From Ostreococcus lucimarinus (taxonomy: Eukaryota), in NCBI GenBank assembly GCA_000092065.1, contig CP000593.1: DNA of 64,000 nt. The stretch is one strand, 5' to 3'. The notes beneath the pieces were generated by a model, which had not been told where the DNA came from, ran no database searches, and worked only from the letters and a program-made list of their open reading frames with translations. Shown piece after piece: positions 1 through 64,000 of the stretch. Numbering within the stretch: position 1 is the first letter of the stretch; every line of letters begins with the position of its first letter. A program made the translations under genes and the position numbers.

Positions 1-3000
1 ATAGACTCAATACGCGCACGAACTTGCATCACCGCAGGTGCGTCCCAAAATTGCGCTATGGCGTCGCCTTGCTCGTCCGTGAGCTCGTCTTCCTCGTCCA
101 AATCTGGATTACCGTCGACCCAGCCGTACTTCTCCCGCTCGGGCTCCGTGTGCACCACGTTCGCCGCCGCGAATAGGGACTCTACCAGCGATAGAGCGAA
201 CGCACCTCCGACGTTTGCGACGTTGCGCTCGATGGAGTCTTCGTTTATAAATCGGTCGTCTAAAAGACGCGCCACGTTCGTCGCCGCGTTCGTATACACC
301 GCAGCTTTTACCTTCAACGCGCTTCCGACCAAGCTCGCCTGGAACGCACTAGTCGTCGACTCGATGAGCCTTGACGCGAGTTCTACGTCGAGCATGTTGC
401 GAAGCGCCAGGTTGGTGACGTTCAAGTAATGCCCTCCTCGTGTGATCAACCCAGATACAATCATCGCCGAATCTTCGTCGTGCGTGGCTAAAAACGCCGA
501 GCGCGAGCGCACGCGAGTGCACAAATCCATGGCGGATGACATGCCGAGCGATGCGGCGTTGAACATCGCGCAATCGCCTATTTGTAACGCGATAGATAGT
601 TCGTGGACGTCGGTTTCCGATACCGCACGGTAGTGCAAGCGCTCAGCCGCATCCACGGCTCTTCGCATTCGCTTCAGCGCCGCCGAATCTTCTCTCGTGC
701 AGTTCTTTCCAAATCCATCGGTGATGGGCGTGCTCGCCGGTCCGATCCAAAAGTCTTTTATTTTATCGCATGCCGCCTCGCCTTGCCGTTTATTCTCCAC
801 GCAATCTGCGATGATGTCTTCTAAAACGTCGCATCTTCCCGCCGCGCTGGAATCGTCATCTCTGCTCAGCGACTCCTTCAACTCCCGCGTTAAATCTACC
901 GCACCACGCGTGATAACGCTCGCAATCGCCCTGACCCATGGTTTAAACGTCGCCACGAGTTCGCTAAACTTATCTTCCTCTTCTGTCGAAAGCGCGCCTT
1001 CGCCTTCGATGTCCGTCTCGAGGCGGCATCGATAATAGTCTAAGATTCTAGCATCCGTCGCTTGTTCGTACCAGAGGTCGATCGTGGAAGTCAACACCTT
1101 CCACGCTTCCGTTTTGGAGTCGGGCGCATCGTATGAAGTCGTCAAAGTATCCGGAACCAGCTTTAAGCACGCAGATAACAGAGATTTGATCTCCGACCCA
1201 GCCTTAGCGGATTCCTCTGGACTCACGTCTTCGCGCGGATACCGCAGCCGCGACAAATTATTCACTCGCTGTATGGCGCATCCAATCGCCGCCGACTCGG
1301 CGTTTTCGTGCTCTTGGTTCGCACGTGGACTATCACGAACGAGATGTCGTACGATGGCGGACAAGTCGACGCTCTCGGAACGAAAATAAGAATCTCGCGC
1401 CGTCGCATCCGCGACCTCGCTCAAGCCTTGGCGGAGTGATGCTACGGGCACGTACGCTCGGAGTAAGGCACCTGTGCGGGCAGGTGAGCTCTCGACGTGG
1501 GAGTGCAAACGCTGCGCGATATCTTCCGAAAACCCTTCGAGGCACGCTTGCGCTTCTGGCAGCAGTGGTTCGCCCGCGTCAATCGGACACGTCCCGAGCG
1601 CGCTTTGCAGCACTCGCGCGAGCTTGTCCAAAGAATCGTACGGCGCTCGCGCACCGCTGGGCTTCTCGTCGCCGTCGTAGGCGGTGATGAATGCCTTGCG
1701 ACATATCACCATGAGATCAGGCGTTTGCCTGAGCGGGACGGTCTTGGCGGCGTCTTGAAACGCGACGAGGACTTCTTCCGAAGCCAGCGCGTCGTTGACT
1801 TTTTCGCCGTTTGCCATCGCCTCTATGACGACTTCACCTACAGATTCCATGAACTCTGGTAGCTGACGCATCTCGGCGAACGCTTTTATCATCGTTTGCG
1901 TCACCGCGACGCACTCTTCACGGGCGTCGCGCGATTTCACGAGTAAGAGCGTCAACATCACCTTGACGTGCGGCTCGACTAATCGCAAATCCAACGTTGA
2001 CAACGCGCCGATGACTCTGGACCAACCTCGATCGCGCACCTCATTCGTCTTTACGACCGTTGCGATGCTGGTCACGAACGCCTGCAGCGCGCTTTCGACG
2101 CGACCTTCGTCTTCCAGAGGCGAGTAAATCGTGAAATCGACGGCAATGTCGAGTAATCCGACGAGCGCATCGACGAGCGCGGAGGCGGCGTCTTCGTCGA
2201 CGCGTCGCTCACCCTTCCCGCCCGTCGGTACCGCAACGAAAGCGGCGGCGATCGGTTCAAAGAGCTCGACGAAGAGCGCGCGCGCGTCTTTTGACACCGA
2301 TTCACTCGACTTGTTCGCCGAACTGCTCGCCGTGGGTTTACGCTCGTTTGCGTCTTGCTCGCACGTCGCTCGCAAGACCCAAGGCGCCAAGCGCAACGCG
2401 TCCACGTCCATGCTTTCCGCCGCTCGCGCGACGCGTGCGATGGTGTCGCAAATGAACCCGGGCGCGGACGAACGCGCGCCGCCGGCGCCGCGAGCGTCGT
2501 CCGTCGAGGCTATCGTTTTCTGCTTCTTCGCGCTCGCCGCGTCGGCGACTAAATTCGGAATCGCGCGAGCGTACATCGGGTGCAACACGAACGCCCGCAT
2601 CGTCGCGTCGCACGCCTCCTTCGCACCTCTCCGCGCGTCCCCCTCGCCCGCTCGCGACCACGTCTCGACGACGCTCCACAAAAACTCAAAATCCACGCAC
2701 GCCGGCGCGGGCTTATTCGGCTGCGCGTTCGCCGCCGCCGCCGCCGCCGCGAGCGCCGCGCTCATCAGCGCCGCATTCCCCTCGTCCCACATCGCGCTCT
2801 TCGCCACCTCGACGCACTCTTCGCACGACGCCCTCGCGCCGCGTCGCTCGCCGTCGTCGCGCGTCAACGCGTCGAACGCCCGTCGCAGCGTCTCCCCATC
2901 GACCGCTCGCGCCCTCGACGCCGCCGCCCGTCGCAGCGCGCGCATCACCTCCCTTCGCCCCGCGCTCGCGTCCGTCGTCATCGCGCGTCCCGATCGCGTC

Positions 3001-3413
3001 GCCCTTTCGCTCGCGTCCGCGAAGCACCGCCACAGCGTCTCCTCGTCCCGCGTCCCGTCCCGCGTCGCGTCGTCGCCTCGGCGCTCGCGCGTCGTCGACG
3101 CGTCGTCGCGTCGTCCCGCGCGTCGCAGTCGCGCGCGCGTCCACGCGAGGACGACCGCGCGCGCGTCGTCGTCGTCGTCGTCGTCGAGCGCGGCGCGCGC
3201 CGCGGCGAGTCGTTCGGCGTCGCTCGCGCCGTCGGCGAACAGCGTCGCGCGCAGGCGCGTCGCGCGCGACATGCCGACGCGCGCGCGGCGTCTCGCGCGC
3301 GCGCGGGCGCGCGGCGACGCGCGACGCGGTCTCGCGCGCCGTCGGCGGCGTCGCCGCGCCGTCGGTTCGTACATATAGGGCTTTACGTGATTATATATGT
3401 CTCGTATGTGCAT
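1..3413 (-). CDS. Large hypothetical protein, 5' portion only; the C-terminus runs off the left edge. The N-terminus is Arg/Asp/Ala-rich low complexity, followed by alpha-helical protein-like sequence.
   Basis: Hand translation of the minus frame (codons occupying 3k..3k+2) gives protein-like sequence at three sampled places. Examples: DLWYEQATDARILDYYRCRLETDIEGEGALSTEEEDKFSELVATFKPWVRAIASVITRG... near 1079-900, VRDRGWSRVIGALSTLDLRL near 2039-1980, and ...FALSLVESLFAAANVVHTEPEREKYGWVDGNPDLDEEDELTDEQGDAIAQFWDAPAVMQVRARIES at 200-1. In-frame ATGs lie at 3413 and 3374 after an in-frame TAG at 3423-3425. The frame is missing from the ORF track because it has no stop inside the window. No family recognised. 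Confidence 0.45.
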   Translation of the reverse strand, partial: MHIRDIYNHVKPYMYEPTARRRRRRRARPRRASPRARARARRRARVGMSRATRLRATLFADGASDAERLAAARAALDDDDDDDARAVVLAWTRARLRRAGRRDDASTTRERRGDDATRDGTRDEETLWRCFADASERATRSGRAMTTDASAGRREVMRALRRAAASRARAVDGETLRRAFDALTRDDGERRGARASCEECVEVAKSAMWDEGNAALMSAALAAAAAAANAQPNKPAPACVDFEFLWSVVETWSRAGEGDARRGAKEACDATMRAFVLHPMYARAIPNLVADAASAKKQKTIASTDDARGAGGARSSAPGFICDTIARVARAAESMDVDALRLAPWVLRATCEQDANERKPTASSSANKSSESVSKDARALFVELFEPIAAAFVAVPTGGKGERRVDEDAASALVDALVGLLDIAVDFTIYSPLEDEGRVESALQAFVTSIATVVKTNEVRDRGWSRVIGALSTLDLRLVEPHVKVMLTLLLVKSRDAREECVAVTQTMIKAFAEMRQLPEFMESVGEVVIEAMANGEKVNDALASEEVLVAFQDAAKTVPLRQTPDLMVICRKAFITAYDGDEKPSGARAPYDSLDKLARVLQSALGTCPIDAGEPLLPEAQACLEGFSEDIAQRLHSHVESSPARTGALLRAYVPVASLRQGLSEVADATARDSYFRSESVDLSAIVRHLVRDSPRANQEHENAESAAIGCAIQRVNNLSRLRYPREDVSPEESAKAGSEIKSLLSACLKLVPDTLTTSYDAPDSKTEAWKVLTSTIDLWYEQATDARILDYYRCRLETDIEGEGALSTEEEDKFSELVATFKPWVRAIASVITRGAVDLTRELKESLSRDDDSSAAGRCDVLEDIIADCVENKRQGEAACDKIKDFWIGPASTPITDGFGKNCTREDSAALKRMRRAVDAAERLHYRAVSETDVHELSIALQIGDCAMFNAASLGMSSAMDLCTRVRSRSAFLATHDEDSAMIVSGLITRGGHYLNVTNLALRNMLDVELASRLIESTTSAFQASLVGSALKVKAAVYTNAATNVARLLDDRFINEDSIERNVANVGGAFALSLVESLFAAANVVHTEPEREKYGWVDGNPDLDEEDELTDEQGDAIAQFWDAPAVMQVRARIES

Positions 3414-3493
3414 ACAGTCTAACTACCGACGAACGGTCGGTCGGTCGGACGCGCGACGGCGCGGACGCACCGCGCCGCGCACCGCGCCGCGCG

Positions 3494-3644
3494 ATGGCGT
3501 CGACGTGGCGCCGGAACCGCCTGAGCTTTCGCGAGAAATTCGTCGACGCGTGCGACGTCGACGGCGTCGTCGTGCGGCAGTACGCGTCGAGCGAGGCGTT
3601 CGTCAAGGCGACCGGGACGACCGGGACGACCGGGACGACGACGC

Positions 3645-3679
<35 letters not shown>

Positions 3680-4339
3680 GTGCCGGCGACGGGATTCACG
3701 GTGTGGGACGCGAGCGTGCTGCTGGGAAAGTACGTCGGACGGGAGAGGACGTGGCGGCGGTTGACGAAGAAGGCGCGCGAGGACGCGCGCGGGCCGACGA
3801 CGCTCGAGCTGGGCGCGGGCACGGGACTGGCGACGCTGCTCGTCGCGGCGGCGCGGGGAAGCGCGGAGGGAGAGGCGGGGATGGTGTGCGCGATGACGGA
3901 TTTAAAGCGGGTCGTGCCGCTGACGCGGATGAACGCGCGGGCGAATAAGGCGGAAAGCGGAGGGCGGATACCGGCGAGCGTGGCGATGGCGACGACGACG
4001 CTGCGGTGGGGACGCGCGGAGGACGTGGAGCGGTTGCCGGAGGCGATTCGGCGGCCGGACGTGGTGCTGGGAGCGGATTTGATGTATACCTCGGACGAAG
4101 GCGTGATTCGCGCGCTGGCGGCGACGACGATGGCGTTGGTGGGGCCGGGTCGCGCGGCGGTGTTCGCGGCGTGTAAAGAGCATCGACCGGAGAGCGTCGA
4201 GTTGTTCGCGTCGATCATCGAGGCGAACGGTTTCGAGGTCACGCGCGTGCCGGCGTCCGAGGCGCATCCCGATTATCCGGCGTCGAACGAGGAATTCGAG
4301 CTGCTCGAGTGCTGGCGACCGCGACCGCGCGCCGACTAA
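3494..4339 (+). CDS. Class I SAM-dependent methyltransferase, putative protein-lysine methyltransferase (Methyltransf_16 / METTL21-FAM86-like).
   Basis: 281 aa ORF. Contains a TLELGAGTGLATLLVAA motif I-like segment and downstream MTDL...R / DVVLGADLMY motifs typical of Nnt1/METTL21-type lysine methyltransferases. A poly-Asp run is encoded by (GAC)n near the N-terminus. Confidence 0.7.
3611..3676. repeat. (GACCGG)3 followed by (GAC)10-11, inside the methyltransferase coding region (TGTTGTTGTT…DDDDDDDDDD).
   Basis: accgggacgaccgggacgaccgggacgacgacgcgcgacgacgacgacgacgacgacgacgac read directly. Confidence 0.9.
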
Positions 4340-4357
4340 TTTCAACGATTTAGCTAG

Positions 4358-6130
4358 CTAGAGTACCTCGAGGTACGAGGGCGAACGCGCCATCGTGGCG
4401 ACGTTCGCCGTCATCCTGAGCGTCTTGTACAATAAATACCCGGTAGCGACGAGCGCCGCGGGCATGATGATGACGCCCCACTCGTAAAGAGCGTTCAAAA
4501 AGGACGTGTGAAGCACGCGCGCGCACTCCGTCGGTACGCGCGTCTTCGCCCACGCCGAGTTCGAGCGCGCCGCCGTCGGGTGCACGACGCTCATCGCCGC
4601 TCCGAGCGTCCACTCCACCTCCGCGTCGTCGATGCGCTCGATGAAATTCAAACGCTCGTCGTTTTGTGAAAATCCGAGACCGACTTCGCCGGCGGCGATG
4701 TCGTCTTCCGCGAAGTCTACGCCGAGGAGCGCCTGCACGAGCGCGGCGTCGAAGCAACGTCCGTTGAGGCGATCCGCGGGAGTGTTGGGATCCTTCCCAT
4801 CGACATCCTTCACGAGCTTCGCCCACTCGATGGCGCACAGCTTTTCTCCGGCGGTCGCAATTTCCGCAAGCGTGGCCTTGGGCATGGATGGCAGCGCGCC
4901 CGGAAGGGCGACGGTGATGAAATTTGTGAGATGAAACAGCAGCGACATGCCAAGAAACCGCTCTACGCGTTTGAAATCGTCGGGCATGCGCAGCGTCACT
5001 TTTTGTTCGCGCTGCATCGATGCGATTTGTTTGCGTAATCCCACGACGCACTGGCGGTATTCGCCGGTTCCGGTCAATTCCACGCCGTCCACGGTGACGA
5101 CGTGCCCCGGAAACGCGCACGCGTTTCGCGTCGTCTTCGCCGCCGCCAGCGCGCCGCGCCATCTCGTCTCCATGTGGTTCGCCCCGTACCCCAAAAACGA
5201 CTCCACTTTCACCGCATTCCTCAACTCGAGCATGGACTTCACGAACGCGCCTTTGCCTTCCCTTGGCAGCGCCACGTACTGCACGCTCCCGCCGCCGACG
5301 TCAATCGCGCCGACAGACTTGAGCAAAGGATTATCGTCCTCAGAAACGCGCGCGAACGCCGGCGCCGGCGTGTTCGCGTCGTTTAATCGCCCGACCGCGG
5401 TGACGTCGACGTCTGACAAGTAATTCGCCGCCAGCCACGCGTAAAATCCTTCCTCGGCGCCGTCGACGGTTCGAAAATGTCCGTACCCGTGCCGCGTCCC
5501 CGTCTCAGCCTCCACCGCCTCCCTCACCTCGCGCCACAGCGCTTGTTGCTTCGCCGGCGTCAACACGCGAAATCCAGCCGTGGCCCACACGTACACGGGC
5601 GTTCGCGCGCGCTCGACGCGATCCGGGATCTTCGCCAACGCCGCGCGCACCGCCGGCATCAACTCCTCGCGCACCCGTCCTCCCATCTCCGCCAACGGCA
5701 GTCTCGTCTTCTCCTTCGTCCCGAGCGTGCGCATCTCGAACAACGATCCTCTCCCTTTCGCTTTCCTCGCGTTTTCTATCGCGAACGCGTGCGCGCGGCA
5801 CCCCGTGCTCCCGGCGTCGACGAAGACGACGTGCGTCGGCGTTCGCGCGCACGTCGCCGATCGCCCCTCGTGCGTCAGCGTCGCCAGCGTCGTCGTCACC
5901 AGCGCGCACAGCGCGAAGAACATCGACGGCCGGTGGAAGCGGTGGCGACCGCGCCGCGCCGACGCGCCCGGCGCCGACGCGTTCGACGAGAGACTGCCCG
6001 TGGAGGATAAAGATGACCCGCGCGCGTGCGACGCCTTTTGCGGGCTCGCGTCGAGCGCGTCGATCGCGAGATCGCTCGTCGCGGACGACGCCTTGCGCAT
6101 GACGTCCGCGCGCGACGTCGCGCGTCGCAT
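4358..6130 (-). CDS. Nucleoside tri/diphosphatase (apyrase, GDA1/CD39 NTPDase family) with N- and C-terminal transmembrane segments.
   Basis: 590 aa. Apyrase conserved region 1 (VVFVDAGSTGCRAHAF) and region 4 (IDVGGGSVQYV) are present. Hydrophobic N-terminal (FFALCALVTTTLATL) and C-terminal (GVIIMPAALVATGYLLY) helices match CD39-like topology. Confidence 0.85.
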   Translation of the reverse strand: MRRATSRADVMRKASSATSDLAIDALDASPQKASHARGSSLSSTGSLSSNASAPGASARRGRHRFHRPSMFFALCALVTTTLATLTHEGRSATCARTPTHVVFVDAGSTGCRAHAFAIENARKAKGRGSLFEMRTLGTKEKTRLPLAEMGGRVREELMPAVRAALAKIPDRVERARTPVYVWATAGFRVLTPAKQQALWREVREAVEAETGTRHGYGHFRTVDGAEEGFYAWLAANYLSDVDVTAVGRLNDANTPAPAFARVSEDDNPLLKSVGAIDVGGGSVQYVALPREGKGAFVKSMLELRNAVKVESFLGYGANHMETRWRGALAAAKTTRNACAFPGHVVTVDGVELTGTGEYRQCVVGLRKQIASMQREQKVTLRMPDDFKRVERFLGMSLLFHLTNFITVALPGALPSMPKATLAEIATAGEKLCAIEWAKLVKDVDGKDPNTPADRLNGRCFDAALVQALLGVDFAEDDIAAGEVGLGFSQNDERLNFIERIDDAEVEWTLGAAMSVVHPTAARSNSAWAKTRVPTECARVLHTSFLNALYEWGVIIMPAALVATGYLLYKTLRMTANVATMARSPSYLEVL

Positions 6131-6186
6131 CGACCGCGACCGCGCGCGCGTGTGCGGCGACGCGACGCGCGACGTGACGACACTTC

Positions 6187-7089
6187 ATGACGCGCATTCC
6201 AACCATCAATCTCGCGCGCGACGGCTCCGCGCGCGGTTTGACGGACGCGTTCGCGTCGGACGATTTCGCTCGACGCGGATTCGCGTTCGTCGCGCACGAG
6301 GGCGCGCTGCCCGAGCCGGAGATCGTTCGAAAGTGTTTCGCGGAGAGCAGGACGTTCTTCGACTCGAGCGACGAGACGAGGAAGCGCGCGCTGACGGGCG
6401 ACGCGCCGGGGATCGGGTACACCGCGTTCGCGTCCGAAAAGTTAGACCCGTCGAGTTCGAGCGTCGGCGACAGTAAGGAGGGGTTTTACGTCGTGCGGGA
6501 ACGCGCGAAGAATCGATGGCCCAGCGCGGCGTTCGAAGACGCGGCGACGACGTATTACGAATCGATGTACGCGCTCGGGAAACGGCTGTTGCCCGCGTTG
6601 GCGCGCGCGTGCGGCGTGAACGACGCGTACTTTGACGCGCATTGGTCGGCGTCGTCGCATAATTGCGTGCTGAGGTTTTTAAAGTACTCGGCGTCGAGGA
6701 GCGACGAAGGCGAAGGCCAATTCGCCTGCGGCGCGCACACGGATTACGGCGCCTTGACGATTTTGGCGGTGGAGAACGACGGCTCGACGGGGTTGGAGAT
6801 TTACGACCGAGAGACAGAGACGTGGGTGCCGGTGACGCCGCCTCCGGATCATTTCGTGTTGAACGTCGGGGACTTGCTGGAGAGATGGTCCAACGGACGG
6901 TTCGCTTCCACGCGACACCGCGTGATGACGACGGGCGAGCGCGAACGGTTTTCGATACCGTTTTTCTTCGAGCCGAGTTACGACGCCGTGATTGAACCGG
7001 TGTGTGTGGGTGACGGCGAGGCGGCGAAATACGCGCCGATTCGCTTCGGCGATTACTTGCAGGAAAAGTACGCGCAGACGTACGAGTAA
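6187..7089 (+). CDS. 2-oxoglutarate/Fe(II)-dependent dioxygenase (isopenicillin-N-synthase-like 2OG-FeII_Oxy superfamily).
   Basis: 300 aa. H-x-D...H iron-binding triad context (GAHTDYGALTIL ... RFASTRHRV) and RxS 2OG-binding motif. DIOX_N-like N-terminus (IPTINLA...). Confidence 0.8.
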   Translation: MTRIPTINLARDGSARGLTDAFASDDFARRGFAFVAHEGALPEPEIVRKCFAESRTFFDSSDETRKRALTGDAPGIGYTAFASEKLDPSSSSVGDSKEGFYVVRERAKNRWPSAAFEDAATTYYESMYALGKRLLPALARACGVNDAYFDAHWSASSHNCVLRFLKYSASRSDEGEGQFACGAHTDYGALTILAVENDGSTGLEIYDRETETWVPVTPPPDHFVLNVGDLLERWSNGRFASTRHRVMTTGERERFSIPFFFEPSYDAVIEPVCVGDGEAAKYAPIRFGDYLQEKYAQTYE

Positions 7090-7178
7090 AGAAATGTGCT
7101 TGCGATGTATTTGGTACAAGAGAAAAAAATTAGCAATGCAGTAGTAGTGGTAGCAAATGCAGCGCGGCGTGCGGTGCT

Positions 7179-7183
7179 TGTAA
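7179..7183 (+). promoter_or_regulatory. Candidate poly(A) signal TGTAA, about 90 nt downstream of the 2OG-oxygenase stop.
   Basis: TGTAA pentamer in the AT-richer 3' spacer 7090-7193 between convergent genes. Confidence 0.3.
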
Positions 7184-7193
7184 ATGTAGTGTA

Positions 7194-10100
7194 TCAATCG
7201 ACGTTTTTGCGCCACGCCGACGTCTTTTGTTCGCCCCCCAGTCCATCCGTGGCGAGTTCGCTCGCGATGTTGCCGTCGTCGCGCACGTGGTGGCTCATCT
7301 TCGTCGGCTTCGCCAGGCGACCTTCGTTTTTTTGTTCCACTTGCGCGCGCATTTGTGCGCACACGTCAAACATTCGCCATTCCTCCACGCGACATCGGCG
7401 GCACGATGATTCCAAAAACGCGAGCGTCACCGTACTGACGCGCACGCCGGCGTCCTTCAAGTGATCGAACACCTCCAGCGCGTCGTCGATGCGATCTTCG
7501 TGACAGCACACTTCGATGAGGCACTCATACATGGCGCGCACATCGCCGATGTAATCGTTCCCTTCACTCGAAGTGTGCTTACGCGCCTTGGAAAATGATT
7601 GAGCCTTTGGGGAGTCGCGCCAGATATCCAATGCTCGGTCAAGTTTTTCGCTTCGCGCCATGGCGACTATGAGCGCGCATCGCGCTTCGGCGTCGATGAC
7701 GTCCAAGACTTGTGGCCCATTGTCTTCATCCGCGCGTTTAAACGCGGCTTCGAAGACGCCGATCGCGCGAGCGAGCAAGAGTTCCGCATCGTCGGGGTCC
7801 GGGCTCGTCGAAGCGACGCTCAAGACGGTGACTAGCGCCGACCGCGTGCCCGCGTCGAGTTTGTGTCCTAAACGTGTGAAACGTTTGTACGACTCCCAAG
7901 CCCAATCGACGAATCCATCGCGACTACTCGCGACGATGAACTCCTTGAACGTTTGCTCACGCGGTTCCAAGTTACGCGAGTTCATCATAGAGATGAAGCG
8001 ATTGGCGCGCTCGACGTAACCCGCCGAACACAAGGCCCGAATGATGGCTTCAAGCGTCTCTTGTTCGAGCTTGCCTTTACGACGAACCGTCTTTTTCACT
8101 TCTTCGAGCATTTCTTCAATGCGACCGGCGCGTGATATGACGCGCAAGAACGTGTTAGAGCACCAGTCGTTCATCTGGACGTCACGCTCCGTCATATCAC
8201 GAAGCACCGAGTACGCGCGCTCGACGCTCTCCTCGACATCCTCGACGTAACAGCACGCTTGCAGTGCGCACCCGAAAGTCACAGTCGTGCAGTTGACATC
8301 AGCTTCAATCATGCGCGCGTACGTTTCAAACGCAGATAACGGCCGGTTGCCTTTGACCTGAGCGTCCATGAGCGCGGTGAACAAAAACTCGTTCGGCGTC
8401 ACGCCGTCGTCGATGGCGGCTTTGAATATTTTTTCCGCCTCGGTGACTTTACTTCCACGCTTTGATCGGCTCAAGGCGACGATGAGCGCGACGTACGTTC
8501 GCACTGTAGGATTGATTCCGTTCGAGACCATGTCGTGATACAGTCCCATGGCCTTGACGTCGTCATCAGCGCACGCGTAGATGAGGGAGTTGTACGTAAT
8601 CGTATCTGGAAGTTGACGTTCCAACCCTCTCCGCGCGCGCGCGTTCCAATTCTCTTCGTGCGCCTTGCGGTACTTGAAAATATCGTTTTTGAAGTCGTCG
8701 TAGACTTTAAACGCACTCTTGAAATCACCAAAGTGCAAATGTGTGGCGATTAAGCCGTTGCGAACGCCCGTGCAGTCTCGAACCATCGCCGGGCTCTGTT
8801 CGATTTCGCGCTGCACGCGGGCAAAGTACTCGATGCCCTCCTTCGACGCTTCGAGCGCGGACGTCAAGGCGTACGTCAAGTGCAACCATTCGTGTCCCAC
8901 ACGATGCGAGCGAGTAGAAATCATAATCTTGAGCACTTCGATCGCGCGCGCGGCGCGCCCACATCGAGCGCAAAGCGTTATCAACGCCGACCAGACGCGT
9001 CCGTTGGGCGTTGACTCGGCGCGCCGTTCGTCCCACTGCGCGTCCTCTATGAGCGCTTGCACGACGCTCTCTCCGCGTTCCATCGCGACATCACGCTCGA
9101 TTTGCTCGAGCGCGACGCCGCGAGCATACGTCTGGAGCATAGAAGTCACCATGTGATCGTTCCCTGCGTTGCCACACGCGCCAGATTCCAACGCTTGAGC
9201 GAACAAGTCCTCCGACCAACGCACGTCGACGTCGTCCGCCGCCGCGCCCGCGGCGAGCATGGCGCCGTATGTGATCATGGTTGGCTGTAAATTCGCCGTC
9301 TCGATCTCTTCCCAAGCCCACATCGCGCCCGGGAAGTGCTTTTTGCGCGTCGCCGCGGATATGACGCCGTTGTACGAACGAATATTCGGCGCGCAATTCG
9401 GCGTCGTCTTCATGCGCTCGAGCGTCGCCCTCGCGCCGTCGTAATCACCCCCGTGCGCACACACGTCTATGTACGCGTTGTACACCACCGTATCCACCGC
9501 ATTGACCGCATTCGCTTCCTCGAACACCTCTCGCGCCGTCCTAGCCTTTCCGCACCGTCCCGCCGCGCACACGAGCGCGCTGTACGCGTACGGATCCGGC
9601 TCCAACCCCGCTTCGTCTCGTCGAAGCTCAAACGCCTCTCGCGCGATGTTCCACTGATTCGACCCCTCCTCGCGACCGCACAGATAAATCACCGTGCAAT
9701 ACAAATCCTTCCCGCGCGCGAAATCGCGATCGCGCGCGTCGAAGAGACGCGCGTACCGCAGCGCCGCGTCCATCCTGTACGTCTTCACGCACAGCTTCAT
9801 GAACCCCTTATGCGATTTCGCGAGCGATTTCGCCATCGCTTTCGACACCACCGCGCGCGTCATCCGCGCGTCCCCTTCCCCCCGCCTCGCCAGCGTCGCC
9901 AGCGCCTTCACCGCACCGTCGACGTCCCCGGCGCGCAGCGCCTCCGCGTGTCCCCGCCTCGCCGCCGCCTCCGCGTCCGCGTCCGCGCCATCCGTCCCGT
10001 ACGACGTCGACGTCCCTTCCCCCGCGCGCGCGTCCATCCCGACGTCCGTCCGTCGCGCGCGGTACGCCCTGTATTCCCTCCGCGCGCGTTCGCGTTCGCG

Positions 10101-10289
10101 TTCGCCCTCGCTCGCGCCGCGCTCGCGCCCTCGTCCCGCGCGCGTCTCTCCTCGCGTCTCATCCCGCGCGCGCGCGCCGTCGTCCCTGTCCGGCACGATC
10201 GCGCGTCGCGCGACCATCGTCCGCGTCCCGCGCGCGCGCGCGGCGCCCGTCGCGCGCGGCGGCGCGCCGCACGCGCGTCGAATCGCCAT
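7194..10289 (-). CDS. Pentatricopeptide repeat (PPR) protein, roughly 1030 aa, with an Arg-rich organellar presequence-like N-terminus.
   Basis: Many tandem 35-aa PPR-like units (e.g. VVYNAYIDVCAHGGDYDGARATLERMKT, NIRSYNGVISAATRKKHFPGAMWAWEEI, ITYNSLIYACADDDVKAMGLYHDMVSNGINPTVRTYVALIVALSR). The track ORF extends to 11171, but that extension is Arg-rich antisense of the PKG gene. The first plausible ATG is at 10289 (MAIRRACG...). Confidence 0.75.
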   Translation of the reverse strand: MAIRRACGAPPRATGAARARGTRTMVARRAIVPDRDDGARARDETRGETRAGRGRERGASEGERERERARREYRAYRARRTDVGMDARAGEGTSTSYGTDGADADAEAAARRGHAEALRAGDVDGAVKALATLARRGEGDARMTRAVVSKAMAKSLAKSHKGFMKLCVKTYRMDAALRYARLFDARDRDFARGKDLYCTVIYLCGREEGSNQWNIAREAFELRRDEAGLEPDPYAYSALVCAAGRCGKARTAREVFEEANAVNAVDTVVYNAYIDVCAHGGDYDGARATLERMKTTPNCAPNIRSYNGVISAATRKKHFPGAMWAWEEIETANLQPTMITYGAMLAAGAAADDVDVRWSEDLFAQALESGACGNAGNDHMVTSMLQTYARGVALEQIERDVAMERGESVVQALIEDAQWDERRAESTPNGRVWSALITLCARCGRAARAIEVLKIMISTRSHRVGHEWLHLTYALTSALEASKEGIEYFARVQREIEQSPAMVRDCTGVRNGLIATHLHFGDFKSAFKVYDDFKNDIFKYRKAHEENWNARARRGLERQLPDTITYNSLIYACADDDVKAMGLYHDMVSNGINPTVRTYVALIVALSRSKRGSKVTEAEKIFKAAIDDGVTPNEFLFTALMDAQVKGNRPLSAFETYARMIEADVNCTTVTFGCALQACCYVEDVEESVERAYSVLRDMTERDVQMNDWCSNTFLRVISRAGRIEEMLEEVKKTVRRKGKLEQETLEAIIRALCSAGYVERANRFISMMNSRNLEPREQTFKEFIVASSRDGFVDWAWESYKRFTRLGHKLDAGTRSALVTVLSVASTSPDPDDAELLLARAIGVFEAAFKRADEDNGPQVLDVIDAEARCALIVAMARSEKLDRALDIWRDSPKAQSFSKARKHTSSEGNDYIGDVRAMYECLIEVCCHEDRIDDALEVFDHLKDAGVRVSTVTLAFLESSCRRCRVEEWRMFDVCAQMRAQVEQKNEGRLAKPTKMSHHVRDDGNIASELATDGLGGEQKTSAWRKNVD

Positions 10290-10496
10290 CGCACCGCCGC
10301 CGCCGAATCCCAACCCGAATTCGCGTCGCTTCCGAGCGTCGCTCGACGCTCGCGGCGGACGCGCGTCGACGCGCGACGCGCGCGCGTCGCGCGCGCGTCG
10401 CTCCGACGCGCGGCGCGCTCGCGGCGCGACTCGGCGCGCGTCGGCGCGGCGATGTGACGCCGCGCGTCCGTCGGCACTTCCCGCGGCGCGCGCGCG

Positions 10497-12992
10497 ATGG
10501 CGGACGAGGTCGACACCGCGCGCATGCGATCGCGCCGCGCGACGGACTCGTCGTCGGACGCGCGCGCGCGCGGACGCGCGCGACCGACGGCGCGCGCGCG
10601 CGCGCGCGTCGGATGCTGCTTCGGCGCGCGGGACGCGGCGTCGGACGACGAGGACGCGCGACGCGACGCGAGCGATGGGTCGACGAGCGCGAGCGACGCC
10701 GACGCGGGTCGGACGTCGGACGGGACGCGCGCGCGCGCGACGTCGACGGCGTCGGCGTCGACGTCGGCGTCGGCGTCGGCGGGCGAGGCGAAGGCGAGGC
10801 GGCAGAGCGTCGACTACGCGCTGCGCGCGAGTCAGGGATCGCTCGCGTCGGGGGAAGAGGCGACGGCGAACGCGAACGGAGGAGACGATGAGTTCGTCGG
10901 CGACGCGGGATCGGCGGAGCTGACGTATTTCGTGAAGCTGAACGCGAAGATGCTGGCGAAGCGACGGAGAGCGACGAAGAGCGAATTGGAACCGCTGTGC
11001 GAGGCGCTGTCGCAGACGTTTACGTTTTCTGAGCTCGATGCGAACGTCAGGCGACGCGTGGCGAGCGAAATGTTCTTCATCAACGTGCCGGAGGGGACGA
11101 TTTTGATGGAGGAGGACGAACCGGGCGACGCGTTGTATCTCATCGCCGGAGGCGAATTCGACGTGCTGCAAAATCGGCTCGGCGCCGATATCAGCGTCCT
11201 CACGCGCACGAAAGGCGATATCATCGGCGAGTTAGCTTTACTTTATAGCGTGCCGCGCTCGGCGACGGTGCGGGCGAAGACGCGGTCGCAGGTTTGGGTG
11301 TGCACGCAACAAGTCTTCAAGAGGGAGGTCAAGCACAGCGTCGAGGCGACGACGCTCGCGAAGAATTTATTCCTCGAACAAGTTCCCGTGCTCAGCGCTT
11401 TACCGATCGACACGCGGAAGTCGTTCGCGGATGCCTTGGAGACGGTCTCGTTCGACCCGTACACGGACGTTATTACCGAAGGCGAAGCGTGCGACGGTAA
11501 ATTTTACCTCGTCAATTCGGGGCGAGCGCAAGTTTCCAAGCTCGACCCGGACACGGGTGAACCGCGCACGGTGAATCACTTGTTTCGACACGACTTTTTT
11601 GGTGCTTCCGAGATCATTCGCGGTGATGAACCGCGAGAGTACACCGTGCGATGCGTGGAAACTCCTCTGGTGTGTTACGTCGTCAATCGAGACGTGTTCC
11701 TCGAGAAGCTGTCATCCGTGCGCGAAGATTTACTTCGAGAAAAGTCTCGAGAAGTCATTCGTAATCGCATGCGGCAGCTCAAGGGTGAAAAGTCGTGGCG
11801 CTCCGCCCGAATTCGCCTGTTAGGTAGCGCGCGCGTGGGAGGAAAGAAGGTGAACATTAGCATGTACGGCTCAGTAAACCCGAGGTCGTTCGCCACGGAC
11901 GTCAATCGGGAGTTGGGGTCGATCGATTTAGTGGAGAAGGAAATGCTCGGTGGAGGCACTGGTGGGCACGTGTATCGCGTTATTCAAGAAGGTATGAATG
12001 TGTCGTCACCGCGCGCCTTCGCGCTCAAGCGCGTGCGTAAGCGTGCCGTGATGGAGAGTCCGTCGCACATTTTCTGCGAAAAGGAAGTCACGAGCGAAAT
12101 CAGCCACTTTTCGTTGATGTGTCAGCACGCCAGTTTCCAAGACAGGAATCATCTGTACATGCTTTTCGACATCATGGATGGGTGTGACTTGATGGACATG
12201 CTTGCGAGCGCGGTGCAAGTGAAGTTAATTCCGACACAAATCGATGGTGAGATTCGCCACGTGCCCACGCAGATTGGCATCAGCGAAGACACGGCGCGAT
12301 ACTACACCGCCATGGTTATTCTCGCGTTCGAGTATCTGCACGGCAACCAAATCATCTATCGCGACTTGAAGCCAGAGAATGTATTGCTTGCGCTCAACGG
12401 CAAATGTAAGCTCGGAGATTTTGGCTACGCGAAGAAACTTGACGTCGGCGAACGCGCGTTTACGTTTTGCGGCACCCCTGGGTACGTGGCGCCAGAAATT
12501 GTGCTGTCCACGGGATACGGCTACGCCGTCGATTGGTGGGCGCTGGGTGTTTTGACGTACGTCACAATAACGGGACAACAGCCGTTCACGATATCAAAGG
12601 ATCCGTCCCAAAAAGACGATCCATTGAAAGTGATGCGGCGAATCGTGGACATGTCGTACGAGGTGCAATACCCCACGTACGCCACCGACGAGGCGTGCAA
12701 TTTTATTTCTCAGCTCTTGCAGCGAAACTCGGCGAAAAGGCTCGGAAACATGCAAGGCGGGGTCAGTCAGATTAAGAGACACCCTTGGTTCGCCAAGTTT
12801 GACTGGGCGCTGCTAGAGAGTGGCGAGTACACGCCCAAGCCGCTGACGCTTTCGCGGCAGTTTTTAGAAATTCAGCGCGAACGTCTTATCGAGATCGAAC
12901 GGGAATCGTTGCTCGCAACTGAAATGGATTCGGCGAGAGGACCGACGGATGCGTCTATGAATCGTGCGAACGAGATTTTCAAGGATTTTTAA
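10497..12992 (+). CDS. PKG: cGMP-dependent protein kinase (PKG-like): two cyclic-nucleotide-binding domains plus an AGC Ser/Thr kinase domain.
   Basis: 831 aa. cNMP signatures FGELALLYSVPRSATVRAKT and FGASEIIRGDEPREYTVRC. Kinase motifs: AFALKRVRK (VAIK-like), IYRDLKPENVLL (YRD instead of HRD), LGDFGYAK, GTPGYVAPE, and an AGC C-terminal tail. The N-terminal ~130 aa is Ala/Ser/Arg low complexity, so the true start is uncertain. Confidence 0.85.
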   Translation: MADEVDTARMRSRRATDSSSDARARGRARPTARARARVGCCFGARDAASDDEDARRDASDGSTSASDADAGRTSDGTRARATSTASASTSASASAGEAKARRQSVDYALRASQGSLASGEEATANANGGDDEFVGDAGSAELTYFVKLNAKMLAKRRRATKSELEPLCEALSQTFTFSELDANVRRRVASEMFFINVPEGTILMEEDEPGDALYLIAGGEFDVLQNRLGADISVLTRTKGDIIGELALLYSVPRSATVRAKTRSQVWVCTQQVFKREVKHSVEATTLAKNLFLEQVPVLSALPIDTRKSFADALETVSFDPYTDVITEGEACDGKFYLVNSGRAQVSKLDPDTGEPRTVNHLFRHDFFGASEIIRGDEPREYTVRCVETPLVCYVVNRDVFLEKLSSVREDLLREKSREVIRNRMRQLKGEKSWRSARIRLLGSARVGGKKVNISMYGSVNPRSFATDVNRELGSIDLVEKEMLGGGTGGHVYRVIQEGMNVSSPRAFALKRVRKRAVMESPSHIFCEKEVTSEISHFSLMCQHASFQDRNHLYMLFDIMDGCDLMDMLASAVQVKLIPTQIDGEIRHVPTQIGISEDTARYYTAMVILAFEYLHGNQIIYRDLKPENVLLALNGKCKLGDFGYAKKLDVGERAFTFCGTPGYVAPEIVLSTGYGYAVDWWALGVLTYVTITGQQPFTISKDPSQKDDPLKVMRRIVDMSYEVQYPTYATDEACNFISQLLQRNSAKRLGNMQGGVSQIKRHPWFAKFDWALLESGEYTPKPLTLSRQFLEIQRERLIEIERESLLATEMDSARGPTDASMNRANEIFKDF

Positions 12993-13024
12993 GAGCCATG
13001 ACAGAAAGTGCTCACATCACAGCG

Positions 13025-13029
13025 TTACA
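13025..13029 (-). promoter_or_regulatory. Candidate poly(A) signal TGTAA (minus strand), about 50 nt downstream of the SNF2 helicase stop.
   Basis: Plus-strand TTACA at 13025-13029. Confidence 0.3.
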
Positions 13030-13077
13030 GCGTTTTAGCTACATAGGTCAAATTTGTCATTATACCATACATCATCG

Positions 13078-16000
13078 TCATCGCTTGAACAAAAATTGCA
13101 AGTCTTCGGCAGTCAGTTGAGAAAGCGCGGCTTGATTGCCGTCCATACACCCTTCGAACACAAGCTGCTTCTTTTCTTGAAGCTCCATCATGCGTTCTTC
13201 AATCGTGCCTTTGGTCGAAAATCGAACAGCGGTCACCGGTCGAAGCTGCCCGATGCGATGTGCGCGCATCACGGCTTGCATTTCCACCGCTGGGTTCCAC
13301 CATGGCTCAAGAACGTATACGTAATTCGCCGCTTGCAAGTTGAGTCCTTCACCGCCAGATTTGAGACTCATCAAGATCACGCTGACGTTTGGATCTTCTC
13401 GGAAAGCTTGCAAATTCGCCGCGCGTTGCGTGACCGGCATGGAACCGAGAAGCTTGGCGATGGTAAACTTGGCCTTTTTCAAACGCCATTCGACGATTTC
13501 TATCATGGCTGTGTACTGCGAAAACACGATGGCTTTGTTTAAGTGCCCATTTTCTTGATTACGCATGTCTCGCAGAGCGTTAACGAGCGTCTCAACCTTT
13601 GTGCTCGACGTGTACTGCGTGAGATCGAGCTTGTTGAGAATTGACTTGTCTGGTAGCGCATCCTTGAAATTACGACTAATGGCACTCTTGACGTTTTCGA
13701 GACTTTCTGGAGAGAAGTCAATCGTCAACGCCGTGCGACAGACGGGACAAGTCACTTTTTTGCCATCCGCAGGCGCACAAGACGCGTATTGCATGATGCA
13801 CTCACGATGGAAAATGTGTTTGCAATTCGCCAGAGCCGCGTCTTCTTCCTCAATTTCGTCCTGACACATGCCACAATAATGCTTCGGAACGTCGGTGTCT
13901 GCCGGGGATTCAACTTTCGGCGCGTCAGGGGCGTCTTTTTTCACGTTCGCACTCTTCGAATGAATCACCAAGTACGGATGATCGCACGCTTGTCGCAGTC
14001 GTGCGAGGAGCTCGAAGACGTGTGCGTAGTTGTGCAAAACGCTCCCTTTCTTCACGAACGCGTCGAACTTCGAGCGCGTCAGCATGTACAGAGACTCGTA
14101 AAAGTCTTGTTCAACCTCATTGAATGTGTTTTCTTGAATGATAATCTTCAAGTCCGGCAGTCGCACGTCCTCGGCGCGTTCCGCCTTGGTCCGGCGAAGT
14201 TGCATCGGCAACAAAATGTCATTTCTAAGAGTCAGCATCGCTTTCTTGCCGTCACCGATGTAGCCATAACGGTTGATCGGGTTTAGCACGGTGCGATTGA
14301 AATGCGAATAATGCCTAGGAGCGCCGCATCCGCAGTTGGTACAAAATCGCGCCTGAGGACCGAAGTTCCAGGTGAGCGTTTTGCACTCGCAACCCTTCGT
14401 CGAACAAAAGTAAAACGCGTACGGATCCATACGCAAAAATCTCACCAAGCTGTAAAGATCGCCGATTCGATTCTGCAACGGTGTACCTGTCAAACACCAC
14501 TTATACGTGGATTTCAAAGCGTAGATACACTTGGCGGTGTTGCTCGTGCGCGCCTTGATCTTGTGCGCTTCGTCGAGAACGATTCGGTGCCACTGCGTGC
14601 GATGAAGAAGGGAATCCGACAAATCTACGTCGTCTTCGTCTTCAAACTGGCTCCCACCTTGCGAACCACCTTGCGAGGTTTGCGGAATGTCGTCGATGTT
14701 GGACGCCTTCACGTCGTCCGCTTCCTCGGTTTTCGCCGGCGTTTTCTTTTTCTTCTGTTTCTTCTTTGGCTTTCTATCTTCGCTCTCGCTATCGTCGACT
14801 AATATGATCTCATCATCTTCGCTATCACTGTCCGGTTTGTAATCACTTTCAGCCTCGCCGTCGCTAGCTTCGCGCAGACTCTTCTTCTTTTTCTTTGCGC
14901 TCGAAGTCGAAGTCGCTTTACCCGAAGCCTTCGACTTGCGCTTCTGCGCCTTCTTCACCGTACTCGCTATCGCCGCCGTTGACGCGTCAGCCAAGGCGGG
15001 CTCGTTCACTGACTCGACCTCTTTTTCTTTCTCCTCAATCGACTCCTCTTTGATATTCTCAACTACAATCGTCGGCACTGGAAGCTGCGAAATCAAAGCT
15101 TTCAGAACTTCGCTCGGCTCGGCGACGCCGTCTTCAACTTCCTCCTTGACGACGACGACGTCGCCGCCCGGGGCGAGACCTGAAGCCGCGCGTGCGCGCG
15201 CCTTGTGCGCGCCATCATACATGCTCAGCGTCTCCCGTCCGGCCATCGCCATGAGTTCCTTGTATACGTTCGCCATCGTGGGAATCCCCTTCTTCACGTC
15301 CTTGGCGCTGCCCGGCTTGATTTTCAGCGTGCGCATGGCTTTTTCGTTCGCCACGTCGCGCGTCACCTCGCGCCGCGCGAGTTTTTCCGTGCGCACGGCG
15401 TCTGGTCCACAGAAGTACTTCAAGTGCGTCACCATGGAGCGAGGTAAGTACTTTTTCCCACACCACTGACACGCCGTCAAGTGTCGGTTGATGATTTTCC
15501 GCCACTCGGCTTCGACGACGGGATACGTCGTCAACACGACGTCGTATCCTTTAAAGTCTCCTTCCACGACGTTTGCGCGATCAGCGTAATACACAAACAC
15601 GCGCAGCGACCCTTCCTCGACGCACGATTTGATCTCTTCTTCCCACTGAACGAGCGCCGACGTCGGCACCACCACGAGCGTCGGCGGCGGTCTGTCGTCG
15701 TCCGTCACCATCTCCCCCACCTCGGCGCGGTCTCGCATCCACGCCTCCTTCCTCGCCAGCAACATCGATATGCACTGTATCGTCTTCCCCATCCCCATCT
15801 CATCCGCCAATATCCCCCCCTTCGCATCGCCGCTCTCGTTATCGCACATCCACCGCAACCCCTCGCGCTGAAACCCCAACAACGGCCGCGTCAACGCCCG
15901 CGGCGCCTCCATCGGTTCCACCGCCGGCCGACGCAAAAACTCCTCGCTCGTCACGTCCAACGCCGTGTTCTCGATCTCCGGCCGATCCGGCGACAGCACC

Positions 16001-16414
16001 GTCGCCAGCAACACCTCCCGATCCCCATCCTTCAGCGCGTCCAACCCGTGCACGCGCGTCTCCAGCTCCTCCCTCGTGACTCCCTCCGCGCGATAACACT
16101 CCGGATGCATCCACTTCGATATCCATCCGTAATCGCCGCCGCGATACTTGAGCGGTTCCCCGATTCGCACCGCGTCCTTCGCGATCTTCGTCGCCGATCC
16201 GAACCCCTCGTCGTCAGTCTTTTTTCTCTTCTCTTCGCGTCGATTCGTCGATTCGCCGCACCTTTTCCCCGCACTTCCCGCACTTCCCGCGTCCGCTCTT
16301 CGCGTACTCGCACGCGTGCGTGTACGCCGCGAAAGCCTCCTCGTCGTCGTCGAATATCGGGCGCCAGGTGACGCCCTTACCGTCCCACGACGGGACGATC
16401 GTGAGTTCGACCAT
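13078..16414 (-). CDS. SNF2-family DNA helicase with embedded C3HC4 RING finger (Rad16/Rad5/HLTF-type) and an N-terminal PARP-type zinc finger. Two exons: 16414..16262 and 16185..13078.
   Basis: SNF2_N motifs (LADEMGMGKTIQ, DEAH-like LDEAHKIK), helicase-C motifs (GGEGLNLQAANYVYVLEPWWNP) and a RING (CGMCQDEIEEEDAALANCKHIFHRECIMQYASCAPADGKKVTCPVCR). The upstream track ORF 16214..16597 ends ...EYAKSGRGKCGKCGEK, and the main ORF begins (at GTG) IGEPLKYRGGDYGWISKWMHPEC. Joined across a GT..AG intron they give a complete zf-PARP consensus: CGKCGEK|IAKDAVRIGEPLKYRGGDYGWISKWMHPEC. The ATG at 16414 gives MVELTIVPSWDGKGVTW... Confidence 0.85.
16186..16261 (-). other. Spliceosomal intron (76 nt) in the SNF2-RING helicase gene; phase-0 junction between codons K and I.
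   Basis: Minus sense AAG|GTGCGGCGAATCGACG...AAAAAGACTGACGACGAGGGGTTCGGATCGGCGACGAAG|ATC. GT at 16261-16260 and AG at 16187-16186, with a CTGAC branch-point-like motif about 30 nt from the 3' splice site. 76 nt accounts for the +1 frame change between the two track ORFs and restores the zf-PARP domain. Confidence 0.75.
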
Positions 16415-16606
16415 GCGCGCGCGCGACGCCGCTCGCGGGCGCGCGAGAGGCGCGCGCGCGCGTCGAGACGCGTCGAGACGCGTCGAAAAGTGACGTCGGG
16501 GCGTTCGCGCGACGAATGACGATGACGGCGAAAAGAAAGATTCTGATTCGAACGACAAAGAGCGCGCGGTTTCGAACGCGCGCGAGAATCGACGCACGGC
16601 GAGCTT

Positions 16607-17407
16607 TTAAGACGCGTTCGATCGACGCGACGCCGAGGGATCGGCGAACGCGCCCGGCACGGCCGCCATCGCGTCGCGCGCGCGCGCGTCGTCGAAGCCG
16701 AAACACGCGAGCACGCGAAGCGCGAACTCGAGCAGCGCCGCGTCGCACGCGTCGAACGCGGCGTCGCGCTCGCGCTCGCCCGCGGCCGAAGACGCGAGGA
16801 CGCGCTCGAGCGCCTCGAACGAGGCGCGACACGCGTCGAGGGTTCGAAAGACGTCGACGGATTCGCGAGACGCGGCGTCGCGTCTCGCCGCCGGTCCCGA
16901 AGTCGCGGATCGAGCCAGAATGGCCAGCGTGCACACCTCTCGCGCGTTCGAGTACATCTCCAGCGAATCTCGCGGATTCGTGCAATCCAGCGTCGCGCTC
17001 GTCAATCGCTCGCGAAGCGCGGCGTCGTCGAGCGTCGCGGCGTCGTCGTCGAGTTCGCGCCGCAGCGCCGCGAGTCGCCCGCGCGCGAGCGCGATCGGGC
17101 CCAACAAAAACCGCGCGTTCGCCGCCTTGCGCGCGTCCGCGACCGCCTCGAGCGGGTTCGCGCGCGCCGCGAGCGCCGGCGCGAGCGCCGGCGCGAGCGC
17201 GAGCGCGCGCAGCGCGTCGCGTCGCGTCGTCGATGTCGTCGTCGTCGTCCGGTCGGCGCGCGCGACGACGCCGCGACGCCGCGAGCGACGCGCCGGCGCG
17301 CCGCGGTCGACGCGCGCGCGCGCGCGCGCCGTCGTCGCGCGCATGTCGCCCGCGATTCGTCGTCGAGTCGACGAATGACGCGCGCGCGCGCGCATTCTCG
17401 CATGCAT
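16607..17407 (-). CDS. Hypothetical alpha-helical protein, about 266 aa (start uncertain).
   Basis: Composition is protein-like (…LDCTNPRDSLEMYSNAREVCTLAILARSATSGP…FEALERVLASSAAGERERDAAFDACDAALLEFALRVLACFGFDD…). The overlapping plus-frame translation is pure Arg-rich junk. Confidence 0.4.
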   Translation of the reverse strand: MHARMRARARHSSTRRRIAGDMRATTARARARVDRGAPARRSRRRGVVARADRTTTTTSTTRRDALRALALAPALAPALAARANPLEAVADARKAANARFLLGPIALARGRLAALRRELDDDAATLDDAALRERLTSATLDCTNPRDSLEMYSNAREVCTLAILARSATSGPAARRDAASRESVDVFRTLDACRASFEALERVLASSAAGERERDAAFDACDAALLEFALRVLACFGFDDARARDAMAAVPGAFADPSASRRSNAS

Positions 17408-17457
17408 TCATTCGCGCGCGTTCGAACACTCCGCGACGCGCGTTCGAATCGCGCGCC

Positions 17458-18585
17458 ATGACCGCGTCGACGCCCGCGAGCGCGTCGTCGTCGAGCGTCG
17501 CGGACGACGTCGAGCGGCTGCGACGAATCGCGCGCGACGCCGCGGAGAAGACGCACGACGTCTCGCGACGGTTACGAATCGCCGAGTCGGCGCTCGACGA
17601 CCTGCGCGGCGCGCGCGCGAACGCGCGCGTCGCGACGGAGACGGCGATCGAGATCAACGTCGCGAGAGGCTCGAACGACGCGTCCGAAGCGATGAAGAGC
17701 GACGCGCGGCGGACGATGCGGGCGACGCGCGAGACGCGGGCGACGTTCGGCGACGCGGGCGCGGAGGGCGAGGCGACGGTGAGGTTCGCGAGCGCGCGGG
17801 CGGATTATCTGGCGAACGAGGACGAGTACGAGGCGCGAGTGGTGACGCTGGAGAAGGTGACGTTCGCGCGGACGGTGCGGGAGACGGCGAACGGGGTGAG
17901 GGTGCGGGCGCGGGCGACGCCGTTCGGCGCGGAGGGCGTGGACGCGTGCCCGGGAGGGGTCGGCGGCGCGAGACGGTCGCACAGACTCACGGGATTCGGC
18001 GCGCTCGGGTCGAACTTGATCGAAAGATGCGAACAGGACAGCATGGGGGCGGTGTCGGTGGAGTACAAGGATAGGTTCGCGGCGCACTTGGGGGTGTTCA
18101 CCGGGAACCGACAACCCGAGGACAACATGGGCAAGGTGCTCGCGCAGGCGAGCGCGAAGAGCTCGACGTCCACGCGCCACGTGAACTTCGCGGTGAACGC
18201 GTCGAGGTGTCAGAGCGGCGAAGCCATCCTGGGCGTCGCGCTGACGGTGGCGAAGACGCTGCCGAAGACGACGAGAGCCGTCGTCGGTAACGCCTGGGGG
18301 CAAGTCGCCGTCAGGCAACCGAACGCGCGCGAGGATTTAACCGAGTGGGGGATCGCCGCGAGCGTGCCTCCGACCAAAGGCGCGGGACTGGTGAAGAACG
18401 CGGGATGGGGGATCGTCGCCGGCAAGCCCGCCAATCGCGGCGGCGTGCAAGCCGAGGCGTTCTTGCGCATCGGTTCCGACGGCGAAGAACCCGGCTCGAC
18501 GTTGATTCCGGGCGTCGTAATCTCCACGGATGATCGCGGACATCGCCAGACGACGCTGGCGTGTCGCGCGCACTTGCTGTGGTGA
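17458..18585 (+). CDS. Hypothetical protein, about 375 aa. N-terminal coiled-coil-like region and a Gly/Ala-rich C-terminal half with an alternating hydrophobic pattern ending ...HLLW.
   Basis: The ATG at 17458 follows Arg-rich junk in the long track ORF 16516..18585. The C-terminal half (VEYKDRFAAHLGVFTGN…AILGVALTVAKTL…AVVGNAWGQVAVRQ…GWGIVAGKPANRGGVQAEAFLRIGSDG…LLW) has non-biased composition. No family recognised. Confidence 0.5.
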   Translation: MTASTPASASSSSVADDVERLRRIARDAAEKTHDVSRRLRIAESALDDLRGARANARVATETAIEINVARGSNDASEAMKSDARRTMRATRETRATFGDAGAEGEATVRFASARADYLANEDEYEARVVTLEKVTFARTVRETANGVRVRARATPFGAEGVDACPGGVGGARRSHRLTGFGALGSNLIERCEQDSMGAVSVEYKDRFAAHLGVFTGNRQPEDNMGKVLAQASAKSSTSTRHVNFAVNASRCQSGEAILGVALTVAKTLPKTTRAVVGNAWGQVAVRQPNAREDLTEWGIAASVPPTKGAGLVKNAGWGIVAGKPANRGGVQAEAFLRIGSDGEEPGSTLIPGVVISTDDRGHRQTTLACRAHLLW

Positions 18586-18677
18586 GTCGTCGTCGTTTAA
18601 TAAGGTTGTCGTTTTAATAATCCAATTTTGTTTCGTTTCTTTAATACAGTTTCGTTTCGTCGTTTCGTTTCTCGTCG

Positions 18678-19523
18678 TCATTCGCTCGCGATGACTTTTT
18701 CCTTCAACCAATGCGGCTTTCTATCCGGCGCATTCTCATCGCTCTCGCGCAGCGCCTCGGCCTCGGCCTCGCGCTTGGCGTACGCTTCGGCTTTGACCGC
18801 CGCTTCGGCTTCGTAACGCGCGCGCGCGGCTTCGTCTTTTTGCCCGGTGAGCACCAAGTAGTGCGCGACGGAATCGTAGCCCATCGCCAAACTGCGGCGA
18901 TACATGGTGCCGGTCGGCGGGTATCCCTTCTTCGTTCTACAAAACGAGCAATTGCATATGTCCAAGCAACTCGGACACCGCCACGCGTCGCCGCGAGCGA
19001 TGACCTCCCGAATATTAAGTCCCTGCCGCATGTAGAGGCAGTCGCCGCAATACACCCCGCGCATCATCTCGCACCCCGCGCACGACGTCCGCAGCCCTTT
19101 CGTCTTCTGTCGGCACTGATGACAGCACTGTCCATTCACCGGGTCGTATATTCTGCGCCCTTTATCGTCGTAACCGTCCTCGAACAGCGTCCACGGCTCG
19201 GCCGCGCTTCCCAGAGCCTCCGCGTGCCGCGCTTCGTACACCTCCTCGTTGTACCGCACCTCGAACAAATCCCGCGACGCGTCGTTCGGATCGAACGCTT
19301 CCGGTTCTTCGTTGCGCACGCGCCGCGACGCGCGCACGGGCGCGGCGCTGCCCTTATTCTCCTCGTTCGACGTCCGCTCGAAGGCGTTCGAAAAGTTTGT
19401 TTTTTTGCGCTTCTTTTGCGCGTCGCGCGCGAGCGATTTCGCGTGCTCCAGCACGCCGAGCTGCGCCATGCGTCGTTTGTTCGCCTCGATGCGCTCGAGG
19501 CGCTCTAACTCGTACGCGCTCAT
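18678..19523 (-). CDS. CDCA7/JPO1-like protein with a C-terminal 4CXXC_R1 zinc-finger domain.
   Basis: 281 aa. The cysteine pattern CCHQCRQKT…CAGCE…YCGDCLYMRQG…WRCPSCLDICNCSFCR matches the CDCA7 zinc-finger domain. Confidence 0.7.
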   Translation of the reverse strand: MSAYELERLERIEANKRRMAQLGVLEHAKSLARDAQKKRKKTNFSNAFERTSNEENKGSAAPVRASRRVRNEEPEAFDPNDASRDLFEVRYNEEVYEARHAEALGSAAEPWTLFEDGYDDKGRRIYDPVNGQCCHQCRQKTKGLRTSCAGCEMMRGVYCGDCLYMRQGLNIREVIARGDAWRCPSCLDICNCSFCRTKKGYPPTGTMYRRSLAMGYDSVAHYLVLTGQKDEAARARYEAEAAVKAEAYAKREAEAEALRESDENAPDRKPHWLKEKVIASE

Positions 19524-20284
19524 GGCGACGGACGAACGACGCGACGTGCGGCTTTGGAATCGCGAGCTGTCTTTGGAATTTTAAATTCCAAAGCGACGCT
19601 CGGACGCGACGTTCAGACGCGCCGCGGCGATCGAACGACGGCGCGCGGGTTCGCGAACGCAAAACACAGCGTGATGATGATACAACAATATCGCGCTCGA
19701 CGACGGCGCGTCGTCGTCGCGTCGACGCCGCGTCTCGCGCCGCGTCGTTCGTCGTCGCCGAAAATTCGTCGCCGAACGCGCGTCACGCCGAAAATCCATC
19801 CCGCGAATCGTCGCCGTCGTCGTCTCGCGCCTCGATCGCCCCCTGCACGTCCACCGCCATCGCGTACACCGCGATCGACGCCGCGCCGTGCGTCGCGTAC
19901 GCCAATCCGATCGCGACGCCGCGACGCGAGACGCCGCGCCGAGCCACCGCGAGCGTCGCGCACGCCGCGCTCGCGCACGCGTCGATCACCGCGCTCGCGC
20001 CGCCCGCGACGCGCAGCGTCGCGAGCGCGCCCTGGACGCCGCGCCGCCCGCGCGCGCTCGGGACGAAGAACGTCGTCGCCGCGAGCGCGCCGAGGACGCC
20101 GGGCACGAGCGCGACGTACAGCGCGCGCGGCGCCGCGACGACGAGCGCGATCGACGCCGCGCCCCACGCGCCGACGAGCGGCGCGCTCGCGCTCCAGCGC
20201 GCGATGGCGCGACGCGCGAGCGCGTCGGCGCCCGCGCGCGCCGGCGCCGGCGCCATCGCGCGCGCGAATGCCGACGACACAACC

Positions 20285-21256
20285 ATGCGCGACGACGACG
20301 CGGAAACCGGCGCGCGCGCGCGCGACGCGCTCGCGAGGCACGGCGAGGCGTTCATGGCGATGTTCGACGCCGACGACGACGGCGCGCGACGGCGACGCGG
20401 GCCGCGCGGCGCGAAAGCGCGCGATGGGTCGGCGCCGGCGGCGGCGAAGAAACGCGCGCGCGACGACGACGACGCGACGACGACGCGACGCGCGCGCTCG
20501 ACGGACGCGGTCGCGAAGACATCGCGCGCCGCGAACGGGTCGACGTCGGACGACGGGAAGACGATGGTGTTCGACGGACGACGGACGGTTTCGGCGGCGG
20601 CGGCGAAGGCGAAGGCGCGGGACGCGAGCGCGGCGAGCGCGAGTCCGAGCGGACGGCTGATCGATACGAAAAAGGCGCGAAAGGCGTTCATGAGCGCCGA
20701 GGCGGGGAAGGTGCTGAACGATGACGTGGTGAGAGCGGCGCGCGAGCGCGACAAGGACGCGGAGGATGGCGGCGAGGCGAGGTTCGGGAAATTTAGCGCG
20801 CTGCGGGAGGAGGTGCAAGCGTTCGGCGCGCGCGGATTGGCGAAGTGGGATAGGCAGGCGCTGGAAACGAAACGATTGGTCGAGCTCGGGATGAAGCCGA
20901 AGAAAGGACCGAGGATTCCGCCGACCATCGGCGTCGGGTTGGCCAAGGCGAACGAAAAGCGCGCGGAGACGGCGAGGCAGGAGGCGTTCGCGGCTGGGTA
21001 TAAGCTCGAAAAGAAGGCGGCGAAGAAGTCGAGCGATGCTGCGCGCGATCGCGGATTAGCGTGGGGGTCGTCGACGTTTAGTACCAGTAACGGGGTGATG
21101 AAGGTGAACAAGAGAGACATGGTGAATCACGACAAGTTGGTGGACACGAAGGCGATGCTGCGCGGCGAGGGCAGGCGGCCGCAGATGAAGTCGTCCGGGA
21201 AGAAGACAAAGAAAAAAGGCAAGGCAGTCAAGGCGGGGAGAAAGTCCAAGCGATGA
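20285..21256 (+). CDS. Hypothetical conserved protein, about 320 aa, with a basic Lys-rich C-terminus (nucleolar or ribosome-biogenesis-like).
   Basis: Protein-like C-terminal half (…FGKFSALREEVQAFGARGLAKWDRQALETKRLVELGMKPKKGPRIPPTIGVGLAKANEKRAETARQEAFAAGYKLEKKAAKK…KKTKKKGKAVKAGRKSKR). The track ORF from 19397 has a low-complexity N-terminal ~300 aa considered spurious. The first plausible ATG is at 20285 (MRDDDAETG…). Confidence 0.5.
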   Translation: MRDDDAETGARARDALARHGEAFMAMFDADDDGARRRRGPRGAKARDGSAPAAAKKRARDDDDATTTRRARSTDAVAKTSRAANGSTSDDGKTMVFDGRRTVSAAAAKAKARDASAASASPSGRLIDTKKARKAFMSAEAGKVLNDDVVRAARERDKDAEDGGEARFGKFSALREEVQAFGARGLAKWDRQALETKRLVELGMKPKKGPRIPPTIGVGLAKANEKRAETARQEAFAAGYKLEKKAAKKSSDAARDRGLAWGSSTFSTSNGVMKVNKRDMVNHDKLVDTKAMLRGEGRRPQMKSSGKKTKKKGKAVKAGRKSKR

Positions 21257-21317
21257 GCCGATGAGCTTAACTAGGAACTAATAGCGTTGTATTATCAAAC
21301 ACCTGTGTACGTTTCGA

Positions 21318-24300
21318 CTACGCCCCGGCTCGACGAATCGCGTCTTGACTCTGCGCGGGCAGACTGGAGAGCGTAGCTCGCACGCGCTGATCTTCGGCGC
21401 GCGAGAGCGCGATTCCTAATATTCGCGACGTGTCTATCGGTGCGAGCGCACCATCGGTGACCACTTCGGCTAAAATACCGACGATGCGAGTCATCGCGGC
21501 GTCGGCGAGCGAGGTTGGATTTTCCGTAATCGTCGACGCGAGCCAATGGTAGACGTCCGGGCCTTCTTCTAAATCGTTTCGCAAGGGTAGCGCGTTGAGA
21601 ACGACATCAAGCAGTGCGGATGCGTTTTCGCGAGCATGACCGCCGTCGATGACTTGTAGCAAACGCGCGATGGCGCCCACGGCGTTATCGCGAACGCCGC
21701 CGTCGGATTCTCGGTCCGCTCGCGTCATCGGCGCGAGTGCCTCCGCGATGGCGCCGTGGAAATCTATCGCGCTCGCACCACCTATTTGCGCCAGTATACC
21801 GATGCAATAAATACTGTTGCGCCTCAAACCGACGTCCAGAGACGCGACGTCACGCAAACACCTCGGGAGCGCAACGACGGCGCATCCCGCAGCGGGCGCA
21901 CCGACGGCGCGCACCACCTCGACGAGCGTCGCGTAGCACAGTGAACGCTCGGTTTCGGTATGATTTTCTTCCGTGCGCTTCATCAAAGCGTTGAAGTGCG
22001 GCACAAAGTGCGTCGCGAACGTCTCTCCCATGTACATCGCGAGCGCAGGTAAGAGCTCGGCGACGGCTTCGATGACAACCAAGCCCGCTTCGACGTCTTC
22101 GTCTTCGTCTTCATCGCCTTCTTCGTCGCCTTCTTCGCTGTCATACCCATCTTCGACTTGACAGAACGTGTTGCCCTCTAGAATTTCCAAACTTGCCGCG
22201 GTGAGATCGATGACGTGCTGCGAGACGTCTACCCCGCGATGTTCTTTGAGAATGTTTACGAGAAGCGCCGCGGCTTCCACGGACGCGGCCACCGCATCCC
22301 GATCTTCGTCTTCTAAAACACAACGAATCGTGGCCGAGAGTGAGTCGTTCACCAGTTCTTTCGCGCCTTCGGGGTTGATGCTGAGTGCCGCGATCGTAGT
22401 TTGCGCGAGCGCAAGGTGCGCCTGCACGCGCACCATCTCGTGCATATAATCCGTCATGCCTCCGAGTAGCTCGGACGCCTTGGCGATGTACGGCGCGAAT
22501 GCGCGAGGACAATGCGAAGCATAACAATTCAGCGCTTTGCACGCCGACGCTTTCTCGTCCATGACGCCGGAGCGAATGGAGTAACCCGCCGGCTTCCTCG
22601 TCATACCATCGGCACCGTCGCCGTCGCCGTCGTCGTCCGAATCCAACTCTTCGCGATCGGCTTCGTCCTCGCTGTCAAACATGATACCATCGTCCAGTTC
22701 GAGCGACGCGAACGCTTTCTGCGCGCACACGGCGAGGTAGCGATCGAAATCTTCCTTGAGCGCCTCCGCCACTTCGCCAAACAAGCCGTGGGCGTATTCC
22801 CGGAGCTCGGCAAAATCGAGCTCGAACCCAGAGAGCCCGGCTTGCATGGCGTTTTCCACGTGCGGTCCCATGGCCTCCTTGCCACCTTCGGCCGAAATCA
22901 ACATCCCCAGCACTTCTAACGCGCGCGCGCGAACGTTCAATTCTTCATCCGCCGTCAGAGACAAGCAACGATCGAGTCTAGGCAAGAGTTCGCCCAAGTA
23001 CGGATGCACCTTGTCCCCGCTCGACGCCGTCGCGGACGCGAGCGCCGAAAGTAACATCTCGCGCACGTGGCGCTTGGCACCGCTATCGAGAGCTAATAAG
23101 ACTATGTCGAGCAAAGGTTTGACGTACACGCCGACTTCGTCTTGAACGTCTTCCAACCACGCATCCATTGCATACATCATGCGCTCTTGCACGCTCTTCA
23201 CTTGCTCAACCGGAAGCGCGGTGAATAAGCTCGGCAGCACTTGCTTGTGCATGTCCGGGTCTTCCAACGTCAACCCAAGGTGCTCGGCAAACTGTCCGAG
23301 CGTAAACGCCGCCGCGCCTCGCACGGGTCCATTTAGATCGCTCAAGCGTCCGACCACACTCGGCACGATGGTGCTCGCGTGCGCGCGCACGCCCTCGGCG
23401 CACCCTTCGGTGACGACGCCGAGCACGGCGACTGCGGCGTGACGCAAGCGGTCGTTCGATGCATTGTTGATATTCGCCGCGGCGAATGACAGAACCGTCG
23501 GAAGGACATACTTTGCCGGCACTTTAAGCGCTAAAATATCAATGAGCTGACTCGCTACGGTTTGTATGTGCACCTCGTCTTCGTCTTCGAGATCGTCCTC
23601 GCCCGCGAGCTCGGCTTCCTTGGGCTCACCACACAGCGGGCACAACACGGCCAGCATCGGCTCGACAAGCTTAGACTTTGTCAGTGCCTTTGGTTTGTGA
23701 CGCGCCATGTACGCCAGCACGTCTAACGCGCGTCGTCGCGCGCTCGTCCCGAGCTCGCGTTCCGCCGTGGCGACTTGAATGCAAAAGCCGACGACGGCGG
23801 GCACGTGTCCACTCAAAGCGCTCGTGCGACTCTCCGTGAGCGCATCTAGGACCTCAAACACGATCGATGCCGACTCTTCGTCTTCGTTCGACACCGCCGT
23901 CTTCGCCGCCTCGAGCACGTGCGGCACCAACGACTTTATCACCGCCACCTCCTCGGGCTCGCCCGACGCGTTCGCCACCAACGCCCCGACGGCGCGAAGC
24001 GCGCTCACCCGCACCTCATCGTGCGCGTCCACGAGTCCGTTCGCAAACAATCCCGCCAACGTCTTAAAGTGATGACTCAGCGAGCTCACGATCGTCTCCG
24101 TCAGGCTCTCGAACAACTTAAACGCCAACGCTCGATGCGCCGTCTCGGGCGAGCTCGCGCACTGTCCCAAAAATTCCAACAACTCGTTCCACTCCCCCTG
24201 CGGCACCGTCCAACGCGCGATTTTCGCGATAACGTCCAGCACCGCATTCCTCAGCGCCTTGCTCTCCGCCGTCATCGCTCGATCCAGAAGCGCTCGCTTC

Positions 24301-24602
24301 GCCTCGTCCCTCTCGCCGCGCGTCAACCTCGACGCGAACGCCCTCGGCGTGCACCTTCGCTTCACCGTCACGCACGCCAGCGTTCGCACCGCCTCCGCGT
24401 CGCTCGCCGACATCGTCGGCACCGTCTCCGTCCAGCCTCCGCACGCGATCGCGAGCAGCGACTTGAGCGCGCCGTCCGCGCGCTTCACCGCCGACAGCAG
24501 CGCCGCCTCGCCGCGCTCGCGCCGCCGCGCGTCCGCGCTCAGCGCGTCGCCGAGCAGCGCGAGCACGCCCGGGACGGAGCAGTCGATCGCGTCCGTCGCC
24601 AT
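21318..24602 (-). CDS. Importin-beta family nuclear transport receptor (IPO4/IPO5, Kap123/Kap121-like), 1094 aa of HEAT repeats.
   Basis: Length and HEAT-repeat character throughout. N-terminal importin-N-like segment, an acidic loop (DDGDGDGADG, EEGDEEGDEDEDEDVE), and C-terminal conserved helices. Confidence 0.8.
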   Translation of the reverse strand: MATDAIDCSVPGVLALLGDALSADARRRERGEAALLSAVKRADGALKSLLAIACGGWTETVPTMSASDAEAVRTLACVTVKRRCTPRAFASRLTRGERDEAKRALLDRAMTAESKALRNAVLDVIAKIARWTVPQGEWNELLEFLGQCASSPETAHRALAFKLFESLTETIVSSLSHHFKTLAGLFANGLVDAHDEVRVSALRAVGALVANASGEPEEVAVIKSLVPHVLEAAKTAVSNEDEESASIVFEVLDALTESRTSALSGHVPAVVGFCIQVATAERELGTSARRRALDVLAYMARHKPKALTKSKLVEPMLAVLCPLCGEPKEAELAGEDDLEDEDEVHIQTVASQLIDILALKVPAKYVLPTVLSFAAANINNASNDRLRHAAVAVLGVVTEGCAEGVRAHASTIVPSVVGRLSDLNGPVRGAAAFTLGQFAEHLGLTLEDPDMHKQVLPSLFTALPVEQVKSVQERMMYAMDAWLEDVQDEVGVYVKPLLDIVLLALDSGAKRHVREMLLSALASATASSGDKVHPYLGELLPRLDRCLSLTADEELNVRARALEVLGMLISAEGGKEAMGPHVENAMQAGLSGFELDFAELREYAHGLFGEVAEALKEDFDRYLAVCAQKAFASLELDDGIMFDSEDEADREELDSDDDGDGDGADGMTRKPAGYSIRSGVMDEKASACKALNCYASHCPRAFAPYIAKASELLGGMTDYMHEMVRVQAHLALAQTTIAALSINPEGAKELVNDSLSATIRCVLEDEDRDAVAASVEAAALLVNILKEHRGVDVSQHVIDLTAASLEILEGNTFCQVEDGYDSEEGDEEGDEDEDEDVEAGLVVIEAVAELLPALAMYMGETFATHFVPHFNALMKRTEENHTETERSLCYATLVEVVRAVGAPAAGCAVVALPRCLRDVASLDVGLRRNSIYCIGILAQIGGASAIDFHGAIAEALAPMTRADRESDGGVRDNAVGAIARLLQVIDGGHARENASALLDVVLNALPLRNDLEEGPDVYHWLASTITENPTSLADAAMTRIVGILAEVVTDGALAPIDTSRILGIALSRAEDQRVRATLSSLPAQSQDAIRRAGA

Positions 24603-24766
24603 GGCGCGCGGCGCTCGATCGCCGGCGCGTCGCGCGACCGCGCGGCGTCGTCGAGTGCGGTCGGCGCTTCATCGCGGCCGCCGCACACGACGACGCGAGA
24701 CGCGCGCGCGGCGCGACCGCGCCGACGACGACGCGACGACGCGACGACGCGCGGTGACCGTCGCGC

Positions 24767-26995
24767 ATGTTCGCGCGCTCGACGTCGACGGCGCACAGGC
24801 GCGGCGCGGGCATCATCCCGCCTCGCGTGCACGCGTTGGACACGAACGACGAAATCGCCGCGCGCGTCGACGCGTGCGCGCGCGCGGTGCCGTCGAGCGA
24901 CGCGAACGATGCGCTCGCGCTGTTCGGTCGCGCGCTCGAGCACTCGCCGGCGCTGAAACAGCGCGTGTTGAAGCTCGAACGAGAATTCACGAACGAAGGA
25001 CGCCGGACGTACGACGCGCTCGCGGACGCGCTGGAGTCGGTGTCCGACGCCGACGTCGGGTGCGCGCACAAGACGCGCGCGTTGGCGACGTGCGTGACGA
25101 CCGGGAGCGGCGAGGGCGCGGACGCGATGCGGGAGGCGATGGAGGCGCTGTCGAGCGAACGCGAGCGGTTGGCGAATTTCACGAGAAACGCGCTGGCGAG
25201 CGAAAACGTGCGAAGAGCGACGGAAAAGGACGTCGGGGAGCTGCGCGAACGTCGTAAAGCGGTGGATGCGGCGAAGAAGGAGTACGATGGGGTGCGACAG
25301 CGATATATGAAGACGACGGGAGGGGAGGAAGAGTTGCGCGCGGCGAAACTGTCGTTTGAGCGCGCGCGACGGGATTTGCTCGTAGCGCTGCAACGAGTGA
25401 ATGTGGCGAAGCACACGCGCACGAAACGGTGCGCCGTAGACTTAATCGACGCGCAGTTGGATTACTTTCGTCGGGGGGTGGAAATATTGACTCGCCTCTC
25501 GCCCACGCTGGATATTTTGAGAAAGGACGTCGCGGCGGCGGAGGCCGAGGGCGCGGACTTAGAGGCGGCGTTGAACGAGGAAATGGAAAAGCTGATGGCG
25601 CGGTGCGATGACGAAGCGCAATCGACATCGGACGCACTGTCGATGGTAAGTGACCGCGCGAGAGAGATGAGCGCGCAGATGGCGTCGTCCGCCGCGGGAT
25701 ACGGGTCCTCTCAAAACGAAGCGTTGATGCAAGGATATTTATTGAAGCGATCGAGCGGGAAAATTCAAGATTGGAAGCGGCGATTCTTCGTTTTGGATGC
25801 GCGCGGATCGCTGACGTACACGAAATCGCTTTCGTCCAATCCGAGGAAAGCGCTCGGCGGGAAGTTGTTATCGCTCGGGTCGATGCGAAATAAGTCGTCA
25901 AACGCGCCTTCGACGCAGACGACTGGCGGAGGAGAGGTACGCGAGACGGTATCTTTGCTCACGGCGACGATTAAACCCGACTTGGACGACGACTCGAACG
26001 CGCGTTTCGCGTTTCGCATCGTTTCTCCCGAAAAGACGTATTATTTACGCTGCGAAAGCAACGCGGAGCGAAGCAAATGGATGGAAGCTATCACGACCGC
26101 GATCGCGAGTTTATTAAATTCGAGCGTGAACGAAACAATCCTGGCAGAGCACGAAGCGAGCGTGAACAAATACGGGAGCAAGCATTCGCGGACGATGTCG
26201 TCGATCTCGAGCGTCTCCGCGTACGACGGTCCGCCACCCTTGACGGTGCTCGGCGCCGTGCCCGGCAACGGATTCTGCGCCGATTGCGACATGCCAGAGC
26301 CGGATTGGGCGAGTCTTAACCTCGGTATCATGCTTTGCTTGCAATGCAGCGGCGTTCATAGGCAGTTGGGCGTGCAGGTGAGCAAAGTTCGGAGCGCAAC
26401 GCTCGACGTGCGCGCGTGGGAGCCAAGCGTGTTGGAATTTTTCTCGCGCTGGGGCAACGCCCAATCGAACGCGCGTTGGGAGTACGAAAAAGCCGAAGTC
26501 GAGGCGAAAAAACCCAACAAGAATTCGTCGCTCGAATCTCGAAAGGCTTTCATACTCTCAAAGTACGTCGCCAAGGCGTTTTGCCGTCGCGAGGCGCAAC
26601 CGACCGAGTCGCAGCTCTTGACGGCGATCAACTCCAACTCGCTACCAGCCGTCATGGATTTACTCCTCAAAGGCCCGCACATCAAGATGCACTGGGTCAT
26701 GCTCACCGCCGCTTGCGACTGCGGTGATGCTTCCATCGCCATCCTCGAAGCTCTGCTGCACCACAACGTCGACGTGAACGCTCGAGAGAATCCGTACACC
26801 GAGGACACCGCGCTCCACTACGCCGCACGAAGAGGCCGAGACGCCTTCGCCAAGGTTCTACTCCGTCGCGGTGCCGACCCGCGCGTCCTCAACGGGCGCG
26901 GTCAGACCGCTTTCGACGTCGCCGTGGACGTTCACGGCGCGATTCGCGACGAGGATTTACTCATCATGCTCAGCGCCGCGCAAGACGACGACTAG
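24767..26995 (+). CDS. ArfGAP with BAR-like, PH, ArfGAP zinc-finger and ankyrin repeats (ACAP/centaurin-beta / plant AGD1-4 type).
   Basis: 742 aa. PH domain (MQGYLLKRSSGKIQDWKRRFFVLDARGSLTYTK…YYLRCESNAERSKWMEAI). ArfGAP C4 finger (CADCDMPEPDWASLNLGIMLCLQCSGVHRQLGVQVSKVRSATLDVRAWEP). C-terminal ankyrin repeats (TALHYAARRGRDAFAKVLLRRGADPRVLNGRGQTAFDVA). Confidence 0.85.
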   Translation: MFARSTSTAHRRGAGIIPPRVHALDTNDEIAARVDACARAVPSSDANDALALFGRALEHSPALKQRVLKLEREFTNEGRRTYDALADALESVSDADVGCAHKTRALATCVTTGSGEGADAMREAMEALSSERERLANFTRNALASENVRRATEKDVGELRERRKAVDAAKKEYDGVRQRYMKTTGGEEELRAAKLSFERARRDLLVALQRVNVAKHTRTKRCAVDLIDAQLDYFRRGVEILTRLSPTLDILRKDVAAAEAEGADLEAALNEEMEKLMARCDDEAQSTSDALSMVSDRAREMSAQMASSAAGYGSSQNEALMQGYLLKRSSGKIQDWKRRFFVLDARGSLTYTKSLSSNPRKALGGKLLSLGSMRNKSSNAPSTQTTGGGEVRETVSLLTATIKPDLDDDSNARFAFRIVSPEKTYYLRCESNAERSKWMEAITTAIASLLNSSVNETILAEHEASVNKYGSKHSRTMSSISSVSAYDGPPPLTVLGAVPGNGFCADCDMPEPDWASLNLGIMLCLQCSGVHRQLGVQVSKVRSATLDVRAWEPSVLEFFSRWGNAQSNARWEYEKAEVEAKKPNKNSSLESRKAFILSKYVAKAFCRREAQPTESQLLTAINSNSLPAVMDLLLKGPHIKMHWVMLTAACDCGDASIAILEALLHHNVDVNARENPYTEDTALHYAARRGRDAFAKVLLRRGADPRVLNGRGQTAFDVAVDVHGAIRDEDLLIMLSAAQDDD

Positions 26996-26999
26996 CCCT

Positions 27000-27004
27000 T
27001 GTAA
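27000..27004 (+). promoter_or_regulatory. Candidate poly(A) signal TGTAA, 5 nt downstream of the ArfGAP stop.
   Basis: CCCTTGTAACGCTCG immediately after TAG 26993-26995. Confidence 0.3.
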
Positions 27005-27192
27005 CGCTCGCGCCCGCGCACCACTAGGGCTGTGCTAGGTCATCGTCGAACCTCATTCGCGCGCGCGTCGCGAACGCCGTCGCGAACGCACGCGCACGCA
27101 CGAGCGCACGCAGGAAACGAACGGCATCGTCGACGACGTCGTGACGACCGCGACGGCGACGGCGCGCGACGAACGGCGCGTCGACGATCGCC

Positions 27193-29028
27193 ATGGGCAA
27201 AAAGAACAAAGACGAGGACCCGAACGAAAAGCTCGATCGCATCGCCATCGTCAACGGCGAGCGGTGCCGACCGAAAAAATGCAAACAAGAGTGTAAGCGA
27301 TCGTGCCCGGTGGTGAAGGTCGGAAAGTTGTGCATCGAGGTCGGACCGAAGGATAAGATTGCGTTTCTGAGCGAGGAGTTGTGCATCGGATGCGGGATTT
27401 GCGTGAAGAAGTGCCCGTTTGAAGCGCTGACGATCATCAATCTGCCGAAGAATTTGGAGCGAGAGACGACGCATAGATATGGGCCGAACACGTTTAAGTT
27501 GCATCGGTTGCCGACGCCGCGCGCGGGACAGGTGCTCGGGTTGGTGGGCACAAACGGGATCGGCAAGTCGACGGCGCTGAAAATTTTGGCGGGGAAATTG
27601 AAGCCGAATCTTGGGAATTTCACGAAACCGCCCGAGTGGAGCGATATTCTCGCGCACTTCCGCGGGTCGGAGTTGCAAAACTATCTGACGAAGATTTTGG
27701 AGGATGACATGAAGGCGTTGATTAAGCCGCAGTACGTCGATAACATTCCGAAAGCCGTCAAGGGAGAAGTCGAGCAATGCTTGAACGATAGAAACGAGTT
27801 GGACAACTTGGAATTTCTCAAGGACCAATTGGACTTGGAGAATGTCATGCAGCGTCAGGTGGCGCAGTTATCTGGGGGGGAGCTTCAGCGGTTCGCCACC
27901 GCGATCATCGCGTGCCAAAAGGCAGACATTTATATGTTTGACGAGCCGTCGTCGTACTTAGACGTCAAGCAACGTTTGAAGGCGTCTCGGGTGATTCGTT
28001 CTTTGTTAAAGAACGATACGTACGTCATCGTCGTCGAGCACGATTTGTCCGTGCTCGATTACTTGTCCGACTTCATTTGCTGCCTGTACGGGAAGCCCGG
28101 GGCGTACGGCGTCGTCACCATGCCCTTCTCTGTTCGCGAAGGCATCAACATTTTCCTCGCCGGTTTTGTGCCGACGGAGAACTTGCGTTTCCGCGACGAG
28201 GCGCTCACGTTCAAAGTCGCGGGCGCGGATAGTGGGATGGAGATTACCGACAAACATTTTTCGCGATACGAATACCCGGCGTTGGTGAAGACGCAGGGCG
28301 ATTTCAAACTCAACGTCGAGTCCGGTGAGTTCACCGATAGCGAAATTGTCGTGTTGCTCGGGGAGAACGGTACGGGTAAGACGACTTTTATTCGCCTTAT
28401 CGCCGGCTTGATTCAACCGGACGACGAAGAACTCGAACTTCCGGAGTTCAACGTGTCGTACAAGCCTCAAAAGATTTCCCCGAAGTTCCCGGGCACCGTG
28501 CGCGAGTTGCTTCACAAGAAGATTCGCGACTCTTACATGCACCCTCAGTTCGTTTCGGACGTTATGAAGCCTATGAACATCGATCCGTTGATGGACCAAG
28601 CGGTGCAAAACCTCTCCGGTGGTGAATTGCAACGCGTGGCGTTGGCGATGTGCATGGGTACGCCCGCGGACATTTACCTCATCGACGAACCGTCGGCGTA
28701 TTTGGATTCCGAGCAACGTGTGTGGGCGTCTAAGGTTATCAAGCGCTTCATCTTGCACGCCAAAAAGGTGGCTTTTATCGTGGAGCACGATTTCATCATG
28801 GCCACGTACCTCGCGGACAAGGTTGTGGTGTACTCTGGCGTCCCCGCCATCGAAGCGACGGCGCACGCGCCGCAGTCTTTGTTGACGGGTATGAACATGT
28901 TCCTGAAGGCGTTGGAGATTACGTTTCGACGCGATCCCACGAACTACCGTCCGCGCATTAACAAGTACCAGTCCCAGCTCGACAGCGAACAAAAGGCGGC
29001 GAACTGCTACTACTTGCTCGACGAGTAA
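27193..29028 (+). CDS. ABCE1: ABCE1 / RNase L inhibitor (Rli1): ribosome-recycling ABC ATPase with an N-terminal 4Fe-4S ferredoxin domain.
   Basis: 611 aa. Near-canonical N-terminus [50 protein letters not shown]…[22 protein letters not shown]. Two NBDs with Walker A ([18 protein letters not shown]) and signature motifs (LSGGELQR x2). Confidence 0.95.
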
Positions 29029-29148
29029 GCGTCTCGTCTCGATTCACTTCAGTAGCCTTAGCGTAGATCGTGTCAATGTCGTCATGTTTTGTGTCATTGG
29101 TCTCATCATCACATCAGTGTTTCGTCTTCTAAGTCATCTAATCGTATT

Positions 29149-30822
29149 CTAATGCGTGGCGCTGCGTATCGTCTTGTTGAGAAGTTTCACCTGGCGCGCT
29201 TTACTCTCGACGCGCTCTTGCGCGTCCTCGAGCGCCTTGGCGAGAAATTCTCCCTCGGCGCCCGAGCTCCCGCCGATTTCTCGCGCGATGGATTCGTGCT
29301 CGACGCGTAGCTTGGAGAGCTCGTTTTGTAACTCGCGATGGATGTGCTGGATGTCGCGAGTATCAAATTTTGCAGGTTTACCGCGCGATCTCTCGCTCGC
29401 GGGCGACGGCGTGTTGACGCTCATCTCCGCCCCGGGCTCGCGAACGACGTCGAGTTCCTCATCCAACACGAAAGGTTCGCCGTCTATGATGCGACGCGTG
29501 AGCTTTGCGTTGATTTCCCCGACGGCATGCAAATTTGTGCGTAGCTGTGCGCACTCGCGTTCGGTATCGGCCGACGCCGCGGCGATTTCTTTCAATTTCA
29601 TCAGCGCGTTGCGAGAAACGTTCTCGGCTCTCGTCGCTGTGGACTCCATGCGAGCCACGCGCTCGTTCGCCTCCTTCACACTTTTCCTAGCCGATTCAAT
29701 CATCTCATTCGCACGCTCTCGCGCGCGAGCTAGTTCATCATCAAACGTCTCTCGTAAAGCATCGACGCGACTCGCCATCCCGCGTTCAACGATTTCGTGC
29801 TGCGCCGCGAGCTCTTCGTTGAGCTGCCGCACCGCGTTCGCCATCTCCGTCGACCTCGTCTCCATCATTCGCCGCAGAGCCATGGTCTCATTTTCACTCT
29901 TCGTCAATTGCTCTCTGAGCGCATCCTGCGCGATTTTCCCAGCGCTGTGCGCTTCCACCACTTTGACGCGTTCCGCCGCCAACATGGATTCAAAGTCGCG
30001 AAACCGCCGTCTGTCCGCTTCGAGCTCGACGCGCTCCTCCTCCAACCGCGCCCGCACCGCTCGCTCGCGCTCGAGCTCATTCAAAAACTGTCTCTCCTTC
30101 GCCTCGTATTCATCCCGCATCGCCTTCACCGCTCGCTCCATCTTCGACGCCCGCTTCTCCGCGCTCTCTCGCTTGCGTCGCTCGCCGTCCAGCGCGCCTC
30201 GCGCCGCCGCACGTTCAATCTCCGCGTTCTCCGCGTTCGCCGCCAACTCTCCTCGAAACGCGCGACATTCCACATCCAGCGCGTCTCTTTCGCGATTTCC
30301 CTCCTCCACCGCGCGTCGTAACGACCGAATCTCCGCCTCCGCGCTCGCGTTCGCGTTTGAATTCAACTCTGACAGCCGCCGCGTCCTCGTCAACTCATTT
30401 TCCATCTCCTCTCGCACCGCCGCCGCCTCTCGCGCGTCCTCGCGCGCTCGAAACAATTCTCTCTTTATCTCCTCGTACGTTCCGTGCGCGTGCTCGAGAT
30501 CGCGCGTGAGCGCCTCGCATCGCGATTTCCAAATCGTCACCAGCGCCGTCGCCGTGTCGCGATTTTCTCTGCGCGCGCGCGCGACGACGTCCTCCTCGCG
30601 CGCGCGCGCGTCGTTCGAGACAACCATCGACCGTCGCTCGCGTCGCGCGCGCGCGAGGGTCGCGCGTCGCGTCGCGCGCGCCTCGATGTCTCGTTCGTCG
30701 CCGCATTTCACGAACATTCGTCGGCCGCATTCCGCGACGAACGACGCCCTGCGCGCGCCTCGACGCCGCGCGCAGGGCGTTCGAGCGCGCGCGAGACGCC
30801 GCGCGCGCCTCGCGCGCGTCAC
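29149..30822 (-). CDS. Coiled-coil protein (start uncertain; internal ATGs possible).
   Basis: 557 aa. Long heptad-like Glu/Arg/Ala/Leu-rich stretches of diverse composition (…RDEYEAKERQFLNELERERAVRARLEEERVELEADRRRFRDFESMLAAERVKVVEAH…). The opposite-strand translation is Ser-rich junk. Confidence 0.5.
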   Translation of the reverse strand: MTRARRARRLARARTPCARRRGARRASFVAECGRRMFVKCGDERDIEARATRRATLARARRERRSMVVSNDARAREEDVVARARRENRDTATALVTIWKSRCEALTRDLEHAHGTYEEIKRELFRAREDAREAAAVREEMENELTRTRRLSELNSNANASAEAEIRSLRRAVEEGNRERDALDVECRAFRGELAANAENAEIERAAARGALDGERRKRESAEKRASKMERAVKAMRDEYEAKERQFLNELERERAVRARLEEERVELEADRRRFRDFESMLAAERVKVVEAHSAGKIAQDALREQLTKSENETMALRRMMETRSTEMANAVRQLNEELAAQHEIVERGMASRVDALRETFDDELARARERANEMIESARKSVKEANERVARMESTATRAENVSRNALMKLKEIAAASADTERECAQLRTNLHAVGEINAKLTRRIIDGEPFVLDEELDVVREPGAEMSVNTPSPASERSRGKPAKFDTRDIQHIHRELQNELSKLRVEHESIAREIGGSSGAEGEFLAKALEDAQERVESKARQVKLLNKTIRSATH

Positions 30823-30871
30823 CGCGCGCGTCGAAGGCGACGCTCGGACGCGCGAGGCGATCGCGACGGCG

Positions 30872-31855
30872 ATGATGGCGCGAACGGCCGCGCGACGATC
30901 GACGGCGCGCGTCGCGCGCGGGGCGACGCGCGCGACGAACGCGAGGCGACAGGCGCGGGCGATCGCGCGGCGACGCGTCGCGGTGACGCGCGCGAGCGAG
31001 GCGAGCGACGACGCGATGAGGGACGAGGCGAGCGGGTACGAGAAGCGCGCGGCGGAGAGCGCGGCGGCGGGCGTGGAGGAGAAACGACCGCCGCGAGGCG
31101 GGGACGCCCCGGCGCCGGGATCGTGGTCGTGGACGCTGAATTGGGATCACGTGATGTTCGATACGCGGGGAAGGGTGATCGAGGAACCGACGAAGGAGGA
31201 CATGGCGCGCGCGCGGGTGCTCATCGGGTCGTGCCCGCGAAACGCGGAGGACGTGGACCGGTTGGTCGACGAAGCGGGAGTGGAGGCGATCGTGTGCTTG
31301 CAGTGCTCGTTGTGTCACGCGGCGATGGAGATCGATTGGCAGAGCGTGCGAAGGCGAGCGATCGAACGAGGAGTGATGATCGTGCAGGTGAACGTGCGCG
31401 ATTTCGATCGACTGGACCAGGCGAAGATGTTACCCGAGGCGGTGCGGAAGTTGGCGGCGTTTCAAGCGATGGGTAAGCGCACGTACGTGCACTGCACGGC
31501 GGGGATCAATCGCGCATCGCTCACCGTGGTCGGTTATTTGACCTTTGTCAAGATGTTTGATTTGGAAGCGGCGCTGCACGCCGTGCGCACGTCGCGTCCG
31601 CAGGCGAACCCGTACGTGGTTTCCTGGGAAATCGCGCGCGCTCGTTTGCTGGCGCATAGGCTTGAGGATATTTATCTGTACTCGCAAGTCGACGCTGGTG
31701 GTAACACTATCGATGACGGTGGTGACTGGATCAAGCGCGACCTCGAGCGCGCGGAGAAGGGCGTCATCGCCGAAGTCTTCAAACGCGCCATCGACACCGA
31801 TTTGTCCATGTACGGAGCGCTCATCGAAGGGGACTACCAACAACAGCGTCACTGA
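30872..31855 (+). CDS. Dual-specificity protein phosphatase (DSP family) with an Arg/Ala-rich presequence-like N-terminus.
   Basis: CX5R active site VHCTAGINRASLTVVGYL within a DSP catalytic fold (…LIGSCPRNAEDVDRLVDEAGVEAIVCLQ…). First in-frame ATG after Ser-rich junk is at 30872 (MMARTAARR…). Confidence 0.7.
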   Translation: MMARTAARRSTARVARGATRATNARRQARAIARRRVAVTRASEASDDAMRDEASGYEKRAAESAAAGVEEKRPPRGGDAPAPGSWSWTLNWDHVMFDTRGRVIEEPTKEDMARARVLIGSCPRNAEDVDRLVDEAGVEAIVCLQCSLCHAAMEIDWQSVRRRAIERGVMIVQVNVRDFDRLDQAKMLPEAVRKLAAFQAMGKRTYVHCTAGINRASLTVVGYLTFVKMFDLEAALHAVRTSRPQANPYVVSWEIARARLLAHRLEDIYLYSQVDAGGNTIDDGGDWIKRDLERAEKGVIAEVFKRAIDTDLSMYGALIEGDYQQQRH

Positions 31856-31931
31856 CGATGGGATCAAGAATATAGACGTTAGTAGTTTACTGTTGTACAT
31901 CATCGAAACAGAACGTAGGGTCTAACTAAAA

Positions 31932-34542
31932 CTATCCGTTGAGCATGGCCTCGAGATCGATGTCGTTCTTCGACAACGTCTTGGCGCCGCCGAGCTTCAT
32001 CGGCGGCGGTTTGGCGCCTCCCATCGAGCGCACGCCGCCCCCGAGCGATCCACTCGACGGTGGACGGCGCACACCACCGATACTAGCGTGGCCGGTCGCC
32101 CCCATCGACCGCGCACCGCTGAATCCCGACGACGCGCGCGGCGCCTGGGACGGCGGCTTCGCCGACGGTTTCGGCGGCGCCGGAGCGCTCATGTCCTCGA
32201 ACAGGTCGTCGTCACCCCAACCATCGCTCTCGTGACTGGCCACTTTGGGTATGGATGTTTTCATCGGCGCTCGCGCGCTCGAACCCGCGCGTGAGTTCAA
32301 TCGCGCGCGGGCGGCTTCTTCCGCGGGATCGACGACGTCTAAATCGCCCCATCCGTCGTCGTCGTCGTCCTCCAAGTCTTCGTTCCCCATGGACAGCGCG
32401 CTCACCTTTTGTGCCGCCGCCTCGATCGTTCGGCGACTCGAGTCGTACGCGTTTGATGTCATGGCTTTCGCAGGCGATGGTCCAAGAGACGTCGCCGGCG
32501 TGTTTTGCGTCGAAGTTCGCGGGCTCTCGCCGTACAACTTCGGCGGCGGCGCCGCCGAACTGAATGATTTCGCCATCAATCGTTCATTCTGAAGATCAAC
32601 CGGTTCGTGCGCGTCATCTGGTCCGCCTATTTTCGTCGCTGCCATGTTCACAGCCCACGAAAGCATGTTTGCCGCGCGTTTAGCCGCGTTCGCGTGCCCT
32701 TTCTGTTGTTGCGCCTCGACGTGCGCCGCCGCCGCTTCGGGGCCGAGTTCGAGCGCCTCTGAGTGCCCTTTTAACCCTTGCACGTACAACTCAAGTACGG
32801 TGAACGCGCGCGTTCGCACGTCTTTTTCGATGTCCGTCATGAGCGGCGCGAGCGCTGGGATCAACCGCTGGCTCACTTCTAACGGTTCATAATATTGCGT
32901 CGTGTGCTCGAGCGCCATGAGACCCGCCAGTCGCGCGGGCGGAAATCCATCCTTGAGCGATCTTGTGAACGCGTTCAGCAACACCCGCTTCGCCGTCGCT
33001 TGACTCAAATACTTTGCGATGTTTCCTAGGCAAATCGTCGTGTTGGCGCGAATCGCCGGATCTTCATCAATCTGCAACTTGCTCAAATGCCTCAAAAGCG
33101 ACGCCGTGATGACGCGCTCGGAGAGTCGCGGCACCAACGTCAGCGCCCCCTTCAGCGTCATCTCGCGCACGTTGGAGTCGTTGTGCGCGAAGCCGGTCTG
33201 TAGACGTTCGTACAACGGATCATCCATCATGGCATCCGGCACGTGGTCGGCATATCGCGTCAAATTTTCCAACAAATCCAGTCGAATCATCTTATCCGGC
33301 GCCTCGTAAAGCTTCATGACCGTCGGGATGACGAGTTTTTGATACTGATCGCGCGGAACCTCCTCTGCGGCGAGGAGCATGGGTAAGATGGCTTGATGCG
33401 GCGCTTGATTAAACGACAGCGCGTCGCACAACATGGGTAAGATTTTCTTTTGCACGGGCGCCTGGGCGAGTTGCTCCAACACGCGCGGCAGGTGGCCGAA
33501 GAATCGTTCCTTTTCAATCGAATCCTTCAACGCCAAGTTGTTGATGAACGTGATCGTCTCCACGAGCTTGTTCGAAAACGCCTCTTTGTTCTCGATGAGC
33601 TTCTTCGGGTTGTACCGTCGCGCAGGTTGCGAGCCGAGAAGACGCTGATAATCCTTCAGCAGCGACTTTGGGATTTGATCAATCTCGCGCAACTGGTCCG
33701 TCCCGCGCAGAGCGCCGCCGCTGTACACCTCCTGAATCAAGCATCCCAACCCCCACGCGTCGATCGCCCACGGCGGCCCTTCGGGAATGATCACCCAGTC
33801 TCCCCTTCTGTACTCCTCCGGCTTGTATTGATCCGGCACCAGATACGCCCCGCGAATGAGCGCCGCGTCCCCGTTCACCCCGTGTCCGATGCTCTCCAGC
33901 TCGCTGCACAGATCGAACCCGTGTAACTTCCAGTCTAACCGCTCCGTCACCACCACCGCGCTCAGCCCGACCCCCCCGTGCACGAGCTTACAATCGTTGC
34001 TCAAGAACGCCACCGCCGTCGCGATTTCCCGCACCCCGAGCGAAAAATAATCATCCCTCTGCCCGTTCCCCCCCCCCCCGATCGGCGCCTCCCGCAGGTG
34101 CGCCTCCAGCGGCGTCACCGCCTCCGTCACGACGTGTATCGTCAGCTCGTTCCCGCTCTCGATCTCGATCACGTCCTTCACCAGCAGCACGTTTGGGTGT
34201 CGAAGCGTCTTCATCCGTCGCGCCCCGTTCTTCGCCAGCCTCACCCGCTGTTGATCGCGATTCACGTCCGCGTGAAACGTGAATATCGAGTGTTCCTCTC
34301 CCGTCTCCTGCGCGCGTTTCCTTTCGTCAATCATCGTCATCAGACGCATTCATTCATTCATTCATTCATTCATTCATTCATTCATTCACTCATCCTTCGC
34401 GTCGCGTCGCGTTCGTTCGTCGCACCTGGCACGTCCCGCGTCGGTGCGTCCACACGCCGAACGCGCGACACGCGAACTCGCGCCCGAGGTCGTACTTCAG
34501 CCTCGGTCCGCTCGCGAACAGGCTTCCGAGCGTGCCGAACAT
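31932..34542 (-). CDS. SCYL1: SCY1-like protein kinase (SCYL1/NTKL-type pseudokinase with C-terminal HEAT repeats). Two exons: 34542..34426 and 34307..31932.
   Basis: Exon 2 carries …SIFTFHADVNRDQQRVRLAKNGARRMKTLRHPNVLLVKDVIEIESGNELTIHVVTEAVTPLEAHL…, then a degenerate kinase fold, HEAT repeats and a Ser/Gly-rich tail. The upstream track ORF 34390..34926 ends MFGTLGSLFASGPRLKYDLGREFACRAFGVWTHRRGTCQ. This aligns with the plant SCYL1 N-terminus MFKFLKGVVGGSGTGLKDLPYNIGDPYPSAWGSWSHFRGTSKDDGSPVSIF, and the splice preserves its spacing: RGTCQ|ETGEEHSIF against RGTSKDDGSPVSIF. An alternative upstream ATG lies at 34605. Confidence 0.85.
34308..34425 (-). other. Spliceosomal intron (118 nt, phase 0) in SCYL1, containing a (TGAA)9 microsatellite.
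   Basis: Minus sense CAG|GTGCGACGAACGAACGCGACGCGACGCGAAGGATGA GTGAATGAA(TGAA)n…GCGTCTGATGACGATGATTGACGAAAGGAAACGCGCGCAG|GAG. GT at 34425-34424 and AG at 34309-34308. The repeat carries in-frame TGA stops, which is why the track splits the gene. Confidence 0.75.
34350..34392. repeat. (TTCA)n / (TGAA)n tetranucleotide microsatellite, about 9-10 units.
   Basis: cattcattcattcattcattcattcattcattcattcact read directly. Confidence 0.9.
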
Positions 34543-34651
34543 CGGATTCGACGCCTCGATCGGCGCGCCGATGTGACGCGCGCGCGCGTCGAATCGCGAC
34601 GCCATCGCGCGACGACGACGCGCGTCGCGCGTCGCGTCGGCGACGACGACG

Positions 34652-34741
34652 ATGGACGCCGCGACGCGCGACGACGACGCGCGACGCGCGGGCGCGACGA
34701 CGACCGCGATCGACGGCGACGACGACGACGACGGGACGCGC

Positions 34742-34778
<37 letters not shown>

Positions 34779-35638
34779 CGGCGACGACGGCGGTGAAGAC
34801 GCCGACGGGACGGGACGACGGCGACGATGGGTTTTGCCCGGCGTGGACGCGCCGCGGACGCGGGACGATCGCGAGCGCGGCGTGGCGACGACCGGCGCTG
34901 GCGGCGTGCTCGCTGGAGGATTTCACGTTTGATTTGATGCGGTTTCATCAGGAGCGAGGACGGGATTGGGAGCAGTGCTGGGCGAATTTGGATCGAGTCG
35001 TCGGGCGCACGGGTGCGCCGCTGGATTGCTTGCACCTGTACCGACAGGTGTGCTCGCTGGGGGGGTTCGCGTCGAGGACGAGCGCGAAGGAGCGAATCAA
35101 GGCGGCGGAGATTTTCAGAAACATGTTTAATCACTACGAAAATCACACGATGACGGATTGCGGGAATCGCATGCTGACGGCGTATGAGAATTATTTTTTG
35201 GAGTACGAGGCGGCGCACGAGGAGGATTTGACGCGCGGGACGTGCGGGAACTGCGGGGGGGGGATTCAAACGTCCATCGGAACGGTGGCGGATTTGCTGC
35301 ACGAGTGCGTCGGGTGCGAAAGAATGTTTCACGGACGGTGCCAACCGCCCGAGGTGTTTCCTCCGATCCACGGGGAGGGCAAGAACGCGGGGTGTTCGAC
35401 GCGCATCGTGTGCTTTGAATGCCGGGCAGGCGGCGCGTACGCCGCCTCGACCAAGTTGCTGCGCGACGAACGAGAGGACGCGGATTCGTACCAAACGCGA
35501 TTGTACGAATGCGTCGCGCGACGCGGTCGCCGGTATAAGAGCAGCTACGTGCGACCGACGCGAGCGATGGACGAAGGCGCGAAGCCGCCGTCGCCGACGG
35601 GCAACGATCCAGACGATGGTAGTAAAATGGATGACTGA
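34652..35638 (+). CDS. ARID/BRIGHT DNA-binding domain protein with a C-terminal PHD-like zinc finger; poly-Asp and poly-Thr tracts near the N-terminus.
   Basis: ARID-like segment (FTFDLMRFHQERGRDWEQCWANLDRVVGRTGAPLDCLHLYRQVCSLGGFASRTSAKERIKAAEIF). C4HC3-like finger (CGNCGGG…HECVGCERMFHGRCQPP…CFECR). A 13xThr run is encoded by (ACG)n at 34744-34780. Confidence 0.6.
34744..34780. repeat. (ACG)n microsatellite inside the ARID-PHD coding region (13xThr).
   Basis: acgacgacgacgacgacgacgacgacgacgacgacg read directly. Confidence 0.9.
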
Positions 35639-35683
35639 TGATTGTTGTGATTAAAAAACAAGCGATGACGATGAAACGTTTCC

Positions 35684-37176
35684 CTAAAGTACAAATCGAC
35701 TCAAGTCCTCTTGCTTGAGCATGTTGCCGATCGCGTCGTCGATATCTTTGACGCCAATCTTGACCTGCAGCTCGCCTTTGCCGCCCGCCGCGACGAATTT
35801 CGCATATCTCTCGGGCGCGTCAAACGACAAATCCTCGACGATGCGTTCGAGCACGGTGTGCAGTCGTCTGGCGCCGATGTTGTCGACCGTTTTGTTCACC
35901 TTGGCCGCGATGCTCGCGATGTGCTCGATCGCTTCGTTCGTGAACTCTAAATCGATCCCTTCCGTCTTCATGAGCGCCTTTTGTTGCGCGATCATGTTCA
36001 TCTCCGGTTCGGTTAAAATTCGGTACAAGTCGCGCTCGGTCAAACCTTTGAGCTCGACGCGAATGGGCAATCGTCCCTGTAACTCGGCGAGCATGTCGCT
36101 CGGTTTCGCGCTGTGGAACGCTCCGGAGGCTATGAACAAGATGTGGTCGGTGTTGACGTTGCCGTGCTTCGTGCTCACGACGGAGCCTTCGATGATCGGC
36201 AACAAGTCGCGCTGCACGCCCTCGGAGCTCGCGTCGGCGCCGTGACGGTAATCGCTCGACGACACAATCTTATCAATCTCATCTATGAACACGATCCCAT
36301 CGTTCTCCACCGCCGTGATCGCCTCTTTCGCGATCGTCTCCGCGGACAACAAGTTGTCAAACTCCATCTCTTCGATCAAAGGTTTGCACTCGGCCACCGT
36401 CATTTTACGCTTGGACGTGCTCTTGCGGTTTCCGAACAATTTATCAACCTTGATGACTAATTCGTGAATGGGAATCGGTCCCCCGCTCGGGTCGATCTTC
36501 ATGTTTTGCCCACCCGAATCCGGCAACTCAACCTCGATCGTGCGATCGTCCAAAGTACCGTCTCGATACAACGTCCGAAACGCCTCGCGCGTCTCGTCGT
36601 TGGCCCCCTCCCCGCACACAAAATCTAAAATTTTATTCTCGATCAACTCCTCCACAAACTTTTCAAACTTCGCGCGCATCTTTTGTTTCGTCACCGCGAT
36701 CCCATTATCCACCAAATCTCGAATGATCTGATCGACGTCTCGCCCGTGAAATCCAACCTCTGTAAATTTCGTCGCCTCCACCTTTACGAAGGGCGAATCC
36801 GTAATCTTCGCCAATCGTCGCGCGATTTCCGTCTTCCCGCACCCCGTCGGGCCGATCATCAGGATATTTTTCGGCACGATTTCGTCTCGCATCGGTTTCC
36901 CGATCCTGTGTCGCCGCCATCGATTCCGAAGCGCCACCGCGCACGCCCGCTTCGCCTCCGTCTGTCCGACGATGTGCTTGTCCAGCAGCGCCGTCGCGCG
37001 TTCGGGCGTCAACCCACCGCGTCCGTCCTCTTCCCTCGCGTCTCGCCCGTCGCGCGCGTCCGCGGGCGTCACGTCGATCGTCACGTCGATCGTCGACCGC
37101 TTCGTGGGCGGTTTCGGCGGTTTCGCGACGCGCGACGGTCCCGTCGCGCCGTAGGGTCGCTCGCCGCGGTGCGTTT

Positions 37177-37216
<40 letters not shown>

Positions 37217-37339
37217 GCGCGCGGCGAGCGTCGCGGCGCATCGTTGGTCGACGTCCGCGTCGCGCGCGGCGCGCCACGCGCGCGCGAGCGCGCCGAACGC
37301 GCGCCGGGACATCGCGACGCGTCGAGACGCCCGCGTCAC
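35684..37339 (-). CDS. HSLU: HslU (ClpY) AAA+ ATPase of the HslVU protease, eukaryotic organellar type, with an Arg/Thr-rich presequence.
   Basis: 551 aa. Canonical HslU N-domain (LDKHIVGQTEAKRACAVALRNRWRR…KNILMIGPTGCGKTEIARRLAKITDSPFVKVEATKFTEVGFHGRDVDQIIRDLVD), an I-domain insertion, and a C-terminal sensor-2 region. The N-terminal ~90 aa is Arg/Ala-rich with a 14xThr run encoded by (CGT)n. Confidence 0.9.
37178..37215. repeat. (CGT)12 / (ACG)12 microsatellite inside the HslU coding region, giving a poly-Thr run in the presequence.
   Basis: tcgtcgtcgtcgtcgtcgtcgtcgtcgtcgtcgtcgtcg read directly; translates as ATTTTTTTTTTTTTTK on the minus strand. Confidence 0.9.
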
Positions 37340-37350
37340 TCAATGGCGCC

Positions 37351-37686
37351 ATGCCGACGTCGCTGACGCGGGCGGGCGCGCGCGCGACGCCGTCGACGCT
37401 CGGCGTCGATCCCGAAGACGTGCTCCATCCGCGCGTGCGCGATCTGCTGCACGGCGACGTCGTGCGCGTGGGCGCGCCGACGCCGAGCGTCATGAAGCAG
37501 CGGTTGCGAAACAAACTGTGGAAACTCGTCGTGTTGGCGATCGCGAGCGTCGTGCTGTGGGCGCTGCAGGGGGCGAGACAGGCGCGCGAGGGCGCGTGGG
37601 CGCGAGGGGAAGGGGTCGTCGAGCCGATGGCGGTGCGGTTCGCGAGAAAGGGGGCGTTCGGGGGGGGGGCGAAAATCGTGCACTGA
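37351..37686 (+). CDS. Candidate small membrane protein (111 aa, or about 62 aa from the internal Met), unannotated and unknown.
   Basis: ORF in the 460-bp gap between the HslU start and the WD40 3' end. Contains one clear TM helix (MKQRLRNKLWKLVVLAIASVVLWALQGARQ) with non-biased composition and GC3-rich codons. No homology recognised. Confidence 0.25.
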   Translation: MPTSLTRAGARATPSTLGVDPEDVLHPRVRDLLHGDVVRVGAPTPSVMKQRLRNKLWKLVVLAIASVVLWALQGARQAREGAWARGEGVVEPMAVRFARKGAFGGGAKIVH

Positions 37687-37802
37687 GAGCGCGAGACGCG
37701 CGGAGTCGCGGTCGAAGCGACGCGCGTGAGTTGTATCGAGTAATGTGTAACGCTAGCGTAGAGAATTAAACTTGAACGTACGGAATTGAACGTCGTGTGG
37801 CG

Positions 37803-39035
37803 TCATTCTTTGGATTTCTTCTTCTTCTTCTTCTTCGGCGCGGCGTCGTCGACGGCGACGGCGCACTCGCGAATCTTCTTCTTCTTCTTCTTGGCTTTCT
37901 TTTCCGCGCGAGCGTCGTCGTCGTCGACGTCGGGCGCTCGTTTCTTCTTTTTTGACGATTTTTTGACGCTCGCCGCCTCAAACGCTGGCGTGTGGGCGTC
38001 GAAGACGATGGCCGTGAGCGGTTGCTTGGCGTACGCAGAGGCGACGCACTTGCGCGTCGCGGTGTCGTAGACGCGCACGTATTGATCCAAACCCGCGCAC
38101 GCCACGTGCGCGCCGTCGGGATGGACCGCGACTTGACGAATGCTCCCGGAGTTTCCCTTAAACTTCCCTCGCGTTTTTCCCGCGCGAAGATCGACGATTT
38201 CAAACATCCCGCGAGCGTTGGCGACGTACGCCTCGTAACCATCCGCCGAGCTCGCCACGCTCGTGATCACGCCCTTACCGACGTCCAAGTCCAGCACCGC
38301 GCGCTTATCCGCGCGCGTATCGTAGTGTCTAAATCTATGCTCTCCCGTGCCGACGAAGAAGCGCGCGCATTCGCTCGTCGACGCGAAACACGTCGCGCTC
38401 ACCCAAGGCGGCGCTCGGTACCCCAACCAATTTGGCGGAGGTGGTTTCGCCTTATACGTCCGTTTCTGTTCGTGTACGTCGTACACCACGACATCGTTCC
38501 CTTGGCCCTTACCTCCCAGCACCAATCTCCCCAATCTTGCGTCGAGATCGGAGCTCGTCGCGTCGCCGCACGCTCGAAACGTCCCGGTTTCTCGCCACGT
38601 TTCGTCGCCGTATTCATTCACGATTCCATGCACCCCAACCTCACCGTCGTCGTGCACGGCGACGACGTGCATGCGTTCCCACGACGTTCCACGCTCGTCT
38701 CCCTCGCACCACGCGTGCGCGTCGACGATTTCTTTCGACAGCGTCAACGTCGCCGTCGAGCGCGTCCCGCTCCTCGCCTCCATCACCTCCACCGCGCCGC
38801 CTTTTCGCGCGCACACCACCCGCGGTCCGCTCGCATCGCTCGCGCCGCGCAATTCGCACACCGCGCGCGCGCGCACCGCGCGTCGCGCGCGGTCGAGCGC
38901 GCCGAATTTCCCAATCAGCGTCAAGTCTTCGGCCGCGTCGCCGCCGGCGGCGGGGTCCGTGGCGAACGCGCGGACGTATCCGAGCTCGTCGCACGCGAGC
39001 ACGCGGATCGGGAGGTCGGTGTGCGGTGGTGCCAT
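37803..39035 (-). CDS. WD40-repeat protein with a Lys-rich C-terminal tail, WDR74/Nsa1-like (60S ribosome biogenesis).
   Basis: 410 aa. WD-like blades (…AGLDQYVRVYDTATRKCVASAYAKQPLTAIVFD resembles the last blade of WDR74). Tail SSKKKKRAPDVDDDDARAEKKAKKKKKKIRE…PKKKKKKKSKE. Confidence 0.55.
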   Translation of the reverse strand: MAPPHTDLPIRVLACDELGYVRAFATDPAAGGDAAEDLTLIGKFGALDRARRAVRARAVCELRGASDASGPRVVCARKGGAVEVMEARSGTRSTATLTLSKEIVDAHAWCEGDERGTSWERMHVVAVHDDGEVGVHGIVNEYGDETWRETGTFRACGDATSSDLDARLGRLVLGGKGQGNDVVVYDVHEQKRTYKAKPPPPNWLGYRAPPWVSATCFASTSECARFFVGTGEHRFRHYDTRADKRAVLDLDVGKGVITSVASSADGYEAYVANARGMFEIVDLRAGKTRGKFKGNSGSIRQVAVHPDGAHVACAGLDQYVRVYDTATRKCVASAYAKQPLTAIVFDAHTPAFEAASVKKSSKKKKRAPDVDDDDARAEKKAKKKKKKIRECAVAVDDAAPKKKKKKKSKE

Positions 39036-39154
39036 CGCGCGAGCGCGCGCGCCGCGTCCCGCGCGGACGACGGTGGTGCGACGATGAATGCGGTGAGGCG
39101 CGCGGCGAGGCGAAGCGCGAGAACGCGAGCGAAGCTAAGCGAAGCGGTTTGACA

Positions 39155-41215
39155 TTACATCGAAGCAGCGCCGAGGGCTCGCGTGATCGCGAACGCGCGC
39201 GCGTTCGTTCGTGTAAATGTGCGACGGATAGGGCGCGCGCGCGAGGACGCGCGGTGCGCGATGGCGACGGCGCGAGTGGAGACTTTGCGAGGCCAATCCG
39301 AGCTCGCCGGCGGCGCGTCCACGGCGCCCGTATCGCCGTCGTCGTCGTCTTCGTCGAGGGACTCTACACGCTGGGAAAGCGACACCCGACGCGCGGTGGA
39401 CTCCGGACCTCCGTAGATTTCTTTCGTCTTCGTCGGTTCGAGCGTTGACGGTTCGAGGTCCTCGTCGGCGGCGGCGGCGGCGGCTCGATTGGATTTGGGT
39501 TTCGGCTCGCCGCCGTCTCGTTTCCACACGCCCTTGCGCTGCGTCATTTCGGGATTGATTCGATCCAGCAGCGCTTGTACGGCGCTCATGCTCATTCCGC
39601 ACTCTTCGCACGCGCGCACGATGGCGGTGCGGTTCGCACCCTTGAGTTTGAGCCCGCTCGCGAGCATTAACTTCGCCACCTCGGCAATACCGTTGATGTC
39701 TTCCAGTTGGCCGTATCCCCACGCGAAATGAGCGAACGTACGCTCGTTCGGGCGCAAGCCCGCGTCGAACATGCGCTCGAGTACGTCGCGCGCGCGCGAC
39801 ATGTTACCAATCGTACAATGTGCGGCGACGACGGCGCTGTAAATAGCCACCGACGGAGCCACCTTTGCCTCGGCGAGTCGATCCAAAACCGCCTCAGCGC
39901 CGTCGGAATCGCGCGCGCGCGCGTACGCCTTTACCAACGTCCCGTAAGCTGTGACGTCTGGCGCGACTTCCTTGCGATGCATGCGATTGAAGATTCGCTC
40001 GCACGCGTCGACTTGGCCTTGATTCGCCCAATAATCTAAAAACAACGTGTACGTCACGTTGTCTGGTTTGATCCCCAACGACTCCATATCCCACGTTCCA
40101 CTCGATTCGAGCTCGCGAAACAGCCCTTCCGCAGCGCGCATGTTTTCTTGCTTGAGGTATCCGTCTATGAGCATGTTAAACAGCGGCAGTGAGGGCGCGA
40201 TGCGCTCCCATTGCATCTGTTGTAAAAGCTTGCGCGCGGCGAGCATGTTTCCGCGACGCGTCCACGCGTCGATGAGTAACCCGTATGACGCCGCGCTCGG
40301 CTTCGACACTCGCCCACCGCGGTCACTCTGTCGCTCCAAGTCGAACTTTTCGTTGTTCCATCGTCTGAGCACTTCCTCGGCGTCCTCGAGATCGTCCCGC
40401 TCGCACAAGCCTCGCAAAAACGCGTTATACGCGCGTTCGTCTGGGATTATTCCATGCTCGCTCGACATTCGTCTGATCAACCTATACACTCTATTTGCCT
40501 CTCCACGCTTCGCGTACGTGTATATGATCTCCGGATGCGTCGCCCCGTTCACGCCCACGCCGTCTTCGCCGACCATTCTATCCACGATTTTCTCCGCCCC
40601 CGCCGGGTCTCCGCCGGCGCAAAACGCGTGCGCCACGGCGTTCCACACCGCCACATCGACGTCATCGCCATACTCCTCGATCATCGGCAACACATCGTCC
40701 AAAGCCTCTTTCGCGCGTCCCATCGCGCCTAGCGTGCTAATCACCGCCGTAAACGTCTTCGCCGTCGGCCTGTGTCCGTCTCGTATCAGCGCCAGCGTCG
40801 CCCCGACCGGATCCGCGTCCGCGCGCGCCCTCGACCCTCGCCCGCCGCCCTCGACGTCCGACGCGTATTTACTCTTCGTCTTTTTCGCCTTTTTCCGTTC
40901 GTTATACCGCCGTTTCGCTCGCATCCCGCTCACCGCGCTCGTCGCTCGGTGCACGGCGAAGCACGAGCTCCCGCGCGCGCACTTCGCGCACTTAAACCGC
41001 GCGTCCACCGTGATCTCGCGTTCGGTGCCGTCGTTCATCGTCATGATCTCCCGTCGAACGTTCGCCCGCGTCGCCGGGCGCAGCGACGCCGCCCGCGCCG
41101 CTTCGGCATCCGCCGACGTCGACGCGCGCGCGTCTTCATCGCGCGATTGCGCCTCCCCGCGCGCCGCGTTCGACGCGCGCGCGCGCGCGTCGCGCTCCGC
41201 GCGCACCCACCGCAT
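39155..41215 (-). CDS. Pentatricopeptide repeat (PPR) protein no. 2, about 686 aa.
   Basis: Tandem PPR-like units (AVWNAVAHAFCAGGDPAGAEKIVDRMVGE…, ERAYNAFLRGLCERDDLEDAEEVLRRW…, VTYTLFLDYWANQGQVDACERIFNRMHRKEVAPDVTAYGTLVKAYARARDSDGAEAVLDRLAEAKVAPSVAIYSAVVAAHCTIGNMSRARDVLERMFDAGLRPNERTF). The TAA stop overlaps a TGTAA. Confidence 0.75.
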   Translation of the reverse strand: MRWVRAERDARARASNAARGEAQSRDEDARASTSADAEAARAASLRPATRANVRREIMTMNDGTEREITVDARFKCAKCARGSSCFAVHRATSAVSGMRAKRRYNERKKAKKTKSKYASDVEGGGRGSRARADADPVGATLALIRDGHRPTAKTFTAVISTLGAMGRAKEALDDVLPMIEEYGDDVDVAVWNAVAHAFCAGGDPAGAEKIVDRMVGEDGVGVNGATHPEIIYTYAKRGEANRVYRLIRRMSSEHGIIPDERAYNAFLRGLCERDDLEDAEEVLRRWNNEKFDLERQSDRGGRVSKPSAASYGLLIDAWTRRGNMLAARKLLQQMQWERIAPSLPLFNMLIDGYLKQENMRAAEGLFRELESSGTWDMESLGIKPDNVTYTLFLDYWANQGQVDACERIFNRMHRKEVAPDVTAYGTLVKAYARARDSDGAEAVLDRLAEAKVAPSVAIYSAVVAAHCTIGNMSRARDVLERMFDAGLRPNERTFAHFAWGYGQLEDINGIAEVAKLMLASGLKLKGANRTAIVRACEECGMSMSAVQALLDRINPEMTQRKGVWKRDGGEPKPKSNRAAAAAADEDLEPSTLEPTKTKEIYGGPESTARRVSLSQRVESLDEDDDDGDTGAVDAPPASSDWPRKVSTRAVAIAHRASSRARPIRRTFTRTNARAFAITRALGAASM

Positions 41216-41265
41216 GTCGCCGCCCGCGCGCGTCGCTCGCGCGCGCGCGTCGCCGTCGCGCGCGC

Positions 41266-43170
41266 GTGAGTGCGACCGGGACGGATAAGAGTCGCGGCGA
41301 CGCCGCGCCGCGCGTCAATTCGCGACGCGCGATCGCGCGCTCGACGCGCGTCGCCGCGAACATGCGCGTCGCGCCCGCGCGCGCGCCGGCGCGCGTCGTC
41401 GCGCGCGACGCGCGACGCGCGCGACGGACGAAGGCGCGACGCGCGCTCGAGAGGGGGCGTTCGGAAAGCGGTTTCGACGCGCGCGCGACGCGACGCGCGA
41501 CGATCGGCGACGACGCGGCGCGCGCGCGCGTTGAAGACGCGATGCGCGCGGCGCGCGCGACGCGCGCATCGCGATGGCTCGACGCTTGGAACGCGCGGGA
41601 CGGGTCGAGCGCGACGACGCGCGGGACGAGGACGCGCGCGAGCGACGCGCGAACGACGAGCGTTCGGGACGAGGACGTCGAAGCGATGGAGGGCGAGGAC
41701 GCGTCCGCGGTGGTGGTGGATGATGGTGCGAACGGTGACGCCGGCGCGAGCGAGGCGTCGACGAGCGAGTCGGTGGACGAGGACGCGGAGGGACGAGAGG
41801 CGAAGAAGTCGACGGCGGACCGCGGGCTCGGACAAAGGCGAGCGTTGAGCGCGGAGACGCGGTCGCGACCGTTTGTGCCGTTGAAGGGTGAAGTTCTACA
41901 CATAGCGTGGTATCGCGAGTACGATGAAACCGGGAAGTTCACGCGCGAGGAAGGGTTGGCGTATCGCGAGTGCATCGAGCAACTCTTGGCGCACTACACC
42001 ATGCCGAAGGAGCTCGTGGAAGAAACGCTCGACGGTATCGAACGCGGTTGGTCCGACGTCACGCTGAATCTTGGCTCTGGGTTCAACTTACGCATGCAAA
42101 GGCACACGGAATTCGAGACGATCACGCTGAGCGGTCCGGGGAACATGAAGGCGTCGCTCGGAACGCGCATCACGCCGTGGCAGTGGTTGTTACCGCACGA
42201 TTGGTTGGCTGACATTCCGGGCAAGGTTTTCTTGGTGAATCACGCGGTATTTAGACAGCTTTCGCAGCCATCGCGAAGCGAAGAGCCGACGCTGAAAGAA
42301 TTGAACGCCATTCGCAAAGCGCTCGGATCGACGCTGTACGAGGACAAGGTCAACGCGTCGATGGACGAGGAAGACGCGGTATTGGAATGGGACGCCGGCT
42401 CGCTCGTGGGATGTGGCATAGGCGATGGGAGTCGCATGTTTGCCAACTATGAGCTCGATGATTCGGGCGCGATGACCACGCTCGTGGTCGTGCCCCCGGG
42501 AGACAGCACGTTTATTCGCGCGGGGCGACAGTTGCAACGCTTCTTCGCCCTCGAGCAATATCGACTCATGATTCTGCAACGTTTACCCATGGCCAAGTCC
42601 AAGTTCCCACTTCTAGCCGGCTTGAACGAGCGGTACGAAACGCTATCGCGCGAGCTGCGCCGATCGAAAGCCACTGCGCGCGGGCACAAAGACCAGCAAG
42701 AGTTTGTGACGCAAATCACCGAACTCGAGCAAGCCATCACGCAGCTCGTGACGCGAACGAAGCTCGTCGCCCTCACGACGGCGTCGTATCTCGAGATCAT
42801 CGAGCTTCGCCTAGCAGAAGCCAGTTTCACGCGTCTCGGGTACGAGATTCGCTTCTTACCGCTCTTCGTCAAGAAGCGCATCGACCCGGCGGTGAGCACC
42901 ATCTACGCCGTCGCCGAGCAAGCGAAAATTCTCAGCGACGCCCTCGAGCGCACCACTTCCCTCGTCCAAGCATCCGTGGAAGTGCGCTTACAGCGCATCA
43001 ACGAACGCATCGCGACGTACGGTCTTCTGTTCACCATAGTCAGCGTCCTCGTGAGTTTCACGACGAGCATTCAGCCAAACGGTTCGCTGCACTGGCTCTT
43101 CGTCCTCGTCAAGGCGAAATTCTTTTCGTGCGTGGCTTTCGGCGCCAAGCTCTGCGCCTCGGGGCCGTGA
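41266..43170 (+). CDS. Hypothetical conserved membrane protein with two C-terminal transmembrane helices (start uncertain; the N-terminal ~190 aa is Arg/Ala-rich).
   Basis: Protein-like from …FVPLKGEVLHIAWYREYDETGKFTREEGLAYRECIEQLLAHYTMPKELVEETLDGIERGWSDVTLNLGSGFNLRMQRHTEFETITLSGPGNMKASLGTRITPWQWLLPHDWLADIPGKVFLVNHAVF… to the C-terminal hydrophobic pair (YGLLFTIVSVLVSFTTSIQPNGSLHWLFVLV). Family not confidently recognised. Confidence 0.5.
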   Translation: MSATGTDKSRGDAAPRVNSRRAIARSTRVAANMRVAPARAPARVVARDARRARRTKARRALERGRSESGFDARATRRATIGDDAARARVEDAMRAARATRASRWLDAWNARDGSSATTRGTRTRASDARTTSVRDEDVEAMEGEDASAVVVDDGANGDAGASEASTSESVDEDAEGREAKKSTADRGLGQRRALSAETRSRPFVPLKGEVLHIAWYREYDETGKFTREEGLAYRECIEQLLAHYTMPKELVEETLDGIERGWSDVTLNLGSGFNLRMQRHTEFETITLSGPGNMKASLGTRITPWQWLLPHDWLADIPGKVFLVNHAVFRQLSQPSRSEEPTLKELNAIRKALGSTLYEDKVNASMDEEDAVLEWDAGSLVGCGIGDGSRMFANYELDDSGAMTTLVVVPPGDSTFIRAGRQLQRFFALEQYRLMILQRLPMAKSKFPLLAGLNERYETLSRELRRSKATARGHKDQQEFVTQITELEQAITQLVTRTKLVALTTASYLEIIELRLAEASFTRLGYEIRFLPLFVKKRIDPAVSTIYAVAEQAKILSDALERTTSLVQASVEVRLQRINERIATYGLLFTIVSVLVSFTTSIQPNGSLHWLFVLVKAKFFSCVAFGAKLCASGP

Positions 43171-43310
43171 TCGCGATCGCGCGCATCAATGTTCATCATC
43201 GCGACGTCGGCCCGCGTCGGCGTCGACGCTAATCATGTAAAACGAATTAAAATTTTGCGACCCTCGACGCGACGCGACGCACAGTCTGTCCACGCGCCGC
43301 ACACTTTTCA

Positions 43311-43967
43311 GTGGCGCGTCGCCACCGCCGCACTCCGCGACGCTCGCCCCGAAAAGTCGCGCGCGCGAAAATGTACACCGCCGTGCGCTCGTGCGCGCTC
43401 GGGTCGGCGTGTCCGTTCCGTCGAAAAGACGCGGCGGCGGCGTCGAGTTCGTCGACGTCGACTCCGCCACCGAACGAACAGCGACGTCGAGCGGTGCGAT
43501 CGAGCGCGGTGGAGGCGCCGAAAGCGAACGATAACGTCATGGTGCCCGTGAGTGAGGCTCTTGAGCGCGCGAAGGCGACGCGAGACGCGCGAGGAGGACG
43601 CGTGGAGGGAAGAAGCGCGTTCGACGCGCTGGCGTTCTCGGGTTGGGCGCCCGAGACGGTAAACGGACGAGCGGCGCAGATTGGGATCGTGTGCGGACTG
43701 TGGCGGCAGTACACCACGGGAACGGGGTTCGTGACGCAAGCGCACGATCACGTGTTGTTGTTCGCGGCGGTGTTGGCGGTGGTCGCCGCGGCGTCGGCGG
43801 CGCCGAGCTTTTTGGGGAAGACGTACGGCGGCGATCCCAAAAGTAAGAAGGATGTCGGAATCTTCACCGCGCGTAAGGAGATGATTCATGGACGATTAGC
43901 GATGTTAGCCATCGCTTACGAGGTGTACGCGGAGTTGTCCGCGAGAGGCGTGACGGCGCCGTTTTAG
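43311..43967 (+). CDS. Light-harvesting-like two-helix chlorophyll-binding protein (SEP/LIL/ELIP family) with a plastid transit-peptide-like N-terminus.
   Basis: Two Lhc-type helices carrying the E-x-x-N/H-G-R motif: GWAPETVNGRAAQIGIVCGL and KEMIHGRLAMLAIAYEVYAEL. Ser/Ala/Arg-rich N-terminus. Confidence 0.7.
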   Translation: MARRHRRTPRRSPRKVARAKMYTAVRSCALGSACPFRRKDAAAASSSSTSTPPPNEQRRRAVRSSAVEAPKANDNVMVPVSEALERAKATRDARGGRVEGRSAFDALAFSGWAPETVNGRAAQIGIVCGLWRQYTTGTGFVTQAHDHVLLFAAVLAVVAAASAAPSFLGKTYGGDPKSKKDVGIFTARKEMIHGRLAMLAIAYEVYAELSARGVTAPF

Positions 43968-44013
43968 ACCATGTATTTTTTACGCACAAAGCATTTCTTA
44001 ACTTTGCCCTCGT

Positions 44014-44018
44014 TTACA
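44014..44018 (-). promoter_or_regulatory. Candidate poly(A) signal TGTAA (minus strand), about 20 nt downstream of the TLC-domain gene stop.
   Basis: Plus-strand TTACA at 44014-44018 (minus sense GGTTGTAAACGAGG). Confidence 0.3.
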
Positions 44019-44038
44019 ACCTGTTTGCTACGCGAGAA

Positions 44039-44932
44039 CTAATCTTGTTTCAGCACGTCCTCGCCCGTGATTAAGAATTTCGCCGCTCCGACGACGATTT
44101 GTTGCGCCCAATACAAGTTTAAGAGCGACGGAATGGGAAGCGTCAAAAGCGCGGCGTAGTATTGTGGCGTCGTCAATACTCCCCAATCCGAGTTCATGTA
44201 CGCCGCGAAAAGTCGCGGTATGACAACCACGCGGACGCCCAAAAACAATGGAATCCACGCCAAGCCGTTGATCAAATACAGTTTCGTGTTGGACATGTTT
44301 AGAGCCGCTAAAATCCATCGAAGCGACATGTTAAAATTCGTCACCTCGCTCACGAGAAAATAGTTTATGTGATACGCGCACAAGTGTCGCATCAGCGCGT
44401 ACGGCCACAGCACGATGGAAAACACGTGATGCACGATGAACAAGTACAGCGCGCCTTTCCCTCCATACGCCACGACTTGATCGTCCCAACGCGCTAAAAT
44501 CACTCCCAAGTCCCACGTCATGTAACCGATCGACAACCCACACGCCTTCGACGTCAGCGCGCTCACATCGCTCACGAACGAATCGCTCTTCCCCGAAAAT
44601 GTCGCGATCGCCGGCAGCGCGTACGCCGTGACCGCGAACGCGGGCCAAAACGTGCACAAATTCGTGTGCCAAGTCGTTCGCTCGTGCGGCTTCATCGCGT
44701 CGAAACGCTTCGCCCCGACGACTCTGCGGCTGAAACACAGGGACACGAGCATGATGAACGCGTTACACGCGATGGACATGAAGTAGTACGTGAATAGCGC
44801 GCGAGCGACGTCGTGCGCGGGGTTTCCGGTGACGACTTTCGCGGTCCACTCGCCCAGGGGCGCGAGGAACGGTTCCAGCGTCGCGAACGCGTCGTGCGCG
44901 CGCGCGAGGGCGGGGGGGATGGCCACCATCAT
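44039..44932 (-). CDS. TLC (TRAM/LAG1/CLN8) domain multi-pass membrane protein (TMEM56/ceramide-synthase-like fold, no homeobox).
   Basis: 297 aa and about 6 TM helices. Lag1-like motif region (YLFIVHHVFSIVLWPYALM…YFLVSEVTNF) and a conserved W/H/D pattern. Confidence 0.65.
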   Translation of the reverse strand: MMVAIPPALARAHDAFATLEPFLAPLGEWTAKVVTGNPAHDVARALFTYYFMSIACNAFIMLVSLCFSRRVVGAKRFDAMKPHERTTWHTNLCTFWPAFAVTAYALPAIATFSGKSDSFVSDVSALTSKACGLSIGYMTWDLGVILARWDDQVVAYGGKGALYLFIVHHVFSIVLWPYALMRHLCAYHINYFLVSEVTNFNMSLRWILAALNMSNTKLYLINGLAWIPLFLGVRVVVIPRLFAAYMNSDWGVLTTPQYYAALLTLPIPSLLNLYWAQQIVVGAAKFLITGEDVLKQD

Positions 44933-45162
44933 CGCGACCGTGATGCGTTCGCGTCGAGCGCGCGCCGTCGAGGGACGCGCGGAGTCGGTGTGTGAGGGAG
45001 GCGCCGCGGCGGACGCGCGAGACGCGAGTCAACGCCTCGGCGCGCGCTCGGGACGCCGACAGTTCGATGCGTGAACGGTAGACGCGTGGAGACGTCAGGA
45101 AGTGCCAAAACTGCTAGCGTCTTCGTGTGTTGTTGCAACAAGATGAGTGATGTGCTACGACT

Positions 45163-46284
45163 TTACTTCCCCAGCGCGGTGACCAAATCGAGCTTGGCCG
45201 ACGTCTTCTTGGTGAAATTTTCGAGGTGAGTCACGTGCTCAGCGACTTGGTTGGTGATCAAAAAGTTCTCCAAGCGACTCGGCGGTTGCGGAGCTTTGTA
45301 GTTGGGATCTTCTTCCGGAAGCAAGTCCTCCCCTGCGGCGCGTCGACGCGCGTTTTCTTGACGACGCTTGTGCAACCAGTGGGCGTGTTGCGACTGGTAC
45401 CGCTGCATGTTGCGCTGGTAATACGCCACACGCTGCTGCTCGTTCGCGAAATCCTCCATGCACTCGCCGAGCAACTTCATGTTCTCCTCCACGAACGGCG
45501 CCGTGCTCAAATCCAATCTCTCGTAATCGGTGTCGTTGAGCGTCACATCCTTGTCTCGCATCAACTCGCCCATCACCGCCGTGGCGAGCGCGCTATTCCT
45601 AATCGTCAGCGGCACCTCCACCACGACATCATTCCACTTCAACCCTTTCTCATGAATCTGTTCCACGGTCAACTCTCCGTTGCCATTCTTATACGCCTCG
45701 ATAAACTTTTCACTCAGTTTCAACGCCTTCAACGCGCACACGCCTTGCTCCGCGTACGTCGGATCGTACGCCACGCACACGCAGCGCTGCAAGCTCTCGG
45801 AGTAGGACAAAAACGTCGCGATGAGTTCCTCGTTATAAAACGTCCCGAGATACGTGCTCTGATACCATCCAACGATGTTCGAATCCACATTAATCTCTCG
45901 CAAGCACCGCATCATGTCGAGTTGATACGCCGCGCCCTCCTCCGCGGCGAACGAGCCGTCCGGATCGTACTGATCGTCCGCGGTCACCTTGGGAAACGGA
46001 AAGCACGCCGTCACGTCGAGGCTCGCGCCGATATCCAGCCCCAACAGCTGTCCGGTCGCGCTCCCGGGCGCGGCGTCGGCGCAATGTTTCATGATCTTGA
46101 GCGCGGCGCCGCCGTCGAGTTCGACGGCTTTTACCGGCGCCTTGGGCTCTTGCGGCTTCTTAGCGCCGTCGGACGCGGCCGCTTGGGTGGCAAAGCTCAT
46201 CGTTCGTGCGATTCGTCGAGCGATGCGCGATTGCAGACGACGCGGGCGTCGTTCGACGGCGAGTGACGCCAGCGTTAGGGTCAA
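45163..46284 (-). CDS. EIF3H: Eukaryotic translation initiation factor 3 subunit H (MPN/Mov34 domain).
   Basis: 373 aa. MPN core (…IVGWYQSTYLGTFYNEELIATFLSY…) and a C-terminal helical region (YQRNMQRYQSQHAHWLHKRRQENARRRAAGEDLLPEEDPNYKAPQPPSRLENFLITNQV…) align with eIF3h. Confidence 0.85.
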   Translation of the reverse strand: MTLTLASLAVERRPRRLQSRIARRIARTMSFATQAAASDGAKKPQEPKAPVKAVELDGGAALKIMKHCADAAPGSATGQLLGLDIGASLDVTACFPFPKVTADDQYDPDGSFAAEEGAAYQLDMMRCLREINVDSNIVGWYQSTYLGTFYNEELIATFLSYSESLQRCVCVAYDPTYAEQGVCALKALKLSEKFIEAYKNGNGELTVEQIHEKGLKWNDVVVEVPLTIRNSALATAVMGELMRDKDVTLNDTDYERLDLSTAPFVEENMKLLGECMEDFANEQQRVAYYQRNMQRYQSQHAHWLHKRRQENARRRAAGEDLLPEEDPNYKAPQPPSRLENFLITNQVAEHVTHLENFTKKTSAKLDLVTALGK

Positions 46285-46477
46285 ATTACGACGATACCGA
46301 CGTTAATGTCCAGGGTTAGGACGTCGTCGAGAGCGCGGTTCGGGGACGAAAACGTCTCGCCGCGCGCTCGTTCGATGGGAAACGCGACGCGATCGAAAGC
46401 GCGAGCCTAATGGTGGTGATGTGATGTAATAATGACGCGGCACTAGTATGACAAGGGTGTGAGAGACGCCATCGAAA

Positions 46478-47742
46478 TCAAAGACGTTCGGCGACGGCGT
46501 CGACGAATTGTTCGGTGGTTAAACCAGAGGGGCCGCTCAAATCGCGCGTGCCTTTGCCTTCGCGGAAGAGTTGGTGAATCACGGCGCGCATTTTAGCGGT
46601 AAACGCTAACGTACGCTCTTTGTCGACGTTGTGAACGTCGGCGGCGTGGTTCATGGCGCCGATTAAACCTTCAACCATGCCGAGAGGATTGAGAGAGGTC
46701 TCTTCGCCGCGCAGACGCGCTTCGTCCATGTCGGCGACGGTGCCGTGCGAGGCTTCAAATTCTTTGATAAGCGTACCGTTTTCATCGACGCCGACCAAGT
46801 TACTCGTGATGAAACCCGGGGACTTGTGGATCTGGGCTAACTCATCCGTCAAAACGTCGCCGTCGTAGTTGTGCGCCGCCATGCCGAATCCGCCTTGGCG
46901 CCATTGCACGAGCTTCATCGTCGCCGCGTCGGACAGTAAGTGCACGAGCTCGTCACCGGACTTCATCACCCCAGCGTCGACGAACTTGGACTTGTACTCT
47001 TCGTCGAAAACTTTCTTCATGATTTGCCAAAACGGCTCTTGCCATTTGAACACCGTCTTCTTCGTCACGACGTACGGCGTAATCTTCGCTTCGAGGCATC
47101 GACCGAAGAAGAAACGCGCGAGCTCGTGCACGTTATCGTACGGATTGTGGTACGTCACCACCGCCGCTTCGTTGTCGGTGATCGTGCGCGAATCGACCTC
47201 GACAGGTTTCCCCGCGTCTGGGCCTTCGCTCGGCGTAAACGTCGTGACCAAAGTCCCTTTGCCCACATTCTTGTACCCCGCCGCGTACTCCCCGCCCACG
47301 GCGTGTCGCTCGAAGAACACCGGTTTCTTATATCCCAATTCCACGCCATCGATGTGAATGGTGTCTCGAGAAATGGTAATCCCGTTCCATCCGCGTCGCA
47401 TCGCGCCGTTCGGCGACCCCCAGCTCTTTCGCAACCCCAATCGTTTCACTTGATCCGCCGTCGGCGTCACCGTCGGTTCCTTAAATATCGCCTTCACCGC
47501 CTTCCCGGCCTCGATCACGTCTCGCAGCACCTGATCTTCGGTATCGTCTCGATTCTTCGCTCGCAAATCAAACTCTCGCCACGCCGTCGTGTCCACGCGC
47601 GGCTCGATCCACTTCGCGCGAATCAAATCCATGACGTACGCCGTCATCTCCTCTCCCCGCACGTACACCATCGGCGCCGCCGTGATCTTCGACGCGTTCG
47701 CGCTCATCATCCGTCGCGCGCTCGCGCTCGCGCGCGTCGTCC

Positions 47743-47773
<31 letters not shown>

Positions 47774-47794
47774 GATCGTTTTCGCCATCGCCAT
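46478..47794 (-). CDS. IDH: NADP-dependent isocitrate dehydrogenase (eukaryotic IDH1/IDH2 type) with a short Thr-rich presequence.
   Basis: Near-canonical sequence (…KITAAPMVYVRGEEMTAYVMDLI…NGTIRNILGGTVFREPI-type region, …SNLVGVDENGTLIKEFEASHGTVADMDEARLRGEETSLNPLGMVEGLIGAMNHAA…). The track ORF extends 317 codons further upstream as Ser/Arg-rich junk. The ATG at 47794 (MAMAKTIAAATTTTTTTRTTRASASARRMMSANASK…) is the most plausible start. Confidence 0.9.
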
Positions 47795-48173
47795 TCTTTC
47801 GCCTCGCGCGTGCGTCTGCGTCGTCATCGCGCGTCTCGACGCCCGCGCGATCGCTCGCGCGACGTCACCGCGCATCGCTCGCGTCGCGCGTCGCTCGCGT
47901 CGCGCTCTCGCGCGCCGCGCGCGTCGGTCGTCGCGGGTAACCGAAAACACCCGCGTGTGTGGGGGCTCGGTCAAGCCCACACGGACCAATACGACCCCGC
48001 GCGCGCGCGACGACGCGCCGCCCGCAGACGCGCGCGCGAGGACGTCGCGCGAGCGCGGCGACGAATCGACGAGGGTTCGAGAGCGAACGTCGCGCGCGAC
48101 GCGTGGACGCGCGGACGTCTGGACGCGCGCGCACGGCGTGAACGGTCGAGATTGAGGCGGCGGCACGAACGAC

Positions 48174-48201
48174 CGACGACGACGACGACGACGACGACGA
48201 C
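48174..48201. repeat. (GAC)9 microsatellite, non-coding, between the IDH upstream region and the HECT gene.
   Basis: gacgacgacgacgacgacgacgacgac read directly. Confidence 0.85.
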
Positions 48202-48360
48202 GGCGCGGGACGCGAACGCGAGCGCGCGCGATGCGAGGGACGGCGTCGACGACGCGGGATTCCGCGGCGTGGACGGACGACGATGATGGACGCGGGAGCG
48301 ATGCGAGACGGGATGCGGTGCGTGCGAGCGCGAGGAAGGGTGGACGCGCGCGCCGAGAGA

Positions 48361-48450
48361 CGACATCGACGAGACGAGACGAGACGAGACGAGACGAGGG
48401 TGGAGACGAGACGAGACGAGGCGAGGGTGGAAACGAGGGTGGAGACGAGT
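48361..48450. repeat. Tandem short repeats (GACGA)n and (GAGGGTGGA)n-like in the 5' flank of the HECT E3 gene.
   Basis: gagacgagacgagacgagacgagacgagggtggagacgagacgagacgaggcgagggtggaaacgagggtggagacgag read directly. Confidence 0.8.
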
Positions 48451-48500
48451 TTGTATGACTGACGATACGGTGGTTTCGAACGAGGCAGAGCCCGGCGGTT

Positions 48501-51500
48501 GTGGCGGTGGCGGAAGAGTTGCTCGCGTGCTCGCTGCCCGGTGGGGTGACGACGCGCGCGAGATTTGAGTGGAGGTACGGGAAGTGCGAGGAACGACACT
48601 GGGGCGACGTGTTCGCTCGATTCGCGGAGTACTTGACGCGCGAGGGTGTGCGCGCGATCGAAAATCGATGGATTCGCGATCGCGGCGACGATGCGTCGGA
48701 GCGAATCGAGGCGTTTGCGGCGGTGAATTGGATCATGGAGTTCATGCGAGAGATTGTAGAAAATTGCGGCGAATTGCCGTCGTTTGCGCACGGCGAGGCT
48801 ACGGCGTTGTTTTTGGAGTTCTTTGAAACGTGCGAGAGCGCGTTGCGGTTATTAGCGGCGGCGACGAGGCGATCCGTGGTTGGGCGAACGCCGCGTAACG
48901 CGTACTTTTCGTCGGACGTGTTTCAGCGGAGAGTGCGATTCATGCTTTCGAAGATTCACGCGCACATGCCGTTGAGCGCGGCGCACTTGAACGACGCCGA
49001 CGAGAACGAGTCGAAAGCCTGTGAAGTCGTTGCGCACGAGTTATTCGTTGCCGAAGACCGCGAAGAGGGAAGTGGTCCGTTAGATTGCACGCGATACGAG
49101 TTTACAGTCGACACGACGTCGAGTGGTAGCGATGAAATAGTCTTCAAGGCGTCTGGCCGACGGGGGCTCGACCCGTCCGAGATGCACCGGCCGTATAATC
49201 GCGCCTCGAGCCTTGAGTGCTTAATCGATGACTTTTCACGACCTCAAATGTTCGATCCGGGCAAAGAAATGGACTCTCTCAAAGACATCTCCGCGGCGTA
49301 TTTTGGTGTGTTGGCACAGTTGTGGAGCAAATCGCTGCAAAGGACGCGGGCGGGTCGCGAGAAGGCGGCGCGTCTTTCGATCCTCGCGCAGCAAATCAAC
49401 GTCCATCTAGGGAAAGGGGCGGAACCGAGCGATTTCGAGCTTTACGTTGAAGACGCGCAGACGACCGCAATCAAGCTGTTGGACTTGATGCAGGTAGATT
49501 TAGGAGTCACGCCGTCGTTGCTCCTACGACGAGACGCGACAACTTTGCTGAGCGCGTACACAAACGAACGCGCGAGCGGCTTTCAAGTTTGTCAAATCAT
49601 GAGACGGCCAGCCGGTCGAGGAGCGCTTAGTCAATGCGTATCAACGATGACGGCGGCGTTGCTTGCGCCGCTGTCATCAAGTGATGCGGAAATCGATTTC
49701 GACGTCGTTCGCGACGCGAGGTGTTTGATGCATCTTGTCGGGATTTTGAGCACAACAACGCCTGGGTGCACGGCGATAAGAGAGGCTGAGCTCCTTCCGC
49801 TTTTGATGTCAATTTTCAAGCTGGAGCGCCTCGAAGCGATCCCGGTGGTCGTGGACGTGGTGCATATCGTGGAATCGTATCTGGAGTTTCAACCCAACGC
49901 GGTCGTAGCGTTTAGAGAGTTGAACGGAACGGATTTGCTTTTGAAGCGCATGCGATACGAGTCCGTTACGGCGATCGAGGAGCTGCGGGCGTCGGGACAT
50001 CTCGATGACGTGGCGGATAGAAAACGAAAAATAGATAGTCTTTCTAGTTTAGAGGACGCCGAAACATCGCTCGCAGCGATGAAAAAGGCACCAAAGTACG
50101 TGAACTTTTATCGAAGAGTTTTGATCAAGGTTCTGATGCGAACATTGGCGTACACGAGTTTTGCGTACGGAGGAGCACGCATGCGAGTTCCCGGACTTTC
50201 GGATGGGACGTTGACTGATATCTTGGGAAGTGTATTGAAATACCCTCTCAAGTTTGGTCCTGGGGTGTCGTCGCTCACCGCGAATTTAGTGTGCGACGTC
50301 ATTCATAACGAGCCGACGTGTTACGCCACGCTAGACGAAGCCGGTATTGTGGACGCATTCCTGAAGTTTATCACTGAAACCATGTGGCCACTCGGCCGTA
50401 GTAAGGGTATGGCTAAAGTACTTTGCGCGATACCGACGACACTTAACGCGATATGTTTGAACGAGAAAGGGCAGGAAAAAGTGTTGAAGTCTTCGGCGTT
50501 GGTCTGCTTTCGAAAAATGTTTCAAGATAGTTCTTTCCCGTTGAACGCCGATACGTCGAGAATCGTCGGAACTGGGATCAACGAGACGCTGCGCCACATT
50601 CCAGCACTAAAAGACGTCAGTGTCGAAGTCTTGAACGACATATTGTCCGATCTCACGATACAACTTCGAAAGATATCAGATTCGGAGACGAATCTTGAGC
50701 ACGCGTTCGTCAACAAGGCAGTCGTCGAGCAAATGCCAATATCGAAAACGCTTCAAAATGTGGCGAGGTTCATGGATGGTATTTTGCAGACTTCGCATAT
50801 GTGCGCGCCGCTGGTTCAAGCTGGGGCTCTGGATTCCATGCTCAATATGTTGACATGCCCTCTTCCGGTTGAATTTTCGACATGTGCAAGCTACAACTCC
50901 ATCAGTGTCGCGTGCAAATCGCTCATTAACCCGCCGGATCCCAGCAACTCGTATGCCGGCGCGAACACGCCGAATCTGTCAGACGACGTGATTCTCGCGT
51001 GCACTACCGTCGTTGAAAAGTATATGGCCTCTGCTGTTGATATCGGTGTGCAGATTGAAGAGTTTTACGTCCACGAGCTCGACAAGACAGGTGATGACAT
51101 CGATAAATTAGCGACGTACGATATTTACAGCAAGACATTGAGCGAAAAGCACAAAGGTGACAAAGCAGCGTTGGACCGCGAAGTTCGGTTCTGTCGACAG
51201 ACAAAATCACTGTGCCAGCGCATGGCTGCGCACGAAAGGTTGTGTGAACTTCTCGCGACTCTCGTGCAGCAAGTTCCGGTGATGTCTGCTGCTATCATGA
51301 ATAAGCGACGTGACGATCCTCACGGCCCGATGATGGCCGAAAGCTTGTTCAACGCAGCGTTGGCGGCGTTCAATGAAGCGGTAAAGATTGAAGCGAAGCT
51401 TCGTTCACTCGCAGTGGAAATTCAAGCGGATGAAATGCCGTATTCACCGGTTTGGTGGCTGTACACTCGAGCGGATCTTTTTGTACGAGTTACAAGTGGT

Positions 51501-54500
51501 TTGTTTGCCGCGGTGGCAAAACTTTCGACAACGATGCGGCGACGTAAAGACTTGGGTCCAGAAGCTCAAAATTTCATCAAGCTTAGCGGAGAAGCAATAA
51601 TTGCAGTTGCGCGCGAGATGACCAAAGCGTTTACGTCTCGTGTCACCGCACAGGCTGAGCTACTTCCGCCGAGTCACGCATCGAATGCTAAGATGGATTT
51701 TGAACAGCGCTGCTCGCACAATTTCCTTGCGTTGATTTACGAATCATTCTTCGATGACAAGAGAAATTCACCGAACGGGGTCATGATCAACTACGCCGCT
51801 CGATGTGGGTTATTCGAGCAACTTTACACCCATTTTCAAGGCACGGTGGCTCTGACACAGAGTATATTAGAAACGTGCACCGGGGAAAAGGCTGAGCAAG
51901 GACATGTCGCAGCGGAATGTTACAGGACGTTGAGCTGCTTTGTGCGCATTTTCGTCTCTATATCCGACGTCAAATTGATGGCATCGAACAACTCGAATAA
52001 GCTCGCGCTTGGTACACGTCTTCCCGAACGCGTAGAAGATGATCCTATCTACGACAAGATGACAAAGTACACACATATTTCTGACGCGTTCACTAACTCA
52101 AGATCTGCCATGGACTGGATTCATTGCTCTCTAAATGAAGCGTTGAAGTGTATTTGGCGGCCAGAAACGGACATTTTTGCGTCCGTAGCGGCAGGTCATG
52201 TGGATTCCGACGCACTAGTGCAGTGTCTACTCAACATCATTAGTGGAACCGAACAAGCCGTCATGTCCGAGCAACGTCGTGCCGCGTCGGTACCGCGTGC
52301 TCCACCGCGCCCGCCGCCACGGCAGTTTGTTCCATCAGAGACGATGATAGATTCCATCGTTGAGATGGGATTCAGCAGAGGTCACGCGCATCACGCACTC
52401 GCAGCTGTGAATGGACAGAGTGTGGAGAGAGCGCTCGAGTACATGCTAACTCGACCAATGGAAGATGTGCCCGACGAAGCACCGACGGCGCCTTCAGAAC
52501 CTGCACCGTCAGAGTCTACTGCGCTAGAGGAGACGGCGGACGCTATGGAAACAGCTCCTGTTGCTTTCAATCACACGCACGCAGTCCAAGGTCGACTGCC
52601 TGCCATAAACGAGCTAGTTGCCGCGCTGTACGCCAATTTCCACATCAGTGCAGAGAAAGGTGCGACGCTTTTGCTCAAGGTTATTGAGAAACATGAGCTC
52701 ATGAGCGGCCTCAGTCGTGATGAGTGCATATACGCTCTCACGGACGAAGTCGTGCGCACGCGTACGCCGAAGATCGGTAGAGATGAGGTGTATGCGATCA
52801 AGCACTATGCGTTCGTTGAGGCGCTCGCTAGGCAAGGTGATGAAGTGTTAAGAAGAGCGCTATGGATAAAGGGTTCGGTAATTGATTCACAAGTCGAAAC
52901 ATTTATCGCCGAGGTCGACAAAATCTGCGCTGCACAAAAGACGGCCTCATTGGAGACGTTTTTAAAAGATGTGCCGTTGTCGTTTGTGCCTTTGGCAAAC
53001 TGCATCAATGCTGCGGCATGCCTGCAAAAGCATCGTGACTCCGACGCCAGTGCCAGAAATTACTCCAAGTTCGGTTTTCTGAACGACGGTCATAAGATTG
53101 CGTTGGCCGATGCGTGCGTCGAGTGCTTGATAGCAATCGTTAAAAATTCAGGCGAACTCGCGAGTGATTATGAATCGCACTCCGTCCAAGCCGTGATTCT
53201 TGATCTGCTAGCAAATCTATCACGTGACAACGTGATTGCGGATCGCATCGCTTCGAATTCATTCGCCGACAGCAAGGATGGAGCCGCAATATCTAAGAGA
53301 AGTTTTGCACACACGCTCTTTACATGCTTTTGGAACAACACCAACGACAGTGTTTCGGTCATTTTGAGGCACATGGTGAACGATCCCCGGACATTACAAT
53401 TCGCCATGGAGCTTGAAATTGTCAAGAGCATCACCAAGCCTCCGATGGGTAGAGACTCCAAGGTTGCACTCAAGACATTCTGCGTCGCCATGAAAAATAT
53501 AATTGAGCGAGATTTTGATTGCTTTGAAGCGGCATTCGCAAACGTCGCCGAAATCAGAACTATGGCGGATACACCGCTGAGTACACCTCGGGAGTACGTC
53601 ATCCCGACGGCTGAAGTGAAAGCAATGCAGTCGCTTCCAACCGTTCGATTGACAAAGAACTTAAGAATGGTCGTGGAAGTACTTGTTGCAGTAGCGACAG
53701 AGCCGATTCATCAAGCCCCATTGACGAAGCTCGAGCGACAAGCCGCAGCTTTCCGTCTGCTCACCGAATTGGTTGAGGTATATCCATCAAGTGTGAAGGC
53801 TTTGATGGATATGGACGACCAGACTGACATTTTCCGCAACATTCTTCGTTATCAACTGCCGTCGAGCAGAAGAAGTTCCTCAAGTGAACAGACGGGAGTT
53901 TGGTGCGGGTGCGAAAACGCGGCGTTCTTCCTCGCAACTTTATGCGTCAACAGCCAAAAAGCGCGAACGAAAATAATTGAGAAAATGCTTGTGCTTCTGA
54001 AGGAGCCGGACTTAACGCAAGAAACAGCTTCAACTTGCGCCGATAAAGGTGATTCTCTAGTTCCAAAGCACGCATTTGTGGATTTATTGCACTCTCTTAT
54101 GGATTACGGTTTGGCGCGTGGCTATCAGAGCGGTGAACGCATTCGCAATCGGGTAGTCTTTAATCTCCAACAAGGAGTTCTTAAGACGATGTACAGTCTA
54201 AAAGTCCCAGAGCGGATCATTGAACTCATTGAAGAGACAAACGTCGTTGGCGCTGCGCGCGAAAAACGTGGCAATCCAGGATTTCTTCGAGTAACGCTCG
54301 CAGTACTCGAAGCTCTAGTTGTTCGATCTACTAAGAGCAAACGCGAAAGCAGGCTTACTCGCATCGGTAACATGGTTCGTGCGGTAAACGCTGCACGGGT
54401 ACCCAGCGGTGAGGAAGTTGAAGAGAGACGCGCACTAACCGAGCAGATGCTCCAGAATTTGCTTGAACACGCTGCAGGAGGAAACATTCAAGTCGCTCGA

Positions 54501-57500
54501 CTCGAAGATGACCTCGACGGAATGCCAGAAATCGAAGGTGTTCATCCTGTATTCGGAGGAGACGATGGCGATGCCGACGGCATCGATGCAAATGATGGTC
54601 ACGAGAACTCGGACGATGATTCTGAGATGGAGGTTGACGACGACCACGACCACGATTCCGATGAAGCCAACGAAGAAGGAATGCACGAATCCTCAGACGA
54701 AGAACAATTGAGCGAATCGGGCGAATCAGGTGAATCAAGTGGAACGAGCGACTCAAGCGAAGAGGACTCTGAAGAGGAAGAAGAAGAAGATGATGAAGAA
54801 GGCGAAGAAGCCATGGCAGATGACTTTTACGGAAGCGACATGGATCACATCGATCCTGATCCTGGAAACGATGTCTTGGAAATGTCTGACGATGCTTTGT
54901 ATGACGAAGATGGTGAGGAGTTCGATTATGATGATGGCGGTGGTTCCGATGATGACGATGACGACGATGAAGAGGAAGGCGATTTTGAAGAACCTAGCTC
55001 GCCACAGTCATCATATACGTCGCCGTCTGGGGTACGCGTGCTGCCTCGCGCTACACATTCAGGCAGTCATGTTGAACGCACATCCAATCTTGGTTCGAGG
55101 GATCACATTTCTGTCTCGAGAGCCCAGGTTGAAGCATGGTTCGCCACAGATTACTCTAGCGTCATGTCAGGTGCCGATCCGAGAGTCGAGGCACAGACAG
55201 TTGGCGAACTGCAGATTGCAGGAGGGCAACGAGCACAAGTTTCCACAGAGGACGAAAGACAGCAGACACTCAGCGAATCTCGTTCTGAGGGACAACTACG
55301 GGGACATAATCGCGAGCACTCTCCTCGTTCTTCTTCTGTGAATGCTTCCGAACTCTTCAATCGTAGAGATGTGCCTTTTACTTCGTCTCTTCGTGAACAA
55401 ACACAAAGAATTGCACGCGCGACCCTGGGTGACCCTTCACTTCTTGCGAGAGGAAATCCTCCGGTGCATGGCAGTCCCTGGCACACGTGGTCGCAATCCG
55501 AAACGGGCGTTCCGCCTGCGTTGAACCACGAAGGCATTAACGTGCAAAGAGTCGGCACGAGTTTAAATATCACTCTCTCGACACCCATGGATTTTAGTTC
55601 GAGATCTCGCTCGTTGCACGACGTGCTCAATTCTATCAGCGGGGAAATGGCTCGCTTGGCCGTTCGTCCATCGCATTTAGAAATTTTGGATCCTTTATCG
55701 TCGGCAAAAGCAATCCTGTGGCTCGGGGATGGATCCTTTCAGGCAACAGCACCGGCTGAATTCAGCGTTCGGAATCAAACAATTTGGAGCCTTGATGGAA
55801 GGAATGCCCGAGCAAGTTTCTGGTCAAACGCAGTGTGCATGAGTATCGGCGAGTCTTTGGCGACTTCTGGTACTTTTTTGTCCCATTTGGACACCGCGGA
55901 ACTCGCGACATCGTCATTGGTTTCCAGTGAGCGAGACAAGGAAAACGTCAACGGAAATCTGGCAGAAATCGTGGACGAATCGCCCGAAGAGCGGACAGCG
56001 CGACAACGCCGAGAAGCGGCGGCACTGGACATAAGCGCAAATGAGCTCTCCATGGTTACAGAAGATTTACGAGATGGATTTTTGAATGCGAATAGACTAG
56101 TTGCCCGTGCGCGCGAGCAAGCACCGGAAGCTGCTAGCGACCTCAACTTGATCGGCGCTGAGTTTCTTAGCGCCATGCCAGCCGATATTCAGCGCGAGTT
56201 GATACAACGCACTACCTCCGGAGCAAACAGATTGTTGACGAGGATTCAGCATACCGAAGCCAGTCCTTCGGTATCCGCGCCTCGGCCTCGTGCAAATAGC
56301 CCAACAACTACAGTGATAGACACTGCGCCGTTGGAGATTGGAAATATGATGTTTGGTGAAGGCTGGGATGGCCGTCTAGACCGTCACGAGCAAATGTCAT
56401 GGAATGACATCGAGCGAATCCGTCAGTCGTCAACGCGCGACGCAGTCGCTCCAGAAGATTTCAAGCCGTTAAAAGTGAACGTCGAATTGCGCCATCAGCA
56501 TATTCGAACGTTGTTGCTTTTGTTCTTTGTTCAGACTATCGACTTAAAGGATACTGTGAACAAAATATGTGTAAACTTGTGCGTGGTGGACCAAAACCGC
56601 GAGTCAATTTTGCGCCAGATTATCGAAACTGTGATCATGAACACGATGGATCGTGCTGATCCTCGTTTCATCGAGTCCACTTTGAGTTCTCCTAACGCCA
56701 AGGGTCTTGAGCCAAGCGCGGCGATGGAAGTAGCCATGGCGCGCTCGCTGTGCGCGAATCTGAGCGAGCGTAACGGAGCACGCAAGGAGATGGTGACGAG
56801 ACGACTTTTGACGCTTCTGTCGCAACTCATTAGTCGAAACAGGCACGTACATGGGACATATCGCGTTCGTGGCGTTAATTTGACGTGCGTGAAACTTTTC
56901 TTTGCGAAGGATGAGGACGCAAGTATGGTAAACTTTCTCACAAATCAGAAGGAGAATGGCGAAGCTGTGTTGCGATCTGACGCTGGCGTGAGCACCGTGG
57001 ATATACCACTCCTTTCTTTCCTGGTCGGACTTCTCGCACACGCATCGCAATTTCATGACCAAAAGAATATTGAGCTGTGCGCGACGTGCACTGACGCTTA
57101 CCTCACAAAGTTTCTTGCGGCTACGCCCAAACCCAACATCGGGCCCAAAGGCTTGTCAACCGCCGCCACCCCTGAACTTTTGGCGAGTATAGCAAGCTTT
57201 CTCAAGGTTCCATATCTCGCCCCGAGTGCGTACGAGAAAATCAACACTATACTACAAAAAGTTTTAGGCGACTTCTTTGAAGAGGGATGCGACGCAGTCA
57301 TACTGAATCGATTCCATGCCGATGCCCTGCAGTGCTCGGTTGAAGCCATCGCGTGCTTGTCGAAGGCGTCGTCGATCAAGTACAGACCAAATGTCGATGA
57401 ACCATCCGCACGACACGTTGAGTACGCCGACTCGCGTCAATCCCTGAAAACGCATATTCCTTATTTGCGTCGCCTGACGGATTGTTTTCTTCAGGTTCTG

Positions 57501-59225
57501 ACGTACTTGGATGGAAAAGACAGCCGTTTCCAAAAAGCTTTCAAGGATAAAGCGAAGGAAGAGTTGATACGATATCATGATGCGCTCCGTCCGTTTTGGC
57601 AGATGATGAACGTCTATGCAAGTCTCATGCAAGACATTACTAGCGATGAAAGCGGTGATGCATCGATCCTGTGCGAACGCTCGCACGCTAGCGCCGCGCT
57701 GACTGAGGGTATAACGACGTACTTGATGATTGGAACGAGCCTCTATCCATACGTCGAAGGTGAAGTTTCGAAGAGCAGACGAGAATCCGGTGCGTTTCAG
57801 CTCCCTGCTCTCGCTGGTTCGATGAGAGCACCCTCGCCTGCGATGGGTATGCGAGCGTCGCATGCATCGCATGGGTCTTTGCATCGTACGTCGAGTCACA
57901 TGCTCGACGCACTTTCAAATTCTGGAGGGAAAAATGCGAAAGTCGCCGCCATATTGAGCGACATTTGGGCGTTTGTCGAGCAACACAGAAACATGCTCAA
58001 CGACATGCTGAAGCAACGCCCGCTGTTGCTTTCCGGACCCATGAAAATCCTGTTGAGCAATCCACGCTTGCTGGACTTCTCCGTCAAACGTGCGGAGATT
58101 CGGACACGAATCAAGAAACTTCGCGAACGCCTAGGACATAATCGTCCAGAGGCGCGAACGTTACACATTAGGCGTGATCGAATACTCGAAGACTCGTTTA
58201 GACAACTCAACAGCCGGAGTATCGAAGAAATTCGAGGCAAAATCAGCATCGTTTTCGTGGGCGAAGAAGGCATGGACGGTGGCGGTTTGATAAAGGAGTG
58301 GTTCACCATCTTGGCACGAGAAGTTTTCAATCCAAACATCGCTCTCTTCGAGTTGTCTCACGACAAGGGATGCTATCAGCCGAATCAAAACAGTGTGGTC
58401 CATCCGGATTATCTCAGCTATTTTAGATTCGTCGGTAGACTCGTCGGTAAGGCTTTGTTCGACGACATTCTCCTCAACGCATACTTCACGCGTCCGATTT
58501 ACAAGCACCTTCTCGGTCAGCAGCTCACATACGAAGACATGGAAGGTGTAGATCCAGATTATTACAAGAGCTTGAAATGGATGCTGGAGAACTCTGTGGA
58601 GGGTGTCATGGAATACACATTCAGCGACACAACGTCTTATTTTGGTGAAACTCAAGTTCACGATTTGACCGAAAACGGACGAAATATCGCAGTGACAGAT
58701 GCAAACAAGTTTGAATACGTCAACCTGATAACCGCGCACCGAATGACGAATGCGGTGAAGGACCAACTCGCTGCTCTCGTGAAGGGGTTTGAAGAAGTTG
58801 TCCCTAGAGAAACGATTTCCATCCTGAATGCGTCTGAATTGGAACTGCTCATAAGTGGTACCCCGGACATCGACGTCGAGGATTTACGCGCCAATACTGA
58901 ATACACCGGCTTCACCGTCGGGTCAAAACAAATTCAATGGTTTTGGGACGTCGTGAGGGAAATGAACAAGGAAGACTTGGCGCGCTTATTGATGTTTTGT
59001 ACCGGTACCTCTAAGGTTCCTTTGGATGGATTCGGTGCTTTGCAAGGCATGCAAGGCCCGCAACGTTTTCAAATCCATCGGCAGCACGCGGATGATTCAA
59101 AGTTGCCATCCGCACACACGTGCTTCAATCAACTCGATTTGCACGAATACAGCTCAAAGCAAATCTTACGCGACAGGCTGCTGTACGCGATTGTTGAAGG
59201 TTGTGAAGGCTTTGGCTTCATTTAG
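48501..59225 (+). CDS. Giant HECT-domain E3 ubiquitin ligase, HUWE1 / plant UPL1-UPL2 type (DUF908/DUF913 ARM-like N-terminus, UBA domain, long acidic tract, C-terminal HECT).
   Basis: Uninterrupted ORF of 3574 aa. N-terminal FEWRYGKCEERHWGDVFARFAEYL (DUF908-like). UBA (ETMIDSIVEMGFSRGHAHHALAAVNGQSVERALEYMLTRP). Acidic D/E/S tract around 54530-54990. Canonical HECT C-lobe (…FTVGSKQIQWFWDVVREMNKEDLARLLMFCTGTSKVPLDGFGALQGMQGPQRFQIHRQHADDSKLPSAHTCFNQLDLHEYSSKQILRDRLLYAIVEGCEGFGFI). Confidence 0.9.
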   Translation: MAVAEELLACSLPGGVTTRARFEWRYGKCEERHWGDVFARFAEYLTREGVRAIENRWIRDRGDDASERIEAFAAVNWIMEFMREIVENCGELPSFAHGEATALFLEFFETCESALRLLAAATRRSVVGRTPRNAYFSSDVFQRRVRFMLSKIHAHMPLSAAHLNDADENESKACEVVAHELFVAEDREEGSGPLDCTRYEFTVDTTSSGSDEIVFKASGRRGLDPSEMHRPYNRASSLECLIDDFSRPQMFDPGKEMDSLKDISAAYFGVLAQLWSKSLQRTRAGREKAARLSILAQQINVHLGKGAEPSDFELYVEDAQTTAIKLLDLMQVDLGVTPSLLLRRDATTLLSAYTNERASGFQVCQIMRRPAGRGALSQCVSTMTAALLAPLSSSDAEIDFDVVRDARCLMHLVGILSTTTPGCTAIREAELLPLLMSIFKLERLEAIPVVVDVVHIVESYLEFQPNAVVAFRELNGTDLLLKRMRYESVTAIEELRASGHLDDVADRKRKIDSLSSLEDAETSLAAMKKAPKYVNFYRRVLIKVLMRTLAYTSFAYGGARMRVPGLSDGTLTDILGSVLKYPLKFGPGVSSLTANLVCDVIHNEPTCYATLDEAGIVDAFLKFITETMWPLGRSKGMAKVLCAIPTTLNAICLNEKGQEKVLKSSALVCFRKMFQDSSFPLNADTSRIVGTGINETLRHIPALKDVSVEVLNDILSDLTIQLRKISDSETNLEHAFVNKAVVEQMPISKTLQNVARFMDGILQTSHMCAPLVQAGALDSMLNMLTCPLPVEFSTCASYNSISVACKSLINPPDPSNSYAGANTPNLSDDVILACTTVVEKYMASAVDIGVQIEEFYVHELDKTGDDIDKLATYDIYSKTLSEKHKGDKAALDREVRFCRQTKSLCQRMAAHERLCELLATLVQQVPVMSAAIMNKRRDDPHGPMMAESLFNAALAAFNEAVKIEAKLRSLAVEIQADEMPYSPVWWLYTRADLFVRVTSGLFAAVAKLSTTMRRRKDLGPEAQNFIKLSGEAIIAVAREMTKAFTSRVTAQAELLPPSHASNAKMDFEQRCSHNFLALIYESFFDDKRNSPNGVMINYAARCGLFEQLYTHFQGTVALTQSILETCTGEKAEQGHVAAECYRTLSCFVRIFVSISDVKLMASNNSNKLALGTRLPERVEDDPIYDKMTKYTHISDAFTNSRSAMDWIHCSLNEALKCIWRPETDIFASVAAGHVDSDALVQCLLNIISGTEQAVMSEQRRAASVPRAPPRPPPRQFVPSETMIDSIVEMGFSRGHAHHALAAVNGQSVERALEYMLTRPMEDVPDEAPTAPSEPAPSESTALEETADAMETAPVAFNHTHAVQGRLPAINELVAALYANFHISAEKGATLLLKVIEKHELMSGLSRDECIYALTDEVVRTRTPKIGRDEVYAIKHYAFVEALARQGDEVLRRALWIKGSVIDSQVETFIAEVDKICAAQKTASLETFLKDVPLSFVPLANCINAAACLQKHRDSDASARNYSKFGFLNDGHKIALADACVECLIAIVKNSGELASDYESHSVQAVILDLLANLSRDNVIADRIASNSFADSKDGAAISKRSFAHTLFTCFWNNTNDSVSVILRHMVNDPRTLQFAMELEIVKSITKPPMGRDSKVALKTFCVAMKNIIERDFDCFEAAFANVAEIRTMADTPLSTPREYVIPTAEVKAMQSLPTVRLTKNLRMVVEVLVAVATEPIHQAPLTKLERQAAAFRLLTELVEVYPSSVKALMDMDDQTDIFRNILRYQLPSSRRSSSSEQTGVWCGCENAAFFLATLCVNSQKARTKIIEKMLVLLKEPDLTQETASTCADKGDSLVPKHAFVDLLHSLMDYGLARGYQSGERIRNRVVFNLQQGVLKTMYSLKVPERIIELIEETNVVGAAREKRGNPGFLRVTLAVLEALVVRSTKSKRESRLTRIGNMVRAVNAARVPSGEEVEERRALTEQMLQNLLEHAAGGNIQVARLEDDLDGMPEIEGVHPVFGGDDGDADGIDANDGHENSDDDSEMEVDDDHDHDSDEANEEGMHESSDEEQLSESGESGESSGTSDSSEEDSEEEEEEDDEEGEEAMADDFYGSDMDHIDPDPGNDVLEMSDDALYDEDGEEFDYDDGGGSDDDDDDDEEEGDFEEPSSPQSSYTSPSGVRVLPRATHSGSHVERTSNLGSRDHISVSRAQVEAWFATDYSSVMSGADPRVEAQTVGELQIAGGQRAQVSTEDERQQTLSESRSEGQLRGHNREHSPRSSSVNASELFNRRDVPFTSSLREQTQRIARATLGDPSLLARGNPPVHGSPWHTWSQSETGVPPALNHEGINVQRVGTSLNITLSTPMDFSSRSRSLHDVLNSISGEMARLAVRPSHLEILDPLSSAKAILWLGDGSFQATAPAEFSVRNQTIWSLDGRNARASFWSNAVCMSIGESLATSGTFLSHLDTAELATSSLVSSERDKENVNGNLAEIVDESPEERTARQRREAAALDISANELSMVTEDLRDGFLNANRLVARAREQAPEAASDLNLIGAEFLSAMPADIQRELIQRTTSGANRLLTRIQHTEASPSVSAPRPRANSPTTTVIDTAPLEIGNMMFGEGWDGRLDRHEQMSWNDIERIRQSSTRDAVAPEDFKPLKVNVELRHQHIRTLLLLFFVQTIDLKDTVNKICVNLCVVDQNRESILRQIIETVIMNTMDRADPRFIESTLSSPNAKGLEPSAAMEVAMARSLCANLSERNGARKEMVTRRLLTLLSQLISRNRHVHGTYRVRGVNLTCVKLFFAKDEDASMVNFLTNQKENGEAVLRSDAGVSTVDIPLLSFLVGLLAHASQFHDQKNIELCATCTDAYLTKFLAATPKPNIGPKGLSTAATPELLASIASFLKVPYLAPSAYEKINTILQKVLGDFFEEGCDAVILNRFHADALQCSVEAIACLSKASSIKYRPNVDEPSARHVEYADSRQSLKTHIPYLRRLTDCFLQVLTYLDGKDSRFQKAFKDKAKEELIRYHDALRPFWQMMNVYASLMQDITSDESGDASILCERSHASAALTEGITTYLMIGTSLYPYVEGEVSKSRRESGAFQLPALAGSMRAPSPAMGMRASHASHGSLHRTSSHMLDALSNSGGKNAKVAAILSDIWAFVEQHRNMLNDMLKQRPLLLSGPMKILLSNPRLLDFSVKRAEIRTRIKKLRERLGHNRPEARTLHIRRDRILEDSFRQLNSRSIEEIRGKISIVFVGEEGMDGGGLIKEWFTILAREVFNPNIALFELSHDKGCYQPNQNSVVHPDYLSYFRFVGRLVGKALFDDILLNAYFTRPIYKHLLGQQLTYEDMEGVDPDYYKSLKWMLENSVEGVMEYTFSDTTSYFGETQVHDLTENGRNIAVTDANKFEYVNLITAHRMTNAVKDQLAALVKGFEEVVPRETISILNASELELLISGTPDIDVEDLRANTEYTGFTVGSKQIQWFWDVVREMNKEDLARLLMFCTGTSKVPLDGFGALQGMQGPQRFQIHRQHADDSKLPSAHTCFNQLDLHEYSSKQILRDRLLYAIVEGCEGFGFI

Positions 59226-59244
59226 ATTAGCGATTAACATAGAA

Positions 59245-59249
59245 TGTAA
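59245..59249 (+). promoter_or_regulatory. Candidate poly(A) signal TGTAA, about 20 nt downstream of the HECT E3 stop.
   Basis: AGAATGTAACAACAC after TAG 59223-59225. Confidence 0.3.
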
Positions 59250-59276
59250 CAACACTAAACATGGAATTTCAACTCT

Positions 59277-61439
59277 CTACGCGAGTGGGTCGAACGCGAG
59301 GGGCTTTCCTTTCGTCGATTTGGTAGGAGTCGGAACCACACCGAATTTTTGGGGATTCACGCCGAGCGCACGAGCGACATTTTTCTTCTGTCGACGAATA
59401 AACTGGTTCTCTCTGCGGTTTGCCTCCATCTGAAGCGGATTGAAACCTGAAGCGCTCGAATCGCTTTCTTCGGAGGCGACATCGACGAGGGGTTCTCCTA
59501 TGGCTTCTCGAGCCACATCTCTAACGTTGATGCGAGATGACGTTACCGGCGATGCCATCTCCTCAAAATCGCCCAACGTCCCGTCAGAACGAACGCGAAG
59601 TGTCCTAGAGTGATGCTTCGGCAGCGACACTTCGTCACCGAGGCTCAAAATACCGCTTACATGTTTCTTGAGAACGTCATACGATGCGGCTCTATCTTTT
59701 GGATCCATCGCACAAGTGGCGTCATCGAGCACGCATAAGTCGACTCTATTCACGACTGCTCGACAAACCGCAAAGCGCTGCTGCTCACTTGGACTAAGAT
59801 TGTCGCCCCAAGGCGCAATCGCGTCCAAGTAATCGATGTGTCTTCCGAGCCCGAGGGCTACCATGGCGTCAGTGAGCAGTTCACGAGTGTCGGTTCCAAT
59901 ATCCGCAGAGGATGTCGGATACAAGCACACATCGAGGAGAGAACCTTTGGGGAAGTAAGGTTTCCTCGATAGCACACACACGCGAGATCGATGAATGACT
60001 CGCGCACTACCTGAACCATAGCTCCATAGACCCACAAGTGCTTTCACGAGCATTGTCTTACCGCACCCTGCAGGACCGACGACGGCAAGCGAGTCGCCGC
60101 GACACAACACGAAGTCGAGCCCTCGAATGATTTCTTGCCCATCGTATCCGCGCAAACTCAACGAATCCACTTCGACGAGCGACATGTCATCTTCCGGAGT
60201 GTCGACACGCACGCTTGCGCCGCCGCTTTCGTTGTCACCCGCGAGCCCACGCACTGTGGATACGTCGAGGGCGTCGTACAAATTGGAAACGTGCCCCGCG
60301 TGCAGCTCCGCCGTTCGCAGAGTAGACATGTTCTGTACGAGCACGGCGAGTGCGGCGCGAATGCCGTTAAAAGATGACATCGCGACTTGAATATCCCATG
60401 CGTTCACCGAGACTCCTCGTACGAGACGCGGAAGCACGGTCGCCACGGGCAACAAGTTAGCCGCAGCATCGTACACGTCGGACGGGAAACTCGCTCGAGC
60501 GTTCAAAACTTCCCGTCTATACACAAACTCTTGCCCCGCTTCCAATGTGGCCATCGCTTCTTCTGCTTCGGTGATCGCCCCGTTCGCAAGTGCGATCGCT
60601 TCGCCATCTGTCCTTGCGTGCGCCAGCAGTTCTCGAAGTCGGGCCGTCGCGGTTTCCGCTCGATGCGCCTCCTTCTTCGCCTCATATCCGTCAAAGGTCC
60701 GCGCATTCTGCGCAACTTGCCCGATCAACGCGCTCCCAATCAAGACTGGCGCGCTCCAGAACGAGCTTTGAAACAGACACTGCGCGTGATATACCATCGC
60801 CACGCACGCCTCGATCCCATCTGCCGCAGCATCGAGCGCCGCGCGCGCAAACGCCGGCGCTCCAACCGCCGCCGAAGCCGCCGCCTCGCGTGCGCTCTCG
60901 ATCGGCTCATCTTTCGCGCTCGCCAGCGCCTCGTCGGTGAGCATGGCGTTCACTACGTCGCCCCCGAACCGCGTCGCCAGCTCTCGTCGCAACAGTGCCC
61001 TGTACGTACGACGCGACAACCGCAACGGTTCCGCCACGAGCGCGAAAGTGCCAAAGGCGCGAGCGATCGCCCAAAACGTCCCCTTCGCGTCACCTCGTGC
61101 GATCTCCCCCCACGCTCGCGCGCTGTGTCGCCACGCGCGGTAGCTCGCCATGTGTTGGGCGTACTGCAGCAGACCCAGAGCGATCAGGCGCGACAGCAGC
61201 TCGGCGCGGTCGTGCGAAGACGCGGGAAAAGTTGACTCGATTAAATCGCACGTTTTCGGCGACACCACGCGCGGCGCGCACGCGATGAGAGTGCCGGCCG
61301 CGCGCGCGCGATCGAGCGTTTTGCGCGCCATCGCGCGAGCGTCCATGACGAACGATGACGACGACGAAACGCGACGGTCAGTGCGAGACGCGCGCGATTG
61401 AATCACGTTCAAAACGCATTCGCCGCGAAGGCTTTGCAC
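59277..61439 (-). CDS. ABC transporter subfamily D-like half-transporter (peroxisomal/organellar fatty-acyl transporter type): ABC_membrane_2 TMD plus one NBD.
   Basis: TMD carries the ABCD-type loop LRELLAHARTDGEAIALANG (compare FRYAHARL…EEIAFYGG). NBD has Walker A (VVGPAGCGKTMLVKAL), a Q-loop region (RVCVLSRKPYFPKGSLLDVCLYPTS) and Walker B (CVLDDATCAMD). The signature motif is degenerate (NLSPSEQQR instead of LSGGEKQR). Confidence 0.75.
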   Translation of the reverse strand: MQSLRGECVLNVIQSRASRTDRRVSSSSSFVMDARAMARKTLDRARAAGTLIACAPRVVSPKTCDLIESTFPASSHDRAELLSRLIALGLLQYAQHMASYRAWRHSARAWGEIARGDAKGTFWAIARAFGTFALVAEPLRLSRRTYRALLRRELATRFGGDVVNAMLTDEALASAKDEPIESAREAAASAAVGAPAFARAALDAAADGIEACVAMVYHAQCLFQSSFWSAPVLIGSALIGQVAQNARTFDGYEAKKEAHRAETATARLRELLAHARTDGEAIALANGAITEAEEAMATLEAGQEFVYRREVLNARASFPSDVYDAAANLLPVATVLPRLVRGVSVNAWDIQVAMSSFNGIRAALAVLVQNMSTLRTAELHAGHVSNLYDALDVSTVRGLAGDNESGGASVRVDTPEDDMSLVEVDSLSLRGYDGQEIIRGLDFVLCRGDSLAVVGPAGCGKTMLVKALVGLWSYGSGSARVIHRSRVCVLSRKPYFPKGSLLDVCLYPTSSADIGTDTRELLTDAMVALGLGRHIDYLDAIAPWGDNLSPSEQQRFAVCRAVVNRVDLCVLDDATCAMDPKDRAASYDVLKKHVSGILSLGDEVSLPKHHSRTLRVRSDGTLGDFEEMASPVTSSRINVRDVAREAIGEPLVDVASEESDSSASGFNPLQMEANRRENQFIRRQKKNVARALGVNPQKFGVVPTPTKSTKGKPLAFDPLA

Positions 61440-61520
61440 AGCGAGGCTTGCGAATGAGTGGCAAAAGTCTATGTATGTATTCGATTAGCGCTATCCGCCG
61501 CAGTGTACTACGCTCGACGA

Positions 61521-63299
61521 TTAGTCGTCGTCGCCCGCGCTGACGCCCGTGCCCGTGCCCGCCGCGTCGGAGTTCTTTTGGGAAAGCCCGGAGACGATGT
61601 CATCAATGCGCAATAGCATCGTGGCGCTCTCGACGGCGGTTTTGATGGATTGCACCTTGACCGCGTACGGATCCCACACACCGAGCTCTTTCATGTCTAC
61701 GATCGTGCCCTTATCGCCATCAATACCGAACGTTCGCGCTTCTTCGCCCTCGGCGTGTTTGGCGCGAAGTTTGGTGAGAGTGCGAATGACGTTGGCGCCG
61801 CAGTTTTGCGCGAGCGTTCGCGGAATGACCTCGAGTGCCGCGCCGATGGCGCGGAACGGCCATTGCTCCACACCCTCGATCTTCGTCGCTTCTTCCGCGA
61901 TCGCGCGAGAGACAGCCATTTCGACCGCACCGCCACCGGGCAACAGTCGCGGGTCTTGGACGACATTCCTCGCTACGCCCATCGCGTCAATCAAGTTGCG
62001 TTCAATTTCATTCAAAATATCCTTGCTCGCGCCGCGAAGGACGACGGTGCACGCCTTGGGCTCTTTGCAGTCGACGACGAAGGTGAAATATTCGTCACCG
62101 ATTTTCTCGACGTTGAACAAACCAGCACCGGTGCCGATGTCTGATTCACGAAGCTCATCCACGCGAGAAACGACGGTGGCCCCCGCGGCTCGCGCGATGC
62201 GATTATTATCGGTCTTGCGGACGCGTCGCAATGCGGTGATGCCCGCCTTGGAAAGGTAGTGGCAAGCCAAATCACTGCATCCCTTTTCGGTGACGACGAC
62301 ATCGGGCTTGAAAGCCGCGATCTTCGCGCACGTCTCTTTGATCCAATCCTCCTCCATCTTCAGCAACACCGCCCAATCTTCTTCCTTGGTGATTTCCACA
62401 TTGGTTTGGTTCTCGCCCTTTTTGTACTCCAATGGGCAGTCGAGAAGCATGATTCTCGGGTTTTCAATTCGTCGCTTCATTCGTCCAGGCGCGACGACGT
62501 CTTTGTTCATCATCACTCCTCGTAGCACCGTGCAGTCATCGATAGAACCACCCGCAATCTTCTCCACCTTGGCGTACTTTTTAATGTCTATGTCGTTCGT
62601 GCCGTCGGCGTTTTTGCGAGCCACGCACATGACCGCGTCGAGCGCCAAGTTTGGAATGAGTTCGCCCATGCGCGCGGTAAACTTGGTGCCGACAGAGCTC
62701 TTGACGATCTTCATCATCTCATCACGATTCGTGACATCGATGGGAAAACTAATTGAATCAATCACTTTCAATGCGGCGTCCAACGCCTTCATGTACGCCC
62801 TCACGATGACTGTCGGGTGAATGTTCTTTTCCAAAAACTGTTGCGACAGATGAAGGATTTCACCAGCCAGAATAATCACCGACGTCGTCCCGTCCCCGGT
62901 TTCTTCGTCTTGCGTGCGCGACAGTTCAATCATACTCTTCGCCGCCGGATGCGTGACGTCGATCTCTCTCAAAATCGCATTCCCGTCATTCGTCAACACG
63001 ATGCCTGCGTTTGAGCAAAACGCGCGCGAGGTCAGTCACCCGTCCAAAACATCCAATCACCATCCGACGCCGATCGCCATCGCGCTCGGACGTTCGACCA
63101 TCAGCGAGCGCTGATCACGCTCGCGTCAACGCTCGCGTCCTCGTTCAGCCGCGTTCGTGCGTCCCGTCACCGTCGAACCGCGTTCGTTCGTTCGTTCGCT
63201 CGCGTTGACTTTTCGCCGCGTTGACTCTGTCGCTCCGCGTTTCATCGATCGCGCGCGCGCCGCGCGCGAGACGCGTGGACTCGCGCGAAGACGCGATAT

Positions 63300-63336
<37 letters not shown>

Positions 63337-63516
63337 ACCTCCCGAAGCGTCTAAAATCATCTTCAACATCGACCTCGGCCCGAGCGTCGTGCGGATGATG
63401 TCGCTCACCGCCTTGGCCGCCGCGATGTTGTTCGCGCGCGCGATCGAACCCGTCTCGCGCTTGGCGTTGGTGTTCATCACCATGATTTGTTGCCCTTGAC
63501 CGCCCTGTTGCATCAT
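61521..63516 (-). CDS. CCT3: T-complex protein 1 subunit gamma (CCT3, group II chaperonin). Two exons: 63516..63339 and 63004..61521.
   Basis: The main ORF (track start is GTG, internal) reads IVLTNDGNAILREIDVTHPAAKSMIELSRTQDEETGDGTTSVIILAGEIL…, matching CCT gamma from about residue 45. The missing N-terminus is in track ORF 63145..63516 (MMQQGGQGQQIMVMNTNAKRETGSIARANNIAAAKAVSDIIRTTLGPRSMLKMILDASGG…). A GT..AG splice joins ILDASG-G|IVLTNDG exactly as in human LLDPMGGIVMTNDG. Confidence 0.9.
63005..63338 (-). other. Spliceosomal intron (334 nt, phase 1) in CCT3, beginning with an (ACG)12 repeat.
   Basis: Minus sense GGAG|GTACGACG(ACG)n…GAACGAACGAACGAACG…GGGTGACTGACCTCGCGCGCGTTTTGCTCAAACGCAG|GCATCGTG. 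GT at 63338-63337 and AG at 63006-63005. A CTGAC branch-like motif lies about 30 nt upstream of the 3' splice site. Confidence 0.8.
63301..63337. repeat. (CGT)12 / (ACG)12 trinucleotide microsatellite at the 5' end of the CCT3 intron.
   Basis: cgtcgtcgtcgtcgtcgtcgtcgtcgtcgtcgtcgt read directly. Confidence 0.9.
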
Positions 63517-63753
63517 CGCGCGTGGTCGTGCGGGCGCGGACGCGCGATCGAGGTGCGTCGCGGAGTGACGATCTGGCGCGGGCGGCGCGTCCGAACGTCG
63601 CGGCGGCGCGAGGAGAGCGATTCGGAAGCGCTACGGAATCGCGCGATGTCCGCACGAGTAGGATGGGAAAATATGATGATACAACTAATGGTGATAGCGT
63701 GGACATCGATCGCGTCGACGCGCGCGGGATGATGCGCGCTCGGACGACGCAGA

Positions 63754-64000
63754 TTAGGCGGCGACGACGACGGCGGCGACGTCTCGAAGCATGCCGAGCA
63801 AACGCTTGGAAGACTTTGCGCGAGGAGGCGAGCGCGAGGGCGTCGCGCTCGCGCCACCACCGCTCTTTAGCTTTTGTGCGATAAACGCACGAGTCTCTCG
63901 CAAGACTTCTTCGTTCGTTTCGCCGTACGCCAACACTTCCATCTCTTTGTCGATGGAGGCGTTGAATTCGGCGATGGCGAGCGCGCGAGCGCGCGATTCT
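63754..64000 (-). CDS. 3' end of a gene whose N-terminus lies beyond the right edge (hypothetical protein; C-terminus …FIAQKLKSGGGASATPSRSPPRAKSSKRLLGMLRDVAAVVVAA).
   Basis: Minus-strand frame is open from the window edge to TAA at 63754-63756, and the sequence is protein-like (…ESRARALAIAEFNASIDKEMEVLAYGETNEEVLRETRAFIAQKLK…). Confidence 0.35.
   Translation of the reverse strand, partial: ESRARALAIAEFNASIDKEMEVLAYGETNEEVLRETRAFIAQKLKSGGGASATPSRSPPRAKSSKRLLGMLRDVAAVVVAA

Follow-up and report, generated by a model that had tools for sequence, protein, structure and literature searches.

Results

Organisation of the SCY1-like locus

The minus strand of the 64-kb stretch of Ostreococcus lucimarinus DNA analysed here (the window) carries a gene whose product, judged from its sequence, is a SCY1-like (SCYL1 / NTKL / Cex1-type) pseudokinase. 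The features that bear on the structure of this gene are as follows.

34542..34426, minus strand: coding part of exon 1, 117 nt, 39 codons, MFGTLG...RRGTCQ (MFGTLGSLFASGPRLKYDLGREFACRAFGVWTHRRGTCQ)
34425..34308, minus strand: predicted intron, 118 nt, phase 0, GTGCGAC...GCGCAG
34307..31932, minus strand: exon 2, 2376 nt including the stop codon; remaining part of the pseudokinase domain, followed by HEAT repeats and a low-complexity tail
34392..34349, minus strand: microsatellite, TGAG + (TGAA)10 on the coding strand, equal to (CATT)n on the plus strand
34425..34419, minus strand: 5' splice site GTGCGAC, as read from the sequence
34310..34308, minus strand: 3' splice site CAG, as read from the sequence
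34344..34325, minus strand: candidate branch-point region, with TCTGAT (34344..34339) and GATTGACG (34332..34325)
34349..34347, minus strand: ATG taken as the start by ORF callers, inside the intron and in frame with exon 2 (MRLMTMIDERK...)
34605..34603, minus strand: upstream in-frame ATG, a possible alternative start that would add MASRFDARARHIGAPIEASNP

The gene very probably consists of two coding exons, with a 118-nt U2-type phase-0 GT-AG intron removed between them, RRGTCQ joined to ETGEEHSIF, and an 830-aa protein as the product. We infer splicing itself, the use of the ATG at 34542 and, for the repeat, slippage as the mutational mechanism.

The 118-nt interval is delimited by the bases GT at 34425/34424 and AG at 34309/34308, and base 34307, directly after the AG, is in frame with the long ORF 31932..34349. 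When the exon-1 frame is read through the interval it meets a TGA after 11 codons and then further stops, as the preliminary description of this DNA had expected from the repeat. Only one GT/AG pair, 34425..34308, restores both the frame and the conserved spacing; another nearby AG (GAAAG, 13 nt upstream of the 3' site), tried as an acceptor, shifts the frame. The same description had placed the called start within the repeat, and indeed the ATG at 34349..34347 is made of the last A of the last TGAA unit and the TG that follows. ORF callers start at this in-frame ATG, and the first 39 residues are thereby lost.

Upstream, a divergent ARID gene starts at 34652. Neighbouring ORFs of 410 aa and 328 aa are identical to XP_001421163.1 and XP_001421012.1, two proteins of O. 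lucimarinus CCE9901.

Domain composition of the predicted product

The best named homologues of the protein are annotated as "SCY1-like protein 1", "N-terminal kinase-like protein" or "cytoplasmic tRNA export protein" (E 1e-155 to 1e-169, 38-47% identity), and yeast Cex1p (PDB 3vwa) matches over residues 55-557 at E 6.5e-25. HEAT repeats are detected by PF02985 (29.6 bits, cut-off 23.5), PP2A-A HEAT scaffolds match the spliced product at E 2.5e-7, and in the AlphaFold model of the orthologue P0003 a strand-rich N-lobe is followed by helices, with nothing but helix over residues about 300-560. Both Pfam kinase models stay below their cut-offs (PK_Tyr_Ser-Thr, 22.8 bits against 23.1; Pkinase, 18.9 against 31.7), and the catalytic-loop position reads LVHGGV, without the HRD aspartate, as expected for a pseudokinase.

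The Pfam kinase models begin at profile position 37, corresponding to residue 55, and so stop short of exon 1; for this part of the protein we relied on the AlphaFold model of the orthologue. In the model of P0003, which is of O. tauri type, residues 32-39 and 45-54 are strands (block pLDDT 85-88), and residues 32-39, equivalent to exon-1 residues, form the first strand of the pseudokinase N-lobe (block pLDDT about 85). Exon 1 would supply the N-terminal segment and this first beta strand, with the junction falling in the beta1-beta2 hairpin.

Conservation of exon 1 and of the junction

The preliminary description located the true N-terminus in the tail of the upstream ORF, and this tail does align with the N-termini of SCY1-like proteins from O. 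tauri, prasinophyte-like relatives, Klebsormidium, moss and rice. In an alignment of 15 sequences, the splice junction is ungapped between the spliced product and 14 homologues, ranging from other Ostreococcus lineages to rice. The comparison with SCYL1/Cex1 orthologues that had been suggested as a check thus finds the N-terminal motif in place, and the claimed agreement with plant SCYL1 spacing extends, free of gaps from W31 to S46, to rice P0037 (WTHHRGTSKDDGSPVSIF) and the other 13 homologues. Columns G29, W31, H33, S46 and F48 are invariant across the 15 sequences. The conserved block (M-F/L ... G.W.H.RG ... VS[IV]F) occurs at its fixed spacing, ungapped from G29 to F48, only in the spliced product.

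At the nucleotide level, lineages share 65-77% identity in exon 1 without any gap, and the differences are concentrated at third codon positions (90, against 58 and 55). The introns, by comparison, are 44-59% identical in gapped alignments, which amounts to little or no detectable conservation. Within the species, exon 1 is intact and 117 nt long in 15 of 15 metagenome contigs, with only two amino-acid variants.

An intron at the same position in related lineages

That the 118-nt GT..AG interval is an intron, as first proposed, is supported by its occurrence in relatives, where the position is kept and the sequence and length are not. Five other Ostreococcus-like lineages (L011, L012, L015, L018 and L019) carry an intron at the same codon boundary; each of their loci has an MF(G/N)...W.H.R.. 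exon of 117 or 120 nt followed by GTGCG...(C/T)AG of 115-201 nt. All five, at 72-79% identity, are called as N-truncated ORFs. A (TGAA)4 run stands directly after the 5' splice site in L019/L020, L020 having five units with a TGAG variant, and no comparable repeat is present in the homologous intron of the four other relatives. At the O. tauri-type loci (L021/L022) the intron is absent: exactly the interval is missing, the coding sequence continues uninterrupted, and the same peptide is encoded without interruption in O. tauri and in more distant relatives.

A polymorphic TGAA microsatellite within the intron

The repeat reported for the intron is real, although the count of about nine units was slightly low: counted directly, 34392..34349 holds one TGAG and ten perfect TGAA units. 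In Tandem Repeats Finder the array scores 87, as 11.8 period-4 copies with 95% matches over 34347..34393. At up to one mismatch, TGAATGAATGAA occurs nine times in the window, always in this repeat, against 0.25 occurrences expected from shuffles. It is the sole period-4 array in the window, where the other tandem repeats are almost all G+C-rich and of CG/CGA type.

The suspicion that the microsatellite is a source of length polymorphism was confirmed in a population sample of 15 same-species contigs from independent metagenomes, one of which has an N-gap at the repeat, leaving 14 readable. These carry 8, 9, 9, 9, 10, 11 (five contigs), 12, 13, 15 and 16 units, so that the intron varies from 106 to 138 nt in 4-nt steps while both exons remain undamaged. 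The flanks are identical among the readable contigs, and the encoded protein is the same or nearly the same. The 41-nt 3' flank of the repeat is identical in ten contigs (L001-L010) that were not selected on that flank. Interrupted variants (TGCA, TGGA, AGAA and CGAA) are also found in the population. The (TGAA)n array would change length by replication slippage, with 8 to 16 units present in natural populations.

Steps of 4 nt leave the protein unaffected because the repeat is intronic. With neither GT nor AG in pure (TGAA)n, no cryptic splice site can arise through its expansion. The repeat does put TGA and ATG into each of the three frames, so that translation of an unspliced mRNA would end after 50 codons.

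Splice signals

The consensus of the 5' splice site in O. lucimarinus is GTGCGTG (Irimia and Roy 2008, PMC2483917), and GTGCGAC agrees with it at five of seven positions, with AC in place of TG at +6 and +7; GTGCG is common to the homologous introns of all five relatives. Intron signals in this species are very strict (PMC2483917): among EST-confirmed introns outside chromosome 2, ACTGAC is the branch motif in 87% and GACTGACG in 66.5%, and the WCTRAY class covers 93% of confirmed introns (PMC2483917). Neither ACTGAC nor GACTGACG occurs exactly anywhere in the 118-nt intron, which holds degenerate forms only. TCTGAT, whose A lies 32 nt from the 3' splice site, fits the WCTRAY class; GATTGACG, whose A lies 19 nt from that site, matches GACTGACG at seven of eight positions. 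The homologous intron carries exact GACTGACG in relatives L015 and L018, and GACTGACC in L011.

An introner-like or otherwise repeated mobile intron was considered and rejected, the 41-nt 3' part of the intron occurring once in the window at up to three mismatches. By sequence, the intron is of the ordinary spliceosomal kind and contains a polymorphic microsatellite.

Transcript and protein look-ups

The exact 42-nt exon 1-exon 2 junction has no match in JGI metagenome and metatranscriptome contigs. The first 99 residues of the spliced product returned eight matches, each to the exon-2 part or to the exon-1 ORF alone and never to both, in a search that scores cluster representatives only, such that a spliced member inside cluster P0001 would stay hidden. 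Neither the 830-aa nor the 851-aa product is present in a collection of 15 billion proteins looked up exactly. The truncated forms are common: an 805-aa ORF, named "SCY1-like protein 1" by JGI/IMG, is found on 172 contigs and an 802-aa ORF on 70.

Discussion

Alternative readings of the locus

Within the two-exon model, the same exons and intron could be translated from the ATG at 34605..34603, giving 851 aa with a 21-residue lineage-specific extension, MASRFDARARHIGAPIEASNP; we regard this sub-variant as possible but rather unlikely. This ATG shares the frame of exon 1, the sequence between it and 34542 being free of stops, and its context is the better of the two (G at -3 and G at +4, against the weak C at -3 and T at +4 of 34542). 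O. tauri also has in-frame ATGs before MFG (P0135, MSGMFG; ORF call P0137). The extension, however, is matched in none of the homologues, SCY1-like proteins of algae through plants start at the MF motif or no more than three residues from it, the 851-aa sequence is missing from the protein collection, and long open frames arise by chance in G+C-rich DNA. In favour of the longer form, the ATG and the next 63 nt are kept in all 15 population contigs with three substitutions and no indel, indels appearing further upstream; with so little change between 34605 and 34542, population variation is nonetheless uninformative on the start codon. Since the ARID gene start at 34652 leaves only about 110 nt for two 5' UTRs, transcription may well start below 34605.

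It is far less probable still that there is no intron at all and that a single exon is translated from 34349 (MRLMTM...) or 34340 (MTMIDERK...), in which case the MFGTLG... frame would either not be translated or form a small upstream ORF of its own. All metagenome gene callers report the 805-aa and 802-aa ORFs, a spliced transcript was not found in JGI contigs or among cluster representatives, and the branch-point motif is off-consensus; yet metagenome gene callers cannot model introns, and MRLMTMIDERKRAQ has no counterpart among homologues. The upstream-frame peptide, for its part, is conserved in species from Ostreococcus to rice with its spacing over the junction exactly preserved, runs straight on into the remainder of the protein in O. 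tauri and corresponds to the first strand of the N-lobe sheet in the predicted model. All 15 haplotypes and five other lineages retain its frame undamaged, while the DNA in between diverges freely. A real intron that is spliced inefficiently, or to a degree that depends on repeat length, would yield from its retained form a 50-aa peptide or, from the repeat-derived ATG, an N-truncated protein, and might tune dosage or isoforms. The non-consensus branch motif in a species with very strict intron signals, the in-frame ATG at the 3' end of the repeat and the recurrence of a TGAA run in the homologous intron of L019/L020, a lineage only 72% identical at the protein level, fit such a role. Against it, four other relatives do without a comparable repeat; moreover, conservation does not extend to the in-frame ATG (P0005 and P0007 begin at a V inside exon 2), and the wide spread of copy number together with the interrupted variants looks like neutral drift. 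Overall, a TGAA array acting as a length-dependent tuner of SCY1-like splicing or expression seems very unlikely, marginally less so than a gene with no intron. Were it nevertheless to hold, natural alleles, which range from 8 to 16 units, would retain the intron to different degrees or yield full-length and N-truncated protein in different proportions, and the microsatellite would be a "tuning knob" of evolution within a eukaryotic genome that is among the most compact.

Implications

In the preferred two-exon reading, in which the spliceosome would remove 34425..34308 and join ...RRGTCQ to ETGEEHSIF..., the analysis amends, in the reference genome of a picoeukaryote, the gene model for a conserved pseudokinase of trafficking / tRNA export. 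Prokaryote-style ORF calling gave a truncated product in six of the six intron-bearing Ostreococcus lineages examined, and several "SCY1-like protein 1" cluster representatives consequently lack the first 39-40 residues along with the first strand of the kinase-like fold. The intron, found in six Ostreococcus lineages and missing from O. tauri and distant relatives, is a clean example for the study of how introns are lost or gained in a genome that has few of them. For O. lucimarinus, the TGAA array provides a highly variable marker at a single locus that is ready for use, with at least eight length classes and interrupted variants in 14 contigs. The biology is otherwise ordinary, and the current understanding of introns and microsatellites is unchanged.

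Comparison with known systems

The SCY1-like intron resembles canonical O. lucimarinus introns outside chromosome 2 (PMC2483917) in its GT-AG ends, its 5' GTGCG, its 5'-proximal position in a gene otherwise without introns and its length, 118 nt being near the species median of 111 nt as read from an unlabelled row of Table 2 (PMC2483917). It differs from them in having neither ACTGAC nor GACTGACG.

With SCYL1/NTKL, Cex1p and the plant "probable inactive serine/threonine-protein kinase scy1", the predicted protein shares a probable N-terminal kinase-like domain followed by HEAT repeats, and the N-terminal G.W.H.RG....G..VS(I/V)F block of the SCY1-like family is reproduced only after splicing; the C-terminus, ...DIDLEAMLNG, departs from the family in a form common to prasinophyte relatives. 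The O. tauri orthologue (XP_003082766.1 / Q00WN8_OSTTA, 834 aa) has the homologous peptide in a continuous N-terminus, MSGMFGSIGSLFATGPRLRYDL...WTHAGGTSRESGERVSVFTF, and P0003, the cluster representative of O. tauri type, shares 74% identity with the spliced protein across 100% of its length. The gene neighbourhood is also alike in O. tauri (AAA ATPase, ARID, SCY1-like, dual-specificity phosphatase). The difference is that the O. tauri gene has no intron at the site, and therefore no microsatellite.

The repeat itself recalls human TH01, a highly polymorphic (AATG)n/(TCAT)n microsatellite that lies in intron 1 of the gene for tyrosine hydroxylase. Both are tetranucleotide repeats of the AATG/CATT class located in first introns, and their allele ranges are similar, at roughly 5-11 units in humans and 8-16 here. 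The sense strand reads TCAT in the tyrosine hydroxylase gene and TGAA/AATG in O. lucimarinus, and the genes and lineages are unrelated. A regulatory effect has been reported for TH01.

A probable missed first exon and a TGAA-bearing interval

The SCY1-like pseudokinase ORF listed by ORF callers at 31932..34349 (minus strand) is preceded by a short open exon and an interval bounded by candidate splice sites:

34542..34426, minus strand: exon 1; ATG 34542..34540 opens 39 codons, MFGTLGSLFASGPRLKYDLGREFACRAFGVWTHRRGTCQ
directly after 34426, minus strand: 5′ splice site GTGCGAC, read from sequence
ending at 34308, minus strand: 3′ splice site GCGCAG, closing a 118-nt interval, read from sequence

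From base 34307 on, the sequence continues in the frame of the long ORF, and translation of both joined exons gives an 830-aa protein. Read into the interval, the exon-1 frame meets TGA after 11 codons and further stops beyond; in-frame stops had been stated in the preliminary description. The same description had counted about nine TGAA units; the array is real, but this was a small undercount, as direct counting gives ten perfect TGAA units plus a single TGAG, at 34392..34349 (Tandem Repeats Finder: 34347..34393, 11.8 copies, score 87). No other period-4 repeat occurs in the 64-kb window, where tandem repeats elsewhere are nearly all of CG/CGA/CGT type, and a 12-nt repeat probe allowing one mismatch has nine matches in the window, all in the array, against 0.25 expected. 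The ORF-caller start, ATG 34349..34347, is made of the final A of the last TGAA unit plus TG, so the listed SCYL1 ORF does begin inside the repeat, as had been noted.

A nearby 410-aa ORF (37806..39035, minus strand) and a divergent 328-aa ARID ORF (34652..35635, plus strand) are exact matches to XP_001421163.1 and XP_001421012.1, respectively, of Ostreococcus lucimarinus CCE9901. The ARID-domain gene (34652-35638) has a coding low-complexity (CGA)n/GACGAC run (34641-34827, plus strand), and its product measures 326 to 333 aa where complete in same-species metagenome contigs; this length variation is a coding trinucleotide polymorphism adjoining the intronic tetranucleotide one.

Exon 1 as the proposed N-terminus

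The O. tauri orthologue (XP_003082766.1 / Q00WN8) starts MSGMFGSIGSLFATGPRLRYDLDERPHDARSLGRWTHAGGTSRESGERVSVFTF as one uninterrupted sequence and belongs to the cluster of protein P0003; P0003 and the spliced product share 74% identity across the full length of the latter. We built an alignment of roughly the N-terminal 110 residues from 15 sequences. It includes the window product, five other Ostreococcus-like lineages that we spliced ourselves, the O. tauri protein, three prasinophyte-type proteins that are more distant, two others from algae or protists, and those of Klebsormidium, one moss and rice. There are zero gaps from G29 to F48, and G12, G29, W31, H33, S46 and F48 are invariant, so the proposed spacing match to plant RGTSKDDGSPVSIF is exact. 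The gap-free alignment and the continuous O. tauri equivalent also bear out the proposal that the upstream ORF tail is the true N-terminus.

In an AlphaFold2 model of P0003 (24-sequence alignment; mean pLDDT 65, 82-88 in 10-residue blocks spanning residues 31-60), residues 32-39 (WTHAGGTS) and 45-54 (RVSVFTFRGD) form two successive strands. Because their window equivalents, W31-C38 of exon 1 and exon-2 residues just past the junction, lie on either side of it, the intron position would correspond to the beta1-beta2 hairpin, and a protein begun at MRLMTM would be without the first N-lobe sheet strand. Pfam kinase models match below cut-offs only, beginning with profile position 37 at residue 55, which by offset puts the expected start of a kinase-like fold near residue 19, within exon 1; one HEAT repeat scores above cut-off.

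Translation might instead start at an in-frame ATG at 34605, giving an 851-aa product. This codon has the better context (G at -3 and G at +4, versus C and T at 34542), is present in 15 of 15 population contigs and is followed by 63 nt without an indel down to 34542; however, the 21 extra residues have no counterpart in homologues, and the ARID ATG at 34652 leaves the two 5′ UTRs only about 110 nt between them. We consider the longer product rather unlikely, with 830 aa as the probable length. Across the 15 contigs, 34543-34605 (minus strand) shows three substitutions and zero indels, with indels just upstream; it may be part of the coding sequence or of the 5′ UTR, or form a promoter element that the divergent ARID gene also uses.

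Variation within the population

The truncated 805-aa ORF of the species occurs in 172 contigs of the collection. We read 15 contigs, ten long ones carrying this ORF and five JGI contigs obtained with an intron-flank-anchored pattern. The anticipated length polymorphism is present, with 8, 9, 9, 9, 10, 11 (five times), 12, 13, 15 and 16 units in the 14 readable metagenome contigs. Intron lengths run from 106 to 138 nt in 4-nt steps, spanning all three residues modulo 3, and interrupted units (TGCA, TGGA, AGAA, CGAA) are common to several contigs. Exon 1 is 117 nt long and open in all 15, its amino-acid changes being confined to Y17H in two contigs and V30A in one, and the 5′ and 3′ intron parts are identical across ten contigs not selected on them. 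This pattern fits a presumptive non-coding interval between two constrained coding parts.

The remaining contig, L007 (JGI Ga0078893_10016925), has a scaffold gap exactly at the repeat; its N runs (about 1940-2000) cover the microsatellite and part of the upstream intergenic region, which suggests that assemblers break at the variable TGAA repeat.

The proposed intron in related lineages

Five relatives (P0002, P0004-P0007; 72-79% protein identity) are all called as N-truncated ORFs. Their DNA (L011, L012, L015, L018, L019) contains an exon reading MF(G/N)..., either 117 or 120 nt long, and after it an intron that opens with GTGCG, measures 115 to 201 nt and closes with CAG or TAG, with the junction at the identical codon boundary, between (Q/K) and (E/D). 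Between lineages, exon 1 aligns gap-free at 65-77% nucleotide identity, with 90 differences at third positions versus 58 and 55 at the others. The introns differ in length, reach only 44-59% identity in gapped global alignments and show little or no detectable sequence conservation. The 118-nt GT..AG interval is thus very probably an intron, as proposed, given the restored frame, the position conserved in five relatives and a length that varies with the exons intact.

N-terminally truncated calls make up all public metagenome-derived representatives of intron-bearing lineages (clusters P0001, P0002, P0004-P0007), several of them named 'SCY1-like protein 1'. More distant full-length homologues (P0009, P0010, P0012, P0019, P0020) each appear as one ORF call; the contigs that carry such homologues reach 1.07 Mb. 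In contigs L019 (1827-1979) and L020 (72% protein identity), a TGAA run directly follows the GTGCGA 5′ splice site, as (TGAA)4 in L019 and five units including one TGAG variant in L020, with one substitution between them within the run; both introns also carry (GAT)7.

Splice signals and repeat length

Introns of O. lucimarinus have the 5′ consensus GTGCGTG and branch motif GACTGACG, with ACTGAC in 87% and WCTRAY in 93% of EST-confirmed introns outside chromosome 2, and a median length of 111 nt as we read a Table 2 row that bears no label (Irimia and Roy, PMC2483917). The SCY1-like intron has GTGCGAC at its 5′ site and a typical length. ACTGAC was not found in its 118 nt; in TCTGAT, of the WCTRAY class, the A stands 32 nt before the 3′ site, and in GATTGACG, a 7/8 branch-motif match, 19 nt before it. 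The branch motif appears to be the one feature departing from the species norm, and GACTGAC(G/C) is kept in three relatives. The 42-nt spliced junction had 0 matches in the JGI contig collection, a search of protein cluster representatives using residues 1-99 of the spliced product matched single exons only, never both, and exact look-up of the 830-aa and 851-aa products in a 15-billion-protein collection found neither.

We propose that the spliceosome takes out an ordinary phase-0 intron, whose microsatellite would shift in length through slippage, a change tolerated because it is spliced out. Pure (TGAA)n contains only the dinucleotides TG, GA, AA and AT, so expansion should be unable to make a cryptic GT or AG. 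It would put further TGA and ATG triplets into each of the three frames, and a retained-intron mRNA would therefore stop after 50 codons. There is a small chance that repeat length nevertheless influences splicing, to which the TGAA run in the homologous intron of L019 and L020 and the weak branch motif in O. lucimarinus would both point.

A likely similar arrangement at a HECT-type ligase locus

A second missed first exon with a repeat-bearing 5′ intron is likely, judging from sequence features, at 48283-48500 (plus strand):

48283-48317, plus strand: short ORF ATGATGGACGCGGGAGCGATGCGAGACGGGATGCG
48318, plus strand: 5′ splice site GTGCGTG
48368-48449, plus strand: GACGA/GAGAC tandem repeats

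An exact GACTGACG motif lies between the GTGCGTG and an AG at 48484, and splicing at this AG would be in frame with a 3574-aa HECT-type ligase ORF with listed start 48501. This single ORF (48501-59225, plus strand) has a HECT-like domain at its end and a G+C content of 0.49-0.51, versus 0.60-0.70 for most of the window.

Significance and comparison with known systems

Both the observation and the interpretation in the preliminary description (exon 1, intron, repeat) are supported. The outcome is a corrected ORF-called gene model and, in a gene of a known protein family, an intronic microsatellite that is polymorphic; it has value in annotation and can serve as a population marker, and is unsurprising as a result. 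The spliced product matches proteins named 'SCY1-like protein 1', 'N-terminal kinase-like protein', 'probable inactive serine/threonine-protein kinase scy1' and 'cytoplasmic tRNA export protein' (E about 1e-155 to 1e-169), and yeast Cex1p (PDB 3vwa) matches residues 55-557 (E 6.5e-25). The O. tauri-type loci L021 and L022 (about 2001-2160) are without an intron at the orthologous site; the intron is thus common to six Ostreococcus lineages, and in O. tauri it was either lost or never present, a clean presence/absence difference inside the genus.
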